Source of the DNA: Escherichia phage EC106
Sequence record: ON210138.1
DNA: 64,000 nucleotides
Reading direction: 5' to 3' (one strand)
Part shown: positions 1 to 64,000 of the stretch, in pieces
Layout of the letters: the number at the start of each line of letters is the position of its first letter
Numbering within the stretch: the first letter of the stretch is position 1
The notes under the pieces: model-generated
Database searches by the model: none
What the model was told of the DNA's origin: nothing
The model's input: the letters and a program-made list of their open reading frames with translations, nothing else
Program-made: the position numbers and the translations under genes

Positions 1-519
1 CTCAAAGGCTTTCATAGCCATACCCATAAACATAAATTGTGGTGACTCAAAAAGTCTTCCAGTTTTAATATCACGGATACCATACTTGTCTCTGAACTGT
101 TTCAATACTGCATAACCGTAAGAGATATCTTTTGAGTGTACGATGTAACCTTGCAGATATTCAAGCTCTTCCTGTGAATAATCCATCTTCTCCCAAAGTC
201 CTGCTCTCTCCATATTTTTAACGAAGGTAATCAGCGTAGGAACCTTAGTAAAGCCTCCAAAGGCTTCTTTGTAGATAATACCCAAAAGCAGTCGTCCAGC
301 CATATCTGAGTACTCTTGAGTTTGTTTATCAACACAAACATCAATCATGGCTTGGTGCATCTCTTTTGTAGTGCAACCCTCATAGACACGTTTCATAGCT
401 TCCATAGTGACTTCTGACCAGATAATTCCACGTTTATCTGCCCATGATGCCCACTTATTCAGTCTTTCTGGGTCAAAGCTTACTACTGTACCGTTTGATT
501 TTTTAATTGTCTTAATCAT
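1..519 (-). CDS. ribonucleotide reductase large subunit (NrdA-like), N-terminal part only; gene continues past window start
   Basis: Reverse translation from ATG at 519 gives MIKTIKKSNGTVVSFDPERLNKW..., an ATP-cone-like N-terminus; ORF is open to position 1. Not in the ORF track because it is truncated. Confidence 0.55.
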   Translation of the reverse strand, partial: MIKTIKKSNGTVVSFDPERLNKWASWADKRGIIWSEVTMEAMKRVYEGCTTKEMHQAMIDVCVDKQTQEYSDMAGRLLLGIIYKEAFGGFTKVPTLITFVKNMERAGLWEKMDYSQEELEYLQGYIVHSKDISYGYAVLKQFRDKYGIRDIKTGRLFESPQFMFMGMAMKAFE

Positions 520-565
520 TTTTGAGTCCTACAGATGAAAAGAGCCTCCGAAGAGGCTCCCTAGT

Positions 566-904
566 TTAAATCTTGAAAATTTGCTCATTCTGCCACATAT
601 CGTAAAACTTATCACTCACTTTTGTGACTGAAGAAGTGTGCATACAATTCAGGGAGAACCATGATGGTGTATTATCATACATAAGTGTTTCAAGTTTTTG
701 TGTAACGTTCACATCCATGTCTGCAACAACGTAATTACCTCGCATCTTGCAAACAATTCTTCCAAACAAGATTGCACTTCTGCCTCTTCGGTCATCACAG
801 TACATAACTGTGTCTCCGTGCTTAACATCTTGTCCGATACTATCAACACCTAATTTAGCACCTGAGATAATGTCATCATAAGATAGCTCTTTTGCTTTAG
901 ACAC
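566..904 (-). CDS. hypothetical protein
   Basis: 112 aa ORF, co-oriented and tightly packed with neighbours; no recognisable motif. Confidence 0.5.
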   Translation of the reverse strand: MSKAKELSYDDIISGAKLGVDSIGQDVKHGDTVMYCDDRRGRSAILFGRIVCKMRGNYVVADMDVNVTQKLETLMYDNTPSWFSLNCMHTSSVTKVSDKFYDMWQNEQIFKI

Positions 905-1229
905 GGTATTTCTCCAAGTTTCTTTTTAGATACAACCAACCATCGTCAGTCCTTTCTACACCCATAAAGAGTGGAGCCATCACAACTTTCCCAAAAGTAT
1001 TTCTGTGTTGGCAGATTTCAAAGGAATACTCTTTCTCAATGTCAATCCCGTATTTGTACAGAACTGCTTTTAAAACTTGTTCATTGTCCAGAAGTGTATC
1101 TGGAGTCTCACCATATTTTTCTAGTAACGGGTCATTCATGAACACCGTCATAGAAATATTGTAGTTTGAGAAGTGGCTCTTCTGAGCCACACCCTCTTTA
1201 TTAATGTTCTGTGAATCCATTATAACCAA
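897..1229 (-). CDS. hypothetical protein
   Basis: 110 aa ORF overlapping neighbours by a few codons, typical phage packing. Confidence 0.5.
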   Translation of the reverse strand: MVIMDSQNINKEGVAQKSHFSNYNISMTVFMNDPLLEKYGETPDTLLDNEQVLKAVLYKYGIDIEKEYSFEICQHRNTFGKVVMAPLFMGVERTDDGWLYLKRNLEKYRV

Positions 1230-1956
1230 CCCCTTTTAACCAGCACTTCAGGTTATTGACATCATAATTCAGTTTCGGGTATGAGGTTACATGGAACTGC
1301 TCACCATCATAATAGACAATATCTGCAATCCATAGTCCATTCTCTTTACAGAAGTCTTTATCTGCTTTAGAAGTAATTGGATTAACTTCTACAAAACCAT
1401 CTACACCCAAATCCTTTAAGCTACCTACAATACCTTTGCAGATAACGCATGTCTCAGATACTACCACAAAAAGTTCTTGGCTTTCAAGTTCTACAATGTA
1501 TTCACCAAGCTGTACTTTAGGGAGATTCGATTGCTTCATAATCTTCCCATCTGCTGCACGAACAATCGCATACCACTCTTTACCATCAACTACTGACATT
1601 CTGATAATACACTCTTGACCAGTACGCTTTTCAATGTCTGCAAGACGTTTTAAAGCTTCTTCATAGTCATCTGTGTACTTCAGGTCATTATTATGGCAAA
1701 CAGCTTTCATAGCACCATTGTGGTCATGTTGTGACAGGTAAATCAAACCGTCAAGAACATATTGCAAATCTGCCTGAGCATCTAGTGTCTCAATGGGGTC
1801 TTTCTCTTCAATTGCTTTTACAAGCTCTTTTGCTTCTTCAAGCATACACAGAGATTGAGATTTTAAAGATTCCCAATACTCATTACTGTAAGGTTGCTTT
1901 TGAGTGTTTCCACAACGAAGGTTCCAGTTTTTTACTGATTCTCTTGAGTTAAACAT
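1201..1956 (-). CDS. hypothetical protein, possible MazG-like pyrophosphohydrolase N-terminal domain
   Basis: 251 aa; N-terminal LEEAKELVKAIEEKD...DAQAD resembles the EExxE...D motif pattern of MazG-type enzymes; weak. Confidence 0.4.
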   Translation of the reverse strand: MFNSRESVKNWNLRCGNTQKQPYSNEYWESLKSQSLCMLEEAKELVKAIEEKDPIETLDAQADLQYVLDGLIYLSQHDHNGAMKAVCHNNDLKYTDDYEEALKRLADIEKRTGQECIIRMSVVDGKEWYAIVRAADGKIMKQSNLPKVQLGEYIVELESQELFVVVSETCVICKGIVGSLKDLGVDGFVEVNPITSKADKDFCKENGLWIADIVYYDGEQFHVTSYPKLNYDVNNLKCWLKGVGYNGFTEH

Positions 1957-2180
1957 TCGGACTCCTTAAAATATCTGTTAACTTTTAGCTCTCGTGTTTC
2001 AATATATTCTAGATGCTCACGTAGCTCTTGGCGTTTAAGCATTAGGTGCTGCATTTGTGATTCAACAGCTTCAACTTCTTTAATTATTGATTCTCTAGCA
2101 TTTGCAAGAATGCGCTCAAGTTCTTCAATCTTACTGTCAACTTTTGCTACATGACTCACAGCTTTGCTTTTGTTAAACAT
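1932..2180 (-). CDS. hypothetical protein (coiled-coil)
   Basis: 82 aa charged helical ORF. Confidence 0.45.
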   Translation of the reverse strand: MFNKSKAVSHVAKVDSKIEELERILANARESIIKEVEAVESQMQHLMLKRQELREHLEYIETRELKVNRYFKESECLTQENQ

Positions 2181-2201
2181 TTTATTCTCTCTCAGTAGTT
2201 A

Positions 2202-2699
2202 TCAAGCACAATTTGCTTTCATGACCTTATGGATTCTTTTTTCAGCATCTTCATAAGTTTCTTTAGTAATAAACTTAATTGCTGCAATATTGGCATTGTA
2301 GAAGAGTCTGAGCTTCGAGTCAATCCTTTTTGTCATTACATCGAACTTGTGTTGAAGGTTTGCTTCACCATAAACTAGACCACCTTTTGTGTAGTAGGTC
2401 TGAATAATGTAAAAGTCAAAAAATTCTTTTCCAAAGCTCTCAATATCTTTTTTAATATACTCAGAAGAAGTCTCATAAGTCATCCAATCACTTTCCTTAG
2501 TGACTACCTTCTTCCGAGTCTTACCAGCAACTTTTCGTTTGGTCACACTATTAAGTTGTTTTTTACCCAAATAGTACTGTCCAGTCTTTTTGCAGTACAC
2601 TAGGTAGACAAAACCAAAGTGCTTTGCTGGGTCAACTTCCCCACATAAAGATACCCAATGGCCATAGGTGGGACAATTGCCAAATCCTTTAATCTTCAT
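2202..2699 (-). CDS. hypothetical protein with GIY-YIG-like motif
   Basis: 165 aa; segment GFVYLVYCKKTGQYYLGKK resembles the GIY...YIG pattern; low certainty. Confidence 0.4.
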   Translation of the reverse strand: MKIKGFGNCPTYGHWVSLCGEVDPAKHFGFVYLVYCKKTGQYYLGKKQLNSVTKRKVAGKTRKKVVTKESDWMTYETSSEYIKKDIESFGKEFFDFYIIQTYYTKGGLVYGEANLQHKFDVMTKRIDSKLRLFYNANIAAIKFITKETYEDAEKRIHKVMKANCA

Positions 2700-3729
2700 T
2701 CATACAAGGCTCCCAATTATATTTCTTAAAAGTGAAATCGTCTTTCTTATTTCTTTCCTGATAAGCTAAGAAAAAGTGTTGCTGCATTAACTCTAAAGGT
2801 GTTCTGGTAATTGTTTGTCCATCCCACGAGACATAAGTGTATGACTCTTTCTTAGCGTAAAGCTCATAAATTGCATCAAGACACTCTTTGTAAGTGGTTT
2901 TACCTTCAAGGGCTTTCATTATAGTAGCCTTACCAACACCCTTTAAACCAAAATAATTATCCGCATTATCACCAGCCACAGCTTGGTAACAAAGGAATTT
3001 AAAACCTACCCCAACTGTCTTCTTAGCTTTTGGTGTCGATTTTATTGGGCAATCCCAAATTTCACCAACGTTGTTATCAGCAATGAAAATCAAAGGTGAC
3101 TTTTCATAGGTCATATCAATACAGTAAGTCCCTTCAGCTTGGCGAAGGTCTTTATCAATACTCATTAAGGCAGCCTTTTTTCCCATCTTTTCAGCTTTAG
3201 CAATAACGATAGAGTCAGCTTCAAATCCATCAAGAATCAATTTGAACTCTGGTCTTGACAGAAGATACTCACGACAAGCAACTAAGTGTGTTGGTGTGAC
3301 AGCATCTTTACGGTTACCTTGATATTGGTGCTCAAGACCTTTAATGTCTTTATGTTTATGCACACCTTTCTCTGTTAAATAACCTACCCAAGTTCTCTCT
3401 TTACCAACAACCTTAAGCCATTCCTGAAGCACCTGTTGAGTAGCCATGATAGCTTCTTTTTCACTCTTAGCTTCTTTCCAAGTCTGTCTTTCCCATTCAT
3501 CTTCATCAAATGTCAGGCCAAGTTCTTCCACAAGGATTCTCTGGTCTGCTAACCATCTTGCAGCATCTTTTGCATTATCAAATGGTTCAGATTCTTCTGC
3601 TGTGAGTTTATTGACGTATTTATATTTTGCTTTCTCAACTACACAAGCACCTTTATAGGCAATGCTGTCAGAGTCAATAAAAACATGTGTAACTGAATCG
3701 GGAAGTTTTGTTAATGTGTACTTCTCCAT
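2689..3729 (-). CDS. 5'-3' exonuclease / flap endonuclease (FEN, RNase H-like)
   Basis: 346 aa; N-terminal acidic cluster VFIDSDSIAYKGA and helix-3-turn-helix motif GDNADNYFGLKGVGKATIMKAL typical of T5 D15 / Pol I 5' nuclease family. Confidence 0.7.
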   Translation of the reverse strand: MEKYTLTKLPDSVTHVFIDSDSIAYKGACVVEKAKYKYVNKLTAEESEPFDNAKDAARWLADQRILVEELGLTFDEDEWERQTWKEAKSEKEAIMATQQVLQEWLKVVGKERTWVGYLTEKGVHKHKDIKGLEHQYQGNRKDAVTPTHLVACREYLLSRPEFKLILDGFEADSIVIAKAEKMGKKAALMSIDKDLRQAEGTYCIDMTYEKSPLIFIADNNVGEIWDCPIKSTPKAKKTVGVGFKFLCYQAVAGDNADNYFGLKGVGKATIMKALEGKTTYKECLDAIYELYAKKESYTYVSWDGQTITRTPLELMQQHFFLAYQERNKKDDFTFKKYNWEPCMNED

Positions 3730-3791
3730 TATGGCTCTCCATATGAAAAAGCCCCATACTAAGTACAGGGCTTTAAAGTAACTTTTAGAGA

Positions 3792-4658
3792 TTAGTCTTC
3801 TGTATCGAAGTCTTCATCTTCTTCGTCATCTGGGTCTGGCAAATCTTCATCATCACCGTCATCAGAATCATCAGAATCATTCGAAGGTTTGTGGTCTGTT
3901 GCGTCTTCTTCAGTGATTTCACCGTTATCTTCAACACCATCAAGACCAAGCATAGCCAGTTCATCTTCATCCAGTTCAGGTTCACCATTAGCACCGTTAC
4001 CACCAGTGTAAGGTACAAGAGTATCAATGATAAACTGTTCCTGAATAGGTTTTGTCAGAACATTGTTCTCAAAAGTGTAGAAGTGAGTAGAAAGAATCAC
4101 ACTACCAAAAGAACCGTTACCAACTGCGATATCTGGATGAATTACATCATAGTCCTTATCATCTTCATGTTTATCAGATGCTTGAGCTTTGATTTTCTTC
4201 ATCGGTTGTTTAACAGCTACACGCTTACCATTTACTTCTTCAATAAGCATAACAGGGAATGACTGTTTAGCTGTCCATACAGCACCATCTTTATAAGCTG
4301 CTGCACGACTTACTTTCAAGATGTAGTAAGTGTCTGCTTCAAAAGGTGGCTTACAACCAAACTTCTCTTCGAAGTCGTCTGCATCAACTGATTCAGTAGT
4401 GACTTTATCCCAGCCTTCTGGATTTTTCTTAGATTTAGTAAACTCTTTAAACAGTTTGTTACCGTCTTCTGCCAGAATTGATACGCTGTAGTTACAGTCT
4501 TTGCCTGGGAATTTCTTATCAATGGATTTACCTTTTCCCGGACGTGGTGAAGTGTTCAGGTAATAAAACCAGACATCTTTCAGCAGGTAACGCAGAGTTT
4601 GACGTTCAGTACCGTTGTACTTCTCTACCGGAGCTTTCATTTTAACAACTTTAGACAT
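3792..4658 (-). CDS. putative ssDNA-binding protein with acidic C-terminal tail
   Basis: 288 aa ending in DDSDDGDDEDLPDPDDEEDEDFDTED, like the acidic tail of T7 gp2.5-type SSBs; sits in the replication module. Confidence 0.4.
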   Translation of the reverse strand: MSKVVKMKAPVEKYNGTERQTLRYLLKDVWFYYLNTSPRPGKGKSIDKKFPGKDCNYSVSILAEDGNKLFKEFTKSKKNPEGWDKVTTESVDADDFEEKFGCKPPFEADTYYILKVSRAAAYKDGAVWTAKQSFPVMLIEEVNGKRVAVKQPMKKIKAQASDKHEDDKDYDVIHPDIAVGNGSFGSVILSTHFYTFENNVLTKPIQEQFIIDTLVPYTGGNGANGEPELDEDELAMLGLDGVEDNGEITEEDATDHKPSNDSDDSDDGDDEDLPDPDDEEDEDFDTED

Positions 4659-4729
4659 TATTTAAACCTCTATCTCAATTTATGAAGAGTACCAATTCTA
4701 GTTTATTGATACCCTATTGTCAAATACTA

Positions 4730-4879
4730 ATTACTGGAAGTTGTGCTTATCTTTAGAAGCTGCTTTACGTGCAGTTTTTCCAGTTCTTACACGTTTTTCT
4801 TCATAGTATTTTGCTGGTTTTCCAGCAGTGGCTTTTAAGGAATCCCCAAAAACTTTTTCAAATGCTTTAGAGTGTTTCA
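4730..4879 (-). CDS. small basic hypothetical protein (about 49 aa)
   Basis: Hand-translated ATG ORF MKHSKAFEKVFGDSLKATAGKPAKYYEEKRVRTGK...; below the track size cutoff. Confidence 0.3.
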
Positions 4880-5132
4880 TGATATTCTCCGATATACTTG
4901 ATATTCAAACACATTTTCTTTCATTATAAACAGCCAACTAATGTTATACTGAGGCAGCGAAATGATGACTGTAATCATGCTTTGGTGGAAATCTTCTTTT
5001 ATCTCAACTCCACCATTGCATTTCATGAGGAGCATTCTATAGAACCTATCAATCTTTGTCAAACACTCTTCCTGAAATTTATTTAAACTTTTTTCTTCAA
5101 AGAAGGGTGTGAACCCCTCTCTTTTATAGCTA

Positions 5133-7124
5133 TCACTCAGTTTCGAATGGGCAGTCATCTGCATCCTCACTTAATACAGGTGGAATCGTTGAGCTTTGAC
5201 GCTGCTCTTCAGTATAGACTTCACCAGTCTCACGGTCAAACACTTCATCCTCATAATGTGGCAAAGAGTCATCATAATGGTCTTCAGCTTCACCAATACC
5301 AAACTGTTGGCGAATATTTTCTGCTGCGCCATCAATGTCAACTCCACAACCAGATGCTTTGATGAGGCGTCCTGTATCTGGATTGTACCAAGTATGACCA
5401 GCAATACCCGTTGACTTACCGTGACGACGACACTTAGTTAACTTGATTTTTGTCAAGTTTTTCTTAACAGGGTCTGGGTCAACCTTGTTACGCATTAACA
5501 GAATGTTGTTCATAGAAATCTGGAAATACGCACCAGAACCTTTAATATCCTCTTCAGAGATATCTCCACCTTCGGAGTTAGCCTTCTGACCACCTGCACT
5601 TTTACGAACGTGACAGACGTTTACCTGTGCATACTGGTAGCGTTTACAACGACGCAATAGCTCAGACAAAACTTCCTCTTCATCCGTATCTGAACGTGAC
5701 AGAGCCAACGTAATAGGGTCAAGAATAATAATCTTACAGTCTAAACTGTTAACAAGATAGTCAACAAATTCCAGCAGGTTATCTTGGTCAATTGCACCTT
5801 GATGGTCAACGATGTGGATACGACGACCTTTAGACAGTTCTGCATGTGCTTCCTTCAATTCATCCCAATCACGTTCGTCATAAGGAATCTCAGAAATCTG
5901 CTTGCTCAGGTGGATTGCACAGAGCATCTCCATCAACTCTTCATATGTATCTTCGACAGGAATTACACCAATATTATAATCAGTTTCTTTCCAAGCAGTG
6001 TAAATCATTTCACGGGTATATGCTGATTTACCTACTGAAGATGGTGCTGCCAGAGTTGTAATCTCACCTAAACCATAACCACCATAAGTCAGTCTGTTCA
6101 AATCTCCGAAAGATTCTGGGAAAGGAATCAATGGAATCTGACCACGATTCTTCATTGCCTCAAAACCATCTGCGAAGTTCTTGATACCAGCAGGACAGTA
6201 ACGAGGTGCATTGTAGATACGCTGCTTAAATCCTTCCAGAACTGTATCTTTCTCTTTATAGAACTTTGTCCACCACTCGTTAAGGTCTTTTACACCCTCT
6301 GGATACTGGAATAAACGAACCTTCTCGATAGGGAGAATGCCAGCAGCCTCTTTAGTGGCTTTAGCACCTGCTTCATCGTTATCAAAGCACAAGTAAATCT
6401 CATCAAATGATGTAATGTACTGATAGTTATCCTTGATAGACTTGATGTTTGCACCTAATGGAACAGATACGTGACAGTAATTTTTACGACGAGACTTGTC
6501 TTTAATCGCAAGAGAAGTCATATAGATTGCTGTCGCACATTCCATCTCACCTTCCCAGATGAATAGACGGTTACCACCTTCTGGAGCAATCCATGAACCG
6601 AACATCGCCAGTTCACCTTTAATGTCTCCAACACCACCTGAGAAGTCTTTTAGCTTACCTCGTAGGTGTTCTTTTGGATGGTCTTCTGGGTAACGGTGAC
6701 GAACACGGTAGCCAACATGTTCTAGCTTGCCATCTTCATTGCGTTTGTAAGTTGGGTAGAAATGTGCGTCAATTTCACCGTCACTGTCAATGTCAACCTT
6801 AATACCCAAACGCTCAAGAACTTTTGCAGGAATCTTCCTGTCCTTTAAGTCCATTGCTTCAAGGTTTTCTTTTACATCACCTAAATCCATTCCACGGAAA
6901 GTACGGTTTTTATTATCTGAACCAGTAGAATAAGTGCTCACGATTTGTCCTTTATCAAAATCCCACTCTGGGAAACCTTTGTTACAGCTAAAGCAAGTCA
7001 TCGAATAAGAATCATCGTCATGGTGGTAGATTGAACCAGCATCTGATGAACCACAACGTGGACATGCACAATGACCAATAAACTGACCAGCCTCTTTCAA
7101 TTTACGACCTTTAGACATTAACAC
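5133..7124 (-). CDS. bifunctional DNA primase-helicase (T7 gp4-like)
   Basis: 663 aa; N-terminal Cys4 zinc finger (CPRCGSS...CFSCNKG), TOPRIM-like FDNDEAG, Walker A GLGEITTLAAPSSVGKS in a DnaB-like helicase half. Confidence 0.85.
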   Translation of the reverse strand: MLMSKGRKLKEAGQFIGHCACPRCGSSDAGSIYHHDDDSYSMTCFSCNKGFPEWDFDKGQIVSTYSTGSDNKNRTFRGMDLGDVKENLEAMDLKDRKIPAKVLERLGIKVDIDSDGEIDAHFYPTYKRNEDGKLEHVGYRVRHRYPEDHPKEHLRGKLKDFSGGVGDIKGELAMFGSWIAPEGGNRLFIWEGEMECATAIYMTSLAIKDKSRRKNYCHVSVPLGANIKSIKDNYQYITSFDEIYLCFDNDEAGAKATKEAAGILPIEKVRLFQYPEGVKDLNEWWTKFYKEKDTVLEGFKQRIYNAPRYCPAGIKNFADGFEAMKNRGQIPLIPFPESFGDLNRLTYGGYGLGEITTLAAPSSVGKSAYTREMIYTAWKETDYNIGVIPVEDTYEELMEMLCAIHLSKQISEIPYDERDWDELKEAHAELSKGRRIHIVDHQGAIDQDNLLEFVDYLVNSLDCKIIILDPITLALSRSDTDEEEVLSELLRRCKRYQYAQVNVCHVRKSAGGQKANSEGGDISEEDIKGSGAYFQISMNNILLMRNKVDPDPVKKNLTKIKLTKCRRHGKSTGIAGHTWYNPDTGRLIKASGCGVDIDGAAENIRQQFGIGEAEDHYDDSLPHYEDEVFDRETGEVYTEEQRQSSTIPPVLSEDADDCPFETE

Positions 7125-7311
7125 CTCTTCGTTGTAGTTCTGCCTTCAATCCATTTTCAATCTTATCCAGTTCATGAATTTCATCTGCAATCTCTTTCCT
7201 TCGTGATTCAACTCTCTTAAGACGTTCAATCATTACCTCATTGGAAAGAGATGAGAGTTCCACTAAACGGTGGTCAATAACTTTAAAATTGTCTTTTACT
7301 CTCATCTTCAT
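7111..7311 (-). CDS. hypothetical protein (coiled-coil)
   Basis: 66 aa ORF co-oriented with primase-helicase. Confidence 0.4.
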   Translation of the reverse strand: MKMRVKDNFKVIDHRLVELSSLSNEVMIERLKRVESRRKEIADEIHELDKIENGLKAELQRRGVNV

Positions 7312-7319
7312 TCTCTCTT

Positions 7320-8063
7320 TTAAATCTTCAGGATAGCTCTTAGCTTACTTTCAAGGTCTGCAAGAGTACCATTATTATGAATAATGTCACGCTCATATTT
7401 TGTAGAAATTCCATTCTCTGAAACATGTGATGAAACTTTGCCCACATTGTCTCTTTTTACTTCAATGGTTTGGTGTGCAAATCTACTCAGCCACTCAGCT
7501 TCAGAGTCAAATCTTAAATCACTGATTAAAACAACACCTTCTTGATTTCTAAGTGAGCAAACGTCAAAGAAATTTACCATTCGTTTTTCGAGGTCTTTAG
7601 CCCAGAACTTGTCACCCATAACTTTACGGATAACTTCAGTGCCCCAAATCTGTTGAATTTGTCTTGATGAGAATTTATACTTATTGCTAAATCCCAGACG
7701 TGTTAATAGAGTCGGTTTAGCAACCTTCTTAAGCTCCATAATTAATCGTCCGGTTAGTTCTGAAATAAGCTTGAAATCCATATGGTAACGTTCGCCTTTG
7801 AAGGTAAACTCCATAGCTTCTGTAACTTTGAACATCAGTTCAGGATATGATAAGTCAAAAACCTGTGGAGTCTCTTTAGTTTCACCATACAGGTCATTCC
7901 AAGTTAGGTCAAATATCTTTGATGCAGATAGCTTAAGGTTGTCTGCATAAGCCATTACTGCAACATTGTAGCCGTACTCATCCTCTAAGATGTTCTTCAC
8001 AATAGAACATGATGTGTCTTTTCCAGAACGTGCCTTTCCAGTAAATGCAATAATATTACTCAT
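7320..8063 (-). CDS. deoxynucleoside monophosphate kinase (T4 gp1-like)
   Basis: 247 aa; N-terminus IIAFTGKARSGKDT matches the P-loop of T4-type dNMP kinase (GVKRSGKDT). Confidence 0.7.
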   Translation of the reverse strand: MSNIIAFTGKARSGKDTSCSIVKNILEDEYGYNVAVMAYADNLKLSASKIFDLTWNDLYGETKETPQVFDLSYPELMFKVTEAMEFTFKGERYHMDFKLISELTGRLIMELKKVAKPTLLTRLGFSNKYKFSSRQIQQIWGTEVIRKVMGDKFWAKDLEKRMVNFFDVCSLRNQEGVVLISDLRFDSEAEWLSRFAHQTIEVKRDNVGKVSSHVSENGISTKYERDIIHNNGTLADLESKLRAILKI

Positions 8064-8124
8064 TTTATCTCCCTTAATTACTAAAAAGCCCCCAACTAAG
8101 GAGGCTTGTAAGATTTATAAAGAC

Positions 8125-8925
8125 TTAGTGCAGTTGGTCAGCATACTCTTTTTCAGCCATAGCTGAGATTTGCTTCACAAAATCATCACCGAAGTTAATG
8201 CGTAGTTTCTCTTCAATGATTGAAGCACCAATGTTCACCAAAACATCATTGATTGCTTGCATACTGACGCCACCAGTCATCTCTTCAATGAACTCAATAC
8301 TCACACCCATCATCTGTGAAAGTTGGATTAGTGCAACAATATTCATCATCGTAGAGATAGCTGGAATCATCAGTGCAACTTTCACCTGAAGAGGTTCTAT
8401 ATCAGCTACAGAGTCATTTTCAACAGCTTCTTCCAAAGACTCTTTAGTTTGCTGGATAATCTCCTTGATTCGTGGGTTTAGTTCTTCTACGCCCCAATCA
8501 AGTTTTTCATATCGTGAAAGTTTCTCTTCCATACGCTTCTCAAGAGCAGCCATAACAGCACTTGTTGATGAGATAAGCGTATCAATAATGAAATCAGTGT
8601 CCTTAGTCAGCAACAGTTCCTTATCTTCATCTGACATTCTGATATAGTCATTCTTTTGCATTTCATAAAAAATGAACTCAGCAAGTGCATCAACACCAAC
8701 CGCAATAGATGCCAGAGCAAGTGTTTTGTCGCAAAGCATCATGTTGACCTGTTCTGCAAAAGCACCGTTATCAGACTTGTCTTCAGGCAAGTTATAGCTT
8801 GCAGGCATAAACTGTTCTGTGTAGTTATTACCACGAAGAATCATAGCCATGCTTTCTACGGCATTGATTAAAAATGCTTCGTCAACACCTTTCTCTTCAA
8901 GCATCTTTTCTACATCGTTATTCAT
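8125..8925 (-). CDS. hypothetical protein
   Basis: 266 aa ORF; no motif recognised. Confidence 0.5.
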   Translation of the reverse strand: MNNDVEKMLEEKGVDEAFLINAVESMAMILRGNNYTEQFMPASYNLPEDKSDNGAFAEQVNMMLCDKTLALASIAVGVDALAEFIFYEMQKNDYIRMSDEDKELLLTKDTDFIIDTLISSTSAVMAALEKRMEEKLSRYEKLDWGVEELNPRIKEIIQQTKESLEEAVENDSVADIEPLQVKVALMIPAISTMMNIVALIQLSQMMGVSIEFIEEMTGGVSMQAINDVLVNIGASIIEEKLRINFGDDFVKQISAMAEKEYADQLH

Positions 8926-8926
8926 A

Positions 8927-9349
8927 TTATTTCTCTCTCAGTTGGTTAAGTTTCTTTCTAGAACATTTTAAGTTTTCGGATGAAGAAAAGTCAAGTGTCT
9001 TTTCAGAACGTGGATAGTAGTGCCTATCCCAAGAAGTTTCAACATCGTTAATCAGTGACGCTAGATTACACAGGTCTGTACCACTTTGCAACCTCTTTTT
9101 AAGAGAATCTAGTAAAGCAACTGTGTCTTTAGCTTTACGTCTCGCTGTAGCAACATCTTTCATATGCTCAAATACAGAGCATTTTAAGTCATCTTCATAG
9201 TTTTCAGACAACTCTATTTCATGTTGTATATCAACCATTCTCCTGTGATGGTGAGCATATTCCCGTTGAGCAGCAATGTCAAGTTCTTCCAACTTCTGCA
9301 AAGCTCTAACAAAGTCAGCTATGTCTGGGTGAACAAACATTTTCTGCAT
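8927..9349 (-). CDS. hypothetical protein
   Basis: 140 aa ORF, first gene of the leftward unit at the divergent region 9350-9600. Confidence 0.5.
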   Translation of the reverse strand: MQKMFVHPDIADFVRALQKLEELDIAAQREYAHHHRRMVDIQHEIELSENYEDDLKCSVFEHMKDVATARRKAKDTVALLDSLKKRLQSGTDLCNLASLINDVETSWDRHYYPRSEKTLDFSSSENLKCSRKKLNQLREK

Positions 9350-9520
9350 GTAAGCCTCTTTTAAGTAACTATTAAGTTTTAATCTTTTATCTTAACGTAT
9401 TCTATACGTTATACTTTAAAGCTTTTTAAAAGCTATTAAATAATCTTTTAAGAGTTTTAAAGTATCTGTATAGTTAAACTGTTAAGTAACCTTTTAAGTA
9501 AAAACCCACTTCGCAAAGAT

Positions 9521-9575
9521 TAACACCTTGTCAAGTACATTGTCAACTTGCTTTTTATAATTTTTTGCAGTAATG
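9521..9575 (+). promoter_or_regulatory. divergent promoter region with conserved CCTTGTCAAGTACATTGTCAAC motif and TATAAT box
   Basis: Motif ACACCTTGTCAAGTACATTGTCAAC followed by TATAAT; the same motif recurs at 50737 and 59045. Confidence 0.45.
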
Positions 9576-9606
9576 TATGAGGTTAATGATTTTAGAGGGA
9601 GTAAAA

Positions 9607-11748
9607 ATGGAAAACGTAGATTTTAAAAACTTACATTTGGTTGGTGATACAGAAACTGATGGTTTACTCCTTGAGTTCACTAAAGTGCACGTAATGGCCT
9701 TTGCAGACTATAAATCTGACGATGAAGAGCCACCTGTATGGGTCTTTACAGATGAGCCTATCCTCGGTCACAAGTACACCAAGTACATTAAGGGTGGTTT
9801 ACGTGAAGGTGTTGAGTTTGCGTTAAAGGCAAAACGACTTTGCATCCATAACGGTCTTGGTTATGACTGGTGGGTTTTTAATCACATTGCACCTGATTTA
9901 TGGAACTTTGATAATCCAAAGTGTAAGCCGTGGAGTAATTTCTTTCAGGATTCTCTTATCCAGTCTCGTGTTCAGTGGATGGATAGACCAACTCCAAAGG
10001 GTTATAAAGGTGCTCATGGCTTGGCTGCATGGGGTGCTCGTGTTGGTGTTCGTAAGCCAGAGATTGAGCATTGGGGTGTGTGGAATGCAGAAATCTTCAC
10101 TCGTGTTGTAGAAGATATTCGTATTAACGCCAAAACTAAACGGGCACTTGATAACGAGTATCTCAAGCTTAAGAAGTGTGGTATAGACACTTATGAAACC
10201 TACATGCGAGCTAAAGAAACATCTTTCTGGATGAGTCAACAGGCTATCAATGGTTGGAAAGCTGATAAAGAACTTATGGAGTTCCATGTAAAGGAACTTG
10301 ACAAGTTGACTAATGAGCTTGCTTCAGAGGTTGAACCACATCTACCTCCAACTATTAAGACCAAAGGTAAAGTCACTGGAGAAGAGTTTGCGAAAGCTTG
10401 GAATGAGTATGTTGAAACATTTGGTCATGCAGATGGACTGAAGAGAATTACCAAGTACCCTAAGACAAAGTATCGTCAGCAGGTACGTAATGGTGAGATG
10501 CAGACATACGAAATCAAACCATTTGGTAAGCCAACTACAAAGATTTTTAACATTGGAAAGAGAAATTGCTATACACCAACTAACTCCGTAACTGGTGAAG
10601 AGTACAAGGAAGGCTTTGTAGCAATGAAGGATGCTCGTGCAATTTGCAATGAGTTGAACGCAAAGATTGGTAAGAAATGCAAAGACTGGAAGCCAGTAAA
10701 AACAGTCAAAACTGTGAAGTACTATAACAGCCACGTTGTTAACCACTTTGAACTTGAGTCAAGTCGCTACACAGGTTTGATTGATGCACCATATACACCA
10801 ATTGAGTTTGAAGTTTCTCGTATGACTCAGGTAGCAGTTGTTAAAGATTACTTGAAATCAGTTGGTTGGATTCCAGATGACTGGAATTACAAGAAAGACT
10901 CAGATGGTCGCCCTGTCAAAGTTTGTCGTTTCAAAGACAATAAAAAGATGATTACAAAGCATCCTAAGTGGCAGGAAATGGTTGAGCGGTGTGGTTTGAG
11001 CTATGTTGAGCATGAAGGTGTACAGTACATTGAGCATAACTGGTCTGTGAAGAAGTACACAGATTTGCTTGAGCCTTGTTTAATCCGTACTTCACCAAAA
11101 CTTACTGAATCATCTTACGATACGATTGAAGGTGAACTTGGACAGAAGATTGCGAAGTACTATACTTTGATGCACCGACGCAGAACTATTGAGAACTCAA
11201 AGGACGACGAAAAAGGCTGGTTGAACCAGATTCGTCCAGATGGTCGCCTTAGTGCTGGTGCAATGGTGTTTGGTACTTCAACTGGACGTATGACGCAATA
11301 TGGTATTGTAAACGTACCGTCTGGTGCTGCTGTCTATGGAGCACCTATGAGGGAGGTGTGGATTTGTGAGGAAGGGACTAACGTTGTCTCTGTTGATATG
11401 AACTCAGCCCAGCTAGTTCTTCTTTGTAACTTTATGGGTGATAAAGAGTCCACTAAAGCGGTAACACAAGGTAAAGAAGAGGTTGAGTTCATTCGTCAAG
11501 AAGATGGACGCTATTACTGCAAACACTTTGATGAGTACCTCAACCCAGAGATTGATAAGTACCTTCGCTATGACTCTGAGAATGACCTGTACGTTGTCTA
11601 TTCAGGGACTGATGCACATACACTGAACAGTATCTACTTTAGCTTGAACGATGAGCAGGATATCTTGACTTGTCGAGCTACTCAGGATGAGAATCTTCTT
11701 CATGAGATTAGCAAAGGTCGTAAGAAAGCTAAGAATGGTATCTATGCG
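9607..11748 (+). CDS. DNA polymerase, family A, exon 1 (3'-5' exonuclease and most of polymerase domain)
   Basis: RBS GAGGGAG then ATG at 9607; Exo I motif VGDTETDGL; motif B start KAKNGIY near 11740; frame then runs into intron (in-frame stop at 11788). Exon end approximate (+/-15 nt). Confidence 0.8.
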
Positions 11749-12059
11749 TCAGTGGCGCATGTAAAACGTTGTGAATTGCTGGAAGCCTAAGTCTGTAAAG
11801 ATATGGTAATCAGCAGCGAAGTCTCTGTTAGGACTCCTAAAGCAAATAACATAACTATAGAGATTCCTAACAGAGAAACGTTCAGAGACTATCGAAAAGC
11901 ATACTTAATGTATGAACTGAGTAGAGTAGGGTGGTAAGCTAATGACCATTCCCAAGTGCAACGGTAGTATTACTACTACGTGATATAGTCCGACACTCCG
12001 TAGAAATGCGGAGAAGTTCATAAGAGAACTGGTACACCTTGCGAGTGTATTGACCAGAT
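11749..12059 (+). ncRNA. group I self-splicing intron (no internal ORF) interrupting the DNA polymerase gene
   Basis: Conserved group I core elements in order: P-like AATTGCTGGAAGCC (~11770), Q-like ATGGTAATCAGCAGCG (~11805), R GTTCAGAGACTA (11879-11890), S GATATAGTCCGAC (~11985); polymerase motif B is split across the interruption. Boundaries approximate. Confidence 0.75.
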
Positions 12060-12617
12060 GTATTGTTCGGTGCAGGTGATGAGAAGTTTGCTAAGACGAT
12101 TAAAGCTGCAACTACTCAGGAAGGTGCGCTGACTAAACAGACTTACTTTATACGTTTGCCTAAAATTAAGAAGCTGTTAGATGACTTGGAAGCTGACTAC
12201 AAAGCAACTAAAAAGGCACTTGAAGAGGTGTTTGGTAAGACTGCTGCAATCTCTAAAGGGGGTTTTGTAAAGGTTGCTGGAGCTTGGTTGTGGTGTAAAT
12301 CTCCACATAAGTTATTGAATTATTTGCTCATGGGTTCGGAAAGTCAGATTCAGAACGAGGCAATTAACCTTGCTTGCCGTCGTATGATTGACGAAGGTTT
12401 GATGAAGTTGAACGGTCGTAAACCAGCCATAGGTGCTCGTTTATTGTGCTCCTATCACGACGAGACAAGTTGGGAATGTCCAGAAAGTATGACGGCAGAG
12501 GTGAAGGCTGTCACTGATTGGTATTACGGACAAGCCTCTAAGAACTTAGGGCTAAAGAGTGAAACACTGGTAACTGGTACTGGTAAGGTTGGTAAAAGCT
12601 GGTATGAGGTACATTGA
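12060..12617 (+). CDS. DNA polymerase, family A, exon 2 (motif B end and motif C)
   Basis: Frame opens at 12054; LFGAGDEKFAKTI completes motif B (T7: YGAGDEKIG) and SYHDE is motif C; exon start approximate. Confidence 0.8.
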   Translation, partial: VLFGAGDEKFAKTIKAATTQEGALTKQTYFIRLPKIKKLLDDLEADYKATKKALEEVFGKTAAISKGGFVKVAGAWLWCKSPHKLLNYLLMGSESQIQNEAINLACRRMIDEGLMKLNGRKPAIGARLLCSYHDETSWECPESMTAEVKAVTDWYYGQASKNLGLKSETLVTGTGKVGKSWYEVH

Positions 12618-13129
12618 TGCGAGATTGTGGATTCACACATGAACAGTTAAAGTCTTGGTTAAACTATGACCCCGAAACAGGGGTCTTAACGTGGATTGGC
12701 AGACCTCCACATAGTAGTAGGGTGGTTATTGGGAGCCAAGCCGGAGCAATCAAGCGCACAAGGTCTGGTGTGTATATGCACACACAGATTTTAGGATACA
12801 GGACAGGCAATCACCGAATTGCTTGGTTCTGGATGACAGGTAAGTGGCCTGATAAACACATTGACCATAAAGATGGAGATGGTTTGAATAACGCTTGGGA
12901 CAATCTAAGAGAGGCCACAAAAGAGCAGAACATGTCCAATAGGAGACAACCTAGAACATCAAAAAACTTAAAAGGTACAAGTAGAAGCAAGTCTGGTAAG
13001 TGGATAGCCCAGATTAACCATAATGGCAAGACTATACATATAGGGACATACACAACAGAAGAAGAAGCCCATAAAGCTTACTGTGAAGCTGCTATTAAAC
13101 TCCACGGAGAGTTTGCAAAACTAAGTTGA
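12617..13129 (+). CDS. HNH homing endonuclease with AP2-type DNA-binding domain
   Basis: HNH core GNHRIAWFW...IDHKDGDGLNNAWDNLREATKEQN, C-terminal AP2-like KWIAQINHNGKTIHIGTYTTEEEAHKAY; starts at the stop of polymerase exon 2. Confidence 0.75.
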   Translation: MRDCGFTHEQLKSWLNYDPETGVLTWIGRPPHSSRVVIGSQAGAIKRTRSGVYMHTQILGYRTGNHRIAWFWMTGKWPDKHIDHKDGDGLNNAWDNLREATKEQNMSNRRQPRTSKNLKGTSRSKSGKWIAQINHNGKTIHIGTYTTEEEAHKAYCEAAIKLHGEFAKLS

Positions 13130-13180
13130 CAAGGTGCTCAGGGAAGAGTACCTTATACTATATCTTGTATAGGAGGGCTT

Positions 13181-13390
13181 ATGAGCCACCGTGGAAGAAC
13201 CCATGCAGCGATGATGAAAGGTGCTTCAAAGGAAACTATCAAGAACCGTAAGCAGAAGTTGTTTGAGAGAATGAACAGGCTAATTGACAATTCATCTCTT
13301 TCAGGTTCTGAGAAGGTTTTCTTGAAAGGTAATCTGAAAAGCATTGCACAAGAACTTATTGACATTGAGTATTGGAGACATCAAAAATGA
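13181..13390 (+). CDS. hypothetical protein
   Basis: 69 aa ORF. Confidence 0.4.
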   Translation: MSHRGRTHAAMMKGASKETIKNRKQKLFERMNRLIDNSSLSGSEKVFLKGNLKSIAQELIDIEYWRHQK

Positions 13391-13599
13391 CACTTGCAGA
13401 CGTTATTCAGCAACTTCACGACAATTGCTATACTCCAGAGTTGATTCAGGAGATGTCCATTGTAGTGATGCCTAGTAAGTTCGTAAGAGCTTTTAATGGT
13501 GACTCTTTAAGGGCTGCACATATCCTTATTGTTGACGGCAAGATTGCAAGAGACCGTACAGGAGTCCTTAAGGGCGAACGTATTAATATTGACCTCTGA
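13372..13599 (+). CDS. hypothetical protein
   Basis: 75 aa ORF. Confidence 0.4.
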   Translation: METSKMTLADVIQQLHDNCYTPELIQEMSIVVMPSKFVRAFNGDSLRAAHILIVDGKIARDRTGVLKGERINIDL

Positions 13600-13615
13600 G
13601 TATTGGTATACCAAA

Positions 13616-13771
13616 ATGAAACGCAAAGTAAAATTATTCAGTTTGTATGGAAGAGTCGGTAAAGGTTTTGATTGGCAACTGCTACGTTCAGATGTTAAAA
13701 GCAACGAGTTAGCACAGCTTATTATAAACTATCGACGAACGTACAGAGAGGTAGAGCATCGTGAACAGTAA
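13616..13771 (+). CDS. hypothetical protein (start trimmed to internal ATG)
   Basis: Track ORF 13529-13771 overlaps the upstream gene; ATG at 13616 (MKRKVKLF...) avoids overlap. Confidence 0.35.
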   Translation: MKRKVKLFSLYGRVGKGFDWQLLRSDVKSNELAQLIINYRRTYREVEHREQ

Positions 13772-14015
13772 AATTGAAAAGTCTGATGAAGTTATCAGAA
13801 GCAAAGATAAAGCTACAGCATTAGTAGCTGAAGCTTGGAGCAGGGGCTTGGACTACGAATGGTATCTTAGTATATGCCAAGGGCTATCAGTTTCCCCTGT
13901 ACAAAAAGAGATTTTTGATAAACTCTACGCAGTTTGTCAAGAGGGATACAATGAAGCCATGCTTCAAAACTGCATGAGTTTAATCAACCCAAAAGCATCT
14001 GATTTATTCTTTTGA
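13761..14015 (+). CDS. hypothetical protein
   Basis: 84 aa ORF. Confidence 0.4.
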   Translation: MNSKIEKSDEVIRSKDKATALVAEAWSRGLDYEWYLSICQGLSVSPVQKEIFDKLYAVCQEGYNEAMLQNCMSLINPKASDLFF

Positions 14016-14024
14016 GGAAACACT

Positions 14025-14231
14025 ATGCAAGTTTTAGTAAACTATATCTACCGTTACGATGTTATTCATTCTACTACAACGGTATCTCAACGTAATCCAA
14101 TTGTACCAAGAGAAGGTGAGTGGGTTCGTATTGAAGGTTGGACTTACACTGTAGAGAACATCATTCACAAGTTTGATGTGGCTGGTGATGTTCAGGTTAT
14201 TGCTGTAGAAATTGGTGGTAAGAGAAAATGA
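14025..14231 (+). CDS. hypothetical protein
   Basis: 68 aa ORF. Confidence 0.4.
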   Translation: MQVLVNYIYRYDVIHSTTTVSQRNPIVPREGEWVRIEGWTYTVENIIHKFDVAGDVQVIAVEIGGKRK

Positions 14232-14413
14232 AAACAGAACCTGTAAGAACTGAAGACGGAAACATTGAGACGTTCATAATCACAGTAGCTGGTGGTGAGT
14301 TCTCTTGCAAATGTGGGTGTAATTGCTTTCATAAACCTGACAACACAAAATTAGGTTTATATGAATGTAATAGCTGCGGTGCAAGATTCTTAGATAAGAG
14401 CAAGGAGATGTGA
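14228..14413 (+). CDS. zinc-ribbon protein
   Basis: 61 aa with CKCGCNC...CNSC cysteine pairs. Confidence 0.45.
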   Translation: MKTEPVRTEDGNIETFIITVAGGEFSCKCGCNCFHKPDNTKLGLYECNSCGARFLDKSKEM

Positions 14414-15513
14414 TGACAATTCTGTACAAACAAAATAAAGACGGTTCCTTCAACATCTGGTCATGCGGTGCTATAGGTAACAAAGTTATTACAACCTATG
14501 GTAAAGAAAACGGAAAGATGATGTTTGAAGAGTATACAGCAGAACCTAAAAACATCGGTAAAAAGAATGAGCGTAATGCTGAACAGCAAGCTCTCTTTGA
14601 AGTTGCTGCTAAGTATAAAAAGCAAGTTGACCGCAAAGGTTATGCTTACACAAAAGAGTCTGCACAGAATACTGAGAAGGTAGGTGTACAGCTTGCTCAT
14701 GATGCTGCAAAGGTTAGTCATGCAAAGTATCTGAAATTTCCTGCTGATGCTCAACCGAAACTGGATGGTGTTCGTTGTAGAATTTCAAGAGATGATGATT
14801 CAGTTAGTTTCACAGCCTATTCTCGTGAGAATACTGTTTACAACGTTCCAACAGAACTAATCCCAGATTTGCTTTTGTTGCTTAAATTACATCCACAAGT
14901 TGAAGACTTTGATGGAGAGATTTATGCTCATGGTTGGGACTTAGAAGATATTGTATCTATGATTAAGAATGCTGACAATCCAGACCGTCACCTTCTTAAG
15001 TTCTACTGGTATGATATCTGCGACAATTCAAAAACTTGGCCTGAGCGTCGTGAAGTTATTGATAACTCACCCATTGTTGAGCTTGGTGATACCTGTAGAG
15101 TGGTTCCTGTACAGACTATCCGTGTAAATTCTTGGGAAGAGTTTGATGAAGCCCATGATAAGTGGGTTGAAGCTAAGTTTGAAGGTGCAATGTACCGTTC
15201 AATCTCTGAAGACTCCTTCTACGAGTGTTGTCACCGTTCATACTTCTTGATTAAGCACAAGAAGATGCACACTGAAGAGTTTAAAGTGACTGGTGTAAAG
15301 ACCGATAAGCGTGGTCATGGTAAGTTCGTTGTAGAGACTCTTCCTAACGTCTTTGTAGATGTCTCATGGAAGACTACACACGAGAAGAAACAGTATCTTG
15401 CTGAACATCCTGAAGAGTTTATCGGGAAGCCTTTAACGGTTCAGTTCCAGAAGATGACTCGTAAGGGTTCTTTACAGTTCCCTGTTGGGCTAGTTATTAG
15501 GGATTACGAATAA
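14410..15513 (+). CDS. ATP-dependent DNA ligase
   Basis: 367 aa; adenylation motif I KLDGVR in PADAQPKLDGVRCRI; size and context match T7-type ligases. Confidence 0.75.
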   Translation: MMTILYKQNKDGSFNIWSCGAIGNKVITTYGKENGKMMFEEYTAEPKNIGKKNERNAEQQALFEVAAKYKKQVDRKGYAYTKESAQNTEKVGVQLAHDAAKVSHAKYLKFPADAQPKLDGVRCRISRDDDSVSFTAYSRENTVYNVPTELIPDLLLLLKLHPQVEDFDGEIYAHGWDLEDIVSMIKNADNPDRHLLKFYWYDICDNSKTWPERREVIDNSPIVELGDTCRVVPVQTIRVNSWEEFDEAHDKWVEAKFEGAMYRSISEDSFYECCHRSYFLIKHKKMHTEEFKVTGVKTDKRGHGKFVVETLPNVFVDVSWKTTHEKKQYLAEHPEEFIGKPLTVQFQKMTRKGSLQFPVGLVIRDYE

Positions 15514-15723
15514 AAAGTTGTTGACATAGAAAATTTGGTGAGTATGCTGAGCAGCATAAACCAACGGGTACTCACCAGCATCACTTAAGAGTCTTCTAAG
15601 AGGGTTTTAAGTAATGTATTACACGGTAAGGTGATGTGAAGTCTGGTCTGGCATGGTGTAGTCTGGTATGGAAGGGTGGCAGTAGCCTTATAAAAAATCT
15701 GCCAAATAAGCTATAAAATCTGT

Positions 15724-15758
15724 TGACAAGTCAGGTGTTATAGCTTATTTTTATACTC
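15724..15758 (+). promoter_or_regulatory. sigma70-like promoter (TTGACA, 17 bp spacer, TATTTT)
   Basis: TTGACA at 15724-15729 and TATTTT at 15747-15752, upstream of the gene at 15796. Confidence 0.45.
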
Positions 15759-15795
15759 AATGTAATACAAAATTTAATATAACTTTGAGGTCATT

Positions 15796-16179
15796 ATGAA
15801 AAAGATTTTATTAGCTGCTGCAATGGTTATGGCAATGAATTTACCAGTCAATGCAACAGAACTTCCAAATGTGGACTTATCAGGTGTTCCAGAAGACACT
15901 TGCCAGATTGTAAAAGGTGTTGCTCTAGCTAAAGGTGAGCTACTTAAACCAATCTCTGAAGAATCTTTAACAGAGATGACTGATAAGGTAACTGACTATC
16001 AATATCGTGTTCTTGCAGAGTATTTCCTGCAATCTGCAAACATTAAAGAGAAACACCATGATGATATTGATGTACAGGCGATGCTCAACCACCGTATCCA
16101 GTTTAAAGAAGATTTGATGCAAAAAGCTATGTATGGTGTTGAGTATTTCTTAGAAAACAGAAGCTGCACAGGTATTTGA
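15796..16179 (+). CDS. secreted/periplasmic protein with signal peptide
   Basis: 127 aa; N-terminus MKKILLAAAMVMAMNLPVNA is a classic signal peptide. Confidence 0.55.
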   Translation: MKKILLAAAMVMAMNLPVNATELPNVDLSGVPEDTCQIVKGVALAKGELLKPISEESLTEMTDKVTDYQYRVLAEYFLQSANIKEKHHDDIDVQAMLNHRIQFKEDLMQKAMYGVEYFLENRSCTGI

Positions 16180-16180
16180 T

Positions 16181-16393
16181 ATGGCTCTTAAAAAGTTACA
16201 TCCCAGAAGCGGTTATGGTAAGATAATTGATGATACAGACGGCTTTACAGTCTTTACAGTTATCTGTCAAGATGATTCACAGATTGAAAAGGCTCTTGAT
16301 GATTATCTTAATGATGAACGTGAAAAGGTTAGGGCTACAAACATAGATTCATTGATTGACACTTCACGCAAACGGAAGAAGAAAGATGAATGA
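16181..16393 (+). CDS. hypothetical protein
   Basis: 70 aa ORF. Confidence 0.4.
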   Translation: MALKKLHPRSGYGKIIDDTDGFTVFTVICQDDSQIEKALDDYLNDEREKVRATNIDSLIDTSRKRKKKDE

Positions 16394-16685
16394 GGTTTTT
16401 GACCCTTATGCCCCACAAGATGATTGGGAGGCTGATAGAGAGGCTGAAATGGAGAGTTATATTTGTCCAATGGATGTAGACGAAATGAGAGACTTCGTTG
16501 CACATCGTTTTAAGAGAGAGATTAAATCCAGAGGTCTTTCTCAAGAGCAAGTCGCTAAAATTTGTGGTATCTCTCAAGCTCGTGTATCCAACATAATCCA
16601 CCTCACTGGGAATGTCTCTCTTGAGTATATGTTGGAAGTATGTGAAAAATTTGGTGTTAATTTTAATTTAAGGTTGGCAGACTAA
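16356..16685 (+). CDS. helix-turn-helix DNA-binding protein
   Basis: 109 aa; LSQEQVAKICGISQARVSNII is an HTH signature. Confidence 0.5.
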   Translation: MTLHANGRRKMNEVFDPYAPQDDWEADREAEMESYICPMDVDEMRDFVAHRFKREIKSRGLSQEQVAKICGISQARVSNIIHLTGNVSLEYMLEVCEKFGVNFNLRLAD

Positions 16686-16686
16686 T

Positions 16687-17046
16687 ATGAAACGTGAAAA
16701 CATTATCCACTCTGAAAATTTCGCATTAGGCTTTTATGGTGTACCTACTCACCTTGAAAAGTATTATGGTGTAAAGATTCTTTCCAATCTCATTATGGCT
16801 TACAAAGATGGTAAGATTAAGCATACTGAGAAGAAACGTGTCATGGGCTACATGGCTGTAGGTTCAGCAATCTCAAACATCAAGCTGGAAACCACTAGTA
16901 GCCAGATTGTGAAAGACCACTTCATCAAAGAGCTTTACCAGAATCTTGATGGTGTAGATGTTCAGGCTGTTTGGTTGGATGTTGATGGTCACAACTACAC
17001 AAGTTTTGTTTTCAAAAACGATGACATTAAGTGTCTGTTCCCATAA
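16687..17046 (+). CDS. hypothetical protein
   Basis: 119 aa ORF. Confidence 0.45.
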   Translation: MKRENIIHSENFALGFYGVPTHLEKYYGVKILSNLIMAYKDGKIKHTEKKRVMGYMAVGSAISNIKLETTSSQIVKDHFIKELYQNLDGVDVQAVWLDVDGHNYTSFVFKNDDIKCLFP

Positions 17047-17059
17047 TAGGTGATTAACT

Positions 17060-17575
17060 ATGATTGATGTCTACTTACAAGATGCTCATGCAGATTTCCT
17101 TAAAGAGATGCTTAAAAAGTTTATGGCTTCGCAGTATGAGAATGAAGCATCTTTTAAAATAGTTACATGTGGCGATGAAGCTGGTTTTGTTGAGATTGAG
17201 CATGAAGGTACTGGAAAGACTGTTTGTAAGCTACCTGATAGTATGTTCTCTAGCACATTCTTAACAAAGACTAGTATAAATGTTAAGCTTGTGCCTCAGA
17301 TTGAAACATACTCTGGTACAGATTATCCTAAAGGTTTTAAGTCACTGATGAAGTACTTCTTAGATGACTTTGTGAGTAATCTTCTGAGGGAGGTAAAAGA
17401 AAGTCGTACAGTGTTGACTGTAGAGAACATGGGAGGGACTATCAGGGTTACTTCTGACTATTTTGTTATGAGCCTCTTCGACTTCGTTCCTAAGAACTTT
17501 GATGGTATTCTGGATGAAGAAGATGACTGTGTAGACTTTATATTGGTTCTTGAGCCAGTTTTTGAGGTTAAGTAA
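17060..17575 (+). CDS. hypothetical protein
   Basis: 171 aa ORF. Confidence 0.45.
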   Translation: MIDVYLQDAHADFLKEMLKKFMASQYENEASFKIVTCGDEAGFVEIEHEGTGKTVCKLPDSMFSSTFLTKTSINVKLVPQIETYSGTDYPKGFKSLMKYFLDDFVSNLLREVKESRTVLTVENMGGTIRVTSDYFVMSLFDFVPKNFDGILDEEDDCVDFILVLEPVFEVK

Positions 17576-17836
17576 ATGAAAATTGAACACTGTTATGAGT
17601 CTGATGGAACACCTATCCGATGCCCACATTGTGGGTGTACAGACTTACAAGGTGAGGTAAGTGAAATAGTCAACGGTCATATCGCTGAAGAGAGTACAAG
17701 GTGTACAGGATGTAATGAAATCATTGCTTTCTGGGCTTATGGTTCATACCAACCCACACCACACTTAATCTACCATAGCAATAAAGCTGTGAAGAATGTT
17801 ATCAACTGGTTTATTAAGAAAGGATTTACAAAATGA
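17576..17836 (+). CDS. zinc-finger protein
   Basis: 86 aa; CPHCGC...CTGCNE motif. Confidence 0.45.
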   Translation: MKIEHCYESDGTPIRCPHCGCTDLQGEVSEIVNGHIAEESTRCTGCNEIIAFWAYGSYQPTPHLIYHSNKAVKNVINWFIKKGFTK

Positions 17837-18378
17837 TTAAATTAATCTTCGCAAGTGGTGAAAATGGGGAGTTTGGTACTCCAACTGGTATGCCGTGGCC
17901 TCGACATAAACATGATATGCAAGAGTTTAAGAGACTTACTAAAGGTAACTTAGTAGTCATGGGTAATGAAACTTTTAAGACTCTGGGTAGTAAACCATTA
18001 CCAGAACGTACAAACCTCATCTTAACAAATTCTGTACCATACTTAGGCATAGACTTTGACAAAGACGATGTAATGTATGCTAAAGCTAGTAAAGAGTCTT
18101 TTGGAGCATTTTTGAAGTATCTTGATAGCTCTATTGATGAAGATGTCTTTGTAATTGGTGGTGCAGGTGTTCTTGTCAATGCTTTGCCGTATGCTGGTGT
18201 AGTTTTCCATACAGTTTTCCATAAAGTTACTGAAGAGGCCACTGTGTATTTACCTTTTGAAAACTTCTTTGAGAAGCTGTATGATAACCGTGTATTTACA
18301 AAGGTACAGTCAAAACCATCAGAGGATGGTAAAGCAACCTTTGAAATTTATGTTCCACAAGTAAAAGGACACTTTTGA
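17833..18378 (+). CDS. folA: dihydrofolate reductase
   Basis: 181 aa; IFASGENGEFGTPTGMPWPRHKHDMQEFKRLTKGNLVVMGNETFKTLGSKPLPERTNLILT matches DHFR signature; adjacent to thymidylate synthase. Confidence 0.8.
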   Translation: MIKLIFASGENGEFGTPTGMPWPRHKHDMQEFKRLTKGNLVVMGNETFKTLGSKPLPERTNLILTNSVPYLGIDFDKDDVMYAKASKESFGAFLKYLDSSIDEDVFVIGGAGVLVNALPYAGVVFHTVFHKVTEEATVYLPFENFFEKLYDNRVFTKVQSKPSEDGKATFEIYVPQVKGHF

Positions 18379-18379
18379 T

Positions 18380-19279
18380 ATGTCACAAGCAGATACAAGT
18401 TACAAAAATATCCTGAACCATGTTTTATCCGTTGGTGAACTGCGTACTACACGAACTGGAGATGTTATCTCTGCATTTGCTCCACCACAGTTTCGTTTTG
18501 ATATGAGAACTGGTTTCCCACTCTTAACATCTAAACAGGTGTTTACACGGCAAGTTATTGGGGAAGCTCTATGGTTCCTGAATGGTGAGAATAAACTTGG
18601 CGAACTCCGTTACCGTACTTGGGGTGAAAATGATGGGGAACGCTGGACTATCTGGTCAGATGATTTTAAACGCTGGTTAAGCTCTAACTATTCTTCTGAA
18701 CAAGACTGGTTAGAAGATGCAGGTGGGAGAATCTACGGAGTTCAGTGGAGAAACTTTGAAGGTCATAATGGTTGTGTTGTAGACCAGTTAGAGGCCTTAG
18801 TAACGAAGATGAAGGGTGATATTACAGACCGCTACATGCTTGTTAATGCTTGGAATGCAGCAGATATTGCAGCTAACTCGATGGCTTTAGCACCTTGCCA
18901 TGTACTGTTTCAGATTTATATCACTAATGAGGGTGAAGTTGACTTGCAATGGTATCAGCGTTCTGTAGACACCTTTTTAGGACTTCCATTTAACATTGCG
19001 TCTTACGGCTTCATCTTAGAAGTTCTTTGTAAGATGACTGGATACACTCCACGGTACTTGATAGGTGTCTTTGGAGATACTCAGATTTATCAGAACCATA
19101 TGAAACAGGTTTATGAACTGATGAACAATGAAGAGTTCCATGCACCTACTTTTGAGATTGGTGTGCAGCTTAACACTCTAAGTGACCTTAAACATCTTAC
19201 TGCAAGTGATTTTATTGGTGGCATTAACAACTACCAACATGCAGGGAAGATTGAAGCACCTTTATCAGTAGGCAAGTAA
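18380..19279 (+). CDS. thyA: thymidylate synthase
   Basis: 299 aa; catalytic-cysteine region LAPCHVLFQIY and typical TS length. Confidence 0.8.
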   Translation: MSQADTSYKNILNHVLSVGELRTTRTGDVISAFAPPQFRFDMRTGFPLLTSKQVFTRQVIGEALWFLNGENKLGELRYRTWGENDGERWTIWSDDFKRWLSSNYSSEQDWLEDAGGRIYGVQWRNFEGHNGCVVDQLEALVTKMKGDITDRYMLVNAWNAADIAANSMALAPCHVLFQIYITNEGEVDLQWYQRSVDTFLGLPFNIASYGFILEVLCKMTGYTPRYLIGVFGDTQIYQNHMKQVYELMNNEEFHAPTFEIGVQLNTLSDLKHLTASDFIGGINNYQHAGKIEAPLSVGK

Positions 19280-19282
19280 AAC

Positions 19283-19322
19283 AAAAAAAAAAAAAGGCTC
19301 CCGTAAAAAGGAGCCTTAAACT
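19283..19322. terminator. bidirectional rho-independent terminator between convergent genes
   Basis: A13 run, then hairpin GGCTCCCGTAAAAAGGAGCC, then T-rich tract; lies between the thymidylate synthase stop and the stop of the minus-strand gene at 19323. Confidence 0.6.
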
Positions 19323-19694
19323 TTATTTTTCAGTATTCTTTGTGTTCTTTTCAGTAATAGCTTGGAGGGCTGATACTGATTGAGCCAGATTGTTCACACT
19401 GTCAGAGAATTTATCAAGAGTTTTGGTAAGTTTTGCATTCTCACCCTTAACATTCTCTAACTGGACTTTCTGGTTCTCCATCCCTAACTGAAGCATTCTC
19501 ATGTCAGACTGTAAGTCACGAATAGCTGAATAGTTACTTTTGGAATAATTATCTAGCTGCTGTAACTTTGTTGTGACAGACACTTCTTGCTTACCACTTG
19601 AAACTTGTATCGTGGTATACATCCCAATAACACTAAAAATACCAACAACAATTGCACCAATATTGTTTTTAAAAGCTTCCTCTAGCCACTTCAT
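19323..19694 (-). CDS. putative i-spanin (Rz-like): N-terminal TM segment plus coiled-coil
   Basis: 123 aa; hydrophobic IGAIVVGIFSVIGMYTTI followed by long heptad-like charged region. Confidence 0.4.
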   Translation of the reverse strand: MKWLEEAFKNNIGAIVVGIFSVIGMYTTIQVSSGKQEVSVTTKLQQLDNYSKSNYSAIRDLQSDMRMLQLGMENQKVQLENVKGENAKLTKTLDKFSDSVNNLAQSVSALQAITEKNTKNTEK

Positions 19695-19888
19695 TTATTC
19701 TCCCCCTTAAAAGCTTTTTCTAAGTTATCTACGAACTCATCATCAATAGGTGTGTCTGTCTTACCCGCAAGGTATCTTGCAAGCTTAAAGAACACTTTCT
19801 CAATCATGTATTCACTTAGAAGGGATAAAATGAGTTTCCAGAAGAAGCTACCTAGATTTTTTAGAAGAATTGCTAGGATTGTAGGCAT
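19691..19888 (-). CDS. small membrane-associated protein (possible lysis-related)
   Basis: 65 aa with hydrophobic N-terminus, adjacent to the spanin-like gene. Confidence 0.35.
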   Translation of the reverse strand: MPTILAILLKNLGSFFWKLILSLLSEYMIEKVFFKLARYLAGKTDTPIDDEFVDNLEKAFKGENK

Positions 19889-19967
19889 TTAATCACCTCA
19901 TCAGCCAAGATGGTGAGAATACCCATAAATAATATTAACACCATCTTAACAATCAGTCAATAAGGGA

Positions 19968-22325
19968 TTAAGCAGTTCTTACCCAAGCCATTAACTTGTA
20001 GAACTGGTTAGTAACACTAAATGCTGAACCAGAACCTGTACCACCAGTGTCACCACTAACCGTATGACTGTGAGCACCAATACCTACAGAGTGGGAATGG
20101 TCGCCAGCACCGCTAGTCCAAAAAGAGAAAGAATGACTGTGGTTCCCTGACGCATAAGTTTCATGACCACCAGACCTATATGCTACTGCATATGATGATG
20201 TTCTATTACCACCTACACCAGTACCGTTCCACGCCTCAATGTAGTGGGTGTGCTCACCATTTGTGCTAGTAGAACCACTACCATAGTGAGAATGACCACC
20301 AGTACTGTTAGTTCCCTTCGTACCATAATCAAAAGATGAAGTGGTAGCAGAGAAACTATGAGTGTGTGAAGGTAAATTACCAACAGCTAACGCCACAGAA
20401 TCTGAACCACCAGTTGTAGCAACATCTGAACCATTTGCTGCTGCAATTCTAATAGTTCTGCCAACACCATTGTTCAGGTACGTCCAAGTTAGACCAGGAA
20501 GTGCTGTATTAGGGTCAACATTACTGTTAAACCACGTTACAATACCTACTGGATAGATTTTGTTAAGGTCTGTAGAGTCACTAATTGCCTGTGCAATCTT
20601 CTGGTCAGTTTCAGCTTTAGTATATGCGCCGATATCTGAAGGGGTTGGTTTAAAATCAGTTGTATAAAACTGTGCTTCTCCAGCGTATTCACCCTTGTCA
20701 TCATAGGCATAGGTGAATGCTGCTAAGCCCAATGAGCCGTACAAAAAAGAGATGCCCCTTGAATGTGCAGCAGTCTTACTAGAGTGCGCAACATGAATTG
20801 CTAAATCTCTTAAGCCGTCAGTAACACCATTATTTCTGACAAAACCTGAGTACCCAATATTAAATGCTGAATGGTCTTCAAGGTTATTTACAGTTACAGT
20901 CATTAAGGATTGGTCTAATAGCTTAGTCTTAACAAAATATCTATTATCTAAGTTAGCCCAATCTTGTGGTTGAACCTGCCCATTAATATACAGGTTCTTA
21001 TTCATACTAACCAATGTTGGCTCTAGGGAAATTTGAGTGCCTGAAAAGCTGTTGCTCAAGGTTACCACGTTAGAATTAGCAGTTCCTACGCCCAGCCACC
21101 ACCTAGATACATTCGCAGTATCAACACCACGGATATATTGTGGCTGTCCCTGTGTTAAGCTCCTTAATACCAAACCCTCGTTGTCAGACACAATAGTTTG
21201 CACATTTGTGAAAGTATTAGATACATTAAGTTTAGCAAGATTACTCAAAGTAGCTGCCGGAATGTATCTAGAGTCAATGTTAGTCCAATCAGAAGGTTGA
21301 ACTTGACCAGTGATTCTTACATTCTTATTAAATGCTACGCCAGACGAGTTTAAGATAATAGAGGTATTGCCCTTGTAATCGTAAAATGTGATATCAGAGC
21401 TTGTATCACCTTTACCAATAAACCATAAATTATTGTACTCGCTATCTTTTGCTAGGATGAATAACTCCTCACCTACATCTTTATTCTGTAACATGATAGC
21501 AGCTTTATTAACTTTTACGGAAATAGGTTTACCGAATGTATTTTCACCGCTAAAAGCATTATTAGCAGCTAACTGTGCAAATCTCTGATTAGCTGCTGTC
21601 TGAGTAAAATATCTAGCATCTAAGTTAGAGAAGTCAGACGGCTGAACTTGACCAGTGATTGATAAAGACCTATTAAAAGAAGCAACCGTGCCTAGAGTGA
21701 GGATGGAACCTTGTTTACTCTCGATTTGAACATCAAGATTACCCCTAATCAGGTTCCCAATAGCCCAAGTTTTTTCATTACTTGCGTCCCTACCTACAAT
21801 AGCAGAGTATGCGCTATCCCCACTCACAGGAGATTTTAATGTTAACTGTTCCCCATTTGCGATGATAGTCTGTTTAGAATTGAATGAGTTTGTAACAGCA
21901 AGCCTTGCATACCTTGCATCATTCTCTTCATTAGCTCTCATCCCAAGTTCATTAGGGCTTGGTTTATTCAGAGTATGATAAACAGTTGCCGACCTTGAAG
22001 CATCTGCAATAGTTAGTTTAAGGCCATTTGCGTTGATTTTAAAAGTCTTTAAAACATCCCCAATAGTAATCTCAGAAGAGCCTGTTGGGTCAAAGACTGC
22101 CTTACCACCATAAAGTAACTTAACAATTCCTAAGTCACCCGTCATAGTGCTGCCAGCAATCTGAACAAATCTTTCTAGTTTAAAAGATGCTAAGAAGTCT
22201 TGATAGGTCATTCGACGGTCTTCATCACCCAGCATTTCAGGTCTCTTTTTAACTCTGACATGAAGAAGGTCATCTGAACGGATTGTATCGATTGAGTTTA
22301 ATTCACTCAACTTGTAATCTGCCAT
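19968..22325 (-). CDS. tail fibre protein with His-rich C-terminal tip
   Basis: 785 aa; three repeats of ITGQVQPSD(F/W)(S/T)N(L/I)D(A/S)RYF, C-terminal HSHS/HTHY-rich region shared with the neighbouring fibre gene. Confidence 0.7.
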
Positions 22326-22371
22326 TATAAATTTTCCTCTAAAAAGGGGCTATAAAGCCCCTGTAAAGAAA

Positions 22372-23544
22372 TTAAGCTGTTCTCTGCCATACATACAGTA
22401 CGAAGGATGGCTGCTCAATATTAACCGCCTGACCTCCACCAACACTATTCGTATTGCCACTATGTGTATGCTCAGAAGAAGAAATTGCCACAGTTCCACT
22501 ATGTGTATGTGAACCAATACCAACTGTGTGGATGTGAGCACCAATACCAACTACGTGGCTGTGGTTACCAGATGCACCAGATGTAACGCTAAAACTGTGT
22601 GAGTGTGCACCATCACTAGATGTCCTTGATGTTCTCCATGCACCACCACCATCAGAGTCAGCTACAGCATTACCAGTACCATCATTTTCTCTAGGGTACA
22701 CATCATGGTTGTGAGTGCCATCTGTACTTGTGTTACCTGATACGTTGTGTGTATGGTTACCAGTTGTATTAGTCTCTTTTGTTCCATAGTCGAAAGAGTT
22801 GGTAGCCTTAGTTCCATAGTCAAAAGCTGAAATTGACACAGTTGCATTATGAGTGTGACCACCACCACTAAGAGACACAGAGTGAGAGTGTTGAGGCATG
22901 TTATTAACTGACAAAGTGACAGTTGAAGAACCAAATACAGAACCTGCTGGTCTTGTGTCAGAGTCATAACCAACCAATGCTCTACCTTTTGAAACTAACT
23001 CCCAAGTACCTCCACAAATTAAATATGTAGAAGGGTTTGCAGAGTTCATGGAAAGATGGATAGTACCTACTGGATAGGAAGCCTGAACAGCCTTGTACAA
23101 GTTATTTACTGCTCTTGCTGTAGCGTACTTATCTGCATCTTCGTTATAAAGGTTAGATGCTGTCCAGTTCTGAACATTACTCAACCCTACCTGTGCCTTA
23201 GTTGTATTGTGTGGGTTACTCTTGTCTTTGATATGTTGTTGGACAAGATTATTAACCTCTTCTGAAGACATAATCTGTAGATTTGCTCTTGCCTCAGCTA
23301 CATTGACAATATCTGATAAGTTATTTGCAGCGACTAACTGAAGAGCGTTAATAACATTATCTAAACCAATTTGTGTTTTAGTAACACCATGAGGGTTATT
23401 TCTTAGGCTTGAGTGTGGAGCAAGTAATTGCTCAAGAGTACATCTCTTATCTTCAATACCCTGCTTAAGATGGAAGATATCACTAAGGTCAATTGGTAAG
23501 GCTGCTTGAGGCAAGGCACTAATTTGAATTTCACCTACTGCCAT
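22372..23544 (-). CDS. tail fibre protein (second), His-rich tip
   Basis: 390 aa; C-terminus HSHSVSLSGGGHTHNAT...AHSHSFSVTSGASGNHSHVVGIGAHIHTVGIGSHTHSG resembles metal-binding HxH tips of T4 gp37-like fibres. Confidence 0.7.
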   Translation of the reverse strand: MAVGEIQISALPQAALPIDLSDIFHLKQGIEDKRCTLEQLLAPHSSLRNNPHGVTKTQIGLDNVINALQLVAANNLSDIVNVAEARANLQIMSSEEVNNLVQQHIKDKSNPHNTTKAQVGLSNVQNWTASNLYNEDADKYATARAVNNLYKAVQASYPVGTIHLSMNSANPSTYLICGGTWELVSKGRALVGYDSDTRPAGSVFGSSTVTLSVNNMPQHSHSVSLSGGGHTHNATVSISAFDYGTKATNSFDYGTKETNTTGNHTHNVSGNTSTDGTHNHDVYPRENDGTGNAVADSDGGGAWRTSRTSSDGAHSHSFSVTSGASGNHSHVVGIGAHIHTVGIGSHTHSGTVAISSSEHTHSGNTNSVGGGQAVNIEQPSFVLYVWQRTA

Positions 23545-23546
23545 TA

Positions 23547-31580
<8,034 letters not shown>

Positions 31581-31581
<1 letters not shown>

Positions 31582-31820
31582 TACATTTTTCCTGCTCTTC
31601 TAAGTTCGTTGTAAGCAATTTCCTCTTTATACGACCTCTGAATCTCAAGAAATTGTCTCAATGATAATAAATCAGAGAATGTCATAGCAAAGAGTTGGTC
31701 AAGTGTTTCTTTACACCCTTCCATACCATAAATAGCAAGCACAAATTTCATCTCGTCTGCTTCTTCATAGGTTGCCTCTACAGCAGCATCAGTTAGTGGT
31801 GTCTGTAGAGTGTTACCCAT
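31581..31820 (-). CDS. tail assembly chaperone (second, gpT-like)
   Basis: 79 aa ORF between chaperone and tape measure. Confidence 0.45.
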
Positions 31821-31822
31821 GT

Positions 31823-32221
31823 TTACTGAGAAGTTAGGCTTTTGAAAATGCTTGCTTCGAAAAAACTTCCGAAGTTTGCCTCCAGCGCAAACGCTAAGTA
31901 ATCAATGAACTCACCATAGTTTGCTTGGAAGTACGTATCAATATTAAGCGGGAAGTCATCAACAGTTGCCCCTTGAAATAATAAGGTAGCCATCTCTTCA
32001 AGGTTAATTTCTTCAATTCTGTCAAAACAAGCTTCAACAAGTTCTTTAAATGGAACCATTGGAGCTTCTTTCTTACCCTTGTCAGTCAGACTTGATAGCA
32101 TCTGTGCAAAAGTTGGAACAACAATTTTACCCAACTTCATAGACATCTTAATACCATCTCTTGCCCCAAGCAGAATGATATTCACCTTCTTACCATTAAT
32201 TACTCTAGATTCTGTTTTCAT
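31823..32221 (-). CDS. tail assembly chaperone (gpG-like)
   Basis: 132 aa; position between tube and tape measure. Confidence 0.5.
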   Translation of the reverse strand: MKTESRVINGKKVNIILLGARDGIKMSMKLGKIVVPTFAQMLSSLTDKGKKEAPMVPFKELVEACFDRIEEINLEEMATLLFQGATVDDFPLNIDTYFQANYGEFIDYLAFALEANFGSFFEASIFKSLTSQ

Positions 32222-32294
32222 TGTGATTCCTTAATACTTTTAAAAGAAACAAAAAAGGGGAAGACCTTTTAAAGTCTCCCCCTTATAGGATTTA

Positions 32295-32741
32295 TTAAAC
32301 ACTTGACGCTGGAATCGTAGAAGTGTAGTCTAGCTTCTCACAACCAAAAATCCAAGTTTTAGAGTTCTGGTCACGACCAAGTTCAATCTGTGGTAGTTCC
32401 TGCAACCAAGCATTAATACCAGTTGCCAGAACAGAGCCTGATGGGTCGTAGATTACGAAGTTAGAAGAGATATCTTCTTCAAGTTCCATATTGTCTTGTT
32501 TAGCTTGAATTGCAGAAAGCATCTGGTTAGAGAGAGAAGTCTGCATTAACTCAATCTCAATAGTACCTGTCTTGTCTGCATTTCTTGTCAGAGCAACTTG
32601 ACCACCCGCACCTACAACTGGTGTCACAAGTGGTGATGTTCTCTGTAGACGTAAGAATGAGTCTGGGGCAAAGCCTTCAATGGCAATACCATTCCAGCTA
32701 CACACAACGTCTTTAGGGGAATATTGCTGATACATAGCCAT
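32295..32741 (-). CDS. tail tube protein
   Basis: 148 aa directly downstream of sheath gene. Confidence 0.6.
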   Translation of the reverse strand: MAMYQQYSPKDVVCSWNGIAIEGFAPDSFLRLQRTSPLVTPVVGAGGQVALTRNADKTGTIEIELMQTSLSNQMLSAIQAKQDNMELEEDISSNFVIYDPSGSVLATGINAWLQELPQIELGRDQNSKTWIFGCEKLDYTSTIPASSV

Positions 32742-32756
32742 TCCAATTTACCTCTA

Positions 32757-34109
32757 TTATTCGTAAGCCACTGTACCTTTCAAGTCAACATCCAAGATAG
32801 CCCCTGCTAAGATACCTGAGAAGGTAACGTCTTTCAGGATACGCGCTTTCTTGTCTGCTAAAGCAACTTGAGAGGCTTTAGGAACATTAACTGTGTAAGA
32901 TGACAGGAAGTTTCTGTTGACTGCTCTTTGCAGAGAGGTTTCAATGACTTGACGAATACGGGTAATACCAGTATCATCATAAGTAATCTTACCACCCTTC
33001 TGGTTAATTAGCAAGTCTCTCAGAGAAGTTTTCAGGTCTGATTCTAACCAGTCAACACCACGGATGATATCAATCCATTCCCCACCAGAAGTAATCCCTC
33101 TACGAACCACTGGAACACCACCATCGAGGTCAATAAAGTTACAGTGACGTGCATCTAAAGCTGACTTCTGAATACTTGTCAGAGGTCTCTTATTAGTTGG
33201 CTGTAGAGAAGCAGCTACACCAGTTAGCTGAGCATTACCCCAAGCAATCGAGCCTGCATCATATGGAGCACCATAAGCAATGTATGCCATTTCTGGATAG
33301 TCTTCTGCTGCCGTGTGATGCCACAAGCAAACTGTGCGAGTATACATACCCTTAGCAAGCTGTGCTGGAACATCATTTGCACTGGCTAATTCTGTGCCTT
33401 GTAGGGCTGTTACATTAGAGTTAGCTGTAAAGAAAATCTTCTTACGGGCTTGAATCTCAGAAGCCATTGCTAAGACAAACTGTTGAGTTCTATCTTCTGC
33501 TGCAATGAAATACCAGTCAGTAGAATAGGCTTCAATAGCTGCCAGAGCAGTTGATGCTGTATCGGCAGTTGTACTTGCAATATATACAGTCTTTGCTGTG
33601 GTTGTTACTTTCACAAAGTCATTATCACCAGCTTTGGTAATAATCATTGTGGCAGAGCCATTGCTACCAGTCACATTCACAGAAACCTTATCTTTGATTG
33701 TTGGGTCAGCTTCAATCTGTGTTTTAAACTGTTGCAAAACTTTCTCAGCAGTGTCTGATTTCAGTGCTGTGTACTGGTATGGTTGAGAAATTCCACCACC
33801 AACAGCAACAGTAATTGAGTAGTCTGTACTTTCGGTAACGGCATCAGGAATTGATACAGTGTACTGCATAGCACGTCTACCAATATAAAGCTGAGTTACT
33901 TTAGGAGTCTGACTCCAAAGTTGTTTAGCAGCCTTATATGCAGCAGACCTCTCATCGAAATCTTCAGCAACTTCAGTTAAGGAAGTGTAGCCACGGACTC
34001 TTTCTTCAAAGTTGTCTGTTGAAGCTAAGAATAGTGGCAAGCCAAAACCTTCTCTTGTAGTTCCTGCGGTGTTCAATGTAATATCTACATTAACAATTGG
34101 ATTCCACAT
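32757..34109 (-). CDS. tail sheath protein
   Basis: 450 aa; size and position typical of contractile-tail sheath. Confidence 0.65.
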   Translation of the reverse strand: MWNPIVNVDITLNTAGTTREGFGLPLFLASTDNFEERVRGYTSLTEVAEDFDERSAAYKAAKQLWSQTPKVTQLYIGRRAMQYTVSIPDAVTESTDYSITVAVGGGISQPYQYTALKSDTAEKVLQQFKTQIEADPTIKDKVSVNVTGSNGSATMIITKAGDNDFVKVTTTAKTVYIASTTADTASTALAAIEAYSTDWYFIAAEDRTQQFVLAMASEIQARKKIFFTANSNVTALQGTELASANDVPAQLAKGMYTRTVCLWHHTAAEDYPEMAYIAYGAPYDAGSIAWGNAQLTGVAASLQPTNKRPLTSIQKSALDARHCNFIDLDGGVPVVRRGITSGGEWIDIIRGVDWLESDLKTSLRDLLINQKGGKITYDDTGITRIRQVIETSLQRAVNRNFLSSYTVNVPKASQVALADKKARILKDVTFSGILAGAILDVDLKGTVAYE

Positions 34110-34709
34110 TTATTTTACCCCTTTGGAGTCTACATCTAGATGGATAGTATATTCTGGTGGCTCTTGTCCTTCTTCATAAACCAACTCACCATCAACAATG
34201 ACACGCTCGATAATACTTCCACGTTCATCTTTCAGGACTGAGTTTTTTACAAGAGTTACAACAAGAGGTGCAGAATTTTCGAAATCTGTATTGAGATAAG
34301 TGTAATCATTTGGGATTGCTCCAGTGTCTAGCACTGTAGCCCCTGTTTCTTCAAGGATTAAATCTCTGACTGAACTCATCTCTAATCGTTGTTTAAGCTC
34401 AAGCATAATACTGTGAGCACCTTTACCATTTACCGTAATTAATACAGGAATCTGAAAAGCAATTCTGTAGCAAACTACATCACCCTCAACAAACTTATCA
34501 AGAACCCAACCATAAGGTGTTGCAGCATCTTGACAATATACGGTAATAAATGGCTGGTCAGGTTTTAAACCTTTGTCATTTGAGTTATCAGAAGGGTAAG
34601 CTCTAATTACATTTGGTCTATTATTCTTATCACGAGCTAGTCTGTGACCAATAACATCCACTAAGGTTCTAACTAGACCTTTTTCAAGTTCTGCTGTTTC
34701 TAACTGCAT
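34110..34709 (-). CDS. head-tail joining / tail completion protein
   Basis: 199 aa; gene order. Confidence 0.4.
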   Translation of the reverse strand: MQLETAELEKGLVRTLVDVIGHRLARDKNNRPNVIRAYPSDNSNDKGLKPDQPFITVYCQDAATPYGWVLDKFVEGDVVCYRIAFQIPVLITVNGKGAHSIMLELKQRLEMSSVRDLILEETGATVLDTGAIPNDYTYLNTDFENSAPLVVTLVKNSVLKDERGSIIERVIVDGELVYEEGQEPPEYTIHLDVDSKGVK

Positions 34710-35085
34710 TCATTTTATCCCTTCTAATAATGATATATTCATAATGGGACGTATGGGCTAATTGCTGTGACCAATCCATAGTCATAAATACTTCATACTC
34801 ATGACCATCAATCATAACAATGTCAGACTCATTCCACTCTACATCATCTGAAGTTCTAAGCTTATATGTGGTATACAGGATTCTTGTATCGGTAAGACTA
34901 ATACCTTCCGGTAAAGCAATCTGTGTACCATTCTTTACAGAACCTTTGATATATGGCTGAATATTACCTTTACAGTTAACCTCTACAATATCTTGTGAAG
35001 CTACCCAATCACCATCATCATTATAATAACCGTCTTCAGAGACTTTACGCTTTACTACAAAGCTGTGTCTGTTTAAGAGTCTCAT
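34684..35085 (-). CDS. head-tail connector protein
   Basis: 133 aa; gene order. Confidence 0.4.
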   Translation of the reverse strand: MRLLNRHSFVVKRKVSEDGYYNDDGDWVASQDIVEVNCKGNIQPYIKGSVKNGTQIALPEGISLTDTRILYTTYKLRTSDDVEWNESDIVMIDGHEYEVFMTMDWSQQLAHTSHYEYIIIRRDKMNAVRNSRT

Positions 35086-35564
35086 TTCTTAATACCCTTC
35101 TTAGTAGAAATTTTATAAGCAAGGTTATCCCTTAAGTCACCTGTCTCAACAAGAGGTGCGTTAAAGCCTTTTTTCTTGACTGTGGAAGGTGCGTTAGGAG
35201 GGAGGATAGCAGAATTACCAAAACCCTTTTTAATTGCCTTCTGAGCATTCTTTGCAAATGCTTCTAAGGTATTTGAGGGGTCTGTATTGAGACTGCTAAG
35301 TTGCTTATATAGATTCTTCTTAGTCTGCTCTAACAAGGTCTGTTTGTTTAGCATCATAGTGATTTCAAACAACCTACGATATACTTTACCAGAAGCTGAA
35401 GGAACCCCAATAACTTCTTGTAAATACATTAAAGCAGGATAAGAAAAACCAGAGCTATGTTGACCTTGTTCTTGAAAATACCCAACTTGAGCATTAGCCG
35501 TTTGCAAGTTCTTCATAGCCCCGACTAATTTTGCTCTAGCGGGGTGAATAACCCTTTTAACCAT
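35082..35564 (-). CDS. head-tail adaptor/neck protein
   Basis: 160 aa; gene order. Confidence 0.4.
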   Translation of the reverse strand: MVKRVIHPARAKLVGAMKNLQTANAQVGYFQEQGQHSSGFSYPALMYLQEVIGVPSASGKVYRRLFEITMMLNKQTLLEQTKKNLYKQLSSLNTDPSNTLEAFAKNAQKAIKKGFGNSAILPPNAPSTVKKKGFNAPLVETGDLRDNLAYKISTKKGIKK

Positions 35565-36013
35565 TATTCATCTCGCTCGATAATAAATACGCCATTAACA
35601 CGGTTGCAGTAATCTCTGCCTTCGTATCTGGCAGCATCACCATATTCTGTGTATTTCTTGACAGAGCAAGGATTCTGACGACGCATATCAATATCACACT
35701 GATTAATACCACCTGCATAAGGTAGTCCTGAAACAGAGCTTTTAACAAGGTCGTCATAAACAGCTTTCAGAGATTTGAATCTGGAAGAGTTACGTAAATA
35801 AACACCACCAACCTTCTCATCTCCCATCTTGGCTACTTGAAAGAGTAAATATTTAAGAGCTTTGATGGCTGCTTTCTTTTCATCCTTTCCAGATTCTAGA
35901 TAGAACCACTCTAGCACAGACTGCTCAATAAGAATTTCATCATTATTGGTGTCTGTGCAGAGGATTCTTACTCTATCAAGAGGGTTATTGGCTGGGTCGC
36001 CTGTATAACACAT
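35564..36013 (-). CDS. head completion protein
   Basis: 149 aa; directly downstream of capsid gene. Confidence 0.4.
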   Translation of the reverse strand: MCYTGDPANNPLDRVRILCTDTNNDEILIEQSVLEWFYLESGKDEKKAAIKALKYLLFQVAKMGDEKVGGVYLRNSSRFKSLKAVYDDLVKSSVSGLPYAGGINQCDIDMRRQNPCSVKKYTEYGDAARYEGRDYCNRVNGVFIIERDE

Positions 36014-36034
36014 TCATAACCCTCCTTAAGAATA

Positions 36035-37138
36035 TTAGCCTCTAGCGTCAGCGCGAACATCTACCAGCAACTGAGGACGAGTGCAGTATGGCAGCATGTA
36101 AGAGTGAGCTTCGAAGTCAATACCTTCGTCACGGTCTTTTTCGTATTCAAATACGTACAGTTCCTGACCAAGTGTATTTGCATAACCCATCTTAGGACAT
36201 GGGCCATATGCAACTTCGAAGATGTTGTTAGCTTCACCTAGCATAGATACGTCAGGGAAAGCATGACCAACACCAACAGTGTCTGCTACGCTGTCAATGC
36301 TCACCAGAGTATGAACCTTACCACGCTTGTCTTTGAACTTACCGTTGTACTGGACAAACTTAACACCACCGTAGTAGAAAGTATTCATGTGAGCCTGAAC
36401 ACCGTCAGAACCACCAGTTCTCAGAGAACCAGTAATCTGTTGCCAAGCCAGCGGAGTCTGCTGTGCAAGATAAGCGTCACGAATCTTAGGATGCTTAACC
36501 AGTTTGCTGAAGAATACACGGTCAACAACTACGTGAATTTCTTCGCCGTTGATTACAGTGCCAGTCTTAGCTTCATCTTCCATGTGCATACGTAGTTCTT
36601 CGATAGAAGCATCGATGTCAGCATTAGGGTTGGCAAGGTCGAAGTAAACAGTCTTCTTCTCAACGTCGAACTGCTTGTACAGGTCAGCGTACAGAGTACC
36701 ACGAGCATCAACAACTTTACCCTTCAGAGCTTGCATAAACAGGAACTCACGAGTAATATCGAACTTGGTACGAATCTTCATCAGCTTCTTAGCACGTACT
36801 ACAGCTTCAGTAGTCAGTTCGTTTGCAGTGCCTGGCTGACGTACACCCTGAATCTCATCAGGAGTAATGCTTTCAACTTCTTTGAAGTACATCATTGGGA
36901 AGCTGATTTGACGAACACGCTCAGGTGCGCTAGTCTCTGCTTTACGGCTATCACGGTCTACCGCATCAAGCAAGCTAACATCCCAATCAGTCAAGTCCAT
37001 AAGGAAAGTGGTTTGGGTGATTGGTGCTGAACGGAACAGACCTAAGTTGGAAATATACCCATAAGTATTTGGGATAGACTGGACTTCACCAGTCAGGTCA
37101 GCAAGGAAAAATCTGCTTTTTTCAGAATTAGTCAACAT
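36035..37138 (-). CDS. major capsid protein
   Basis: 367 aa; sits between decoration-like and protease genes and head completion genes. Confidence 0.7.
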   Translation of the reverse strand: MLTNSEKSRFFLADLTGEVQSIPNTYGYISNLGLFRSAPITQTTFLMDLTDWDVSLLDAVDRDSRKAETSAPERVRQISFPMMYFKEVESITPDEIQGVRQPGTANELTTEAVVRAKKLMKIRTKFDITREFLFMQALKGKVVDARGTLYADLYKQFDVEKKTVYFDLANPNADIDASIEELRMHMEDEAKTGTVINGEEIHVVVDRVFFSKLVKHPKIRDAYLAQQTPLAWQQITGSLRTGGSDGVQAHMNTFYYGGVKFVQYNGKFKDKRGKVHTLVSIDSVADTVGVGHAFPDVSMLGEANNIFEVAYGPCPKMGYANTLGQELYVFEYEKDRDEGIDFEAHSYMLPYCTRPQLLVDVRADARG

Positions 37139-37171
37139 TGTAAAATTCTCCAGAATGTCTTATTATTGTTA

Positions 37172-37549
37172 TTACAGGCCAGTTGGTACGAAATCAATAC
37201 CTTTAGCAGCCAGAGCTTTCTTGACTTCAGCAGCATTAACGCTTGATTCAAGAGTCAGCAGGTCTTTTAGTTCTGCATCACGGTAAATACCAACAACTTT
37301 CAACTGACCATGATAAGACAGTTGCAGGTCTGCATAAAAGTTAACGATACATACTGAATCAGCCTGAGCTTCTTGCCCTGCTGTAACCTTAGTACCGTCT
37401 GCTTTCAGAACTTCACCTACACGATATTCTGTAGATGCCTGTGGAGTGTACTCTTTACGAGAGTGGCCTGTTGGGGTAACCTGTTCCCAAAGAATGATAT
37501 CATTCAGAGGTTCTCTTTTACCTAGCTTAGTAAAACCTTGATATGCCAT
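37172..37549 (-). CDS. head decoration protein (lambda gpD-like position)
   Basis: 125 aa immediately upstream of the capsid gene. Confidence 0.5.
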   Translation of the reverse strand: MAYQGFTKLGKREPLNDIILWEQVTPTGHSRKEYTPQASTEYRVGEVLKADGTKVTAGQEAQADSVCIVNFYADLQLSYHGQLKVVGIYRDAELKDLLTLESSVNAAEVKKALAAKGIDFVPTGL

Positions 37550-37560
37550 TATTGTGTTCC

Positions 37561-38907
37561 TTATTTGATAAGAGATTTTAGAGCATTCTGGAGAGCCAGT
37601 TTGCGTTGTTCAGCGGTGTCTTCGGAAGCATTCTTAGCTGGTTCTTTTTCTTCTTCAACCAAGTCAGCTTCGCCGTCATTACCCATTTCTTCCATAGCAT
37701 TAGAATGTTCAAGAACAGCACCAGCAGTTTCTTTCAGCTTGGTAATTTCTGATTCTTTTTCTTCCATTGCAGAAGCATGGGACGCGATAGTTTCATTAAG
37801 TTTCTGGTTAGCACCTTCCATAGCATTCATAAACAGAACACTCAGAGGGTTATCAAGACCAGCACCTAAAATAGTCGTTGCAGCTTCTTTTGCATCAAAC
37901 CCAAAAGCTTCAGCAGAAGCAGAAATCTTATTAGTCAAATCTGACAAAGCAGCTTCCTGTTCTTTAGCTTTCATTTGAGCAACCTGAAGACGCAAAGCTT
38001 CTAGTTCTTGCTTTTCTTGTTCAGTCATTTCTTCACCTGAATTGTTAACGTTTAAACTTACAGGAGCCTCTTCAGAACCTTGTAAGTAATTTAAGAAATC
38101 ATCTTGAGACATGATTGAGTTAATTAAACCAAGTTCAAGAGCTTCCTGAGCAGAATAAACATTCGCCTCAGTATTCTTTACAGCTTCTTCAGAGAGATTA
38201 CGAGATTCGGCTACAAAACCTGTAAAGGTTGCGTAGGTATCATTAATTCTCTTTTGAAGTCTTTCTTTGCTTTCTTCTGAAAGTGCTTGGAATGGTGAAC
38301 CCATACCTTTAAACTCACCAGCTTTGATGACGTTAATTGTTACGCCATTCTTTTCAAACGCCTTAGTTAATTCCTGATGAACCATAATTACACCAATAGA
38401 ACCAACATCTGCATCTGGTGATGCAATAATTTCTTCAGCAGAAGATGCAAGAGCGTATGCAGCGGAACAAGCGAACTCATCTACATAGGCAATAATTTTC
38501 TTTTGGCCTCTTGAAGCCATAATGTGACGTGCTAATTCAAAGCAACCTGAAGCTTCACCACCACCAGAATCAATATGCAGAACGATAGTCTTGATTGACT
38601 CATCTGCTAAAGCTTCGTCAAAGCCTCTACGTAAACCTTCATAAGAGCTTAAACCACCTGTACACATTGCATCAATGAATGTCATACGATGAGTTAAACC
38701 ACCCATAATAGGAATAATAGCAATGTCATCTCTTACTTTTAAAAGACTTCTTGCGTCACCTTTGGGTTTATCAAAGTTTACTGCTGCTTGGACATCACCC
38801 AGCAATCTGTTATTCACATAAGTTGCTGCTGAGTGAGCTAATGATTCAGTGGCTAGTAAAGGTTGGTTGAATAATCTATCAGCAAGTCTGAAGATATTCG
38901 AACTCAT
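37561..38907 (-). CDS. prohead protease (S49/ClpP-type) fused to scaffold-like C-terminal domain
   Basis: 448 aa; N-terminal serine-peptidase region (IVLHIDSGGGEASG, SAAYALAS), C-terminal coiled-coil/acidic region. Confidence 0.65.
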   Translation of the reverse strand: MSSNIFRLADRLFNQPLLATESLAHSAATYVNNRLLGDVQAAVNFDKPKGDARSLLKVRDDIAIIPIMGGLTHRMTFIDAMCTGGLSSYEGLRRGFDEALADESIKTIVLHIDSGGGEASGCFELARHIMASRGQKKIIAYVDEFACSAAYALASSAEEIIASPDADVGSIGVIMVHQELTKAFEKNGVTINVIKAGEFKGMGSPFQALSEESKERLQKRINDTYATFTGFVAESRNLSEEAVKNTEANVYSAQEALELGLINSIMSQDDFLNYLQGSEEAPVSLNVNNSGEEMTEQEKQELEALRLQVAQMKAKEQEAALSDLTNKISASAEAFGFDAKEAATTILGAGLDNPLSVLFMNAMEGANQKLNETIASHASAMEEKESEITKLKETAGAVLEHSNAMEEMGNDGEADLVEEEKEPAKNASEDTAEQRKLALQNALKSLIK

Positions 38908-38918
38908 TTTTACTCACC

Positions 38919-39251
38919 CTATTTGTTTAAATCTACAGAGACTGAAGAGATAACATAGATACCTTCTTCAGCAAAGAATTGAGGTTTACTAAGAGCACCA
39001 GTTGCCACGCATTTATCGTTAGCATCCCACAAGCTATAGTGTGAGACCGTTGCAGAAGCTGGGACAGTAATGTTAACTGTGTCTTCTGAGGCAATTAAGC
39101 CATTATCCGGTTCAGAAAAATAAATAGCCACTGGCTGAGTAACCTTATTTGCTGTAGGGTCTGCCGTTGGGTCTACATTGTGTAAAATAATAGTCTTTGG
39201 GGTTAGCGTGGCGAGGATTTTATTCTTACCATCAATAGTTAATGTTCCCAT
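38919..39251 (-). CDS. hypothetical head protein
   Basis: 110 aa ORF. Confidence 0.4.
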   Translation of the reverse strand: MGTLTIDGKNKILATLTPKTIILHNVDPTADPTANKVTQPVAIYFSEPDNGLIASEDTVNITVPASATVSHYSLWDANDKCVATGALSKPQFFAEEGIYVISSVSVDLNK

Positions 39252-39751
39252 TAATTAAACCTTACTTTTTGTTTAAGGACTGTTGAATGGTTACCAGATT
39301 CATCTACCACATTTACAATCATATCATATACTTTGCCTTTGACAAGTACTTTGTAATCATTTTGTGAAAAAATGTATTCAAGTCTGTTTGTTTCTTTATC
39401 AACTGTCATTGGAGATTGAAATGCAGTGTCGAGGGTAATGAAAGCGGCTTCAATGCTATTAACATTGATACGTTTATTCTCGCAGTTATATAACTTTACA
39501 CCCAAAAGGCATGAACTGTCAAATGGAATTTTAACAATTTCACTACAATTTCCTGAAATAAACGGTTTTCCACTCATTGGTGCATCAAGTAACCTACAAA
39601 TAGTGAAAACGTCAGAGGTTCCACCGTCACTTACATAACCTGAAAGGCTGACCCTTGAGCCAGCCTCTACAGATAATTTGTCAGTAATGATAAGAACACC
39701 TCTATACGAATGCACTCGTGTAGCATTTGAAATAGAGATAACTTCAGCCAT
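39251..39751 (-). CDS. hypothetical head protein
   Basis: 166 aa ORF. Confidence 0.4.
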   Translation of the reverse strand: MAEVISISNATRVHSYRGVLIITDKLSVEAGSRVSLSGYVSDGGTSDVFTICRLLDAPMSGKPFISGNCSEIVKIPFDSSCLLGVKLYNCENKRINVNSIEAAFITLDTAFQSPMTVDKETNRLEYIFSQNDYKVLVKGKVYDMIVNVVDESGNHSTVLKQKVRFN

Positions 39752-41226
39752 TATTTATTTGCCTTATTTGCTGTGCTTGGGTCTTTCGCTGAAGGTGTCT
39801 TTGCAGTACCTTCTCCAGCGGTCTTATAACCATCTCCTGAACGGCTTTGGCTATTTGGAGAAAGCTTTTCAGATACTGGCTGAGACTCATCAGCAGGAGG
39901 AAGACCAATATGCTCTCTAAGCTTGTTAGATAGCTCTTTGTCAACTTCCAAAGCACCTACTGCAACAGTCTTCTGGATATAAGAACCAATTGCTTCAAGG
40001 TCTGGAGTTTCGATATCATTATAAGTGATTTGTACATGTTCTTCATCGTCCCACATATTAAGAGCATAAGTCTGTGCAACTAAATCACGGTTAATTACGT
40101 TCTTGATTTGCTTCAGCAGAATATCTACTGACATTGCTAGTAAGCTTGTCTTAGAATCTGCAAGAGAGAATGAACCGTATTTTGACTGACCCATAGCAAG
40201 AACATCTGACATAAATGCCATCATAATCTGCTTGGAATATCTGTCAATAATAGAACCTGTATCGTATGCTTTAGCACCCTGTCTAGAAACTAATGAGAAC
40301 TCGAAAATATCCTCTTTAGTATCTGGGTCGATATATCTAGGCCAGATTAAACCTGCTCTGTCATTAGCAATCATATCATTGACAACAGTTTTGCAGTATT
40401 GTACGAAAGCTTTCTTTTCAGGTTCTGCATTTTCATCAAGATAATCTGGTGGTAAACCAATCTTTGGCATACCTACCAAGTCTCTTGAAACACCAACAGC
40501 TTCATACTCTTCAATCTGTACTTTATACTTCCACGGTACATAGGCATTAAGTAATGGTGAACGACCTTCTGGGTTCCCATATTCGTCATCATACTTAAAC
40601 AGCATGAATTTAGCTCGTGGAAGTTTTCTTGTTAGCGGTCTTTCTCCAAGATTAATTGCTCCAGCAATATGTGAAACATTTCTCAGATTCTGTCTAACAC
40701 CAGTAACTTTTCTAAAGTCTTCGTCAAAATACCACTTATCGAGTGTTGATTGGTTTCTGATTGGTAACTTAGCCCATCCAATTAGACCATCATCAAATTT
40801 TGACTGGTACTTTCCTTTTTTACCCTGTCGCTTCTTATAAACTTTCTCGTTAACACAGAACCCATAAGTGCAGAATGACATCACAGAATTAATAAAATCT
40901 GCCCAATCATGCTCCATGTCATCCATTAAAGAATTAAAGAAGTCTGCTCTTTCAAGCATTTTAGGGTCTTGCTCTTTTCCCTTTGGAGGTACGAATCTCC
41001 AGTTGACTTTTCTGACAAACATCTTAATAATGTTTACAGATGCTGCTACAGCAGGGTCACGCATCATTAATTGGAAAGTTTTAATACTTTCAGGGAACCT
41101 TAGTGCCTGACGAGGTTCTTCATAGATTCTTCCATTCTTAACCTTCAGACCCAAAGAACCTACTTCACCCATTCTAAATGGTGGTAAGCTTTCTTGTGTT
41201 TCTGTAATATCTGCCATTCTTCTCAC
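39751..41226 (-). CDS. portal protein
   Basis: 491 aa directly downstream of large terminase. Confidence 0.65.
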   Translation of the reverse strand: MRRMADITETQESLPPFRMGEVGSLGLKVKNGRIYEEPRQALRFPESIKTFQLMMRDPAVAASVNIIKMFVRKVNWRFVPPKGKEQDPKMLERADFFNSLMDDMEHDWADFINSVMSFCTYGFCVNEKVYKKRQGKKGKYQSKFDDGLIGWAKLPIRNQSTLDKWYFDEDFRKVTGVRQNLRNVSHIAGAINLGERPLTRKLPRAKFMLFKYDDEYGNPEGRSPLLNAYVPWKYKVQIEEYEAVGVSRDLVGMPKIGLPPDYLDENAEPEKKAFVQYCKTVVNDMIANDRAGLIWPRYIDPDTKEDIFEFSLVSRQGAKAYDTGSIIDRYSKQIMMAFMSDVLAMGQSKYGSFSLADSKTSLLAMSVDILLKQIKNVINRDLVAQTYALNMWDDEEHVQITYNDIETPDLEAIGSYIQKTVAVGALEVDKELSNKLREHIGLPPADESQPVSEKLSPNSQSRSGDGYKTAGEGTAKTPSAKDPSTANKANK

Positions 41227-41233
41227 CTAGCTA

Positions 41234-42850
41234 TCAACGTCTAAGCCCCTCATATGGGTTTCCCCTCACTAAGTCTGTGTGAGCACCCATTGATGGTGGC
41301 TTGAATAATTTAACTTCGTTAAGACTGTTGAAAGCATCACTGGTAGCATCCACTTGGTCATCTTTAGTTTTGCCATCACCACAAAAGCCTTCAAGCTCTT
41401 GAAAGTAAGCTTCATTCCAACTACCTCTCAAGACTTTTACAAGTCCAGCTTCAGAAGCAGCAGAAAATCCCGCAAAGCGGGTAACTTTATCTTTATTTGT
41501 TGGTTTAGCTCTTGCACGATAGCCTTTCTCGGCAAGTTTCCTGATGAGGGATGTTGCGTAGGATTTACCAGCAGCGCCTGGGTCTTGAGGGATAAAAATA
41601 CCAGTTCGCTTACCGTCACTTTCAGCAGTCAAATTAATTTGTGTTTCGACTCCAGAGGGTCTATCTCTAAATCTTACTACATCAATGATATAATAGCAAC
41701 CGTCTTTTTTAGATTTACCCATCTTAACACCTGCTGTCCAGTCTGGATTAGGGTTAACCTCAGATGGTAAAGTTGCTGCTAAGTCCCATGCTCTAACATC
41801 AAATACATCTTCTGGGAGTGAATCAACAATTTCACACCATTGTCTTTGCCAATAGTTTGAACCTTCTGCACGAGCCTTCCAGTTACCGAAACGAAGTCTT
41901 GCAACGTTTACAGGAGTGTTGTTTTCAAGCTTACCGCGATACTTTGGCTCTAAGAAGTCAAGAATTGGGTTATCATCAATCGTACCAGAGATGAAGGTGT
42001 ATGTTTGAGGAATCTCAAGAGGGAACATTTCAAGAATCTTGTCTCTCTCCCAATCAGAAACCATCACACCATCATTCATTACATACCAACGAATACGACC
42101 ACACTTTTCAGGGTCTGGATAACCTTCTTCATCTAAGAATGGTTCTACCCAATCGTAAATAAAGTGGTCTCTGTCTGGGTTCATGGAAATCTTCATGTAT
42201 GAATCACCTTCAGCACCAGAACGTAGACGGGTTTGTAGGTATGAAATCTGTGAAGCAGAGAAGTGTGTACCTTCGTCAAAGTAAATAGCTGAGTATTCAA
42301 TACCCTGATGACCTTCAGCGTGCTTTTCAAGTTCTAGGTAGGTAAACTTGATAGTTGCCCCAGAAGGGAATGTGATAGTCATTTTCTGCTCGTGAGGAAC
42401 CCCACCAAACTTACCAAATAGTTTCTTTGCAGCAGGCCATAAACCACCTTGCAACTGTGTTGTATTTCGACGGAAATATACAGCATTATAGTTAGGGTCT
42501 TCAATAAATCTTAAAGAGTCCATTAACAATGCGGCAGTTTTACCAGCACCAGCAGCACCACCATAGAGAACCAAGTCAGCATTAGTATTTAAAAAGACCT
42601 CTTGAGAACCCGGTTGAGGGGCTACATAGTTCTTATCAGTCATCAATTTAAAGATGAGGCGAACTTGGTCTGGTGTATATCTTAATAAAGTCAGAATTTG
42701 AGTTGGAAGGAATTTAGAGGGGTCTTTACCGAATGATTTGATAATTTCTTTTACTTCATCAGAAAGCCCCAACTCTCCAGCTAGGACTTTCCTAACATCT
42801 TCCACTCGCTTCTGCTTAATAGCATTTAAGTCCATTAAGCGCCTCCGCAA
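41234..42850 (-). CDS. terminase large subunit
   Basis: 538 aa; Walker A LYGGAAGAGKT, Walker B/nuclease aspartates; first gene of structural module. Confidence 0.8.
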   Translation of the reverse strand: MRRRLMDLNAIKQKRVEDVRKVLAGELGLSDEVKEIIKSFGKDPSKFLPTQILTLLRYTPDQVRLIFKLMTDKNYVAPQPGSQEVFLNTNADLVLYGGAAGAGKTAALLMDSLRFIEDPNYNAVYFRRNTTQLQGGLWPAAKKLFGKFGGVPHEQKMTITFPSGATIKFTYLELEKHAEGHQGIEYSAIYFDEGTHFSASQISYLQTRLRSGAEGDSYMKISMNPDRDHFIYDWVEPFLDEEGYPDPEKCGRIRWYVMNDGVMVSDWERDKILEMFPLEIPQTYTFISGTIDDNPILDFLEPKYRGKLENNTPVNVARLRFGNWKARAEGSNYWQRQWCEIVDSLPEDVFDVRAWDLAATLPSEVNPNPDWTAGVKMGKSKKDGCYYIIDVVRFRDRPSGVETQINLTAESDGKRTGIFIPQDPGAAGKSYATSLIRKLAEKGYRARAKPTNKDKVTRFAGFSAASEAGLVKVLRGSWNEAYFQELEGFCGDGKTKDDQVDATSDAFNSLNEVKLFKPPSMGAHTDLVRGNPYEGLRR

Positions 42851-42856
42851 ATAGAA

Positions 42857-43057
42857 TTATTCAGAGTCTGTAGCAGTCTCTTCTTTCTTAACTTCGAACT
42901 TTGCATCAACAGCATCAAGAAGTGCATCCATAGATGCTTCTTTAATATCAATACCTGTTGCTACAGATAATCTGTCTGCAATTGCCATGATAGTGTTCTG
43001 CATAAACTCTAACTTCTTGTTAGCTTCATAAAGTTCTTTATAAACGTTCTCGCTCAT
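42857..43057 (-). CDS. hypothetical protein (possible small terminase-associated), start trimmed
   Basis: Track ORF begins at an upstream alternative start; ATG at 43057 gives MSENVYKELYEANKKLEF... Confidence 0.35.
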   Translation of the reverse strand: MSENVYKELYEANKKLEFMQNTIMAIADRLSVATGIDIKEASMDALLDAVDAKFEVKKEETATDSE

Positions 43058-43279
43058 TATGTTTTCTCCAAATAATAAATCTTGTTTCCCCTTAAAAAAG
43101 ACGGCACAGAGACCGTCAAGGAGAAGCCACAATGTACGTCAGAGACATACTGTATAAGTCTTCCTATAAAGTATAACTCTGTAAAAAAGCCCTGTCTAAA
43201 AATACTCTTCGGTAGCGAAAGGAAGAATACTTATAGCAGGGCATTATTATTATTTTAATTGAGAGAGAGTAAAATAAAT

Positions 43280-43355
43280 TGGAGAATCCGAAGGGACTCG
43301 AACCCTTATAAACCTGTTTTGCAGACAGGCACATATCCATTTCTGTCACGGATTC
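43280..43355 (-). tRNA. tRNA-Cys (GCA)
   Basis: 7 bp acceptor gaatccg/cggattc, T-loop GGTTCGAGTCC, loop CTGCAAA, encoded CCA. Confidence 0.75.
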
Positions 43356-43359
43356 AAAT

Positions 43360-43452
43360 TGGAGGAAGATACCAGACTTGAACTGGTACACCGATTTCTC
43401 AGCTACTGGCAGTTTAGCAAACTGCTCCCTTACCTTTTAGGGTTAATCTTCC
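43360..43452 (-). tRNA. tRNA-Ser (GCU), long variable arm
   Basis: Acceptor ggaagat/atcttcc, T-loop GTTCAAGTC, loop TTGCTAA, 93 nt. Confidence 0.7.
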
Positions 43453-43453
43453 A

Positions 43454-44188
43454 TTATTTCTGTAATGCGCTCTTCATTTCTGGTGTTGCAATAGTGTCAA
43501 TTACACCAGTTTTACAGGCATCATCAAACCAGTCTGGTAAGATACCTGCTAAGAACCCATTGATATTCGTTTTAAGGTACTCTGCAATAAGGGCAGCTTC
43601 TTCTTCAATCATCTGCACAACTTCATCTGCATAAGCTGTAATCTTTGAAATACCTTCATTAATTTTACTGACAGCTTGGTTAGCTAAATCAGAAACAGTA
43701 TCAAGACCCTTATCAATAGCGTCTTGTAAGTCACTTAACACACCATTAACACTATCTAGTGTACTGTTAATCGTGTCAATAGCTTTTTGACCATACTCTG
43801 TAGCAACACCCATAATGCCACTGAATGGTGTACAACCAACTTGTTCTCCTGCTGCACCCATAACATTGGAGTATCCCTTTGCTACCTGCATACGTGATGA
43901 AAACTCATCAATAGACTTTTGACCGTAGTCTGTTAGGGTCTTAGTAGTTGCTGTAGTGTTTGTAAGGCTTGTTGTAAAGCTGTTTAGAAGGACTGTTGTA
44001 AGTCCAGCAGCAACAAGCTTCTCCTTCATTGTAGGGTCTGTTACAGAACTAATAGAGCTTACAAGTGATGTAGAGGCAGCTACGGTTCCACCGAGAACTG
44101 CTGCACCAGTAATAAGTGGGTTAGAAAACCCTTTACCGGTTTTTAAGAGATTAAAAATCTCCTTACCTTGTTCTGTCATCTCTTTCAT
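43454..44188 (-). CDS. hypothetical protein embedded in tRNA array (Thr/Ser/Ala-rich)
   Basis: Track ORF 43454-44251 overlaps tRNA-Phe; trimmed to ATG at 44188. Confidence 0.5.
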   Translation of the reverse strand: MKEMTEQGKEIFNLLKTGKGFSNPLITGAAVLGGTVAASTSLVSSISSVTDPTMKEKLVAAGLTTVLLNSFTTSLTNTTATTKTLTDYGQKSIDEFSSRMQVAKGYSNVMGAAGEQVGCTPFSGIMGVATEYGQKAIDTINSTLDSVNGVLSDLQDAIDKGLDTVSDLANQAVSKINEGISKITAYADEVVQMIEEEAALIAEYLKTNINGFLAGILPDWFDDACKTGVIDTIATPEMKSALQK

Positions 44189-44204
44189 TAAGCACCTTTG
44201 AAAT

Positions 44205-44281
44205 TGGTAGTCCAGTGGGATTTGAACCCTCTTCTCATGTTTTTCAGACACGCGCTTTAACCATATAAGCTACTTGGACTA
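44205..44281 (-). tRNA. tRNA-Phe (GAA)
   Basis: T-loop GGGTTCAAATCCC, loop CTGAAAA. Confidence 0.65.
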
Positions 44282-44286
44282 TAAAT

Positions 44287-44362
44287 TGGGGTGACCTACG
44301 GGATTTGAACCCGTATAGACCATGTTCACAGCATGGGTCATTACCTTTTATGATAAGGCCAC
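44287..44362 (-). tRNA. tRNA-His (GUG)
   Basis: T arm acggg-TTCAAAT-cccgt, loop CTGTGAA, extra 5' G. Confidence 0.7.
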
Positions 44363-44393
44363 ATTTAAGGACTCTCGTAAGAACCCTTAGAAG

Positions 44394-44469
44394 TGGCAGC
44401 GGCATAAGGATTTGAACCTTAATAGGACAGCTTCAGAGACTGTTGCATTGCCAGTTATGCTATACCGCT
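44394..44469 (-). tRNA. tRNA-Gln (CUG)
   Basis: D stem gcat/atgc, stem acagt/gctgt, loop CTCTGAA. Confidence 0.6.
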
Positions 44470-44474
44470 AAATT

Positions 44475-44554
44475 TGGTACTCCATATCGGATTCGAACCG
44501 ATACATAACACAGATTTTAAGTCTGGCCTCTCTGCCAATTGGAGTAATGGAGCA
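44475..44554 (-). tRNA. tRNA, anticodon probably UAA (Leu-type) but short variable arm; isotype uncertain
   Basis: Acceptor gctccat/atggagt, T arm atcgg-TTCGAAT-ccgat; anticodon stem imperfect; loop CTTAAAA. Confidence 0.4.
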
Positions 44555-44555
44555 T

Positions 44556-44631
44556 TGGCGGGGGATGTTGGAATTGAACCAACTTCTTCGATTTCAAAGA
44601 CCGAGGTTTTAACCTTGTAAACTAATCCCCT
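44556..44631 (-). tRNA. tRNA-Gln (UUG)
   Basis: Stem tcggt/atcga, loop CTTTGAA, T arm gttgg-TTCAATT-ccaac. Confidence 0.6.
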
Positions 44632-44639
44632 TTAAATCT

Positions 44640-45197
44640 TTACTTTCTCAGTGGATGAATAAAGAATGCCAACATAACTCTTTCCCTTGAGAATGCTCTT
44701 TCTTCTGGGACAACACTTTTTAGTTTCCATCCAACATAAATTCTCCAGTAAAACTGTTTACCAAAGACTTTAATTGATGGGATAAAAGCGAATAACCCCC
44801 AAGCATTACTGTTCCACATTAGGAGATAACCAGTCTGATTATCTTCAGGGTTAGAACTTACGTTGATATTACCTTTCCACTTAGTAACATCTTTTACATC
44901 TCTTCCTAATACATGGTAAGAGAAGTTATAAGCTTTGTTTCTCCAGAGCCATCCAACTCTCTGCATGTAGACACCAAGCTTACCAATCTTTCTAATCTTA
45001 GCCCATCTTTTAACGTGGCCTTCATCACCATCAATCGGGTTGTCATAGGTCTCCATCCATCTGAATCCAAAAGGTAGATGCCCTTTCTTCTCACTGTAGA
45101 ATGGAACTACGAAAGGTGCTAAGATGACTGCTAGGGTTGCTGCAAATGGTTCTAGTAAAGCTAAGAAAATCCATGAAGCATACTTCAAATATCTCAT
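44640..45197 (-). CDS. membrane protein embedded in tRNA array
   Basis: 185 aa; N-terminal hydrophobic segments, Trp-rich. Confidence 0.55.
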   Translation of the reverse strand: MRYLKYASWIFLALLEPFAATLAVILAPFVVPFYSEKKGHLPFGFRWMETYDNPIDGDEGHVKRWAKIRKIGKLGVYMQRVGWLWRNKAYNFSYHVLGRDVKDVTKWKGNINVSSNPEDNQTGYLLMWNSNAWGLFAFIPSIKVFGKQFYWRIYVGWKLKSVVPEERAFSRERVMLAFFIHPLRK

Positions 45198-45216
45198 CTA
45201 AATAGCCTCTTAAAAT

Positions 45217-45294
45217 TGGTGTTCCAAGACGGATTCGAACCGTCACTAATACAAGGTTTGAGCTTGCATCCTCTGCCAATTGGGATACTGGAAC
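45217..45294 (-). tRNA. tRNA with CAA anticodon (Leu-type), short variable arm; isotype uncertain
   Basis: Acceptor gttccag/ttggaac, T arm gacgg-TTCGAAT-ccgtc, loop CTCAAAC. Confidence 0.45.
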
Positions 45295-45295
45295 A

Positions 45296-45370
45296 TGGTA
45301 CTCACTAAAGGACTTGAACCTTTTTCTTCATCTTGTAAGGGTGATGTTTTACCATATAAACTAAGCGAGT
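45296..45370 (-). tRNA. tRNA-Val (UAC)
   Basis: D stem gttt/aaac, loop CTTACAA, T arm aaagg-TTCAAGT-ccttt. Confidence 0.6.
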
Positions 45371-45460
45371 GTGAAAGAGGTCTGAAGTTGTGCCGCTAAC
45401 TCAACTCCGTGGAATTTGTTACGGTCTTCAGTTGACACCAGCGGTCTTTCACTTGACCTC
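45371..45460. ncRNA. tRNA-sized structured element without canonical T-loop (possible degenerate tRNA or small RNA)
   Basis: Closed by perfect 7 bp terminal stem agaggtc/gacctct with internal ctgaag/cttcag helix; fills exactly one tRNA-sized slot. Confidence 0.3.
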
Positions 45461-45465
45461 TGAAT

Positions 45466-45542
45466 TGGTGCTGCTCACAGGACTCGAACCTGCATTTCCA
45501 TCCTTACAAGGGATGTGTAATAGCCAATTATACGAAAGCAGC
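45466..45542 (-). tRNA. tRNA-Thr (UGU)
   Basis: Stem catcc/ggatg, loop CTTGTAA, T arm gcagg-TTCGAGT-cctgt. Confidence 0.7.
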
Positions 45543-45548
45543 ATTATT

Positions 45549-45623
45549 TGGAGCATCCAGAGGGAATCGAACCCTCAACCTCAGTTTGGAAGACTGTAAT
45601 TTTCCCGTTTAAACTATGGATGC
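45549..45623 (-). tRNA. tRNA-Gly (UCC), alternative register would give CCA
   Basis: Perfect acceptor gcatcca/tggatgc, T arm gaggg-TTCGATT-ccctc, loop CTTCCAA. Confidence 0.5.
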
Positions 45624-45629
45624 ACTAAT

Positions 45630-45705
45630 TGGTGGAGTCACTGAGAATTGAACTCAGTTCCCGAGTTTGCAAAACTCGAATTTTAACCATATAAACTATG
45701 ACCCC
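45630..45705 (-). tRNA. tRNA-Ala (UGC)
   Basis: Perfect stem cgagt/actcg, loop TTTGCAA, T arm ctgag-TTCAATT-ctcag. Confidence 0.7.
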
Positions 45706-45710
45706 ATTTT

Positions 45711-45786
45711 TGGTACAGGTGGAGGGAATTGAACCCATCGTCTTACTGATTAAGAGTCAGCCGCATAACCATTTTGCTACACCTGC
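45711..45786 (-). tRNA. tRNA-Lys (CUU)
   Basis: Stem gctga/tcagt, loop CTCTTAA; T arm shared with the UUU Lys copy. Confidence 0.55.
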
Positions 45787-45793
45787 ATTAATT

Positions 45794-45871
45794 TGGTAGG
45801 AGACAAGGGATTCGAACCCTCAAACATCTCGTTCTAAGCGAGATAGGTTTACCAATTACCGTCAATCTCCC
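45794..45871 (-). tRNA. tRNA with UAG anticodon (Leu-type), short variable arm; isotype uncertain
   Basis: Perfect stem tctcg/cgaga, loop CTTAGAA, T-loop GGTTCGAATCC, 5 nt variable loop. Confidence 0.5.
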
Positions 45872-46116
45872 ATTAAATCTTTTTAGAGAACTTCTAAGAA
45901 CCTAAGCAACAAGGTTCCACAACAAGCTGTAATAACCTTAGAAGCCCTCTAAAAAGACCTAAAAAGGTCTTTGCATAGTCTTGTTTAATCCGGTGACTAG
46001 AACCTTTGGAGAGCTTGATATTATCTCTTCTCCGTGACACCTACTAGGTGTTTTATCAGTGTGTACGACAATACACGAGGGATAAACCGAAAATGCGAGC
46101 AAGCATGGACGGTGTA

Positions 46117-46458
46117 TTAAATCTTTAAGCTAAGTTCAGTCTTAGACTTGATATCTTTAGCTTTGTAGATGATGACTTTATCAAGTGGTTCAATGTAAAC
46201 AGCTAAGTAATCAACCTGAGAGTTATCAAAATTCATTATTCTATTTTCATTCTTGTTAGAACGAACTCTTTTCAGTTGCACTCTCCAAAGTTCACCTCTT
46301 TTGACTGATGTTGATTTTACCTCAACAGTCTCAATCAAACCATCTTTGTGAACTAGAAAGTCATACTTTGCATTATCTGTAGCTGGTGAATACACTTCAT
46401 AACCTCTTTTGAGGAAAGCTAATTGTGTAGCAATTTCACCTACTGAACCTTTCTTCAT
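46117..46458 (-). CDS. PD-(D/E)XK-type nuclease-like protein embedded in tRNA array
   Basis: Track ORF overlaps tRNA-Ser; trimmed to ATG at 46458. Motif YDFLVHKDG...ETVEVKS fits the D...(D/E)xK nuclease pattern. Confidence 0.5.
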   Translation of the reverse strand: MKKGSVGEIATQLAFLKRGYEVYSPATDNAKYDFLVHKDGLIETVEVKSTSVKRGELWRVQLKRVRSNKNENRIMNFDNSQVDYLAVYIEPLDKVIIYKAKDIKSKTELSLKI

Positions 46459-46481
46459 AATCACCACCTTAAAAATCATTT

Positions 46482-46568
46482 TGGCAGAGAGTGCAGGAGT
46501 CGAACCCGTACCGTTTCCAGCAGCACCAGTTTTCAAGGCTGGTTGGTCTCCGTTGACCGCCACTCTCT
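46482..46568 (-). tRNA. tRNA-Ser (UGA), long variable arm
   Basis: Perfect acceptor agagagt/actctct, loop CTTGAAA, 87 nt. Confidence 0.65.
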
Positions 46569-46581
46569 CCGAAACAATCTT

Positions 46582-46664
46582 TGGCATGGGACGGAGGAGT
46601 TGAACCCCTTTGAAACGGTTTTGGAGGCCGTTGCTCATGCCTTAGAGTCTTAACATCGTCCCAC
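46582..46664 (-). tRNA. tRNA-Trp (CCA), enlarged D region
   Basis: Acceptor gtgggac/gtcccat, T arm agggg-TTCAACT-cctcc, loop CTCCAAA; 83 nt. Confidence 0.5.
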
Positions 46665-46806
46665 ACTACAATTCGAAGCTTACCGTATTATCTCAACACT
46701 GTAAAGCCCCTTCTCAGATTATTTACATGTTCTGGAAAACATGAGATACAGACCACCTCCTTACACGGAGACCCGATAAGGTCGTCTAAGCAATCTGCTA
46801 ACTATT

Positions 46807-46883
46807 TGGCACACCCTACAGGATTCGAACCTGTAACTAACGATTTAGAAGACCGTTGCTCTATCCAATTGAACTAAGGGTGC
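46807..46883 (-). tRNA. tRNA-Arg (UCU)
   Basis: Stem acggt/atcgt, loop CTTCTAA, T arm tacagg-TTCGAAT-cctgta. Confidence 0.7.
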
Positions 46884-47220
46884 ATTAATCTTTAAAGACT
46901 CTCTTAGAAAGCCCTTAAAGATGCCCACCTTATTAATCATACCGTGGGCTAGTACGCCAAATTCTTTGATGAGGGATTGGAAGACCTCACTGGTGTTTAG
47001 CCTATCAAGCTACTGCCAGAAAAACATTGTCGTTTGCATTTATTTTAAATTTGCAAAATAGACGCTACGCAACGAAAACTATTCAGAATATGTACAACAA
47101 ATTTCCCCACATTGTGTTACGTCTAACGCTCATGTATTGGTGTTTGAATTATACATATGCTGAATCATTTTCAGTTACTATAAAGCGGTCGCATCTCAAT
47201 GTCAACAACTTTATTGAAAT

Positions 47221-47295
47221 TGGTTGTAGGTGAGGGTATCGAACCCTCTTCTAACGGTTATCAGCCGTTTGCATTACCATTTATGCTAACCCACA
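47221..47295 (-). tRNA. tRNA-Ile (GAU)
   Basis: Perfect stem aacgg/ccgtt, loop CTGATAA, T arm gaggg-TTCGATA-ccctc. Confidence 0.75.
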
Positions 47296-47297
47296 AT

Positions 47298-47374
47298 TGG
47301 AGGTTCAGATGGGAATCGAACCCACATTCATAGGGCTTATGAAACCCCTGCATTACCTTATCTGCGACTGAACC
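47298..47374 (-). tRNA. tRNA-Met (CAU)
   Basis: Perfect acceptor ggttcag/ctgaacc, loop TTCATAA, T-loop GGTTCGATTCC. Confidence 0.65.
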
Positions 47375-47378
47375 ATAT

Positions 47379-47454
47379 TGGTAGAAGTGGAGGGATTCGA
47401 ACCCATCGCCTGTCAGATTAAAAGTCTGCCGCATCACCATTCTGCTACACTTCC
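47379..47454 (-). tRNA. tRNA-Lys (UUU)
   Basis: Acceptor ggaagtg/cacttct, loop CTTTTAA, T-loop GGTTCGAATCC. Confidence 0.65.
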
Positions 47455-47460
47455 ATTAAA

Positions 47461-64000: not shown

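What the first reader, a model, noticed from the sequence alone, without database searches (positions are those of the whole stretch)
9521..9560. Shared 22 bp motif CCTTGT(C/A)AAGTAC(W)TTGTCAAC at divergent promoters and within type A modules
Near-identical copies sit at 9525-9547 and 50740-50762, both in divergent intergenic regions, and a partial copy at 59045; the type A modules carry the related CCTTGTAAAGTACTTT. Tandem TTGTCAA half-sites suggest a dimeric regulator binding site or a phage promoter class.
Basis: seen in the sequence. Interest (0 to 1): 0.5.

Follow-up and report, generated by a model that had tools for sequence, protein, structure and literature searches.

The report
Doubled -35 box in phage promoters
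The shared 22-bp motif is, read on the opposite strand, the upstream half of ordinary host-type (sigma-70) promoters of a Felix O1-like phage. Its one unusual feature is a second, perfectly conserved TTGACA box sitting inside the promoter spacer.

Summary
Exact copies lie at 9526-9547 and 50737-50758, so the second coordinate given was 3 bases off. The window is a Felixounavirus genome. On the minus strand the motif reads GTTGACA-N6-TTGACAAGG, which is two perfect sigma-70 -35 hexamers 12 bp apart.

A TAnnnT -10 hexamer sits 17-18 bp after the first hexamer, and an A-tract precedes it. A third copy with the same architecture lies at 59405-59423.

These sites are the leftward promoters of two long transcription units and of a short leader near the end of the early region. 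One is the published Felix O1 'P41', and both divergent-region sites are annotated as promoters in phage AYO145A. The 'type A modules' are also sigma-70 promoters (TTTACA-N17-TAnnnT). They share little with the motif beyond the -35 box.

A dimeric regulator site is not supported. What remains unexplained is why the second hexamer, at about -23 to -18, is as conserved as the true -35. The finding is a modest variant of a known kind of element.

The parts
9541..9546 (-). P_A hexamer 1: TTGACA, the -35 element of the leftward promoter upstream of gene 8927-9349. This gene is the Felix O1 ORF97 homologue and opens the unit carrying dNMP kinase, helicase and ribonucleotide reductase genes.
   Evidence: Exact consensus. 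Invariant in 20 distinct relatives. Annotated as the promoter TTGACA-N18-TAATCT in AYO145A.
9529..9534 (-). P_A hexamer 2: a second TTGACA, 12 bp downstream of hexamer 1, inside the spacer at about -24 to -19.
   Evidence: Invariant in 20 distinct relatives, while 4 of the 6 bases between the hexamers vary.
9517..9525 (-). P_A extended -10: TGT-TAATCT, 18 bp after hexamer 1.
   Evidence: Relatives carry TAATCT or TAGTCT, and TGT or TGG. T1, A2, T6 and the upstream TG are kept.
9547..9556 (-). A-tract AAAAAGCAAG directly upstream of P_A hexamer 1, resembling an UP element. On the + strand the same bases (CTTGCTTTTT) hold the -35 of the DNA polymerase promoter.
   Evidence: Invariant in all relatives.
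9548..9576 (+). Rightward promoter candidate for DNA polymerase: TTGCTT (9548-9553), N17, TAATGT (9571-9576).
   Evidence: CTTGCTTTTT is invariant. The -10 is TAATGT, TAAGGT, TAGGGT or TAGTGT in relatives, so TAnnGT is kept. The TATAAT at 9556-9561 is not conserved.
50752..50757 (-). P_B hexamer 1: TTGACA, the -35 element of the leftward promoter upstream of 50236-50607 (DUF5681 protein). The Ro-like protein gene, the tRNA cluster and the structural genes follow.
   Evidence: Invariant in 14 distinct relatives. Corresponds to the published Felix O1 P41.
50740..50745 (-). P_B hexamer 2: a second TTGACA, 12 bp downstream, at about -23 to -18.
   Evidence: Invariant, while all 6 bases between the hexamers vary: AAGTAC, AAGGAC, TTCCTC, AGCCTC, AGGGGA, AATGAC.
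50729..50734 (-). P_B -10 hexamer TAGGCT, 17 bp after hexamer 1.
   Evidence: Relatives carry TAGGCT, TAGCCT, TAAGTT or TAGTGT. Positions 1, 2 and 6 are fixed and positions 3-5 vary.
50783..50811 (+). Rightward promoter candidate for the 50857-57324 block: TTGACT-N17-TACCAT.
   Evidence: Found by the consensus scan. Invariant in relatives.
59395..59423 (-). P_D, a third member of the class: TTGACA (59418-59423), N7, TTGACA (59405-59410), TTGG, TAACTT (59395-59400). Hexamer 1 to the -10 is 17 bp.
   Evidence: In 29 relatives both hexamers are kept (one TTGACG), 5 of the 7 bases between them vary, and the -10 is TAACTT, TACATT, TAGATT or TAATGT.
60029..60072 (-). Type A module copy: TTTACA (60059-60064), N17, TATCTT (60036-60041). 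Hairpin arms GGGGCTTA / TAAGCCCC flank the spacer and the -10.
61244..61337 (-). Type A module: promoter TTTACA-N17-TACCTT inside a GC-stem hairpin, followed by a conserved leader and ribosome-binding site.
62041..62134 (-). Type A module: TTTACA-N17-TATCTT.
63340..63433 (-). Type A module: TTTACA-N17-TACCTT.
63687..63780 (-). Type A module: TTTACA-N17-TAAAGT.

Best explanation
The 22-bp motif is the -35 region and upstream spacer of strong host-RNA-polymerase (sigma-70) promoters that fire leftwards on the window's minus strand.

The architecture is as follows: an A-rich tract; a perfect TTGACA (-35); 6 variable bases (7 at the third site); a second perfect TTGACA; 4-6 bases; then a -10 hexamer TAnnnT. 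The -10 lies 17-18 bp after the first hexamer and has a TGn extension at site A.

The site at 9526-9547 drives the unit that starts with the ORF97 homologue and runs through the nucleotide-metabolism and replication genes. The site at 50737-50758 drives the DUF5681 gene, the Ro-like protein gene and the tRNA cluster, and heads the structural-gene block. A third copy at 59405-59423 lies near the end of the early region.

The rightward genes in the two divergent regions use separate promoters placed back to back with these. The type A modules are another set of sigma-70 promoters (TTTACA-N17-TAnnnT). Their resemblance to the motif is mainly the -35 box itself.

Shown here: the sequence architecture, its conservation pattern, and its position and orientation. 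Inferred: that RNA polymerase starts about 7 nt after the -10, and that these promoters act early. The role of the second hexamer is not shown. My preferred guess is a second docking site for sigma region 4. That could raise polymerase capture at promoters whose -10 boxes are weak, or hold sigma during early transcription.
For: On the minus strand the motif is two consensus -35 hexamers. There are 3 exact TTGACA-N6/7-TTGACA sites in the window against a mean of 0.075 in 1000 dinucleotide shuffles. All 3 have TAnnnT at 17-18 bp, where 0.003 is expected.

Phylogenetic footprint in IMG/VR relatives:
- hexamer 1 varies in 1 of 18 columns
- hexamer 2 varies in 0 of 18 columns
- the remaining spacer varies in 23 of 34 columns
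- -10 positions 1, 2 and 6 vary in 0 of 9 columns
- -10 positions 3-5 vary in 7 of 9 columns

This is the classic signature of -35 and -10 elements. All three sites are intergenic and point the same way as the next gene. P_D has no + strand gene nearby, which fixes the functional strand.

Prior annotation agrees. Felix O1 P41 (TTGACA(N15)TATAGG, 21515-21541) is this site. AYO145A annotates TTGACA-N18-TAATCT at site A and a promoter at site B.

The distant relative phiEa21-4 has two exact TTGACA-N6-TTGACA-N5-TAnnnT sites, both pointing with the genes. Felix O1 encodes no RNA polymerase of its own, and its replication ORFs are transcribed within 5 min (PMC3185647). In 64 distinct type A copies, TTTACA-N17-TAnnnT is kept while the middle of the -10 varies.
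Against: No transcription start site has been mapped for any Felixounavirus in the literature I could search. The -10 hexamers match the consensus at only 3 of 6 positions, so the simple consensus scan did not call these promoters. A standard sigma-70 promoter gives no reason for an invariant TTGACA at -23 to -18, so the model is incomplete. P_B heads a block that includes late structural genes, which a constitutive early promoter alone does not explain.
Confidence: 0.85

Rival explanations
1. The two TTGACA / TTGTCAA repeats are an operator for a phage- or host-encoded regulator that binds direct repeats. Such a regulator could be an early-shutoff repressor or an activator, acting on top of or instead of sigma recognition.
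For: Hexamer 2 is invariant although it lies in a promoter spacer, where sigma-70 makes no known base-specific contact. Direct repeats overlapping a -35 are how PhoB/OmpR-type and lambda CII-type factors work (general knowledge). How Felix O1 controls transcription over time is unknown.
Against: The conserved unit is exactly the 6-bp sigma-70 consensus, with no conserved flanking bases. The phasing is 12 bp at two sites and 13 bp at the third, and the distance to the -10 is 4-6 bp. That is hard to reconcile with a rigid tandem dimer. No palindrome overlaps the motif. No HTH, sigma-like or anti-sigma family was found in the 20 adjacent or early proteins scanned, though most of those are of unknown function.
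Confidence: 0.1
2. These are two overlapping promoters offset by 12 bp. Each hexamer would serve as the -35 for its own -10, giving two start sites.
For: Tandem promoters are common. At the phiEa21-4 tRNA promoter, the second of two near-tandem hexamers (TTGAAA-N6-TTGACA) is the one with a good -10 at 17 bp (TATGAT).
Against: No conserved TAnnnT lies 15-19 bp after hexamer 2 at any of the three sites. Site A has AAGTGG. Site B has TACTTA or CACTTA, and its position shifts with an indel. Site D has GGGGGT.
Confidence: 0.03
3. The shared 22-mer has no function of its own. It is a recent duplication or gene conversion between the two divergent regions, or a replication-origin iteron pair.
For: The two copies are 21/22 identical in this phage, including the non-conserved GTAC. 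That hints at some sequence exchange between promoters, and the same AAAGTAC precedes the type A -35.
Against: The hexamers stay invariant across lineages in which the intervening bases have diverged independently at each site. There are only two repeats per site and no DnaA boxes. The position is locked to a -10 hexamer, and a third site has different surrounding sequence.
Confidence: 0.02

Closest known systems
Canonical E. coli/Salmonella sigma-70 promoter with an UP-like A-tract, as in the strong early promoters of virulent coliphages
   Same: Consensus TTGACA at -35, a 17-18 bp spacer, a -10 with the key T1/A2/T6 positions, a TGn extension at site A, an A-rich tract at about -45 to -38, an intergenic position, and the same orientation as the downstream genes.
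   Different: A second perfect and invariant TTGACA lies in the spacer at about -23 to -18. The -10 boxes are weak (3/6), so the promoters should depend strongly on the -35.
Felix O1 'P41' (Whichard et al. 2010, PMC3185647) and the promoter features in the GenBank record of phage AYO145A (NC_028825)
   Same: These are the same sites. P41 is the window's 50737-50758 site. AYO145A's 65801-65830 feature is TTGACA-N18-TAATCT, equivalent to the window's 9517-9546.
   Different: The Felix O1 paper paired hexamer 1 with TATAGG at N15. That hexamer is TGTAGG in most relatives, so it is not a conserved -10. The paper also reported no promoter in the 96/97 region, where the motif is in fact present. Neither the paper nor the AYO145A record's feature notes mention the tandem hexamer.
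Lambda PR' promoter with its second -35-like TTGACT element (sigma-70-dependent pause and Q loading). This comparison comes from my own knowledge and was not tested here.
   Same: One promoter region carries two -35-type hexamers that the same sigma domain could read at different stages.
   Different: In lambda the second hexamer sits next to the start site, 1 bp upstream of a -10-like pause element. Here it lies upstream of the promoter's own -10 by 4-6 bp. No Q-like gene is known in these phages.
Direct-repeat activator sites that overlap the -35: the Pho box (CTGTCAT-N4-CTGTCAT, 11-bp period) and lambda CII (TTGC-N6-TTGC, 10-bp period)
   Same: Two direct repeats in the -35 region. The + strand TTGTCAA resembles the Pho-box core TGTCA.
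   Different: The period is 12-13 bp, not 10-11 bp. The repeat is itself the sigma-70 consensus rather than replacing a poor -35. The orientation relative to the promoter is opposite to that of a Pho box.

Membership tests
sigma-70 (housekeeping) promoter | -35 hexamer close to TTGACA | tested here: met
   6/6 match at hexamer 1 of all three sites. Invariant in relatives apart from one TTGACG.
sigma-70 (housekeeping) promoter | -10 hexamer TAnnnT placed 16-18 bp downstream of the -35 | tested here: met
   TAATCT at N18, TAGGCT at N17 and TAACTT at N17. T1, A2 and T6 are fixed in relatives while positions 3-5 vary. Only 3/6 match the consensus TATAAT.
sigma-70 (housekeeping) promoter | Intergenic, upstream of and pointing the same way as a gene or operon | tested here: met
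   All three sites are intergenic on the minus strand, upstream of minus-strand genes.
sigma-70 (housekeeping) promoter | A mapped transcription start, or in vitro initiation by the holoenzyme | not testable with these tools
   No TSS data were found for the genus. There is only RT-PCR timing of ORFs in Felix O1.
Extended -10 (TGn) promoter | TG at -15/-14, one base upstream of the -10 hexamer | tested here: inconclusive
   Met at site A, where TGT-TAATCT or TGG-TAGTCT is kept. Not met at site B, where TG abuts the hexamer, or at P_D.
Response-regulator direct-repeat operator (Pho box / OmpR-PhoB type) | Two direct repeats with a 10-11 bp period that replace a weak -35 | tested here: not met
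   The period is 12 bp at sites A and B and 13 bp at P_D. The repeat is the -35 consensus itself.
Lambda CII / P22 C1 activator site | TTGC-N6-TTGC tetrads flanking a poor -35 | tested here: not met
   There are no TTGC tetrads, and the repeats are TTGACA at a 12-13 bp period.
Palindromic operator of a dimeric repressor | Inverted-repeat symmetry across the site, maintained in relatives | tested here: not met
   No inverted repeat overlaps the motif. The local AAGTACTT palindrome of site B is lost in relatives, which have AAGGAC, TTCCTC and others.
T4 middle promoter (MotA box) | TGCTTtA box centred near -30 and 11-13 bp from a TAnnnT -10, together with motA/asiA genes | tested here: not met
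   The + strand TTGCTTTTTA at 9548-9557 lies 13-15 bp from TAATGT depending on where the box is taken to end, so it reads better as a -35 at N17. The Felix O1 authors found no proteins that modify the polymerase. None appeared among the 20 proteins scanned, and the rest of the proteome was not scanned.
Lambda PR'-type sigma-dependent pause / Q-loading site | A -35-like element about 1 bp upstream of a -10-like element in the initially transcribed region | tested here: not met
   Hexamer 2 lies upstream of the promoter's own -10. The bases one position after it are GGTGTT, GGTGTA and TGGTAA, none of which resembles a -10.
Replication-origin iterons | Several (at least 3-4) repeats with an adjacent AT-rich unwinding element or DnaA boxes | tested here: not met
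   There are only two hexamers per site, locked in register with a -10.

The most novel reading that the evidence does not exclude
The invariant second TTGACA is a dedicated cis-element and not a spare -35. One possibility is that sigma-70 region 4 relocates to it during initial transcription, so that polymerase leaves these promoters in a modified, terminator-resistant or sigma-retaining state. Another is that an unidentified small phage protein binds it to switch the early promoters off. Either would bear on two questions the Felix O1 paper left open: how transcription passes the many intrinsic terminators, and how timing is controlled. The CTTAAAAG-rich conserved leaders just downstream of all three promoters could be part of the same device.
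Probability: 0.15. Interest if true: 0.6.

Novelty: new variant of a known kind. Interest (0 to 1): 0.3.

Why it matters
Felix O1-like phages are widely used for Salmonella and E. coli typing, biocontrol and therapy. Even so, their transcription programme is essentially unmapped. This analysis places the leftward promoters of the two long transcription units. It corrects the -10 assignment of the published P41. It finds the promoter that the 2010 paper reported as absent from the ORF96/97 region.

The strictly conserved second -35 box is a small, concrete puzzle that a few reporter constructs could settle. If it turns out to be more than redundancy, it would show that a spacer element can tune host polymerase at phage early promoters. 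Otherwise the finding is ordinary promoter biology.

Tried and rejected
(1) + strand readings. The TATAAT at 9556-9561, 8 bp after the motif, is not conserved: relatives have GTGTCG, GAAACT and others. Neither TTGTCA has a usable -10 at 15-19 bp.

(2) A second promoter using hexamer 2. No conserved -10 was found.

(3) AYO145A's pairing at site B of TTGACA with TATAAA. The spacing is 11 or 23 bp, and the hexamer is broken in some relatives.

(4) The 48702-48719 near-tandem (TTGACA-N6-TTGATA). Its second 'hexamer' varies (TTAATA, TCGATA) and is the 3' arm of a terminator hairpin. It is therefore not a member of the class, although TTGACA-N17-TAATAT there is a conserved promoter.

(5) The partial copy at 59045. 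My pattern search did not find it in the relatives.

(6) A collection-wide test of whether 12-bp phasing is special. The test is uninformative, because chance second hexamers in genuine promoters can account for the hits.

(7) A search for a cognate regulator with Pfam and PHROGs on 20 proteins. It returned only unknown-function families, DUF5681, a Ro/VWA-like RNA-binding protein and Ig-like tail proteins.

(8) Literature searches for mapped starts or transcriptomes of Felixounavirus and for tandem -35 elements found nothing relevant.

(9) Rfam found no RNA family at the sites.

Full report
**What the window is.** The region around the first site is 95-98% identical to Felix O1-like myoviruses (genus Felixounavirus) such as Salmonella phages GEC_vB_NS7 and Mushroom. 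The window holds 25 tRNA genes. Gene blocks change strand at about 9.4-9.6 kb, 19.3 kb, 50.6-50.9 kb and 57.3-59.2 kb. It is the reverse complement of the usual Felix O1 numbering. The divergent region at 9350-9606 corresponds to Felix O1 ORF96/97, and the one at 50608-50856 corresponds to ORF40/41.

**Check of the observation.** The 22-mer occurs exactly at 9526-9547 and 50737-50758, with no matches in 100 shuffles. The shorter CCTTGTMAAGTAC also hits five type A modules. The partial copy at 59045 shares only 10 bases.

**Strand and identity.** The reverse complement is GTTGACA-A(T/A)GTAC-TTGACA-AGG. That is two perfect copies of the sigma-70 -35 consensus with a 12-bp period. I collected the homologous intergenic regions from about 30 IMG/VR Felixounavirus, Mooglevirus and Suspvirus-like contigs and aligned them.
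- Both hexamers are invariant at both sites.
- The six bases between them change freely: ATGTAC, ATGCAC, ATACAC, ATGCGC, AATAAC, ATTCAC and AAGCAC at site A; AAGTAC, AAGGAC, TTCCTC, AGCCTC, AGGGGA and AATGAC at site B.
- Downstream, site A keeps TGT-TAATCT or TGG-TAGTCT 18 bp after the first hexamer.
- Site B keeps TAGGCT, TAGCCT, TAAGTT or TAGTGT 17 bp after it. Positions 1, 2 and 6 are fixed and positions 3-5 vary, which is the signature of a -10 hexamer.
- An invariant A-tract (AAAAAGCAAG at site A, AAAAAAGTTG at site B) precedes the first hexamer, like a proximal UP element.

**A third member of the class.** A scan for tandem hexamers found TTGACA-ATCCCTA-TTGACA-TTGG-TAACTT at 59395-59423 on the minus strand. 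It lies between two minus-strand genes, so only the TTGACA orientation makes sense there. In 29 relatives both hexamers are kept (one TTGACG), 5 of the 7 bases between them vary, and the -10 is TAACTT, TACATT, TAGATT or TAATGT.

**Statistics.**
- The window holds 3 exact TTGACA-N6/7-TTGACA sites against a mean of 0.075 in 1000 dinucleotide shuffles (0 of 1000 shuffles reached 3).
- All 3 carry TAnnnT at the correct distance, where 0.003 is expected.
- Variable alignment columns: hexamer 2, 0 of 18; hexamer 1, 1 of 18; the rest of the spacer, 23 of 34.
- The remaining 23 kb of the closest relative has no further intergenic copy.

**Link to prior annotation.** The Felix O1 genome paper lists P41 as TTGACA(N15)TATAGG at 21515-21541. 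It states that no other promoter-like sequence was found in the 40/41 or 96/97 regions, and that temporal control and passage of terminators are unexplained. Reading Felix O1 itself gives two results.
- P41 is AAAAAAGTTG-TTGACA-AAGCAC-TTGACA-AGGTA-TAGGCT.
- The 96/97 region contains AAAAAGCAAG-TTGACA-ATGCAC-TTGACA-AGGTGT-TAATCT.

The second promoter was therefore missed in that paper. Its TATAGG -10 is TGTAGG in most relatives, which favours TAGGCT at N17. The GenBank record of phage AYO145A already annotates site A as TTGACA-N18-TAATCT and site B as a promoter. The promoter identity is thus known, or at least previously predicted. Neither the paper nor the AYO145A feature notes mention the tandem hexamer.

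**The partner promoters.**
- The + strand genes have their own signals. DNA polymerase has TTGCTT (9548-9553), N17, TAATGT (9571-9576). CTTGCTTTTT is invariant and TAnnGT is kept, whereas the eye-catching TATAAT at 9556-9561 is not conserved.
- The 50857 block has TTGACT-N17-TACCAT at 50783-50811.
- The motif sits at different distances from these two promoters, so it is not a shared upstream element for them.

**Type A modules.** Across 64 distinct copies in relatives, the module reads (A/T)TAAAGTAC-TTTACA-N17-TAnnnT. The -10 is TAAAGT, TATCTT, TACCTT, TAAGAT, TACAGT, TATAGT, TAGTAT, TAACTT or TAGAGT. The spacer and -10 are bracketed by GGGGCTTA / TAAGCCCC arms that show compensatory and wobble changes. 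These modules are sigma-70 promoters embedded in a hairpin. What they share with the 22-mer is the -35 box. In this particular phage they also share the preceding AAAGTAC, which is not conserved at sites A and B.

**The second hexamer.**
- No conserved -10 lies 15-19 bp after it.
- No palindrome overlaps it.
- Its conserved footprint is exactly six bases.
- Its offset is 12 or 13 bp from hexamer 1, and 4-6 bp from the -10.
- The distant relative phiEa21-4 has single hexamers at the homologous divergent promoters. It does have two exact TTGACA-N6-TTGACA-N5-TAnnnT sites elsewhere, after gp31 and before rIIB, both pointing with the genes.

These facts fit recognition of each hexamer by the same reader, most simply sigma region 4. 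They fit a rigid dimeric regulator less well. The function itself remains an inference.

**Attempts to generalise.** I tried to see whether the architecture is general. They therefore give no evidence either way. Pfam and PHROGs scans of 20 adjacent or early proteins found no candidate regulator.

**Verdict.** The motif is the -35 region of leftward sigma-70 promoters, which are already predicted in part of the literature. The dimeric-regulator reading is not supported. The only unusual feature is an unexplained, strictly conserved second -35 box in the spacer.

Noticed in passing
59395-59423 (minus strand): A third tandem -35 promoter, TTGACA-N7-TTGACA-N4-TAACTT, conserved in 29 relatives. 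It is followed about 70 bp downstream by a second promoter, TTGCAA-N17-TAAATT, and then by a GGGGAGGG/CCTCCCC hairpin upstream of a 58-aa gene (59060-59236).
   Followed up: yes
48600-48731 (minus strand): Immediately after the stop codon of the 471-aa gene lies a hairpin, AAAGGGTAT...ATACCCTTT. It encloses a TTGACA whose -10 (TAATAT) follows at N17, so a terminator and a promoter overlap. About 90 bp further on is a conserved promoter, TTGACA-N18-(TGT)TAAAGT, roughly 25 nt before the first tRNA (tRNA-Pro, 48572).
   Followed up: partly
9358-9498, 50629-50708, 58308-58974, 59356-59363 and the type A hairpins: The word CTTAAAAG occurs 28 times against 5.4 expected. It is concentrated in the conserved leaders about +12 to +40 downstream of all three tandem promoters, as ACTTAAAAGG, and in the 58.3-59.0 kb non-coding stretch. 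It sometimes forms perfect palindromes, such as TCTTAAAAG-C-CTTTTAAGA at 50629-50647 and AAAGCTTTT-T-AAAAGCT around 9412-9442. One copy (CTCTTAAAA, about 9445-9455) resembles a lambda nut boxA. This could be a regulator or antitermination signal.
   Followed up: partly
9393-9411: A leader palindrome, TAACGTAT-AGA-ATACGTTA. Moogle-like relatives carry a compensatory double change (TATGTAT-AAC-ATACATA), which suggests a selected hairpin or operator about 100 nt into the P_A transcript.
   Followed up: no
60029-63780 (type A modules): The promoter spacer and -10 are enclosed by GC-rich arms, GGGGCTTA / TAAGCCCC. Relatives show compensatory (GGGGT...ACCCC) and G-U-type variants. No U-tract follows on the gene strand, so this is not a classical terminator. 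Its purpose is unknown; it could be an operator, a processing site or an attenuator.
   Followed up: partly
11738-12013: A group I intron (Rfam RF00028, 62.9 bits) lies between the two DNA polymerase reading frames (9607-11790 and 12063-12617). An HNH endonuclease ORF follows.
   Followed up: no
57325-59059: A stretch of about 1.7 kb has no ORF of 60 aa or more and lies between convergent blocks. It contains 21-bp repeats (GGTCTTAACAGATTCTTAACA) at 31-bp spacing (58040-58122, plus one at 58448) and repeats of TTATAGAGCTTTA... (58320-58837). It may be an origin, a packaging region or a genome terminus.
   Followed up: no
48738-50153 (minus strand): The 471-aa protein just upstream of the tRNA cluster matches DUF2828, DUF7788 and VWA domains and the PHROG family labelled 'RNA-binding protein'. 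It resembles a Ro60/TROVE protein.
   Followed up: no
L251 8345-8374 and about 33 other IMG/VR loci (L157, L174, L219 and others): A family of T4-like environmental phages carries a conserved element, ATAAAAAGTTG-TTGACA-AAGGGC-TTGACA-nGTGn-TAnnnT, in the short gap just upstream of the late sigma factor gene (gp55 homologue). The element points away from gp55, antisense to both flanking genes.
   Followed up: partly
L091 21310-21370 (phiEa21-4, upstream of gp42): The homologous promoter in phiEa21-4 is TTGACA-N16-TAGAAT. It is followed at about +1 to +13 by TTGACA-g-AAGAAT, a -35-like box one base before a -10-like box. This resembles the sigma-dependent pause arrangement of lambda PR'.
   Followed up: no

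Follow-up and report, generated by a model that had tools for sequence, protein, structure and literature searches.

A group I intron without an endonuclease gene inside the gene for DNA polymerase in a Felix O1-like phage

Results

Organization of the polymerase locus

We analyzed a 64,000-nucleotide (nt) stretch of Escherichia phage EC106 (ON210138.1; here, the window), in which a family A DNA polymerase gene lies in two pieces upstream of a free-standing endonuclease gene (Table 1). The window belongs to Felixounavirus: 263 phage records match its polymerase region, and the best of them, Salmonella phage NJ12, is 94.7% identical. An open reading frame (ORF) at 9577..11790 on the plus strand encodes the N-terminal three quarters of the polymerase, for which relatives carry an annotated start at the ATG that corresponds to 9586 or 9608. 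The second piece matches Pfam DNA_pol_A in its C-terminal part (E 6e-06).

An earlier note on this DNA, made from the sequence alone, had described a polymerase frame that stops at 11790 and reopens at 12054, with motif B divided across the gap. This description is accurate. The frame closes with TAA at 11788-11790 and is open from 12054, after a TGA at 12051-12053; exon 1 carries K-N-G-I-Y-A, a Leu codon is split as T/TA (here and below, a slash within a sequence marks the junction), and exon 2 continues with L-F-G-A-G-D-E-K. Excising 311 nt in silico restores an uninterrupted polymerase gene, collinear with intron-free polymerases and with T7 motif B, whose product reads ...GRKKAKNGIYA-L-LFGAGDEKFAK... 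through motif B and the O-helix. Motif B of T7 DNA polymerase, RDNAKTFIYGFLYGAGDEK, aligns against GRKKAKNGIYALLFGAGDEK of the spliced polymerase, and the split Leu codon is the equivalent of T7 Phe528 in this alignment. Counting from Lys758, we take it to correspond approximately to Leu764 in the O-helix of E. coli Pol I. The spliced ORF has 909 codons from its first ATG and 906 from the start annotated in phage ASO1A; a length of 906 is given for the polymerase of Felix O1, for which one DNA polymerase is described (PMC3185647).

Table 1. Features of the polymerase locus and of the intron within it, in window coordinates
Feature	Position	Strand	Basis
DNA polymerase exon 1 (family A), ending after the first base of a Leu codon	9577..11749	+	ORF list, T7 alignment, intron-free allele
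P1, 7 bp: exon UAUGCGU 11743-11749 with internal guide GCGCAUG 11755-11761	11743..11761	+	Rfam alignment, pair list
Group I intron, subgroup IA type, without endonuclease gene	11750..12060 (311 nt)	+	Rfam; exact-deletion equivalence to ASO1A; pair counts
Candidate P10 guide CAGUG, able to pair with exon 2 UAUUG 12061-12065	11750..11754	+	Pair list
P3 5' strand, pairing with 11957-11963	11767..11773	+	Rfam alignment, pair list
P element AATTGCTGGAA	11774-11784		
P4-P5-P5a domain; P4 is 11777-82 with 11810-15; L5a GUAA	11777..11815	+	Fold, pair counts
Q element AATCAGCAGC	11808-11817		
P6/P6a; 12-bp stem 11822-33 with 11865-76, apical loop 11834-11864	11817..11880	+	Comparison with 780-811-nt variants
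R element GTTCAGAGACTA	11880-11891		
P7 5' strand: G, bulged A11886, GACUA; pairs with 11986-11991; part of R	11885..11891	+	Rfam alignment; invariant
P7.1 (11900-04 with 11910-14) and P7.2 (11929-35 with 11945-53)	11900..11953	+	MFE fold, pair counts
P8 hairpin	11964..11979	+	Compensatory exchange among Felixounavirus copies
S element GATATAGTCCGAC	11982-11994		
P9 with GAAA tetraloop 12003-12006	11996..12013	+	Rfam alignment, pair list
P9.1 (12016-19 with 12026-29), P9.2 (12030-37 with 12045-56) and 3' tail to G12060	12016..12060	+	Fold, pair counts
DNA polymerase exon 2 (rest of motif B, motif C), stop TGA 12615-12617	12061..12617	+	Pfam, T7 alignment
Free-standing HNH-AP2 homing endonuclease gene, ATG overlapping the polymerase stop	12617..13129	+	Pfam HNH_3 1.3e-14, AP2 1.9e-09; PHROG 99

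The insert is a group I intron

The earlier note had read the gap as a group I intron (ORF-less) at 11749-12059 with the P, Q, R, and S core elements in the right order, and had named Infernal with Rfam Intron_gpI as a check. That search returned an RF00028 match on the plus strand at 11738-12013 (62.9 bits, E 1.4e-13, model positions 1-253 of 253; curated gathering threshold, 50 bits), the only non-tRNA Rfam match above threshold within the 64 kb. All four core elements are present in the expected order; R and S occur once each in the 64 kb, with fewer than one chance match expected within 1-2 mismatches. The longest internal ORF encodes 44 amino acids (aa; 11803-11937) and matches no Pfam or PHROG family, in keeping with the "ORF-less" description. 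The Rfam match above the curated threshold, the canonical splice-site hallmarks, and intron-free relatives that amount to an exact 311-nt deletion bear out the group I assignment. The insert therefore stands, but its coordinates were off by one base: the intron occupies 11750-12060, because intron-free ASO1A fixes the insertion point. ASO1A reads ...TATGCAC/TGCTGTTCGG, and the window reads ...TATGCGT, the 311 nt, and then TATTGTTCGG.

Both junctions are defined to the base. The last base of exon 1 is U11749 and the first of exon 2 is U12061, as fixed by the U.G pair of P1, the terminal guanosine, and the intron-free alleles; the intron's 3'-terminal guanosine is G12060, and the boundary in intron-free alleles falls at exactly that base. 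ASO1A and the 18 intron-free IMG/VR loci that were scored are continuous across the insertion point (three more distant loci were not scorable).

Other classes of insert were considered. An intein is ruled out by the closed reading frame, a group II intron finds no Rfam support and is likewise ruled out, and the length of 311 nt together with the ribozyme match makes translational bypass implausible. The 44-aa ORF, which runs across the ribozyme core and is listed as a "hypothetical protein" in the NJ12 and warpig records, is almost certainly not a gene.

Predicted fold and conservation of pairing

From the Rfam alignment and a minimum free energy (MFE) fold, we drew helices P1, P10, P3, P4, P5/P5a, P6/P6a, P7, P7.1, P7.2, P8, P9, P9.1, and P9.2, which include all core helices from P3 to P8, the P3/P7 pseudoknot, and a P7 with its bulged base. 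The 311-nt RNA has an MFE of -86.7 kcal/mol (z = -3.4 versus shuffles). The U11749.G11755 wobble in P1 marks the 5' splice site, and P1 is invariant in 14 copies. The P10 guide is invariant in all copies, so that it offers no covariation test, and P10 is proposed as feasible only. No P2 helix is evident in the five bases (UAAAA, 11762-11766) that separate P1 from P3, and P2 is deleted in the Rfam alignment. The in-frame stop UAA at 11788-90 falls within the P4-P5-P5a domain. Within P5, CCUAAG (11786-91) and UAUGG (11802-06) form a predicted motif that we take to be the canonical 11-nt GAAA-tetraloop receptor, reportedly defined by Costa and Michel in 1995. P7 is presumed to be the guanosine-binding helix. 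P7.1 and P7.2, two additional helices that the MFE fold predicts and that are conserved, lead us to place the intron in subgroup IA.

Conservation within the genus agrees with the drawn fold. Across 14 distinct Felixounavirus copies, 99.8% of the cells for the 89 drawn pairs hold a standard pair, versus 29-45% when the partners are slid. Two pairs, one at the base of P6a and one in P8, show compensatory change (both U-A/C-G), and four more show single changes that preserve a wobble; most helices are uninformative on structure at this level because they are invariant within the genus. Salmonella phage FSL SP-107 carries a 6-nt tandem expansion, TACTAC, that lengthens P8 with pairing kept.

More distant relatives provide further variation. 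A scan of IMG/VR for the R...S pattern found more than 120 loci with related cores, in many unrelated genes; these served to examine covariation but not the insertion site. RNAalifold, run on a plain MAFFT alignment of one Felixounavirus copy and seven related introns from other genes in IMG/VR, recovered P4, P5, P6, P7.2, and P9 unaided, with compensatory changes in 21 of 32 pairs; P7.2 and P9 covary in this set. P3, P7.1, and P8 were misaligned by MAFFT in the distant relatives, and their covariation was read by eye, that of P3 by position only: at the homologous position the P3 strands differ yet are complementary (CGUUGUG with UGCAACG, CCCAUUG with CGGUGGG, and CUGGGUG with CGCCCAG). A per-sequence shuffle test of P3 was powerless.

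The closest ribozyme relatives outside the genus, 80-89% identical over the P3-P5 and P7-P7.1 segments, lie in or beside other genes. Related ribozymes occur in the amidase gene of Staphylococcus phage 6ec, in Erwinia phage MIF8, where the ribozyme lies just downstream of an RNAP2-like gene, and, at 5200-5480 of IMG/VR_UViG_3300000369_000011, in a polymerase-like gene that by eye resembles a single-subunit RNA polymerase.

Three size classes and probable loss of an endonuclease gene

An intron is found at the polymerase site in about 96 of the 263 phage records, in three size classes with identical splice junctions. The smallest (267-268 nt) has only a 12-nt P6 hairpin and includes the 268-nt intron of Meda (62.4 bits in Rfam), whose polymerase is annotated as a joined CDS. 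The 311-nt class comprises nine records, including the window, NJ12, Mushroom, Tf, warpig, garuso, and GEC_vB_NS7/BS. The largest (780-811 nt) carries in the apical loop of P6a an ORF of 160-161 aa that matches Pfam Endonuclease_7 (PF02945, E 6e-20); the 780-nt intron of VpaE1 has a frameshift that leaves 101 aa of this ORF. The long introns, such as those of JH2, EC6, FSL SP-010, and GEC_vB_B1, share the insertion site and ribozyme of the window copy, that of GEC_vB_B1 being 100% identical outside L6a. They differ in length and in the Endonuclease_7 gene within L6a, of which the window keeps the last three codons only. An Rfam gathering search of three ORF-bearing relatives (L002 and phages TL and Yep-phi, the last two discussed below) gave no match, an uninformative outcome, as the alignment to the model is interrupted by the large ORF. 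Fang et al. (2018, PMC6083498) class as intron encoded the Endo VII-type ORFs of three Felixounaviruses, JH2, EC6, and FSL SP-010, along with those of LUZ24, Berlin, and YpP-G.

The window copy encodes no homing endonuclease of its own, having no ORF above 44 aa and no family match. Its P6a loop reads GACTCCTAA/AGCAAATAACATAACTATAGAGATTCC, and the long forms read GACTCCTAAAACAAAGGAG...ORF...GACTACCTAAGCAAATAACATAACTATAGAGATTCC; at 11834-11864 the window loop retains the final endonuclease codons, AGC AAA TAA. The 311-nt form thus looks like the product of a deletion between the near-repeats GACTCCTAA and GACTACCTAA in which the endonuclease gene was lost, the direction of change (loss rather than gain) being judged by parsimony from the retained stop-proximal codons and the flanking repeats. 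All 311-nt copies have one common deletion junction, which points to a single origin.

Mobility of the intron

The intron is present or absent at one polymerase site, and the flanks of some intron-bearing alleles look co-converted. Between the window and GEC_vB_B1 the ribozyme is identical at 280 of 280 positions. Identity is only 73-90% in exon sequence lying up to about 300 nt to either side, and is 96-97% in the part of the polymerase gene further upstream. The Mushroom and Tf introns are likewise 100% identical to that of the window, with mosaic flanks. We conclude that the intron has been mobile at the DNA level, because introns that are 100% identical sit in flanking exons that are in places only 73-90% identical. 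In Meda and GEC_vB_B1 the divergent flanks look like those of a distant lineage without the intron (L154 and L155; polymerase protein 78% identical), the pattern expected if they were co-conversion tracts. In the window the flanks have the native character: they are 92-99% identical to those of intron-free ASO1A, with only four silent differences around the site.

All 15 intron-bearing alleles examined read GCGT/TATTG. Intron-free alleles vary at the site (GCACTGCTG, GCACTACTG, GCACTGTTG, GCGTTGCTG, GCGTTACTG, and GCCCTGTTA). Two intron-free IMG/VR Felixounavirus contigs, L142 and L144, carry GCGTTGCTG and GCGTTACTG, which are 1-2 bases from the intron-bearing exon, GCGTTATTG; each could mark a precise loss of the intron or a site that suited it from the outset.

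The 311-nt form is distributed among Salmonella, E. coli, and Shigella phages that come from several countries; its flanks are mosaic, and the alleles of the adjacent HNH gene differ. It is conceivable, although we hold this only tentatively, that this form is still spreading as a nonautonomous element; one route would be mobilization in trans by the Endo VII-type endonuclease of co-infecting relatives whose intron bears the ORF.

The adjacent HNH-AP2 gene raises the question as to whether its product mobilizes the intron. The HNH-AP2 gene is a separate mobile element, outside the intron. Some relatives lack it, some carry the same gene, and others have in its place an allele about 45% identical, independently of intron state. 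Every HNH allele comes with a particular version of the final ~300 nt of the polymerase gene, and 12311-12600 is only 78% identical between allele types. In one relative, L158, the HNH protein is 95% identical to that of the window and the polymerase protein 71%. Given the overlapping ATG and stop, translation of the HNH-AP2 gene may be coupled to that of the spliced polymerase message.

The intron lies 556 bp upstream of this gene, and an ORF-less intron near a free-standing endonuclease is the arrangement seen in collaborative or trans homing pathways (PMC3984707; PMC2790892). Under such a scheme, the HNH-AP2 enzyme would cut the intron-free polymerase gene at the insertion site and so mobilize the intron. 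We regard this as improbable. The same HNH allele is found in five intron-free loci and one intron-bearing locus, and the 311-nt introns of Mushroom, Tf, and warpig adjoin a different allele. The insertion site itself is unlikely to be the HNH target because intron-free phages with and without the HNH gene share GCACTGCTG. Finally, the sequence that changes together with the HNH allele is confined to ~12311-12617 and does not reach as far as the intron.

Probable splicing of the polymerase message

The proposed pathway is that of a group I intron. The polymerase gene would be transcribed through the intron, and a ribosome entering it would halt at the in-frame UAA (11788-90). The RNA would adopt the P1-P9.2 structure, an external guanosine held in P7 would attack after U11749, and the freed exon 1 would then attack after G12060, joining the exons as GCG-UUA-UUG to give a polymerase of 906-909 aa.

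Several observations suggest that the gene depends on splicing. Without removal of the insert, the reading frame closes 41 nt inside the intron, and exon 2 offers as a start only a TTG at 12063, with no ATG. There is no convincing ribosome-binding site near the start of exon 2, and promoter-like and terminator-like sites are not above chance. Identical copies are carried by phages that entered the records as isolates propagated on laboratory hosts. With a closed frame, an exon 2 devoid of start signals, a break placed within the dNTP-binding helix, and identical or near-identical copies in many isolates, splicing appears to be needed. From these sequence features we infer that the intron is spliced out of the polymerase mRNA, probably independently of proteins. 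The polymerase intron of LUZ24, at a neighboring site, has been demonstrated to splice in vivo (PMC10914365), which by analogy would support splicing here.

The insert might instead be retained, with the enzyme assembled from two separately translated parts, residues 1-737 and a C-terminal piece of 184 aa. Most GenBank Felixounavirus records do list the polymerase as two separate "DNA polymerase" CDSs, and Friedrich et al. (2007) are said to have described phage genes that were broken by endonuclease insertion and kept their function. Here, however, the break separates the Tyr of motif B from its Phe-Gly, within the O-helix; the only start available to exon 2 is TTG 12063, where a ribosome-binding site is lacking nearby and promoter signals do not exceed chance; over its full length the insert matches a catalytic RNA, and its pairing is conserved; and every intron-bearing allele examined has the P1-compatible GCGT exon end. 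We therefore consider a split enzyme highly unlikely. That the ribozyme is an inactive relic and the polymerase a pseudogene in this genome, as the loss of the endonuclease gene, a late stage of the homing cycle, might suggest, is scarcely credible given a 311-nt form that recurs, unchanged or nearly so, in at least eight separately deposited phage isolates of several countries, an invariant catalytic core with few substitutions and pairing preserved, and the description of Felix O1 with one DNA polymerase (PMC3185647).

Taken together, these results make it very probable that the window element is a group I intron interrupting the polymerase gene of a Felix O1-like myophage and that it is a spliced, endonuclease-less remnant of a mobile intron.

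Discussion

The 311-nt element is typical of phage group I introns late in the homing cycle, and nothing here alters the known workings of group I introns. The intron itself is already known: identical copies are in GenBank, partly annotated, and ORF-bearing versions have been published as intron encoded. For annotation, the polymerase should be treated as one spliced gene, although most Felixounavirus genomes list two ORFs, sometimes with a spurious 44-aa protein in addition. In the original description of Felix O1 no introns were reported, and for that isolate this is correct. The genus also presents the life cycle of a homing endonuclease as a series: empty site, intact gene, frameshifted gene, deleted gene, and minimal intron.

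The Felixounavirus site is the third insertion point in a small hot spot at motif B. The polymerase introns of Pseudomonas phages LUZ24 and TL resemble the window intron in being group I introns in motif B of a related family A polymerase. They differ in being inserted 6 nt upstream, in a Tyr codon (ATC T/AT) rather than the Leu codon (GCG T/TA), and their ribozyme is unrelated to the Felixounavirus one beyond universal core elements. The TL intron (L165, 1631-2299) lies at ATC T/AT GCG and is 669 nt long, equal to the published LUZ24 length; Ceyssens et al. reportedly gave the LUZ24 polymerase intron as 669 bp in 2008. The intron of the T7-like Yersinia phages Berlin and Yep-phi likewise interrupts motif B, has an identifiable P1 and terminal G, and carries an Endo VII-type endonuclease. 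It is inserted 11 nt upstream, in a Phe codon (TT/T), and its ribozyme shares the S element and P9.1 region only; in Yep-phi (L166, 1620-2299) it lies at ACG TT/T ATC and is 680 nt long. The TL and Yep-phi introns were mapped by P1 pairing, terminal G, and protein continuity.

One common ribozyme for the three motif B introns was considered and rejected: BLAST of the Felixounavirus ribozyme against TL and Yep-phi gave core elements only. Within 11 nt of motif B, three phage groups thus have three different ribozymes, each at its own insertion point. The Felixounavirus Endo VII-type endonuclease is 52% identical to that of TL (LUZ24-like) and 46% to that of Yersinia phage Yep-phi, its nearest relatives outside the genus. 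This comparison hints that an Endo VII endonuclease lineage may keep its target while changing introns.

Other introns in phage family A polymerase genes, those of SPO1/SP82/Bastille/Pf-WMP3, phiL7, and PhiI/W31, are also of subgroup IA (IA2) but lie at Pol I positions 674, 676, and 881 rather than about 764, and are associated with HNH rather than Endo VII-type endonucleases. A 2012 summary gives the polymerase intron sites of which its authors knew as 674, 676, and 881 in E. coli numbering, with the endonuclease gene in P6a in Pf-WMP3, PhiI, and W31 (PMC3428280). A parallel to the arrangement of defunct intron endonuclease and free-standing HNH gene is the T4 nrdB intron, whose own endonuclease, I-TevIII, is defunct (PMC2790892). 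T4 differs in that mobE demonstrably drags the nrdB intron along, whereas the HNH gene of the window is unlinked to the intron.

Two observations concern the rest of the window. The genome of the Felixounavirus phage SPJ41 is reported to contain two introns (PMC9951933). A permissive Rfam search of the whole window for a second intron gave only tRNAs and subthreshold noise, a search that an ORF-bearing intron could escape; a second Felixounavirus intron may lie elsewhere in the genome, or it may be ORF bearing and have been missed in the 64-kb window. The window also carries 22 tRNA genes above the Rfam threshold, at 43283-48572 on the minus strand, and Felix O1 is reported to have 22 tRNAs.

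Follow-up and report, generated by a model that had tools for sequence, protein, structure and literature searches.

A predicted free-standing HNH-AP2 homing endonuclease gene behind the intron-containing DNA polymerase gene of Escherichia phage EC106

Introduction

I-HmuI of Bacillus phage SPO1 (1u3e) is an HNH enzyme tied to a family A DNA polymerase gene with a group I intron, and the same association is found in Escherichia phage EC106. I-HmuI is encoded by the intron, has no AP2 domain and nicks intron-containing as well as intronless DNA, whereas the EC106 enzyme is free-standing. MobE of phage T4 is an HNH protein with a zinc finger and not with an AP2 domain. As in EC106, MobE is encoded by a free-standing HNH-family gene located beside a gene whose intron has lost its working endonuclease, in this case nrdB with the defunct I-TevIII; the intron lies within co-conversion distance, and the nuclease acts elsewhere than at the point of intron insertion (PMC2790892).

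In collaborative homing, a nuclease cleaves alleles without the intron at the point where the intron inserts, and the intron shields the genome that carries it (PMC6083498, PMC2790892). A matching layout is that of F-CphI and the psbA intron of cyanophage S-PM2, where, as in EC106, an essential gene contains an ORF-less group I intron and is immediately followed on its 3' side by an endonuclease gene (PMC6083498). However, F-CphI is an Endo VII-motif (DHHRN) enzyme, which has been shown to cut the intronless allele, while the free-standing enzyme of EC106 belongs to the HNH-AP2 type. An Endo VII-motif enzyme is free-standing in S-PM2 and is encoded by the intron's own ORF in relatives of EC106. 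Also, in contrast to the F-CphI case, carriers of the HNH gene with an intact intronless site are common among the felixounaviruses.

Proteins combining HNH and AP2 domains are a recognised homing endonuclease family and are often encoded next to DNA polymerase genes (PMC10448857). The phage and cyanobacterial HNH-AP2 enzymes have an N-terminal HNH_3 and a C-terminal AP2 domain, as does the EC106 protein. In Felix O1-like phages, the annotated genes heid_90, NJ12 WIV79033 and Mushroom gp38 ('AP2/ERF domain') lie at the same position and differ from the EC106 gene in nothing material. Taken alone, the HNH gene is routine; dozens of Felix O1-like genomes have this selfish nuclease in their annotation. 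Across the more than 250 genomes sequenced for this group, the intron, its own Endo VII-type nuclease and four HNH-AP2 families are shuffled in nearly all combinations, and the group is a convenient natural system for studying how nuclease-less introns persist, for which hitch-hiking, nuclease turnover and the borrowing of another intron's nuclease are candidate answers.

Phage EC106 and the sequences compared

The stretch of DNA analysed here, referred to as the window, comprises 64,000 nucleotides of Escherichia phage EC106 (ON210138.1). Region 9000–14000 of the window matches 263 phage records at 80–97% identity, nearly all of them Escherichia, Salmonella, Shigella or Citrobacter felixounaviruses, and EC106 is assigned on these matches to the Felix O1-like myoviruses, genus Felixounavirus. 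Thirty-two loci, 7 from GenBank and 25 from IMG/VR, were compared in detail. Association counts refer to about 257 GenBank records having this polymerase region, compared by the spans of their matches to concatenated queries; in two ranked listings of such matches, the intron-containing records were sorted by intron form and by the state of the site behind the polymerase gene. These queries replaced coverage classes derived from a 1981-nt query and sampled evenly over the ranking, in which the mosaic was visible but the classes were ambiguous. Arrangements near-identical to that of EC106 are already annotated in GenBank relatives, for instance in NJ12, and a literature search on Felixounavirus and group I introns returned nothing.

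The polymerase gene and its group I intron

The DNA polymerase gene of EC106 is divided into exon 1 (9577..11749, + strand), whose listed ORF continues into the intron up to position 11790, and exon 2 (12061..12617, + strand), which ends with the stop codon TGA at 12615–12617; the end of exon 1 was taken from an alignment to the intronless polymerase gene of phage heid. Exon 2 matches positions 218–381 of PF00476, indicating a family A enzyme, and the product of exon 1 is annotated as DNA polymerase in relatives. The exons are separated by a 311-nt group I intron (11750..12060, + strand), recognised by the Rfam covariance model RF00028 with 62.9 bits against a gathering score of 50 (E = 1.3e-14). 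In the alignment to heid, U11749 and G12060 are the nucleotides that precede the 5' and 3' splice sites, respectively, and in-frame ligation after removal of the 311 nt gives ...KNGIYA followed by LLFGAG..., the same as in heid (predicted splice product KNGIYALLFGAG), a stretch that we take to be the restored polymerase motif B. The features of a group I intron, predicted to be self-splicing, are present: the score lies above threshold, a U stands at the 5' splice site, the intron ends in G and the protein frame is restored. As read from the sequence, exon AUGCGU could pair with intron GCGCAU to form P1, which would have the usual U-G pair at the 5' splice site. In most GenBank records, the polymerase exons on either side of the intron are entered as two genes, and the exact splice junction is now given.

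Neither an Endonuclease_7 ORF nor any other endonuclease ORF was found in the EC106 intron with the ORF list and Pfam. The only ORF in the intron has 44 codons (11803..11937, + strand) and is most likely spurious; as it matches no Pfam family, the intron is counted as ORF-less in the relevant sense. Among relatives, three forms of the intron occur: a form of about 800 nt whose P6 loop contains an ORF of 160/161 aa, the 311-nt form of EC106 and a form of 268 nt. An intron ORF with the Endo VII motif is found in VSe11, EC6 and Si3, and that of VSe11 matches Endonuclease_7 (PF02945, E = 6e-20) and has the motif CxxC...DHDH...CxxC. The intron-encoded proteins of JH2, EC6 and FSL SP-010 have been placed in the F-CphI (DHHRN) endonuclease clade (PMC6083498). 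Positions 1–93 and 109–311 of the EC106 intron align to the parts of the VSe11 intron that flank its ORF segment, and the 15 nt between them, a short loop in the P6 extension according to the Rfam alignment (11843..11857, + strand), replace the segment of about 510 nt that carries the ORF in relatives. Since the intron of many relatives has an Endo VII-motif ORF in its P6 loop, we interpret the EC106 intron as a deletion derivative that has lost its own Endo VII-motif endonuclease ORF.

The EC106 intron is 100% identical to those of Mushroom and Tf and 99.4% identical to that of NJ12. Across these four phages the 311-nt intron is 99.4–100% identical amid nearby exons that differ by up to 16% per 100 nt, which suggests that it has spread recently without a nuclease of its own. 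The EC106 exons belong to the type seen in the intronless heid and L005 (about 97–99% identical), and near the intron they differ from heid and L005 at positions -2, -1, +2 and +3 only, with GCGU/UAUUG in EC106 against GCAC/UGCUG, the stroke marking the insertion site. It seems that the nuclease-less intron was recently transferred from one polymerase allele to another together with very short flanks. When paired by hand, the changes at -2 and -1 (GCAC to GCGU) would clearly be needed for P1 and its U-G pair. ORF-containing introns are bordered by divergent exon patches extending about 370 nt upstream and about 320 nt downstream, with 71–82% identity compared with 92–100% in the rest of the gene, and these patches look like co-converted flanks.

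The HNH-AP2 gene and its insertion site

The ORF that follows the polymerase gene runs from the ATG at 12617–12619 to the TGA at 13127–13129 (12617..13129, + strand) and codes for a protein of 170 aa. Residues 66–106 (12812..12934, + strand) match the HNH_3 nuclease domain (PF13392, E = 1.3e-14, 54 bits against a cut-off of 24.8, model positions 4–45 of 46), and residues 122–164 (12980..13108, + strand) match the AP2 DNA-binding domain (PF00847, E = 1.9e-9, 38.1 bits against a cut-off of 33.3). In the translation, the catalytic His/Asn motif IDH...NN...NLREAT..QN is present, and the HNH_3 domain includes IDHKDGDGLNNAWDNLREATKEQN. When compared with solved structures, the AP2 part resembles plant AP2/ERF domains such as 7wq5 (E = 2.9e-8), and the HNH part has weak similarity to I-HmuI 1u3e (E = 0.05). 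A tblastn search with the HNH protein detected no paralogues in the whole window. The gene lies outside any intron or intein, 557 bp 3' of the polymerase intron and in the interval that separates the polymerase gene from the gene after it, and the first base of its ATG is the last base of the polymerase TGA. A Shine-Dalgarno-like element, GAGG (12606..12609, + strand), is located 7 nt 5' of the ATG within the final polymerase codons TAT GAG GTA CAT TGA.

In relatives lacking the HNH gene, the polymerase stop codon is separated by 10 nt (TTAGTATTGA) from a conserved sequence, CAAGGTGCTCA, and the empty junction of, for example, EC6, JH2 and wV8 reads AGCTGGCTTGAAGTACACTAATTAGTATTGACAAGGTGCTCA. 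In filled sites, 512–575 nt carrying an HNH-AP2 gene lie between the polymerase stop codon and CAAGGTGCTCA. Four allele families occupy this one site, namely A, which includes EC106, B/E, C/F and D, and both HNH_3 and AP2 domains are also present in the tested representatives of B, C and D. At the protein level, the families are only 30–50% identical in the first ~150 residues, compared with 88–96% in the last 24, and the last 70 nt are 91–100% identical. On this allele comparison, the last 70 nt of the EC106 ORF (13060..13129, + strand) probably serve the cassette as its recombination arm on the right-hand side. The final polymerase codons also come in a distinct version for each allele family: the end TAT GAG GTA CAT TGA accompanies allele A and empty sites mostly have CTT GAA GTA CAC TAA, with the exception of L006, where the site is empty yet the polymerase end reads TAT GAG.

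Allele A is present in 49 of the approximately 257 records. Its orthologues are 92–98% identical at the nucleotide level and are annotated as homing or HNH endonucleases; the gene is intact in all 10 loci carrying it, and dN/dS values of 0.02–0.08 relative to EC106, with dS up to 0.96, indicate strong purifying selection. The HNH gene of EC106 is one more copy of this allele family, of a kind already known and annotated in many relatives. Judged by the alleles found there, the interval from the polymerase stop codon to the following gene is a hot spot for HNH-AP2 genes in Felix O1-like phages. Presence or absence at one site, the cassette-like swap of alleles and purifying selection are together the signature expected of an active free-standing homing endonuclease gene, and these features and the domain architecture make it a well-supported prediction that 12617–13129 encodes a free-standing HNH-AP2 homing endonuclease. 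An earlier sequence-only reading of the window had proposed such a gene here, starting over the stop codon of polymerase exon 2 and outside the intron, behind a polymerase gene whose intron is ORF-less. The two Pfam domains above cut-off, the one-base overlap at a distance of 557 bp from the intron, and the RF00028 match with its splice sites and single 44-codon ORF confirm this description, and its free-standing homing character is well supported by the presence and absence of divergent, selected alleles.

Co-occurrence of the intron and the HNH-AP2 gene

Among the approximately 257 records, 96 have the intron, 49 have allele A and 23 have both. For the intron in any form against allele A, the counts are 23/73/26/135 (both, intron only, allele A only, neither), with an odds ratio of 1.6 and a Fisher p of 0.14; allele A is distributed almost independently of the intron. 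The HNH gene and the intron are of independent origin. Between them, exon 2 is a mosaic with breakpoints at about 12400–12470, and the tracts shared to the left of the HNH gene are only about 40–200 nt long. For instance, EC106 and VSe11 have in common the HNH gene and only the last ~150–200 nt of the polymerase gene, and L016 carries allele A beside a quite different polymerase end. Given this mosaic, the EC106 intron and the HNH gene have no single history in common.

An HNH-AP2 gene follows the polymerase gene in all 9 records with the 311-nt intron and in all 42 with the 268-nt intron, the number of empty sites being 0 for both forms. Where the intron contains an ORF, the gene is present in 15 of at least 35 records and the site is empty in at least 20; of ~161 intronless records, ~81 have the gene and ~80 an empty site, the intronless carriers of non-A alleles (~55) having been extrapolated from an evenly spaced sample. 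The difference between ORF-less introns (51 of 51) and ORF-containing introns (15 of at least 35) corresponds to a Fisher p of 2e-10 at face value, the records not being independent. Kinship is uncorrected in this pattern, which is estimated to represent ~6–8 distinct combinations of intron form, allele and exon haplotype. The combination of an ORF-less intron with an empty site was absent among the listed matches, although such a record would rank high enough to appear there, and it is also the only combination of intron and HNH states missing from the 32 loci. The pattern suggests that the two elements are not fully independent.

Models for homing at the polymerase end

We consider it likely that the HNH-AP2 gene is a free-standing homing gene that targets the junction at the end of the polymerase gene, and that the intron is a separate element helped at most by co-conversion. 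In a mixed infection, the HNH enzyme would cut or nick genomes without the HNH gene, with a likely target at or near the empty junction ...TGG CTT GAA GTA CAC TAA TTAGTATTGA followed by CAAGG.... The target in its own genome would be disrupted by the insertion and by the linked changes in the final polymerase codons. Repair off the HNH-carrying genome would then copy the gene in, with homology provided on the left by the 3' end of the polymerase gene and on the right by the conserved last 70 nt together with downstream sequence. Any aid that the intron receives from the HNH gene would come through linked co-conversion, and the enzyme would not act by cutting where the intron inserts. We infer the location of the target, and the polymorphisms at the polymerase end are imperfectly linked to the HNH state, as seen in L006. 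No mapped cleavage site for any HNH-AP2 member of the Felixounavirus group was found in the literature.

The sequence-only reading had considered the arrangement compatible with collaborative homing. The strict form of this model, in which the HNH-AP2 enzyme cleaves intronless polymerase genes at the point of intron insertion, the intron shields the genome that carries it and both elements spread together, is in our view highly improbable. In its favour, S-PM2 has the same layout, with an endonuclease-less intron in a gene that is directly followed by a free-standing endonuclease gene (PMC6083498), ORF-less introns are always accompanied by an HNH gene, and the apparently very short flanking tracts of the intron are what a break at the insertion site would leave. 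However, an intronless polymerase gene is followed by allele A in ~26 GenBank records as well as in loci L002, L013, L016 and L025, and by other alleles in an estimated 55 records; the sequence-only reading had itself suggested comparing the presence and absence of the two elements in relatives, and had named an endonuclease without the intron as one half of the observation that would count against it, the other half being the lack of a cleavage site near the insertion point. The insertion site of heid, L016 and L025 (GCACTGCTG) is the same as that of HNH-less genomes, the intronless sequence reading, for example in heid and wV8, GGTATCTATGCACTGCTGTTCGGT. Moreover, heid, which has the HNH gene and no intron, and L005, which has neither, are identical over 93 nt, comprising 43 nt upstream, 7 variable bases and 43 nt downstream. 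With no protective variant over these 93 nt, heid-type phages would cut their own genome if the enzyme cut the intron site. Some HNH homing enzymes, for example I-HmuI, are nickases that also nick their own DNA, and for this reason such arguments from self-immunity are strong and not absolute; the finding that carriers have neither the intron nor a variant site has to be read with a tolerated nickase in mind. The near-independence of the intron and allele A (p = 0.14) also argues against the strict form, as does the fact that in many relatives the intron has an Endo VII-motif endonuclease of its own, and four allele families that are 30–50% identical would all need one specificity for a site 557 bp away. 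Given the intronless HNH carriers, the unchanged insertion site, the near-independence and the intron's own endonuclease, strict collaborative homing is unsupported, and what survives of the proposal is a looser link to the intron, to which the 51 of 51 ORF-less introns beside an HNH gene point.

Such a link could take the form of trans homing of the MobE type, in which the HNH enzyme cuts near its own site and conversion tracts sometimes reach the intron 557 bp away, or of endonuclease turnover, in which the intronic gene ceased to be needed once the free-standing gene had arrived. Together, these two possibilities deserve serious but tentative consideration. They are compatible with the preferred reading, to which they add a functional link to the intron. 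The ORF-less introns adjoin HNH-AP2 genes of at least three allele families (A, B/E and C/F), while the gene accompanies only 15 of at least 35 ORF-containing introns and about half of the intronless polymerase genes, and the near-identical 311-nt intron amid differing exons is suggestive of recent spread without its own nuclease. The distance of 557 bp between the defunct intron and an intact HNH ORF with dN/dS of 0.02–0.08 falls inside the co-conversion range of T4, which extends up to ~2 kb (PMC2790892), and the idea of turnover has already been proposed (PMC10448857). However, the records are not independent and perhaps represent 6–8 lineages, and two losses of the intron ORF in HNH-bearing genomes, combined with tight linkage, could yield the same pattern. 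The short shared tracts of the mosaic exon 2 argue against long co-conversion tracts, only four exon positions are changed beside the intron, unlike what is expected for a tract begun 557 bp away, and L024 has a shortened intron ORF (101 aa) next to an empty site. While trans homing by MobE has been shown by phage crosses, the evidence for EC106 is a population association, with the exon 2 mosaic against it. It is rather unlikely that, by turnover or trans homing, HNH-AP2 genes are what maintains and mobilises the endonuclease-less intron in Felix O1-like phages. If true, this would be a natural case in which all intermediate states, namely the intron with its own nuclease, the same with an HNH gene, the ORF-less intron with an HNH gene, an HNH gene alone and neither element, are still present in sequenced genomes, and the lack of ORF-less introns at empty sites would reflect selection and not ancestry. 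Domestication, by which the gene would no longer, or not only, be a homing gene and would act, for example, as a nuclease or AP2 DNA-binding protein that excludes co-infecting relatives or regulates neighbouring genes, is improbable. It has been discussed for such nucleases (PMC10448857), the purifying selection (dN/dS 0.02–0.08) is very strong for a selfish gene, and the start codon overlaps the stop codon of an essential gene, so that translation may be coupled. Yet the gene is missing from about half of the close relatives, which are otherwise ~95% identical, and unrelated alleles replace it at the same site, both hallmarks of a dispensable mobile gene, and ongoing homing alone can sustain purifying selection.

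Additional features of the locus

A consensus-based promoter scan of positions 11400–13500 returned five promoter-like sites compared with 4.2 expected and does not support a promoter specific to the HNH gene. The stop codon of the HNH gene is embedded in a TTGACA sequence (13125–13130), which the scan did not pair with an acceptable -10 element, and a terminator scan of the same interval detected none. The 44-codon ORF of the intron overlies core elements of the ribozyme and is listed as a hypothetical protein in the NJ12 annotation. It was considered as a relic of the lost endonuclease gene and rejected, as it crosses the deletion joint and the ribozyme core and has no family match. In Felix O1, an HNH gene is present at the same site and the polymerase gene is intronless, which is consistent with the Felix O1 genome paper, where no introns are reported. 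At positions +2 and +3 of the EC106 polymerase gene, pairing by hand indicates that the intron-type UAUUG and the intronless UGCUG could both pair with intron CAGUG as P10.

Spread, import and loss of the polymerase intron

The 311-nt group I intron of the DNA polymerase gene (window 11750-12060), which lacks an endonuclease ORF, is 99.4-100% identical among the window and the related phages Tf (L030), Mushroom (L031) and NJ12 (L001), and among these same phages divergence of the adjoining exon reaches as much as 16% over a 100-nt stretch. Compared with the intronless polymerase of heid and of the related locus L005, the window differs at just four exon bases beside the intron. Spread of the 311-nt form appears to be recent and to have involved very short stretches of flanking sequence. 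The exon patches flanking the ORF-containing or the 268-nt intron, examined by comparing window 11477-11749 and 12061-12377 with L003, L004 and REP11 (L032), are sharply divergent (71-82% identity), whereas the remaining polymerase gene is 92-100% identical. These patches extend about 370 nt upstream and about 320 nt downstream of the intron, and look like flanks that were imported together with it from a more distant donor.

Two intronless alleles, L007 and L008, may carry footprints of intron loss. The insertion site (locus position ~3496-3503) reads GCGTTGCTG in one of them and GCGTTACTG in the other. Both sequences resemble GCGT|TATTG, the exon context of intron-carrying alleles, more than they do GCACTGCTG, which is common in intronless ones. 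In L024, an 88,403-bp IMG/VR contig with an intron at 2719-3498, truncation has left the Endo VII-motif ORF with 101 aa and without the catalytic DHDH region, and the site after the polymerase gene is empty. This intron ORF is an endonuclease in decay that has no adjoining HNH gene.

The HNH-AP2 gene and its downstream neighbor

Sequence comparison of the four HNH-AP2 allele families revealed that the last 70 nt of the gene are 91-100% identical between families, while protein identity is only 30-50%. The last 24 residues are nearly identical too and end in ...TPEEAHKAYCEAAIKLHGEFAKLS. This conserved 3' end lies at window 13060-13129, at 4524-4593 in L007, 4521-4590 in L018, 4471-4540 in L026, 3822-3891 in Tf (L030) and 3793-3862 in REP11 (L032). 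Cassette exchange may use it as a recombination arm; alternatively, it may be under constraint as an element that overlaps the TTGACA at the HNH-AP2 stop codon.

Variation among relatives also extends to the small gene that immediately follows the HNH site (window 13181-13390 and downstream). Of window 13130-13430, several of them (L003, L005, L007, L009, L017 and others) retain only the first 55 and the last 44 nt and hold a different small ORF between these conserved ends.

Annotation of the split polymerase

Most deposited felixounavirus genomes have the intron-split polymerase (window 9577-12617) entered as two separate DNA polymerase genes, and none of the seven GenBank records examined annotates an intron. 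Introns were stated to be absent in the 2010 genome paper on Felix O1; this phage indeed lacks the intron, but the absence does not hold genus-wide. Within the intron, a 44-codon ORF is sometimes annotated as a hypothetical protein in felixounavirus genomes.

Follow-up and report, generated by a model that had tools for sequence, protein, structure and literature searches.

In the stretch of the Escherichia phage EC106 genome analysed here (sequence record ON210138.1, 64,000 nucleotides; hereafter the window), a tail fibre gene encoding a 785-aa protein with a His-rich HxH tip like that of T4 gp37 (19968-22325, minus strand) is directly followed by two small genes on the same strand. The first (19691-19888, minus strand) encodes a 65-aa protein orthologous to Felix O1 ORF78 and assigned to PF26925 (Phage_PM2_Gpl) and phrog_402. 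The second (19323-19694, minus strand) encodes a 123-aa protein of phrog_4038, orthologous to Felix O1 ORF79, and ends the tail-fibre late operon. Both ORFs lie on the minus strand, at the positions and in the place downstream of the tail fibre gene that the original prediction had given them. Each is preceded by a Shine-Dalgarno sequence, and their stop and start codons overlap in an ATGA (19691-19694, minus strand), which suggests translational coupling. A bidirectional intrinsic terminator at 19294-19317, serving both strands and represented in Felix O1 by t79/t80, marks the end of both the minus-strand late tail-fibre/lysis operon and the plus-strand frd-td operon that converges on it; the convergent unit beyond it carries the dihydrofolate reductase and thymidylate synthase genes.

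The region between 17.8 and 22.4 kb shows 92-94% nucleotide identity to the Felix O1-like coliphages NBEco005 and VpaE1 and matches 286 phage records, nearly all of them Felixounavirus or relatives. By its nucleotide sequence, the phage can be assigned to Felixounavirus as an E. coli member of the genus (VpaE1/NBEco005/EC106-like), and synteny with Citrobacter phage Michonne equates the window with 14.9-83.7 kb of that genome. The 123-aa protein has 100% identity to a protein of EC106.

The gene pair is conserved across Ounavirinae genera, in the order fibre gene, P18-like gene (the family of the 65-aa protein, see below), 123-aa family gene and convergent td; the P18-like gene immediately precedes the 123-aa family gene in every Ounavirinae-type genome examined. 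Pairing is equally tight in relatives: the two genes abut or overlap by 1-4 nt also in Felix O1, Michonne, Zyzzx, Erwinia M7 and the metagenomic locus L021. The 65-aa protein is identical to Felix O1 ORF78 at 63/63 residues; the 123-aa protein is ~97% identical to its FO1a orthologue, with 13 differences in 350 nt relative to the Felix O1 gene. In the comparison with Michonne, 48 of the 63 differences in the 123-aa gene and 26 of the 32 in the 65-aa gene fall at third codon positions. This bias identifies both ORFs as real coding genes, and the substitution pattern indicates that they are under purifying selection. Public records name the 65-aa gene ‘holin’ or ‘L-fuculose phosphate aldolase’, or truncate it to 33 aa, and the 123-aa gene is a ‘holin’ or ‘putative holin’ in many of them, including the Center for Phage Technology record of Michonne; in the RefSeq Mushroom record the 123-aa orthologue is a hypothetical protein, which counts against the holin reading considered below.

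Dispersed lysis genes: endolysin and spanins

Lysis functions are split, as the original prediction held, with the pair after the tail fibres and the endolysin gene (52868-53332, plus strand) 33.2 kb away, followed by a terminator of its own (53342-53359). The 154-aa product was correctly recognised as a GH24 enzyme (PF00959, E 2.5e-40; phrog_7, E 3.3e-56), and the triad E15-x8-D24-x5-T30 can be read from the translation. The protein is soluble, without a hydrophobic segment, signal or SAR, and since it has no export signal, it needs a hole-forming holin. None lies beside it, again in agreement with the original prediction: when all gene-like ORFs were scanned for hydropathy, none of those between 45.2 and 55.7 kb contained a TM segment. 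A rival holin candidate is encoded on the plus strand, like the endolysin, and 2.3 kb beyond it (55671-56174), a 167-aa protein of phrog_4343 whose C-terminal region has two strong TMDs followed by a charged tail. Its 252 matches all came from enteric-host phages of the Felixounavirus/Mooglevirus type and included no Erwinia or Hafnia record, and the protein was not found in Kolesnikvirus or Zyzzx, both of which retain the 65-aa/123-aa pair. For this part of the genome, the evidence supports the two small post-fibre genes as the strongest candidates for a lysis function.

That lysis genes are dispersed in Felix O1-like phages has been described by Whichard et al. (2010) and in the announcements of phages Moogle, Mushroom, Michonne and Meda (PMC4319497, PMC4392139, PMC4591319, PMC6486253). 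The Moogle announcement calls the lysis genes ‘scattered around the genome’, the Michonne announcement refers to ‘a putative class-III holin’, and Whichard et al. (2010) list gp79 as one of five Felix O1 holin candidates; the statement of the Meda authors that ‘a holin was not identified’ counts against the holin reading. The P18 homologue of Felix O1 was published earlier still (Krupovic and Bamford, 2007), so the family identity of the 65-aa protein is not new. The T4-like dispersed layout, the post-fibre holin candidate, the solitary endolysin, the overlapped spanins and the P18 homologue are, in sum, all already known from the literature.

The 123-aa protein had originally been described as a spanin-like protein with a TM segment plus a coiled coil, and the architectural part of this description is well founded. 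A single hydrophobic segment spans residues 11-29 (Kyte-Doolittle 1.76), with nearly balanced flanking charges and 94 residues C-terminal to it, and the protein may adopt an N-in/C-out topology. AlphaFold modeling places a flexible linker after the segment, followed by a continuous helix over residues 40-122, with pLDDT values of 85-98 per 10-residue block over residues 41-120. One heptad register runs through this 83-residue helix, its a/d positions being 71% hydrophobic vs 19% elsewhere, a pattern reached by 0 of 2000 shuffles; from the residue count, the helix is estimated at ~12 nm in length.

An N-terminal TMD followed by a periplasmic coiled coil is also the build of an i-spanin, but the match is one of architecture only, and the spanin-like label was not borne out. 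Were the protein an i-spanin, an o-spanin should be embedded in its gene or lie next to it, and the only embedded lipobox-like ORF (35 aa, TTG start, LLGC, +1 frame, 19553-19660) overlaps the TMD-coding part of the gene and is not conserved: stop codons interrupt it or the lipobox is lost in IME338, Mushroom and Michonne, and Zyzzx lacks it. The 65-aa neighbour contains neither a cysteine nor a lipobox. The i-spanin-like topology is shared with lambda Rz/Rz1 and the Felix O1 ‘JH2’ spanins, yet the 123-aa protein has no lipoprotein partner and no homology to them, and its family aligned to the Michonne i-spanin with an hhalign probability of 0.5%. The shape differs as well: in i-spanins a hinge joins two helices, whereas the single helix of the 123-aa protein is uninterrupted.

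The real spanins of this group are encoded elsewhere. In Felix O1-like phages, a canonical overlapped i-/o-spanin pair adjoins the polynucleotide kinase and rIIB genes (86438-86948 in Michonne, 84161-84671 in Mushroom), with a clean LMSGC/IMSGC lipobox in the Michonne and Mushroom o-spanins. The overlapped locus is present in 244 records, and the ‘JH2’ overlapped spanin group of Kongari (2018; PMC6139136) includes Felix O1, Moogle and Mushroom. The Michonne and Mushroom spanins gave no significant match in the window by tblastn or blastn, and synteny would put the EC106 pair ~2.8 kb beyond the right-hand edge of the window. That the 123-aa protein is an i-spanin whose partner is embedded in its gene or adjacent to it is therefore highly improbable; that it is not a spanin at all can be stated with considerable confidence, and a putative holin is the more likely assignment.

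The 65-aa protein and the neighbourhoods of P18-like genes

The 65-aa protein matches phrog_402 at E 5.2e-22. Its PF26925 assignment was precomputed on cluster representatives 88-98% identical to it, and the local Pfam copy, presumably older than the PF26925 model, returned no match. The PM2 protein gp l (P18) is itself a match to phrog_402 (E 8.2e-14), and an HMM made from 37 members of the family gives it 23.4 bits; by these profile matches, the 65-aa protein is assigned to the PF26925 Phage_PM2_Gpl family, together with the lysis protein P18 (gp l) of corticovirus PM2. Across the 37 family sequences, F33, F34, T46, D49 and D50 are invariant, and T44, E26 and A37 are conserved in at least 90%, with T44 invariant in a 10-sequence alignment. 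The conserved core, an FF in helix 2 and a T-x-T-x-x-D-D motif, is present in full. A model based on the 37-sequence alignment has three amphipathic helices, the last of them acidic, and a Foldseek search of this model against viral structures retrieved unannotated family members only. The original prediction of a 65-aa membrane protein was right about the gene and its position; the membrane character is only borderline, given a best 19-residue hydropathy of 1.56, two lysines inside that segment and the amphipathic helices. For PM2, and for PM2 only, P18 is reported to help disrupt the outer membrane; P17 (gp k) is reported to permeabilise the cytoplasmic membrane (PMC6356626).

P18-like genes are found in several kinds of neighbourhood. 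Distant members immediately follow endolysin genes of three enzyme types: PF00959 lysozymes in a Shewanella contig with phage-like genes (L014), in the 39-kb contigs L015/L016 and in L023, an Amidase_3 (L017/L018) and, in Vibrio phage 1.079.O (L008), a gene annotated as a D-alanyl-D-alanine carboxypeptidase, an enzyme type taken from the annotation; another member lies behind the gene for a 1112-aa protein that contains a lysozyme domain. Krischvirus genomes carry gp37, a P18-like gene and Phage_holin_T (PF11031) in this order, and in PM2 the P18 gene lies at the late operon end, overlapping gene k. In phages 7-11, GAP52 and BUCT695, in Lahexavirus and in an SU10-like contig, the P18-like gene is located inside a head-tail module, a setting that is uninformative or mildly contrary to a lysis reading; in the SU10/7-11/GAP52-like podoviruses and Lahexavirus it has no lysis gene beside it.

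These head-tail placements, the position of both genes at the end of the tail-fibre operon and the T4 gp37-like His-rich fibre tip, which needs chaperones in T4, would be compatible with a pair that has nothing to do with lysis and acts in fibre assembly or late morphogenesis, or has another membrane role such as superinfection exclusion. We consider such a function improbable, and a morphogenetic role unlikely. P18-like genes also occur right after endolysins where no fibre gene is nearby, and in the tailless PM2, and the T4 holin gene occupies the same operon position. The more distant Ounavirinae-like contig L021 encodes a separate, dedicated Caudo_TAP fibre chaperone besides the pair, which, together with the members that have no fibre gene nearby, weakens the idea of the P18-like protein as a tail-fibre chaperone. 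A virion role had been named in the original prediction as contrary to a lysis function; among the 16 Felix O1 virion proteins detected by mass spectrometry, neither ORF78 nor ORF79 is present, whereas the adjacent fibre protein ORF77 is. In the RT-PCR table for Felix O1, ORF79 is assigned to the 5-minute class, but the major capsid gene falls in that class too, so these timing data are of doubtful value.

A candidate holin in a T4-like arrangement

Searches with the 123-aa protein returned little beyond its own relatives. Pfam gave no match at E<=1, including Phage_holin_T (PF11031), and searches of Pfam, NCBIfam and the PDB with the protein or its family returned generic coiled-coil noise below every cut-off. 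The family aligned to the T holin of GEC-3S and to PM2 P17 with an hhalign probability of 0.3% in each case. Recognisable phrog_4038 relatives occur only in Ounavirinae-type phages, among them Erwinia phage M7 (gp044), Hafnia phage Zyzzx and one metagenomic contig. The 7 HMMER matches among 1.84 billion representatives are Ounavirinae-type homologues or fragments, or long coiled-coil proteins, with no tie to any known family, and this narrowness counts against the holin reading. It is likewise a point against it that we know of no experimentally characterised holin with a long periplasmic coiled coil. Since no homology was detected, the assignment of the 123-aa protein as a holin rests on topology and position.

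Both can be compared with known systems. In Felix O1 itself the genes are orthologous and stand in the same order of fibre gene, ORF78, ORF79, terminator and convergent td-frd; Felix O1-like phages likewise have a solitary endolysin, with spanins near pseT/rIIB, and show no material difference from the window. In T4, t is the last gene of the long-tail-fibre operon (37, 38, t, convergent asiA), the position held here by the 123-aa gene, and both phages encode a soluble GH24-type lysozyme far from the holin position. The likeness extends to rIIA and rIIB, present in relatives of the window phage, and to the T4 spanins pseT.3/pseT.2, which lie beside the polynucleotide kinase gene, as in Felix O1-like phages. 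Like T, the 123-aa candidate has one TMD and a larger C-terminal part, which would be periplasmic in the orientation proposed here. It differs in having no sequence or profile similarity to Phage_holin_T, and the periplasmic part of T is globular, whereas that of the 123-aa protein would be a single 83-residue coiled coil. In addition, the Felix-type spanins overlap, whereas those of T4 are separated, and T4 has gp38 between the fibre genes and t, with no P18-like gene there.

In Krischvirus (RB49/GEC-3S-like), the same three-gene order contains a P18-family gene with 44-50% identity over the aligned region, but ends in a genuine T holin (PF11031). In PM2, the late operon ends in a closely spaced pair, a P18-type gene and a gene for a protein with an N-terminal TMD followed by a heptad-like helix; the latter protein, P17 (gp k), resembles the 123-aa protein in miniature. 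The differences from PM2 are the following: the order there is k then l, whereas here the l-like gene precedes that of the TMD protein; P17 has 53 aa vs 123 aa and no detectable homology; most of the N-terminal hydrophobic helix is missing from P18; and PM2 is reported to have no lysis endolysin of its own and is listed as spanin-less, whereas an endolysin is encoded in the window and spanins occur in relatives of its phage.

Taken together, we hypothesize that the two genes form a coupled lysis module at the end of the late operon in a T4-style dispersed system, a picture that we consider probable overall. That the 123-aa protein is the holin is a narrower claim, suggested by its topology and position, for which we see roughly even chances. 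In the proposed sequence of events, late transcription through the fibre genes would lead to coupled synthesis of the 65-aa and 123-aa proteins, and the latter would enter the inner membrane via its N-terminal helix, leaving the coiled coil in the periplasm. There it could build up as an oligomer through the coiled coil and trigger hole formation. The soluble GH24 lysozyme, encoded 33 kb away, would then escape through the hole and degrade the murein. The most likely role of the 65-aa protein would be an accessory one, helping to disrupt the envelope when the holin triggers or afterwards, as suggested by the outer-membrane function reported for PM2 P18 and by the gene neighbourhoods. The spanin pair near pseT/rIIB, and probably the P18-type protein, would complete the disruption of the envelope.

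The same features can be read in another way. The tight mutual coupling of the two genes, the i-spanin-like topology with its ~12 nm helix and the link of PM2 P18 to outer-membrane disruption would also suit a PM2-type envelope or outer-membrane module, a lipoprotein-free analogue of a spanin, with the holin encoded elsewhere, for example by the two-TMD protein with a charged C-terminus at 55671-56174, on the endolysin strand. In agreement with this, Krupovic's five non-enteric phages with P18 homologues (PM2, PaP3, P-SSM2, P-SSM4 and S-PM2) are all in Kongari's spanin-less list (PMC6139136). However, the phages considered here already possess a canonical spanin pair, the partner of the Krischvirus P18-like gene is a bona fide T holin, the TMD-plus-helix partner in PM2, P17, permeabilises the cytoplasmic membrane, and the two-TMD protein was not found in Kolesnikvirus and Zyzzx, where the pair is retained. 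We therefore regard a separate holin with the pair acting on the envelope as unlikely, though less so than a function outside lysis.

For a lysis specialist, nothing in this locus is surprising: it is an ordinary, already described feature, one component of which was mislabelled in the first reading. The practical consequence is one of annotation, in that a plausible spanin mislabel is corrected and sounder names can be given, namely P18/Gp l-family lysis protein for the 65-aa product and putative holin for the 123-aa product. Felix O1-like phages are widely used for typing and biocontrol of Salmonella and E. coli, and the recurrent pattern of a P18-like gene followed by a gene in the holin position narrows their holin candidates to one gene; it also prompts the question of why a P18-type factor is retained by spanin-bearing phages.

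More tentatively, the pair may represent a portable cassette shared by corticoviruses and tailed phages, composed of a P18-type factor and a single-TMD holin, in which the P18 component stays the same while the holin is exchanged: PM2 would use P17, Krischvirus T and Ounavirinae the coiled-coil 123-aa family. If so, the 123-aa protein would be an uncharacterised type of holin whose periplasmic part is a ~12-nm coiled coil, and proteins of the P18 type would serve generally as partners of holins or as factors that destabilise the envelope, kept even alongside spanins.

Membrane proteins and gene neighbours of the endolysin

The membrane protein encoded closest to the soluble GH24 endolysin (52868–53332, plus strand) is the 167-aa product of 55671–56174 (plus strand; phrog_4343). 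It is composed of a Cys/His-containing N-terminal part of 83 residues, two strong TMDs at positions 84–102 and 124–142, and a charged C-terminus, and is a candidate holin, competing with the 123-aa putative holin encoded at 19323–19694 (minus strand); a function in immunity or exclusion is equally plausible. Matches to the 167-aa protein were confined to Felixounavirus/Mooglevirus-type phages, and the sequence diverges fast, with identity of about 47% in the remotest matches, e.g., in Shigella phages Sf17 and Sf18. A single N-terminal TMD was present in two further proteins, both encoded on the minus strand: a 185-aa product (44640–45197; phrog_2143) and a 110-aa product (62493–62825; phrog_4375).

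Directly 5′ of the endolysin gene lies a plus-strand pair of the phrog_4463/phrog_3995 type (51865–52236 and 52233–52868), whose products share an N-terminal domain, as revealed by phrog_4463/phrog_3995 cross-matches (E-values 4.5e-15 to 7.8e-15). The second product additionally carries a C-terminal Ig-like domain of the Hoc/“tail protein” type (Ig_3, E-value 9.7e-13), and the 3′ end of its gene abuts the endolysin start codon. Such coupling of an endolysin to an Ig-domain gene is an unusual combination.

The locus downstream of the tail fibre

The tail fibre (19968–22325, minus strand) terminates in repeated His-x-His motifs, a feature reminiscent of T4 gp37, whose tip binds metal. The likeness of these fibres to T4 gp37 was described in the VpaE1 paper.

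Within the 123-aa gene, which the original prediction had described as spanin-like, a 35-aa ORF with a TTG start and an LLGC lipobox-like motif is located in the +1 frame (19553–19660, minus strand). Despite resembling an embedded o-spanin, it was ruled out as one: the ORF is not conserved in relatives and is therefore a chance ORF. Public records name the orthologues of the 123-aa protein and of the 65-aa P18-family protein (19691–19888, minus strand) inconsistently. The former appear as “holin”, “putative holin” or “hypothetical protein”, depending on the record; the latter is a “holin” in JN01, is listed for JLBYU32 as a “putative L-fuculose phosphate aldolase”, and has been cut to 33 aa in Mushroom.

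Conservation and genomic context of P18-type proteins

Alignment of the 65-aa family revealed an invariant or nearly invariant core, F-F ... T-x-T-x-x-D-D-(E)-F (residues 33–50 in the window protein), outside which identity is only about 35–50%. Conservation falls in the amphipathic and acidic region; the hydrophobic helix at the N-terminus is not part of it and is mostly missing from PM2 P18. This pattern hints at a function in specific binding, be it of another protein or of divalent cations, as opposed to mere insertion into the membrane.

Krupovic and Bamford reported P18 or its homologues in five non-enteric phages (PM2, PaP3, P-SSM2, P-SSM4 and S-PM2), and a literature cross-check placed all five on the spanin-less list of Kongari et al.; Felix O1 and RB49 carry both spanins and a P18 homologue. 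This distribution is consistent with P18-type proteins providing an alternative or additional way across the outer membrane.

On the TARA metagenome contig L025 (3669–4195), a P18-like gene overlaps the 3′ end of a 111-aa DUF5675 (PF18925) gene by 4 nt. Should P18-like genes directly follow endolysins as a rule, DUF5675 may itself be an enzyme that acts on peptidoglycan.

What the first reader, a model, noticed from the sequence alone, without database searches (positions are those of the whole stretch)
19968..23544. Two tail fibre genes share histidine-rich HxH repeat tips
Both fibres end in long runs of HSHS / HTHN / HxH triplets interspersed with Gly/Ser/Thr. T4 gp37-type fibre tips use HxH motifs to coordinate metal ions in a needle domain. 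The shared tip on two fibres of different length suggests module exchange between them.
Basis: partly seen in the sequence, partly recalled or inferred. Interest (0 to 1): 0.45.

Follow-up and report, generated by a model that had tools for sequence, protein, structure and literature searches.

The report
Felix O1-type phage fibres with T4-like tips
These are the short and long tail fibre genes of a Felix O1-like E. coli phage, and both end in the metal-binding, histidine-studded "needle" tip first solved for phage T4, which is already described for this phage group and so is ordinary.

Summary
Two adjacent minus-strand genes, 22372-23544 (390 aa, short fibre, STF) and 19968-22325 (785 aa, long fibre, LTF), end in Gly/Ser/Thr-rich tips with 9 and 6 HxH motifs; shuffles give 0.4-1.5.

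The metal-needle reading is supported. Both tips match the T4 gp37 tip crystal structure 2XGF (E 4e-46 and 8e-26), with the HxH motifs in register with T4's iron sites. The histidines are conserved in relatives.

This is already published. The window is a Felixounavirus close to VpaE1. The gp37 homology was reported in 2010 and 2015, and the two-fibre HxH tip architecture by cryo-EM of Bas63 in 2025.

"Module exchange between them" fails for this genome. The tips are 36% identical in protein, share only 33-60 bp DNA scraps, and their receptor-binding heads are unrelated.

Two things go beyond the finding:
- The LTF carries a 287-bp block 86% identical to T4 gene 37, keeping all 11 T4 residues reported as critical.
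- This roughly 280-bp cassette is swapped among relatives. In Felix O1 and most Salmonella relatives one cassette type matches at two places per genome; in the three genomes aligned these were the STF and LTF. So exchange between the fibres occurs in the genus, not here.

Interest is low.

The parts
22372..23544 (-). Short tail fibre (STF) gene, 390 aa. It corresponds to VpaE1 gp74, Felix O1 gp76 and Bas63 gp26.
   Evidence: ORF. phrog_2097 'tail fiber protein' E = 2.4e-136. Pfam Gp10_C 63.5 bits against a cut-off of 27. 95.8% nt identity to VpaE1 gene 74.
23092..23544 (-). STF N-terminal part (aa 1-151). By analogy with Bas63 it contains the baseplate-binding region and helical 'NPHxxTKxQ[IV]GLxNV' repeats at aa 50 and 110.
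   Evidence: Motifs. H44, H52, H104 and H112 are 99-100% conserved. Domain role inferred from PMC12609058.
22912..23091 (-). STF collar domain (aa 152-211), of the gp10/gp11/gp12/gp37 collar type.
   Evidence: Pfam PF21939 covers aa 154-265. PDB 2FKK and 5HX2 (T4 gp10) match at E about 4e-5.
22453..22911 (-). STF needle and head (aa 212-364). The up-strand has 4 HxH, the variable head is aa 281-313 (window 22606-22704), and the down-strand has 5 HxH. This predicts 9 metal sites.
   Evidence: 2XGF alignment covers aa 146-360.
22516..22797 (-). STF stretch equivalent to the exchangeable cassette (aa 250-343, from the second SFDYGTK to VGIGAHxHTV).
   Evidence: The boundary at STF nt 748 recurs in every STF-LTF exchange seen in relatives. 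Coordinates.
22326..22371 (-). 46-nt spacer between the STF and LTF genes. It holds a stable hairpin (GGGGCU-UUAU-AGCCCC, window 22346-22361) followed by U5, then a GAGG ribosome-binding site.
   Evidence: Sequence. Fold energy -18.4 kcal/mol, z = -3.85, 0 of 200 shuffles fold as well. Function not tested.
19968..22325 (-). Long tail fibre (LTF) gene, 785 aa. It corresponds to VpaE1 gp75, Felix O1 gp77 and Bas63 gp27.
   Evidence: ORF. phrog_4277 'tail fiber protein' 1226 bits, full length. Pfam gp37_trimer E = 3.4e-53 and Phage_fiber 38.3 bits against a cut-off of 20. 85% nt identity to VpaE1 gene 75.
20571..22025 (-). LTF shaft (aa about 100-585). It has three repeats marked by GQVQPxDxxNxDxRY at aa 225, 340 and 449, which match the beta-helix repeat domains described for Bas63.
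   Evidence: for the motifs. Pfam PF20744 matches in 3 stretches. PMC12609058.
20388..20570 (-). LTF collar domain (aa 586-646), Felix O1-lineage type.
   Evidence: Conserved across Ounavirinae LTFs. Only 28% identical to the T4 collar. Pfam Gp10_C scores 22.7 bits, below its cut-off of 27. tblastn of T4 gp37 aa 807-993 matches at 51.5%, E = 1e-45.
20055..20387 (-). LTF needle and head (aa 647-757). The up-strand has 3 HxH, the T4-type head is aa 695-728 (window 20142-20243), and the down-strand has 3 HxH. This predicts 6 metal sites.
20059..20345 (-). Mosaic DNA block 86.1% identical to T4 gene 37 nt 2692-2978. It encodes the distal needle and the receptor-binding head.
   Evidence: In an ungapped extension, identity falls to 27-40% in the 30-90 nt outside the block. 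VpaE1 has the same block, with the same boundaries, at 93% identity to T4.
19971..20054 (-). LTF C-terminal return segment (aa 758-785, ...[29 protein letters not shown]), Felix O1-lineage type.
   Evidence: Almost invariant across Ounavirinae LTFs. 17% identical to T4.
23547..23849 (-). 100-aa gene directly upstream of the STF. It is probably the LTF-platform protein (Bas63 gp25, described as a T4 gp9 analogue).
   Evidence: Assignment rests on gene order and size: the 489-aa, 285-aa and 100-aa ORFs, then STF and LTF, match the Bas63 description. phrog_4141, unknown function. No direct sequence comparison with Bas63 was made.

Best explanation
The window comes from a Felix O1-like myovirus (genus Felixounavirus) of E. 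coli. The two genes encode its short and long tail fibres.

How the tips are built:
- Each fibre is a homotrimer whose C-terminus forms a T4 gp37-type receptor-binding tip.
- A collar domain comes first. The chain then runs out along a thin intertwined beta 'needle', forms a small head at the far end, and runs back to the collar.
- Each HxH motif, taken from all three chains, supplies six histidines that hold one metal ion (Fe2+ in T4) on the fibre axis.
- This predicts 6 ions in the LTF and 9 in the longer STF needle. The ions rivet the needle together.
- The head, not the histidines, contacts the receptor.

How the two tips relate:
- The collar, the proximal needle and the C-terminus are lineage-specific scaffolds, different for STF and LTF.
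- The roughly 280-bp stretch between the conserved SFDYGTK and VGIGAHxHTV motifs (distal needle plus head) is an exchangeable specificity cassette.
- In this phage the LTF carries the T4-type cassette. It probably recognises a T4-like receptor: truncated LPS core of E. coli B type, possibly also OmpC.
- The STF carries an unrelated head, so the phage probably reads two different surface structures.
- The cassettes are most likely swapped by homologous recombination at the conserved motif DNA.

What is shown and what is inferred:
- Shown here: the homology, the motif register, the His conservation, the mosaic DNA block and the cassette pattern in relatives.
- Inferred: metal binding, trimer topology, receptor identity and the recombination mechanism.
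For: Identity of the phage and genes:
- 90-94% nt identity to NBEco005, VpaE1, AYO145A and related records, where both genes are annotated as tail fibre proteins.
- The flanking genes are the baseplate wedge genes, DHFR and thymidylate synthase, as in VpaE1.

Tip fold:
- 2XGF matches at E = 3.9e-46 (LTF) and 8.3e-26 (STF), with supporting Pfam and PHROG hits.
- T4's seven HxH motifs map onto HxH in the STF 7 of 7 times and in the LTF 6 of 7 times.
- Seven axial irons bound by these histidines, and loss of function on H929A or H931A, are reported in PMC6957217.
- Cryo-EM of Bas63 shows collar, needle and head tips with 7 (STF) and 6 (LTF) di-His motifs (PMC12609058).
- His is conserved in relatives.

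Cassette:
- The LTF block at window 20059-20345 is 86% identical to T4 gene 37. Identity falls to background directly outside the block.
- LTF-T4 protein identity is 75-83% in the needle and 74% in the head, against 28% in the collar and 17% in the C-terminus.
- Aligning 7 Ounavirinae LTF tips shows a conserved collar and C-terminus around a hypervariable centre.
- The T4-type cassette occurs in only 42 phage records: T4 and close kin, plus about 19 E. coli felixounaviruses. The hosts listed include E. coli B and BL21.

Receptor:
- All 11 T4 tip residues reported as critical are identical in the LTF. These are H929, H931, I933, W936, N937, G938, G940, G942, G943, S947 and Y949.
- The OmpC patch K945/I951/Y953 reads R/V/Y.
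- VpaE1, which has the same cassette type, infects only E. coli B-type strains with truncated LPS (PMC4690856).
Against: - No direct evidence here for metal binding, trimerisation or receptor identity.
- The AlphaFold2 monomer model of the STF was poor (pLDDT 61, pTM 0.26). Its Foldseek search found nothing significant, so topology rests on sequence homology and on published structures of relatives.
- T4 gp37 needs the chaperones gp38 and gp57A. No gp38 homologue is detectable in the window. None of the listed rows in a phage-wide tblastn is a Felix O1-sized genome, and 'Felixounavirus' is absent from the organism names shown. How a T4-type tip folds here is therefore unexplained.
- The OmpC-patch changes (K945R, I951V) and the changes at S958H, N959E and N961Y leave the receptor prediction uncertain.
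- Within the block VpaE1 is closer to T4 (93%) than to this window (87.5%), although the flanks are 93-96% identical between the two phages. The history therefore involves more than one event, or fast divergence of the cassette.
Confidence: 0.9

Rival explanations
1. One reading: the two tips are alike because a tip module was recently exchanged, by gene conversion, between the two fibre genes of this genome.
For: - The tips are homologous at E = 7e-29.
- Such exchange does occur in relatives. UAB_Phi87 STF and LTF share 200 bp at 91%.
- Felix O1 and most Salmonella relatives hold one cassette type at two places per genome.
- The metagenomic contigs L008 and L009 have 100% identical cassettes of 278-282 bp in both fibres.
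Against: - In this window the two genes share only 33 bp at 82% and 60 bp at 72%.
- The heads are 32% identical, and the STF keeps almost none of the critical T4-type head residues.
- The LTF cassette's nearest DNA relatives are other felixounavirus LTFs and T4 gene 37, not the neighbouring STF.
Confidence: 0.04
2. The HxH runs are a compositional or low-complexity feature, or a generic metal-binding or His-rich tail, unrelated to the gp37 needle.
For: The region is Gly/Ser/Thr/His-rich. BLAST applied composition-based adjustment.
Against: - Strong position-specific matches to 2XGF that include non-His residues such as FDYGTK, STNGEH and VGIGAH.
- Motif spacing is in register with T4.
- Column-specific His conservation across 70 and 112 sequences.
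Confidence: 0.01
3. The 390-aa protein is not a fibre that binds a receptor. It would instead be a gp10-like baseplate pin or structural protein that merely shares the collar domain.
For: - Its only Pfam hit above threshold is Gp10_C.
- Citrobacter phage Moogle annotates its homologue as 'baseplate wedge subunit and tail pin'.
- The Felix O1 proteome found only 9% peptide coverage for this protein.
Against: - It has a complete needle and head matching 2XGF over aa 146-360.
- Its head region is hypervariable among relatives, as expected for a receptor-binding site (consensus; two-piece matches).
- Bas63 cryo-EM shows the homologue as a 430-Å fibre attached to wedge 2.
- In Salmonella relatives it carries the same head cassette as the LTF.
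Confidence: 0.05

Closest known systems
Bas63 (Escherichia phage JohannRWettstein) STF gp26 and LTF gp27: Felixounavirus tail fibres solved by cryo-EM (Sci Adv 2025, PMC12609058)
   Same: Same genus and gene order: wedge 2 (489 aa), wedge 1 (285 aa), LTF platform, STF, LTF. Both fibres end in a T4 gp37-like tip with collar, HxH needle and head. The LTF has 6 di-His motifs and beta-helix repeat domains.
   Different: The Bas63 STF is reported with 7 di-His motifs, whereas this one has 9. Nine is also the commonest count in the family, in 50 of 70 sequences. The Bas63 LTF has an HHxH next to the head; here the motif next to the head is a plain HTH, and the head is of the T4 type. No direct sequence alignment with Bas63 was made here.
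Escherichia phage vB_EcoM-VpaE1 gp74 and gp75 (Viruses 2015, PMC4690856)
   Same: The STF gene is 95.8% and the LTF gene 85% identical in nucleotides. VpaE1 has the same T4-type block in the LTF, with identical boundaries. That paper already reported homology of both C-termini to T4 gp37.
   Different: Inside the T4-type block the two phages are only 87.5% identical, and VpaE1 is closer to T4 (93%). Head residues differ (V941R and N944D in VpaE1; K945R, S958H, N959E and N961Y here), so receptor fine-specificity may differ.
T4 gp37 receptor-binding tip, domains D10-D11 (PDB 2XGF; Bartual et al. 2010; Islam et al. 2019, PMC6957217)
   Same: Collar, needle and head layout. HxH motifs in register. 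The LTF distal needle and head are 74-83% identical in protein and 86% in DNA. All 11 critical tip residues are conserved.
   Different: - The LTF has 6 rather than 7 HxH; the last one, GSHGH, is missing. The STF has 9.
- Collar and C-terminus are only 17-34% identical.
- The fibre is a single protein attached directly to the baseplate, not a gp34-35-36-37 assembly.
- No gp38 homologue is detectable.
- The STF head is unrelated to T4's.
Adhesin swapping by recombination at conserved motifs ('His boxes') in T-even gp37/gp38 (Tétart et al., J Mol Biol 1996 and 1998; recalled from memory, not retrievable here)
   Same: A variable specificity segment is flanked by conserved His-containing motifs that coincide with the crossover points.
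   Different: Here the exchange crosses virus families (Straboviridae to Ounavirinae). In relatives it also runs between two paralogous fibre genes of one genome. The recombination mechanism was not tested.

Membership tests
T4 gp37-type receptor-binding tip (PDB 2XGF; D10 collar plus D11 needle and head) | Significant sequence homology to the solved tip | tested here: met
   LTF E = 3.9e-46 over aa 647-763. STF E = 8.3e-26 over aa 146-360. tblastn of T4 gp37 aa 807-993 against the LTF gives 51.5%, E = 1e-45.
T4 gp37-type receptor-binding tip (PDB 2XGF; D10 collar plus D11 needle and head) | HxH motifs in register with the iron-coordinating histidines of T4 (7 sites) | tested here: met
   STF 7 of 7 plus 2 extra. 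LTF 6 of 7, with the site-998 motif replaced by TGG.
T4 gp37-type receptor-binding tip (PDB 2XGF; D10 collar plus D11 needle and head) | Collar domain of the gp10/gp11/gp12 type (Pfam PF21939) before the needle, with the chain returning to it at the C-terminus | tested here: met
   STF scores 63.5 bits against a cut-off of 27. LTF scores 22.7 bits, below the cut-off, but has a conserved YPVG...W collar that aligns with T4. Both proteins end in W(V/Q)RTA, aligning with T4's VRLA. The return topology is inferred, not observed.
T4 gp37-type receptor-binding tip (PDB 2XGF; D10 collar plus D11 needle and head) | Intertwined homotrimer with a six-stranded needle | tested here: inconclusive
   Only a monomer AlphaFold2 model could be made. 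It was poor (pLDDT 61, pTM 0.26) and gave no significant Foldseek match. Cryo-EM of the related Bas63 shows this fold.
T4 gp37-type receptor-binding tip (PDB 2XGF; D10 collar plus D11 needle and head) | Octahedral Fe2+ bound by six His at each HxH level | not testable with these tools
   Needs metal analysis or a structure of the purified tip.
T4 gp37-type receptor-binding tip (PDB 2XGF; D10 collar plus D11 needle and head) | Folding dependent on the gp38 and gp57A chaperones | tested here: not met
   No gp38 homologue in the window (best tblastn E = 0.2). In a phage-wide tblastn (348 records), the rows listed are T4-like, P2-like or lambdoid genomes, and 'Felixounavirus' is not among the organism names shown. 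gp57A was not tested. This is a property of T4 assembly rather than of the fold, so it does not exclude membership of the fold family.
Felixounavirus STF/LTF fibre pair (Bas63 gp26/gp27, Felix O1 gp76/gp77) | Synteny (wedge 2, wedge 1, 100-aa platform, STF, LTF, two small ORFs, convergent td/frd) and high identity to genus members | tested here: met

The most novel reading that the evidence does not exclude
The roughly 280-bp stretch between the invariant SFDYGTK and VGIGAHxHTV motifs may act as a portable receptor-specificity cassette, exchanged by recombination at the motif DNA.
- It would move between virus families. A T4-type cassette sits in a subset of E. coli felixounaviruses, including this one.
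- It would also move between the two paralogous fibre genes of one genome, by gene conversion. The evidence is one cassette type at two places per genome in Felix O1 and most Salmonella relatives, and 100% identical copies in two metagenomic contigs.

On this reading a phage can switch between 'both fibres read one receptor' and, as here, 'each fibre reads a different receptor'. A T4-type tip would also fold without the gp38 chaperone.

The papers searched and read here were not seen to describe either the sharing between the two fibres or the gp38 independence.
Probability: 0.55. Interest if true: 0.35.

Novelty: already known. Interest (0 to 1): 0.17.

Why it matters
For the finding as written, very little. 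Published work already covers gp37-type HxH tips on both Felix O1-type fibres: the Felix O1 genome paper (2010), the VpaE1 paper (2015) and the Bas63 cryo-EM paper (2025).

The practical value is in annotation and host-range prediction:
- The cassette boundaries (window 20055-20336 in the LTF, 22516-22797 in the STF) mark what to swap when re-targeting Felix O1-type phages.
- The T4-type head predicts specificity for truncated LPS core of E. coli B type.

Two side observations could interest phage-fibre specialists, because Felix O1 receptor recognition is described as still elusive (PMC8594841):
- Salmonella Felix O1-like phages carry one head cassette type at two places per genome, shown to be the STF and LTF in the genomes examined, whereas E. 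coli ones such as this carry two different heads.
- No gp38-type chaperone is detectable.

Tried and rejected
- AlphaFold2 on the STF, with a 54-sequence alignment. Only a monomer could be predicted, and it was poor (pLDDT 61, pTM 0.26).
- Foldseek of that model against the PDB found nothing at E <= 0.001, only weak gp10 collar hits. This is uninformative, as expected for an obligate intertwined trimer. The second prediction job was not spent on the LTF for the same reason.
- Chaperone search. T4 gp38 and gp36 have no tblastn match in the window. The small ORFs flanking the fibres (65, 123 and 100 aa) have only unknown-function PHROGs and no significant Pfam hit.
- gp57A was not tested. It is a short coiled coil, so a negative result would mean little.
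- I asked whether the 100% identical cassettes in contigs L008 and L009 are a metagenome assembly artefact. This cannot be excluded for those two contigs. No cultured phage has the T4-type cassette at two places (42 records, 42 places).
- However, older exchanges with the same 5' boundary in cultured isolates (UAB_Phi87 and SP116 aligned directly; two places per genome in Felix O1) show the phenomenon itself is real.
- A literature search for 'His boxes' returned no paper containing that phrase. The Bartual 2010 structure paper was not held. Both are cited from memory or through papers that cite them.
- The promoter and terminator scan of 19000-24000 found no more sites than shuffled sequence.
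Full report
**What is there**

The coordinates 19968-23544 cover exactly two adjacent minus-strand ORFs: 22372-23544 (390 aa) and 19968-22325 (785 aa). A 46-nt spacer separates them.

Upstream on the same strand lie a 100-aa ORF, a 285-aa ORF and a 489-aa ORF, the last two being baseplate wedge proteins. Downstream lie two small ORFs (65 and 123 aa) and a hairpin terminator. Beyond that are convergent thymidylate synthase and DHFR genes.

The region is 90-94% identical in DNA to Felix O1-like myoviruses of E. coli (NBEco005, VpaE1, AYO145A, phiWec172 and others). In those records both genes are annotated as tail fibre proteins. The window is therefore part of a Felixounavirus genome. The genes are its short fibre (STF) and long fibre (LTF), in the nomenclature of the Bas63 cryo-EM paper (PMC12609058).

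**Checking the observation**

| | LTF (785 aa) | STF (390 aa) |
|---|---|---|
| HxH motifs | 6 | 9 |
| HxH expected, whole-protein shuffles | 0.43 | 1.41 |
| Shuffles reaching the observed count (of 20,000) | 0 | 0 |
| G+S+T share of the last 150 residues | 0.49 | 0.42 |

All the motifs lie in the C-terminal region.

- The two C-termini are homologous: 36% identity, E = 7e-29.
- Among 70 STF-family sequences most motif histidines are 95-100% conserved. Motif number changes only by whole-motif insertions or deletions, giving 6, 7 or 9.
- Among 112 LTF-tip sequences, many from prophages of Erwinia, Providencia and Serratia, four of the six motifs are invariant. Needle histidines are twice as conserved as other needle residues, 0.76 against 0.38.

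**What the tips are**

- Both proteins match the crystal structure of the T4 gp37 receptor-binding tip, 2XGF: LTF E = 3.9e-46 and STF E = 8.3e-26.
- T4's seven HxH motifs each coordinate one axial iron through six histidines of the trimer. Mutating H929 or H931 is lethal (PMC6957217).
- These motifs align with HxH in the STF at all seven positions, and the STF has two further motifs. They align in the LTF at six of seven positions.
- Pfam adds the gp10-type collar (STF 63.5 bits) and, for the LTF, the phage fibre repeat and three gp37_trimer repeats in the shaft.
- Cryo-EM of Bas63 shows collar, needle and head tips with di-His motifs on both fibres of this genus.

The metal-needle interpretation is therefore well supported, by homology rather than by direct evidence. 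My own monomer AlphaFold2 model was poor and its fold search uninformative. That is expected for an intertwined trimer.

**Was there module exchange between the two genes?**

Not in this genome.

| Tip segment | LTF-STF protein identity | LTF-T4 protein identity |
|---|---|---|
| Collar | 34% | 28% |
| Needle, up-strand | 60% | 75% |
| Head | 32% | 74% |
| Needle, down-strand | 66% | 83% |
| C-terminus | 35% | 17% |

- The two genes share only 33-bp and 60-bp DNA scraps at conserved motif sites.
- LTF nt 1981-2267 (window 20059-20345) is 86.1% identical to T4 gene 37 nt 2692-2978. In an ungapped extension, identity falls to background directly outside the block.
- VpaE1 has the same block, with the same boundaries, at 93% identity to T4.

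The LTF tip is therefore a mosaic: a T4-type distal needle and head grafted into a Felix O1-type collar and C-terminus.

An alignment of seven Ounavirinae LTF tips shows the general rule. The collar and C-terminus are almost invariant. The segment between SFDYGTK and VGIGAHxHTV is hypervariable, with 4-6 HxH.

The T4-type cassette occurs in only 42 phage records. These are T4 and its closest kin, plus about 19 E. coli felixounaviruses. The hosts listed include E. coli B and BL21.

**Exchange between the fibres does occur in relatives**

- Two STF relatives from metagenomes carry the T4-type cassette. In each contig it is 100% identical, over 282 and 278 bp, to the cassette in the neighbouring LTF. 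The two contigs differ from each other.
- Taken alone that could be an assembly artefact. Within-genome comparison of 32 IMG/VR Ounavirinae loci, however, found graded cases with the same 5' boundary (STF nt 748): 200 bp at 91% in the cultured Salmonella phage UAB_Phi87, and 195-205 bp at 80-81% in two others.
- Their STF and LTF head peptides are nearly identical.
- Searching with that cassette gives 135 places in 78 records. Most Salmonella felixounaviruses, including the prototype Felix O1, have it at two places.

This E. coli phage is a case where the two heads differ.

**How it most likely works**

- Both fibres are trimers anchored to the baseplate by their N-termini (inferred from Bas63).
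- The HxH-metal ladder stiffens the needles, with 6 and 9 sites predicted.
- The heads bind receptors. The LTF head keeps all 11 T4 residues reported as critical. The OmpC patch K945/I951/Y953 reads R/V/Y.
- VpaE1, with the same cassette type, infects only E. coli B-type strains with truncated LPS core.
- I therefore infer a T4-like LPS-core receptor for the LTF, possibly also OmpC, and a different, unknown receptor for the STF.

One loose end remains. T4 gp37 requires gp38 and gp57A. No gp38 homologue is detectable in the window. The phage-wide gp38 search lists no Felix O1-sized genome among its rows. The Sf14 paper likewise reports no fibre chaperone homologues in a related Ounavirinae phage.

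**Novelty**

- C-terminal gp37 homology of both fibres was reported for Felix O1 in 2010 (PMC3185647) and for VpaE1 in 2015.
- The HxH needle tips on both fibres were shown structurally in 2025.
- The finding as written is therefore already known and ordinary.
- Some details were not seen in the papers read: the sharply bounded T4 DNA block, the fixed cassette boundaries, the sharing between STF and LTF in the Salmonella clade, and the lack of a gp38 homologue. They are of modest specialist interest and lie mostly outside this window.

Noticed in passing
L031 (Salmonella phage UAB_Phi87) 4748-4947 versus its LTF; 78 phage records, including Felix O1 NC_005282: In UAB_Phi87 and two related loci (L027, L028) the short and long fibres carry the same head cassette (GG[HR]YGGDSIGGKQRVQ...), with 80-91% nt identity between the two copies. 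A search with that cassette finds 135 places in 78 records; most Salmonella Felix O1-like genomes, including Felix O1, have two places. The papers read were not seen to describe this.
   Followed up: partly
L008 5748-6029 versus 8386-8667; L009 5748-6025 versus 8386-8663: Two metagenomic felixounavirus contigs have a T4-type cassette that is 100% identical in the STF and LTF of the same contig (282 and 278 bp). This is either very recent gene conversion or an assembly artefact. No cultured phage shows the T4-type cassette at two places.
   Followed up: partly
window 22326-22371 (-): The 46-nt spacer between the STF and LTF genes folds into a stable hairpin followed by U5 and then a GAGG ribosome-binding site (-18.4 kcal/mol, z = -3.85). 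It could be a partial terminator or an RNA-stability element that sets the ratio of the two fibres. The simple terminator scan did not list it.
   Followed up: partly
window 19323-19888 (-) and 19294-19317: Two small ORFs follow the LTF gene. The first (65 aa) has a hydrophobic N-terminus. The second (123 aa) has an N-terminal hydrophobic segment and weak coiled-coil-type Pfam matches, and its homologues are annotated 'holin' in SUSP2 and Sf19. The order LTF, small ORF, holin recalls T4's 37-38-t. A GC-rich hairpin with a T10 run ends the operon opposite thymidylate synthase.
   Followed up: partly
window 43280-48572 (-): A cluster of 25 tRNA genes, including tRNA-His(GUG). This fits Felix O1-like phages; Felix O1 has 22.
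   Followed up: no
window 20059-20345 versus L002 (VpaE1) and L001 (T4): Inside the T4-type block VpaE1 is closer to T4 (93.0%) than to this window (87.5%), although the flanks of the two felixounaviruses are 93-96% identical. Half of the codon differences are non-synonymous (16 of 32 against T4). This suggests repeated exchange with T4-like phages or diversifying selection on the head.
   Followed up: partly
GU169904.1 (Staphylococcus phage SA1) 83003-86593; also two 'Campylobacter' records: A 147-kb record named as a Staphylococcus phage holds Felix O1-type STF and LTF genes at 88.7% identity to UAB_Phi87. Records named Campylobacter also match. These are probably mislabelled or chimeric database records.
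   Followed up: no
one search hit list (P0132-P0237): The collar-plus-HxH-needle module is widespread in prophage tail fibre or 'baseplate' proteins of Erwinia, Providencia, Serratia, Morganella, Photorhabdus and others, at 41-54% identity. It is often combined with Pfam PF03406 or PF12571 domains.
   Followed up: no
window 23092-23544 (-), STF aa 44-121: Two copies of an 'NPHxxTKxQ[IV]GLxNV' motif lie in the STF N-terminal half. Their histidines (H52, H112) and H44 and H104 are 99-100% conserved in 70 sequences. These conserved histidines lie outside the needle and their role is unknown.
   Followed up: no

Follow-up and report, generated by a model that had tools for sequence, protein, structure and literature searches.

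Short-armed tRNA genes with leucine anticodons in the tRNA array of Escherichia phage EC106

The window that we analyzed is a stretch of 64,000 nucleotides from Escherichia phage EC106 (ON210138.1), a Felixounavirus. It contains a large tRNA array, and the features that matter here are:

43280..48572, minus strand (all genes): array of 25 tRNAs, all with encoded CCA, with a few open reading frames interspersed (ARAGORN, Rfam)
43360..43452, minus strand: tRNA-Ser(GCU), 93 nt, long variable stem-loop (ARAGORN)
44475..44553, minus strand: tRNA-Leu(UAA), 79 nt with encoded CCA (ARAGORN; Rfam, 47.5 bits)
45217..45294, minus strand: tRNA-Leu(CAA), 78 nt with encoded CCA (ARAGORN; Rfam, 44.0 bits)
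45794..45871, minus strand: tRNA-Leu(UAG), 78 nt with encoded CCA (ARAGORN; Rfam, 44.5 bits)
46482..46568, minus strand: tRNA-Ser(UGA), 87 nt, long variable arm (ARAGORN)
47993..48080, minus strand: tRNA-Tyr(GUA), 88 nt, long variable arm (ARAGORN)

An earlier, sequence-only reading had reported three tRNAs here with leucine anticodons and short variable arms, and ARAGORN and Rfam both agree with it. Two of its coordinate pairs (45217-45294 and 45794-45871) are exact; the third, 44475-44554, was one base too long, as the gene spans 44475-44553. All three genes are full-length matches to RF00005 (model positions 1-71; E = 4e-7 to 5e-8; the gathering score is 29 bits), and they have the lowest Rfam scores of the array.

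The variable loop has 7 nt in Leu-UAA (GUUAUGU), 6 nt in Leu-CAA (AUUAGU), and 5 nt in Leu-UAG (UGUUU). Because only these 5-7 nt separate the anticodon stem from the T stem, there is no variable stem. Class II tRNAs are marked by a variable stem-loop, in a region of at least about 10 nt, and none of the three has one. Variable-region lengths are bimodal (5-7 nt versus 9-25 nt), and the three phage tRNAs lie in the short mode. The Ser and Tyr tRNAs of the array do keep their long arms, as had been noted: at 93, 87, and 88 nt, each has a variable stem-loop. (Rfam places tRNA-Ser(UGA) under its tRNA-Sec model, with 34 bits.) The suggestion that the Leu tRNAs are unusual is also borne out, as they have the type I shape and the literature describes tRNALeu as type II. 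According to a 2023 review, tRNALeu is long-armed everywhere but in animal mitochondria (PMC9976931). A 2019 paper states that almost all bacterial tRNALeu are type II, and it reported the type I tRNALeu of Streptomyces as new, the single bacterial exception (PMC6614811).

In Leu-UAA, the acceptor stem starts with G1.U72 and C2-G71, and U8 and a 3-bp D stem (CUC/GAG) follow. Its D loop of 11 nt, CAAUUGGCAGA, holds A14, A15, U16, U17, G18, G19, C20, A20a, G21, and A22. Its anticodon arm has the loop CUUAAAA and, in the stem, a C27.U43 mismatch. Leu-CAA has G1-C72, U2-A71, a D stem of UCC/GGA, and the same 11-nt D loop (CAAUUGGCAGA); its anticodon stem can be extended by U26-A44, and its anticodon loop is CUCAAAC. 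Leu-UAG has G1.U72, and its acceptor and D stems are separated by 3 nt (UGA). Its D arm (stem GGU/ACC, loop AAUUGGUAA) is irregular, with one extra nucleotide. Its anticodon loop, CUUAGAA, has A37 in place of the G37 of E. coli leuW. In all three tRNAs, the variable region ends with U48 and the discriminator is A73.

We define phage type I tRNALeu as tRNAs with a leucine anticodon, a variable loop of 5-7 nt that ends with U48, A73, a Leu-type D loop, and a location in a phage tRNA array. All three Leu tRNAs of EC106 fit this group, which has 55 distinct members from Ounavirinae, Demerecviridae, Herelleviridae, an Acinetobacter phage, and IMG/VR contigs. Syntenic arrays are present in over 200 Ounavirinae records, and in the Ounavirinae genomes that we examined (Felixounavirus, Mooglevirus, Kolesnikvirus, and Arno18), the Leu tRNAs are all short. 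Short-arm Leu tRNAs also occur in BF23-like relatives of T5 and in phages of Aeromonas, Acinetobacter, and Lactobacillus. BLAST found further relatives in Mycobacterium and Streptomyces phages, which may have short arms as well and are outside the 55-sequence alignment.

The short-arm shape is frequent among the Leu tRNAs of phages but seldom seen in bacteria: a sample of viral contigs had 40 short ones among 150 Leu tRNAs, as compared to 5 of 100 in bacterial genomes (these frequencies are from a pattern-selected sample of at most 120 loci, not a census). In the viral contigs, short arms were seen in none of 48 Ser tRNAs and in 2 of 21 Tyr tRNAs. We found no description of short-arm tRNALeu from phages in the more recent, openly accessible full-text papers that we searched. 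A paper on the tRNAs of a sister phage, Sf14, never mentions the variable arm (PMC12482277).

Could the short arms be a gene-calling artefact, with incorrect boundaries, an incorrect register, or misfolding that conceals a long arm? Minimum free energy structures of single sequences could be taken that way: they gave only a partial cloverleaf, and none for Leu-UAA, with weak z-scores (-1.4 to -1.8). (Folding of single sequences is uninformative for tRNAs, and we used covariation analysis instead.) But two independent tRNA finders concur, and with 75-76 nt before the CCA, there is no space for an arm. A permissive Rfam scan of positions 43000-49000 uncovered neither a type II Leu tRNA nor a Leu pseudogene, and no other Leu-like tRNA in the array. 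(The scan did report weak tRNA-like scraps at 46588-46662 and 47662-47712.) Furthermore, every helix is fixed by covariation. Across the 55 distinct sequences, 97.5% of the cells of the cloverleaf are paired, compensatory changes are seen at 19 of the 20 pairs, and the covariation score reaches 1.06, whereas controls scored 0.25 when shuffled and 0.13-0.20 when slid. The invariant U33, together with a cloverleaf common to all of these homologs, settles the register of the anticodon. The idea that the anticodon registers had been misread is thus refuted by ARAGORN, by the covariance model, and by covariation, and we give an artefact almost no credence.

The genes are also well conserved. Leu-UAA has the same sequence (100% identity) in FelixO1 (AF320576), and 215 phage records contain it with an identity of at least 99%. 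The 55 distinct short Leu tRNAs all have U8, A14, G18, G19, A20a, U33, A35, U48, and A73, and at least 90% of them have A15. (U48 was found in 63 of 63 short Leu tRNAs.) The three genes are real, conserved, and structurally constrained tRNAs with leucine anticodons.

Are they charged with leucine? In E. coli, the leucine identity set comprises A73, the A15-U48 trans-Levitt pair, G18G19, A20a, and tertiary pairs between the D and T arms (PMC9976931). According to the same review, the sequence and folding of the long arm are uncorrelated with leucylation, and a minimal tRNALeu that has no arm is still active. All three phage tRNAs have A73, U8/A14, A15 and U48, G18G19, A20a, and a canonical T loop. 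(From the nucleotides present, we infer that A15 pairs with U48.) The Leu-type D arm, with G18G19 and A20a in an 11-nt loop on a 3-bp stem, is found in two of the three, Leu-UAA and Leu-CAA, and the D-loop spacing of their CAAUUGGCAGA matches that of leuW (AAAUUGGUAGA). Leu-UAG has the AAUUGGUAA core, but with the extra nucleotide and an irregular D stem. In ARAGORN's drawings, several non-Leu tRNAs of EC106 also have 3-bp D stems, so this feature alone is not specific to leucine in this phage.

The isotype models of tRNAscan-SE, as reported for Sf14, rank Leu on top for all three Leu tRNAs of that phage (PMC12482277). Leu-CAA is identical to Sf14's CAA tRNA, which scored 49.1 for Leu and 36.1 for the next isotype (PMC12482277). 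Leu-UAA differs by one nucleotide from Sf14's UAA tRNA, which scored 60.2 for Leu and 54.2 for Lys (PMC12482277). When we masked the anticodon and the variable region, the nearest neighbors of the three were Leu tRNAs, with the short ones ahead of the long ones, although the set is enriched in Leu tRNAs and the test is only moderately strong. Given these neighbors, an anticodon switch in another type I tRNA is not favored.

The sequence-only reading had also raised the possibility of charging with another amino acid, which would mean that UUA, UUG, and CUA are recoded or deliberately mistranslated. A type I body is what tRNAs for most other amino acids have, and for some of these tRNAs, the Lys, Ile2, and Arg isotypes score close below Leu (as with the Lys score of Sf14's UAA tRNA). 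However, Leu is the top isotype for the identical or near-identical Sf14 tRNAs. The LeuRS identity set is complete and does not include the long arm. There is no G3.U70, as for Ala, and no G73 or long arm, as for Ser. Synthetases that read the anticodon would refuse UAA, CAA, and UAG (PMC9976931). Also, when the terminase and the portal protein are aligned to their homologs, UUA, UUG, and CUA codons match L or LIVMF just as CUU, CUC, and CUG codons do; this conservation of codon positions gives no signal of recoding. Our results do not support charging with an amino acid other than leucine, which we consider highly improbable.

We compared the phage tRNAs to the E. coli K-12 isoacceptors with the same anticodons: leuZ (UAA), leuX (CAA), and leuW (UAG). 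These also have A73, U8/A14, A15 and U48, a canonical T loop, and an encoded CCA. Like Leu-UAA and Leu-CAA, they have a 3-bp D stem and an 11-nt loop of the form N-A-A-Y-Y-G-G-Y-A-G-A, and G1.U72 is shared by leuZ and two of the phage tRNAs. But the host tRNAs are longer (87, 85, and 85 nt), with variable regions of 13-15 nt (forming a stem in leuZ and leuW) instead of 5-7 unpaired nucleotides. Also, Leu-UAG and leuW differ at positions 32 (C versus U), 37 (A versus G), and 38 (A versus U). Outside of the variable region, identity to the E. coli Leu tRNAs is only around 50%, so the phage tRNAs are not recent copies of host genes. Leu-UAA had no BLAST match in 5,426 complete E. coli genomes. 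We rejected an origin from host genes on both grounds.

The type I tRNALeu(CAA) of Streptomyces coelicolor, which coexists with type II Leu tRNAs, is also a Leu tRNA with a 5-nt variable loop, the minimum for this type, including position 48 (PMC6614811). However, its loop is ACAGC, with C48 instead of the phages' invariant U48, and its key determinant is C74 rather than A73, whereas the phage tRNAs have an invariant A73 and the E. coli type of identity set. The phage tRNAs do not belong to the Streptomyces type, which has C48 and for which A73 is not decisive. The Streptomyces tRNA depends on a special leucine-specific domain of Streptomyces LeuRS; E. coli LeuRS failed to charge it and is described as charging type II only (PMC6614811). 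Animal mitochondrial tRNALeu, such as human mt-tRNALeu(UUR), are similar to the phage tRNAs in having a short variable loop and identity via A73 and A14 (PMC9976931). But they are floppy and have a dedicated mitochondrial LeuRS, while the phage tRNAs have a canonical elbow (G18G19/T54-psi55-C56) and are predicted to use the host's LeuRS.

The laboratory counterparts are engineered arm-less tRNALeu from E. coli and Aquifex, which LeuRS still accepts as long as they retain A73, U48, and their D/T core (PMC9976931, PMC2377443). An Aquifex tRNALeu without the arm keeps 7.8% of kcat/Km (a cost of about 13-fold), and one without U48 is no longer charged (PMC2377443). This suggests that the predicted charging of the phage tRNAs may be inefficient. 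However, the engineered variants are artificial, with reduced efficiency, while the phage tRNAs come from natural and conserved genes, in which core and short loop evolved together.

If E. coli LeuRS prefers type II tRNAs, then the phage genes might be decaying or poorly functional copies, transcribed into tRNA-like RNAs that are weakly charged or uncharged. The failure of E. coli LeuRS on the Streptomyces tRNA is consistent with this, as are the low Rfam scores, the mismatch in the anticodon stem of Leu-UAA, and the irregular D arm of Leu-UAG. Also, a relative, FG1m, has a broken chimeric Leu gene, which implies that loss was tolerated at least once. Decay is hard to reconcile with the near-identity of Leu-UAA in 215 genomes, with the compensatory changes that maintain the helices in 55 sequences, or with the fact that the LeuRS identity nucleotides are exactly the ones that are invariant. 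Furthermore, entire subfamilies of phages have no other Leu tRNA. Overall, we think decay is very unlikely.

Instead, the three genes probably encode working leucine tRNAs of unusual build, with a type I variable loop of 5-7 nt and a D arm and elbow that, in two of them, resemble those of E. coli tRNALeu. We predict that their transcription occurs along with the rest of the array, that host enzymes carry out the maturation (the CCA is already encoded), and that the LeuRS of the host (E. coli or Salmonella) leucylates them. They would decode UUA/UUG, UUG, and CUA, respectively, and probably further CUN codons. Among the 1,257 leucine codons in the window, UUA and CUU account for 27% each, UUG for 14%, CUG for 13%, CUA for 12%, and CUC for 7%. 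The phage's G+C content is 38.8%, and the three anticodons are those of the host's three single-copy minor Leu isoacceptors. The likely function of the phage tRNAs is to serve these codons, which the AT-rich phage would use far above what the host's tRNA pool is set for. Of bacteria's three class II systems, LeuRS alone can do without the arm, which would explain how the arm could be lost in Leu; the Ser and Tyr tRNAs of the same phages retain theirs. The counts of short Leu, Ser, and Tyr tRNAs in the viral contigs likewise point to a relaxed constraint that is specific to Leu.

Well-known groups of coliphages (FelixO1-like phages and BF23-like relatives of T5) encode only, or also, short-arm Leu tRNAs. 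If these are charged as we predict, then they are natural proof that an enterobacterial LeuRS can dispense with the long arm in vivo, and they show which core nucleotides compensate (the invariant U48, A20a, and A73, with A15 in at least 90%). Charging would also account for the loss of the arm in Leu but not in Ser or Tyr. The tRNAs could then serve as compact scaffolds for suppressor design and genetic-code engineering, and annotation pipelines could recognize them as a class instead of flagging them as odd or as 'tRNA-OTHER'.

What might have fixed the loss of the arm? The candidates are neutral deletion or compaction, safety from cross-recognition by SerRS, and escape from host factors that read the class II shape. 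A speculative and rather unlikely possibility is that arm loss is an adaptation that was reached repeatedly, with tRNAs that are charged by LeuRS yet hidden from such factors. These could be defense toxins or nucleases directed at tRNAs, or SerRS through cross-recognition. If so, the phage would have a protected supply for decoding leucine codons during infection, and type I tRNALeu would mark an undescribed arms race.

A further proposal is that the tRNAs matter mainly outside of decoding, as replacements or decoys that resist host effectors (a nuclease, nucleotidyltransferase, or acetyltransferase) acting on tRNALeu or on class II-shaped tRNAs, and that arm loss is adaptive for this reason. 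Phage tRNAs do evade anticodon nucleases via changes in their loops (PMC10264068, PMC11555353), and the toxin MenT3 grips tRNASer by its long variable loop (PMC11541572). The anticodon loops of the phage tRNAs are unlike the host's (C32, and A37/A38 in Leu-UAG), and short Leu tRNAs recur across unrelated phage families, with BF23 having a short one where T5 has a long one. However, the literature that we examined names no defense system that targets tRNALeu via its arm, codon use alone explains the choice of anticodons, and relaxed constraint predicts recurrent loss equally well. Moreover, this role still requires charging with leucine, so it would add to our main explanation rather than replace it. 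We consider it improbable.

The tRNALeu of T4 and T5 are, like those of EC106, phage-encoded and located within coliphage tRNA clusters, but the Leu tRNA of T4 (87 nt) and Leu(UAG) of T5 (85 nt) are both type II. In BF23, which is closely related to T5, the slot of T5's long Leu(UAG) is occupied by a type I Leu(UAG) of 77 nt. The T arm and the 3' acceptor strand of the BF23 tRNA are shared with Leu-UAG from EC106. Loss of the arm alone would not turn the T5 gene into that of BF23: the two sequences differ throughout, which indicates gene replacement in the same slot.

The window is from a FelixO1-like myovirus of the genus Felixounavirus. Its tRNA region is 96.8% identical to that of Felixounavirus LF110P1, and more than 200 related phages of Escherichia, Salmonella, Shigella, and Citrobacter match this region over most of its length. 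ARAGORN identifies 25 tRNA genes on the minus strand at 43280-48572, and 22 of them, including all three leucine genes, are above threshold with the Rfam tRNA model. The leucine genes are as follows (lengths include the encoded CCA):

44475-44553, minus strand: tRNA-Leu(UAA), 79 nt, variable region GUUAUGU (7 unpaired nt)
45217-45294, minus strand: tRNA-Leu(CAA), 78 nt, variable region AUUAGU (6 unpaired nt)
45794-45871, minus strand: tRNA-Leu(UAG), 78 nt, variable region UGUUU (5 unpaired nt)

The sequence-only reading had described these as having leucine anticodons but short variable arms, which is correct, and its coordinates agree with ours except for one end that was off by one base. The long arms it saw in the array's serine and tyrosine tRNAs are also real: Ser(GCU) is 93 nt, Ser(UGA) is 87 nt, and Tyr(GUA) is 88 nt, all with variable stem-loops. 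In E. coli K-12, leuZ (87 nt), leuX (85 nt), and leuW (85 nt) have variable regions of 13-15 nt. In GenBank, the phage leucine genes are mostly labelled tRNA-Leu, but some are labelled tRNA-OTHER or are unannotated.

One proposed explanation was that the anticodon registers were wrong. Thermodynamic folding of single sequences was unhelpful, so we compared related sequences instead. We aligned 55 distinct short-arm leucine tRNAs from Ounavirinae (the window, Salmonella phage FG1m, Erwinia phage FIfi106, and Pectobacterium phage Arno18), from the T5-like phages BF23 and Aeromonas phage AhP_Mru1, from Acinetobacter phage Rocket and Lactobacillus phage LpeD, and from IMG/VR contigs. They share a cloverleaf with a 7-bp acceptor stem, a 3-bp D stem, and 5-bp anticodon and T stems. 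Across the 55 sequences, 97.5% of cells are paired, and 19 of the 20 pairs show two-sided changes. The covariation score is 1.06, versus 0.25 with shuffled partners and 0.13-0.20 with partners slid by 1-3 columns. U8, A14, G18, G19, A20a, U33, A35, U48, G53, T54, C56, A58, C61, and A73 are invariant; A15 is present in at least 90%; and the last variable nucleotide is U in all 63 short leucine tRNAs that we found. The pairing and covariation fix the registers and imply that these RNAs are under selection as tRNAs. What is unusual about them is their shape. (G1·U72 replaces G1-C72 in 27 of the 55, at columns 1 and 78 of the alignment, and in two of the window's three; E. coli leuZ has it too.)

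The other explanation was that these tRNAs are charged with another amino acid. E. coli LeuRS ignores both the anticodon and the long arm; its identity set is A73, the A15-U48 trans-Levitt pair, G18G19 and A20a in the D loop, and the D/T tertiary pairs (PMC9976931, a 2023 review). SELEX and minimal-tRNA studies found no correlation of leucylation with the sequence or folding of the long arm (PMC9976931). The nucleotides of the entire set are present in all three phage tRNAs. The D loop of Leu-UAA and Leu-CAA (C-A-A-U-U-G-G-C-A-G-A, on a 3-bp stem) has the same spacing as that of leuW (A-A-A-U-U-G-G-U-A-G-A), and Leu-UAG keeps the AAUUGGUAA core with one extra nucleotide. In Aquifex, deleting the arm leaves 7.8% of kcat/Km and deleting U48 abolishes charging (PMC2377443), which fits the invariant U48.

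Isotype-specific scores, a check that the sequence-only reading called for, are available for the sister phage Sf14, whose Leu-CAA is identical to the window's and whose Leu-UAA differs by 1 nucleotide. The leucine model scores best for both (49.1 versus 36.1 for the next model for Leu-CAA, and 60.2 versus 54.2 for Leu-UAA; PMC12482277). The variable arm goes unmentioned in that paper. When the anticodon and variable loop are left out of the comparison, the closest neighbors of each of the window's three are other leucine tRNAs. We also compared terminase and portal codons to homologues from three other phages. Homologues have leucine at 70% of UUA, 37% of UUG, and 53% of CUA codons, and any of LIVMF at 83%, 73%, and 73%; figures for CUU, CUC, and CUG are similar. 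We found no sign of an amino acid other than leucine in the identity elements, isotype scores, nearest neighbors, or terminase and portal codons. All of this sequence evidence says that the three would be leucine tRNAs of unusual shape.

The main published reason for caution is the remark that E. coli LeuRS charges only type II (long-arm) tRNALeu (PMC6614811). Among bacterial systems, the nearest natural precedent is the type I (short-loop) tRNALeu(CAA) of Streptomyces coelicolor, which E. coli LeuRS does not charge; the loop of this tRNA ends in C48, its A73 is not decisive, and it needs a specialised LeuRS domain (PMC6614811). Unlike that tRNA, the phage tRNAs keep the enterobacterial identity set, and their genes are a direct natural test of the remark. 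Animal mitochondrial tRNALeu is short-armed too, but its structure is degenerate and a synthetase of its own charges it.

The window has a G+C content of 38.8%, and the 1257 leucine codons in its long ORFs are 27% UUA, 27% CUU, 14% UUG, 13% CUG, 12% CUA, and 7% CUC. In E. coli, CUG makes up about half of leucine codons according to established codon-usage tables, and its tRNA has four gene copies; the UAA, CAA, and UAG isoacceptors are minor and single-copy. The phage's leucine anticodons are exactly this minor set, so the ordinary reading applies. The phage tRNAs would top up the decoding of codons that the phage over-uses.

Short-arm leucine tRNAs are widespread in phages. The FelixO1 reference is among 215 phage records in which Leu-UAA is at least 99% identical, and every Ounavirinae genome we examined has only short leucine tRNAs. 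The leucine tRNAs of T4 (87 nt) and T5 (85 nt) are type II. Next to tRNA-Ala(UGC), T5 has an 85-nt type II Leu(UAG) (L004, 11625-11709), and in the same slot BF23, of the same genus, has a 77-nt type I Leu(UAG) (L248, 8997-9073) that is unrelated in sequence to T5's and whose T arm matches the window's Leu(UAG). The BF23 form is found in about 160 T5-like phages at 95% identity or above. Sequence relatives of the Erwinia-type short Leu(CAA) occur in Mycobacterium and Streptomyces phages.

For a broader view, we searched for a leucine-type D loop and T loop with a free gap (AATTGGYAKA N26-50 RGTTCRANTCY) and ran ARAGORN on 120 loci from each of two collections, counting variable loops of 5-7 nt as short. 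Because the samples were selected by this pattern and capped in size, the percentages are indicative only:

IMG/VR viral contigs, 120 loci: short Leu 40/150, short Ser 0/48, short Tyr 2/21
GTDB bacterial genomes, 120 loci: short Leu 5/100, short Ser 0/9, short Tyr 0/6

Short leucine tRNAs are more frequent in the viral sample (Fisher p = 7e-6 per tRNA and 2e-5 per locus). Viral loci with them are tRNA-rich (median of 11 tRNAs versus 4), and nine viral loci mix both types. The five cases in bacterial assemblies are on three contigs. Two are from actinobacteria, each with one type I Leu(UAA): Gordonia (L160, 491-566) and Herbiconiux (L204, 2732-2806). The third, from a Planctomycetota MAG (L223, 3550-3794), has consecutive type I Leu CAG, UAA, and GAG, adjoining a tyrosine tRNA.

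The long arm is a binding site for SerRS and bacterial TyrRS on their own tRNAs; for bacterial LeuRS, recognition rests on the discriminator and the elbow or hinge. The short-loop counts for leucine versus serine and tyrosine match this asymmetry. On the simplest account, leucine tRNAs are free to lose the arm. In compact, fast-evolving phage genomes, it may have been lost repeatedly, or arm-less versions may have spread by exchange. Exchange would fit both the T5/BF23 replacement and the resemblance of the FelixO1-type Leu(UAG) to BF23's. Losing the arm could also be useful in itself, by escape from factors that read the class II shape or as safety from SerRS. The toxin MenT3 does use the long variable loop as a handle on tRNASer (PMC11541572), but in the literature we searched we found no toxin that uses the tRNALeu arm this way.

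Our full-text literature search, which did not extend to older subscription literature, found no description of short-arm tRNALeu in phages. A natural type I tRNALeu built on an E. coli-type identity set and widespread in phages appears to be a new variant, although that older literature may hold an earlier note. Its shape is at odds with a textbook generalisation, and charging by E. coli LeuRS would contradict a recent biochemical claim.

We also noted tRNAs in other phages. FG1m's "tRNA-Leu(CAA)" (L002, 5999-6076) is a chimera of the 5' two-thirds of Leu-CAA and the 3' end of Leu-UAA, joined at their shared T loop. The DUF7338 ORF and Gln-UUG that lay between them have been lost, and the chimera's acceptor stem has lost its pairing. 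This is a deletion that arose naturally, by recombination of one tRNA gene with another. AhP_Mru1 (L001, 1900-1974 and 2796-2869) has tRNAs annotated as suppressors, with the anticodons CUA (amber type) and UCA (opal type). LpeD (L003) has a 92-nt tRNA of class II length with the isoleucine anticodon UAU (4296-4387) and a tRNA-like gene whose anticodon loop is 8 nt long (5574-5645). The IMG/VR sample has several tRNAs of class II length with anticodons for amino acids besides leucine, serine, and tyrosine, such as five for isoleucine at 88-89 nt.

We noticed other features in and around the window's array:

48243-48319, minus strand: second tRNA-Met(CAU) per ARAGORN
46117-46638, minus strand: 173-aa ORF with a PD-(D/E)XK endonuclease domain (PF11645, 1e-16)
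48738-50153, minus strand: 471-aa protein (DUF2828, DUF7788, and a weak VWA match)
46588-46662 and 47662-47712, minus strand: weak tRNA-like matches in spacers (23 and 22 bits, E ~0.4-0.5)
48411-48488, minus strand: tRNA-Glu(UUC)

The second tRNA-Met(CAU) does not match the Rfam tRNA model even at E ≤ 1. In its anticodon loop, CUCAUUA, position 37 is U where a purine is usual, and positions 1 and 72 do not pair; the loop is listed as odd in the Sf14 paper as well (PMC12482277). The 173-aa ORF, within the array, resembles an inserted mobile nuclease gene. Its drawn extent overlaps tRNA-Ser(UGA) on the same strand (46482-46568), and its true start is probably downstream of that gene. The 471-aa protein is encoded directly upstream of the array; its FG1m homologue is annotated as an RNA-binding protein, and a tie to tRNA or small-RNA handling is possible. 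The weak spacer matches may be remnants of lost tRNA genes. Finally, tRNA-Glu(UUC) shares its 5' acceptor strand (GUUCCAG) with tRNA-Leu(CAA). Its D stem is 3 bp long and carries an 11-nt loop (AAAAUGGUAAA), and its 6-nt variable loop has a terminal U. The two tRNAs are 67% identical with the anticodon and variable loop left out; this points to duplication of tRNA genes, or recombination between them, across isotypes.

Follow-up and report, generated by a model that had tools for sequence, protein, structure and literature searches.

Between the tRNA-Val and tRNA-Thr genes of a Felix O1-type phage sits an element, here called E1, which is very likely a structured RNA maintained by selection and distinct from tRNA. 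It spans about 87 nt, at 45375-45461 on the minus strand of the window, by which we mean the whole 64,000-nucleotide stretch of Escherichia phage EC106 (ON210138.1) that was analysed. A more specific proposal, to which we give an even chance, is that E1 is a small structured non-coding RNA gene of an undescribed family, forming one unit of a polycistronic tRNA operon and acting in trans, with its invariant apical hairpin as a putative specific binding surface.

The window is a Felixounavirus (Felix O1-type) genome. In blastn searches Salmonella phage Felix O1 (AF320576) and many of its relatives match the 116 bases around E1 with 100% identity, and 253 phage records, nearly all of them Ounavirinae, match a 701-base stretch of the tRNA region. 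ARAGORN places 25 tRNA genes between 43280 and 48572, all on the minus strand, and Rfam at the gathering score confirms 23 of them. The initial annotation of this DNA had described a tRNA-sized slot of about 90 nt between tRNA-Val and tRNA-Thr, closed by a perfect 7-bp stem and devoid of a T loop, and these observations hold. Between the flanks mapped by ARAGORN the slot measures 95 nt (45371-45465); on the plus strand AGAGGTC (45376-45382) and GACCTCT (45455-45461) form a perfect 7-bp inverted repeat, and GTTCRA, sought on both strands of the slot, is absent. E1 begins 4 nt past the encoded CCA of tRNA-Thr and ends 5 nt ahead of tRNA-Val, while the spacers at the other tRNA junctions of the array range from 1 to 9 nt. 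The element and its neighbours are as follows.

45466-45542, minus strand: tRNA-Thr(UGU), upstream neighbour with encoded CCA (ARAGORN, Rfam)
45375-45461, minus strand: E1 as a whole, RNA of about 87 nt, matched by covariance model R1 with 116.5 bits; variable spacers bound the conserved block
45296-45370, minus strand: tRNA-Val(UAC), downstream neighbour, beginning 5 nt past the closing stem (ARAGORN, Rfam)

A consensus scan detects neither a sigma-70-like promoter nor an intrinsic terminator beside E1. The nearest minus-strand promoter-like sites upstream of it in the same scan lie at 47205, 48628 and 48719, the latter two just ahead of the first tRNA, and E1 itself does not qualify as an intrinsic terminator, its stem being followed by UUCAC and then by a tRNA. 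Since no promoter- or terminator-like site accompanies it, E1 should be co-transcribed with the neighbouring tRNAs.

Several other features of the region and the window deserve mention in their own right. A long near-perfect hairpin lies at 45872-45966 on the minus strand, just upstream of tRNA-Leu(UAG), and the 119-nt stretch 45872-45990 of the same strand folds to -37.6 kcal/mol (z = -4.5); this stretch also contains the short palindrome AAAGACCUUUUUAGGUCUUU just upstream of the hairpin. The 173-aa open reading frame at 46117-46638 (minus strand) matches a PD-(D/E)XK endonuclease over residues 62-168 only, and its 5' part overlaps tRNA-Ser(UGA) at 46482-46568; its true start is probably downstream of that tRNA. 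The junction between tRNA-Thr and tRNA-Gly beside E1 is prone to indels: it holds the 414-bp ORF105 in Felix O1 (1685-2098 of locus L001), a gap of 211 nt in phage ST11 (444-654 of locus L130) and 6 nt in the window. Elsewhere, at 11738-12013 on the plus strand, Rfam reports a group I catalytic intron with 62.9 bits, above the gathering score.

How widespread is E1? By blastn it occurs in 259 phage records, about 253 of them Ounavirinae (Felixounavirus, Mooglevirus, Suspvirus) and six Avunavirus (Vequintavirinae), such as Av-05 and TH18, with about 82% identity to E1, and it is found in all Felix O1 relatives examined. A metagenome scan with the core pattern yields 19 further copies, all of Felix or Avuna type. 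Bacterial and archaeal genomes, with one representative per species, return chance matches only, the 5,426 complete E. coli genomes contain no copy, and a degenerate core pattern applied to IMG/VR recovers the same phages together with chance matches in coding sequences and no distant homologue. Model R1 has no match in T4, in RB43-like and other DUF7338 loci, or in the phages FBKp34 and P778. In Yersinia phage vB_YenM_P778, a more distant Felix-like phage, the Thr-Val slot (8950-9102 of locus L132) is taken by an acidic 42-aa open reading frame with its own Shine-Dalgarno sequence. None of the inspected GenBank records annotates E1 as an RNA. The slot bears no annotated tRNA in relatives: it is empty in the annotations of Sf14 and Sf17, made with tRNAscan-SE, and of Meda, ST11 and Mordin, made with other pipelines. 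Any feature that a record does place there is a spurious open reading frame, such as the plus-strand ORF107 of Felix O1. Our literature search found no paper on an RNA in the Thr-Val slot and no transcriptome of a Felix O1-type phage.

The limits of the conserved block coincide exactly with the closing stem, and the flanking spacers, 4-6 nt long, vary between close relatives; conservation bounded in this way indicates that E1 is more than a chance sequence. Between Ounavirinae and Avunavirus the identity of E1 is 79-82% (79% for the window and Av-05), to be compared with 58-89% for the 12 tRNAs shared by the window and Av-05 and with 72% nucleotide identity for their DUF7338 gene. An apical region of about 27 nt, GUCAACUGAAGACCGUAACAAAUUCCA, is nearly invariant among the 20 distinct sequences (alignment columns 27-52), and the segment between helices P2 and P3 varies from GGUG to UUGAG, UUUGAG and UUGGG, with single-nucleotide indels. 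The element contains no ATG, and in Av-05 a stop follows after 7 codons. One small open reading frame was considered (GUG start, 18 codons, behind the Shine-Dalgarno-like word AGAGG) and rejected, its frame being lost through the indels and the Av-05 stop. The missing ATG, the non-triplet indels and the stop in Av-05 together imply that E1 is not coding.

The Avunavirus copies lie in a related setting. Positions 44555-45625 of the window are colinear with 5415-6569 of Av-05 (NC_025830), both comprising, in this order, tRNA-Gln, a DUF7338 gene, E1 and tRNA-Gly, with 79% amino-acid identity for DUF7338 and 89% nucleotide identity for tRNA-Gly, whereas the remainder of the two genomes shows only about 25-45% protein identity. 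The likeness of the aligned sequences points to horizontal exchange of this module between Felixounavirus and Avunavirus. Because the module is far more alike than the genomes around it, E1 appears to have moved, or to have been retained, within a small tRNA module; for the same reason the two lineages do not amount to two long independent samples of selection. In Av-05, E1 lies 5-6 nt past tRNA-Gly(UCC) and about 30 nt ahead of a protein gene, and the DUF7338 gene adjoins it. An obligatory link between E1 and DUF7338 was rejected: Sf14 carries E1 although its tRNA array lacks DUF7338, and at locus L061 the reverse is seen, DUF7338 being present and E1 absent. Another gap of the Av-05 array, between tRNA-Tyr and tRNA-Gly (2667-2815 of locus L002, minus strand), contains a sequence resembling tRNA-Ile(GAU), whose T loop is aberrant and which ARAGORN does not call, as well as a 10-bp hairpin.

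What structure would the transcript adopt? On the minus strand the slot reads AUUC, AGAGGUC, AAGUGAAAGA, CCGCU, GGUG, UCAACU, GAAGA, CCGU, AACAAAUUCC and, in its 3' part, ACGG, A, GUUGA, GUU, AGCGG, CACAACUUCA, GACCUCU, UUCAC. The minus-strand RNA is predicted to fold to -30.7 kcal/mol (z = -2.96), with one of 200 dinucleotide shuffles folding equally well. The plus strand folds about as well (z = -2.74), so that folding energy alone does not decide the strand. RNAalifold and manual inspection agree on a predicted rod of four helices, P1 to P4. The 7-bp P1 is followed by an internal loop of 10 x 10 nt (8 x 10 in Av-05), by P2 (CCGCU/AGCGG) and P3 (UCAACU/AGUUGA), by GAAGA, a purine-rich and asymmetric bulge of 5 nt on the 5' side, and by P4 (CCGU/ACGG), which is capped with a loop of 10 nt. 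The parts are listed here in 5' to 3' order of the RNA.

45455-45461, minus strand: P1 5' strand, AGAGGUC, pairing with 45376-45382; G.U variants in sequences L016 and L089
45445-45454, minus strand: J1, 5' side of the large internal loop, AAGUGAAAGA (AAUGAAAU in Av-05); AA..UGAAA conserved and predicted to be unpaired
45440-45444, minus strand: P2 5' strand, CCGCU, pairing with 45393-45397
45436-45439, minus strand: variable internal-loop segment, GGUG; UUGAG, UUUGAG or UUGGG in relatives, with 1-nt indels
45401-45435, minus strand: apical hairpin of P3, bulge and P4 (UCAACU, bulge GAAGA, CCGU, loop AACAAAUUCC, ACGG, A, GUUGA), holding most of the nearly invariant region of about 27 nt
45393-45397, minus strand: P2 3' strand, AGCGG, from the alignment
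45383-45392, minus strand: J2, 3' side of the large internal loop, CACAACUUCA (UCCAACCCUA in Av-05), including the non-conserved CUUCAG
45376-45382, minus strand: P1 3' strand, GACCUCU, from sequence and alignment

Across the 20 distinct sequences 96.6% of the alignment cells pair in this fold, a figure that falls to 30-44% if the 3' partners are displaced by 1-3 columns. Compensatory change is seen at two pairs: in P1 a G-C pair becomes U-A in Avunavirus, and in P2 the path leads from G-C through G.U (L116) to A-U (L084, L085). The covariation score is matched by one of 500 column shuffles. Pairing in the apical hairpin of Av-05 is preserved through G.U variants. Wobble variants comprise eight cells of G.U on the tRNA-sense strand and three of the A.C type, equivalent to G.U on the opposite strand, a bias that mildly favours selection acting on the minus-strand RNA. 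Compensatory change is confined to two helices in an alignment of low sequence diversity; in P3 and P4 the lack of variation leaves no room for covariation. Singleton variants that break a pair occur in L100, L016, L038, L003 and L088. On the whole, the comparative support for the rod appears real but thin.

Other pairings did not survive comparison. The internal CTGAAG/CTTCAG helix of the initial annotation does exist as a repeat in the window (plus strand, 45382-45387 and 45426-45431), but it is not conserved: it is broken in Av-05 and TH18 (CCCTAG) and in L018, L049 and L088 (CTCCAG), and it competes with the conserved helices P2 to P4. The same words taken as a pseudoknot between the bulge and J2 are broken in Av-05, L018, L049 and L088. 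Pairing of GUGAAAG in J1 with CUUUCAC in the 3' tail is perfect in the window, the tail being variable among relatives, and the register of the bulge is unsuitable for a K-turn.

The operon contains further RNAs that are relevant to the nature of E1. It begins just downstream of a 471-aa open reading frame (48738-50153, minus strand) with matches to DUF2828 and DUF7788 and a weak match to vWA, which PHROG names 'RNA-binding protein'. Relatives of this protein are carried by 709 phage records from many hosts, among them a mycobacteriophage 'Ro-like RNA binding protein', and a search of solved structures gives no match at the sequence level. The frame is the counterpart of gp130 of the Felixounavirus Bas63, which is structurally Ro60-like and directly upstream of the tRNA genes according to the Bas63 preprint, in which it is speculated that Y RNAs are among the 'tRNA genes'. 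A knockout screen has linked the Ro60-like gene (Bas63 gp130) to anti-defence activity, and gp130 is reported to counteract a defence system. Four slots of the window's operon are filled by Y-like RNAs.

48323-48409, minus strand: E2, Y-like RNA sharing the family fold with E3
48170-48242, minus strand: E3, Y-like RNA sharing the family fold with E2
47743-47829, minus strand: E5, Y-like RNA matched by model R2
47596-47741, minus strand: E4, Y-like RNA with a tRNA-like domain, matched by model R2

The fold of E2 and E3 consists of a lower stem, an AGA/G bulge, an AGACCNN/NNGGUCU stem and a CAGCAA loop; in the family of 15 sequences 100% of the cells pair and four pairs covary. The covariance model R2, built from E2 and E3, scores E2-E5 at 35-76 bits, and none of the four matches an Rfam family. 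In E4 the bulged stem encloses an anticodon-arm-like hairpin, a T arm (GAAGGUUCGAUUCCUUC), a closed 7-bp acceptor-like stem and a D arm, the layout of the permuted tRNA-like domain of YrlA Y RNAs. FBKp34 and P778 also have R2 matches, located downstream of their Ro-like genes. E2-E5, rather than E1, are the natural candidate partners of the Ro-like protein. In Klebsiella phage vB_KpM_FBKp34 the same synteny is seen (7441-8116 of locus L129), with a DUF2828 gene followed by a tRNA array; a 480-nt gap behind that gene and an annotated '114-nt tRNA-Asp' hold at least five units of the form '...GAAG..UUACAGCAAAU', some apparently inside tRNA-like sequences, which suggests tRNA/Y-RNA chimeras.

Could E1 be something more familiar? 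A degenerate tRNA had been among the initial suggestions, and a decayed gene that kept its acceptor stem alone would account for the tRNA-sized slot, the 7-bp terminal stem and the tRNA-like spacing. E1, however, has no cloverleaf, T loop or encoded CCA: the stem is followed among relatives by UUCAC, UUCAU or UUAAU, while the neighbouring tRNAs encode CCA. Over 45371-45465 ARAGORN detects no tRNA and the tRNA covariance model (RF00005) is silent at E ≤ 10, so that no tRNA fold emerges in a shifted register either, and no residual D, anticodon or T arm is seen. A pseudogene is not expected to keep an invariant core over two subfamilies, and E1 combines compensatory changes with a degree of conservation equal to that of functional tRNAs (79% against 58-89%); decay from a tRNA is exceedingly improbable. 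Nor does any of the 4227 Rfam models, including ribozymes, tmRNA and Y RNA, assign E1 to a family at E ≤ 10 over 45340-45500, the sole hits being the neighbouring tRNA-Thr, truncated (45469-45500), and two snoRNA matches attributable to chance. HDV-like theta ribozymes free tRNA 3' ends behind phage tRNAs, and a self-cleaving ribozyme of an undescribed type, cutting close to its own 5' end and so releasing the 3' end of the upstream tRNA, would agree with the constant position of E1, always 4-6 nt behind a tRNA 3' end, and with its highly conserved unpaired nucleotides. The ribozyme families of Rfam, though, yield no match at E ≤ 10, a nested rod does not correspond to the double pseudoknot of HDV, and for a hammerhead, as read from the sequence, CUGAAGA and GAAA occur in the wrong order, with GAAA absent after the hairpin, all of which leaves self-cleavage highly improbable. 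We attach similarly little credence to a role of E1 as DNA, be it a target of a homing endonuclease or recombinase or a protein binding site. The plus strand folds about as well as the minus strand and mobile insertions abound in the region, as at ORF105 of Felix O1 and in ST11, but the compensatory changes and the excess of G.U on the sense strand point to pairing in RNA, the boundaries are those of a terminal helix with tRNA-like spacing, and the consensus scan sees no promoter-like site in E1.

The two remaining rivals accept E1 as RNA. The processing-site hairpin of the initial annotation retains some merit in a broader form, in which E1 is a cis-acting spacer that aids tRNA folding, guides RNase E or RNase P or blocks exonucleases, and is then degraded. 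In both lineages E1 stands immediately 3' of a tRNA (tRNA-Thr here, tRNA-Gly in Av-05), with no promoter- or terminator-like sites beside it and a terminal stem as long as an acceptor stem. Yet spacers of 1-9 nt suffice at the other tRNA junctions of the array, and E1 is kept despite a different downstream partner, a tRNA here and a protein gene in Av-05. Such a spacer would need a shape and not an invariant sequence of about 27 nt with unpaired bases, and it is these invariant unpaired nucleotides that a simple hairpin leaves unexplained; we consider a purely cis-acting role quite unlikely. In the other rival, E1 is a divergent Y-RNA-like partner of the Ro60-like protein, bound through its bulged apical helix and tethering the protein to a host nuclease such as PNPase. 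The operon starts just past the DUF2828/vWA gene that is Ro60-like in Bas63 and contains four Y-like RNAs, and E1 lies downstream of that gene on the same strand. With its paired ends, large internal loop and a size within the 80-130 nt range, E1 has the general look of the YrlA/YrlB RNAs that partner Ro60/Rsr, and its CUGAAGACCGU...ACGG with a single purine (A) resembles the bulged helix CAGAAGACCGU...ACGGUCU-G of the Y-like RNAs. That candidate motif, however, is in the apical helix of E1, whereas the Y-like RNAs carry theirs in the terminal stem. The terminal stem of E1 is a plain 7-bp helix, its J1 reads UGAAA(G) and not GNCGAA, and E1 has neither a tRNA-like domain nor a GNCGAAN0-1G or CGAA motif in register. 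The best score of R2 over 45300-45540 is 0.5 bits with filters off, and in an nhmmer search of the window with an HMM made from the 5' half of the family E1 comes about 24th, with a non-significant E-value of 8.2. E1 and the Ro-like gene are also uncoupled in their distribution, each occurring where the other is missing: in the complete Av-05 genome E1 is present with no Ro-like homologue (tblastn at E ≤ 10 gives noise only) and no significant R2 match (best E = 0.23, stems mispaired), and P778 has the Ro-like gene and Y-like RNAs with no E1, its slot holding the 42-aa frame. Given these scores and the two-way uncoupling, we keep the Y-RNA reading as a minority rival and an improbable one. Of the options first raised for the slot, another small RNA thus fits best the conservation, the fold and the failure of tRNA and Rfam models to match.

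What could be the mode of biogenesis and action of E1 as a trans-acting RNA of the tRNA operon? Non-tRNA precedents are at hand in the same operon, where E2-E5 fill slots of their own. E1 would be transcribed together with the tRNAs, and co-transcription means that the maturation of its neighbours would define its ends. The maturation of E. coli tRNAs by RNase P, RNase E and 3' exonucleases is well established. On the 5' side of E1, RNase E or exonucleases would remove the 4 nt trailing tRNA-Thr, and on the 3' side RNase P would set E1 free by generating the 5' end of tRNA-Val. In this manner E1 is probably released from the tRNA transcript to persist as a small, stable RNA; its 7-bp terminal stem would shield the free molecule of about 87 nt from exonucleases. 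It would then act in trans, the GAAGA bulge and the AACAAAUUCC loop of the apical hairpin binding a host or phage protein or RNA in a sequence-specific manner. Complementarity of E1 to the rest of the window is weak, with seven 11-mers against about three expected by our own estimate, which is not a shuffle test; none of the seven is a convincing candidate for an antisense target.

Known RNAs of tRNA operons offer partial parallels. In T4, tRNA-Arg is followed by rnaD and then rnaC on the same strand. These are small non-tRNA RNAs that lie head-to-tail with tRNAs and only a few nucleotides past a tRNA, as E1 does; E1 likewise resides in a tRNA cluster, on the same strand and lacking a promoter or terminator of its own. 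The tRNA-processing machinery releases rnaC and rnaD. In sequence E1 does not resemble them, however: R1 is silent in the T4 locus (L039), the folds are unlike, the T4 RNAs measure 139 and 119 nt against about 87 nt for E1, and rnaC keeps a canonical T arm, CCGGGUUCGAAUCCCGG, which E1 lacks. E1 would therefore be a positional and processing analogue of rnaC and rnaD, not a homologue, with the same position and a presumed common mode of biogenesis but another sequence. A functional bacterial tRNA-operon spacer is the 3'ETS-leuZ sRNA sponge of E. coli. Spacers of this type share with E1 the prospect of an RNA gaining function once excised from a tRNA polycistron, and E1 is much more structured than they are.

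A bolder extension of the trans-acting proposal, which we think unlikely as it stands, is that E1 represents a class of trans-acting phage RNAs whose apical hairpin binds or decoys a host nuclease, an RNA-repair or defence protein, or an RNA, and which travels between unrelated phages in a small mobile tRNA module. The current view of phage tRNA arrays is that they counter host defences which cleave tRNAs. Felix O1 is a classic phage of Salmonella typing and biocontrol, and coliphages related to it rank among those isolated most frequently. As E1 is small, sharply bounded and easily deleted or mutated, its function is directly testable. E1 and the four Y-like RNAs behind the Ro60-like gene would broaden the known cargo of phage tRNA arrays, and, if the trans-acting reading is true, E1 would be a second kind of cargo in these arrays besides tRNAs and Y RNAs.
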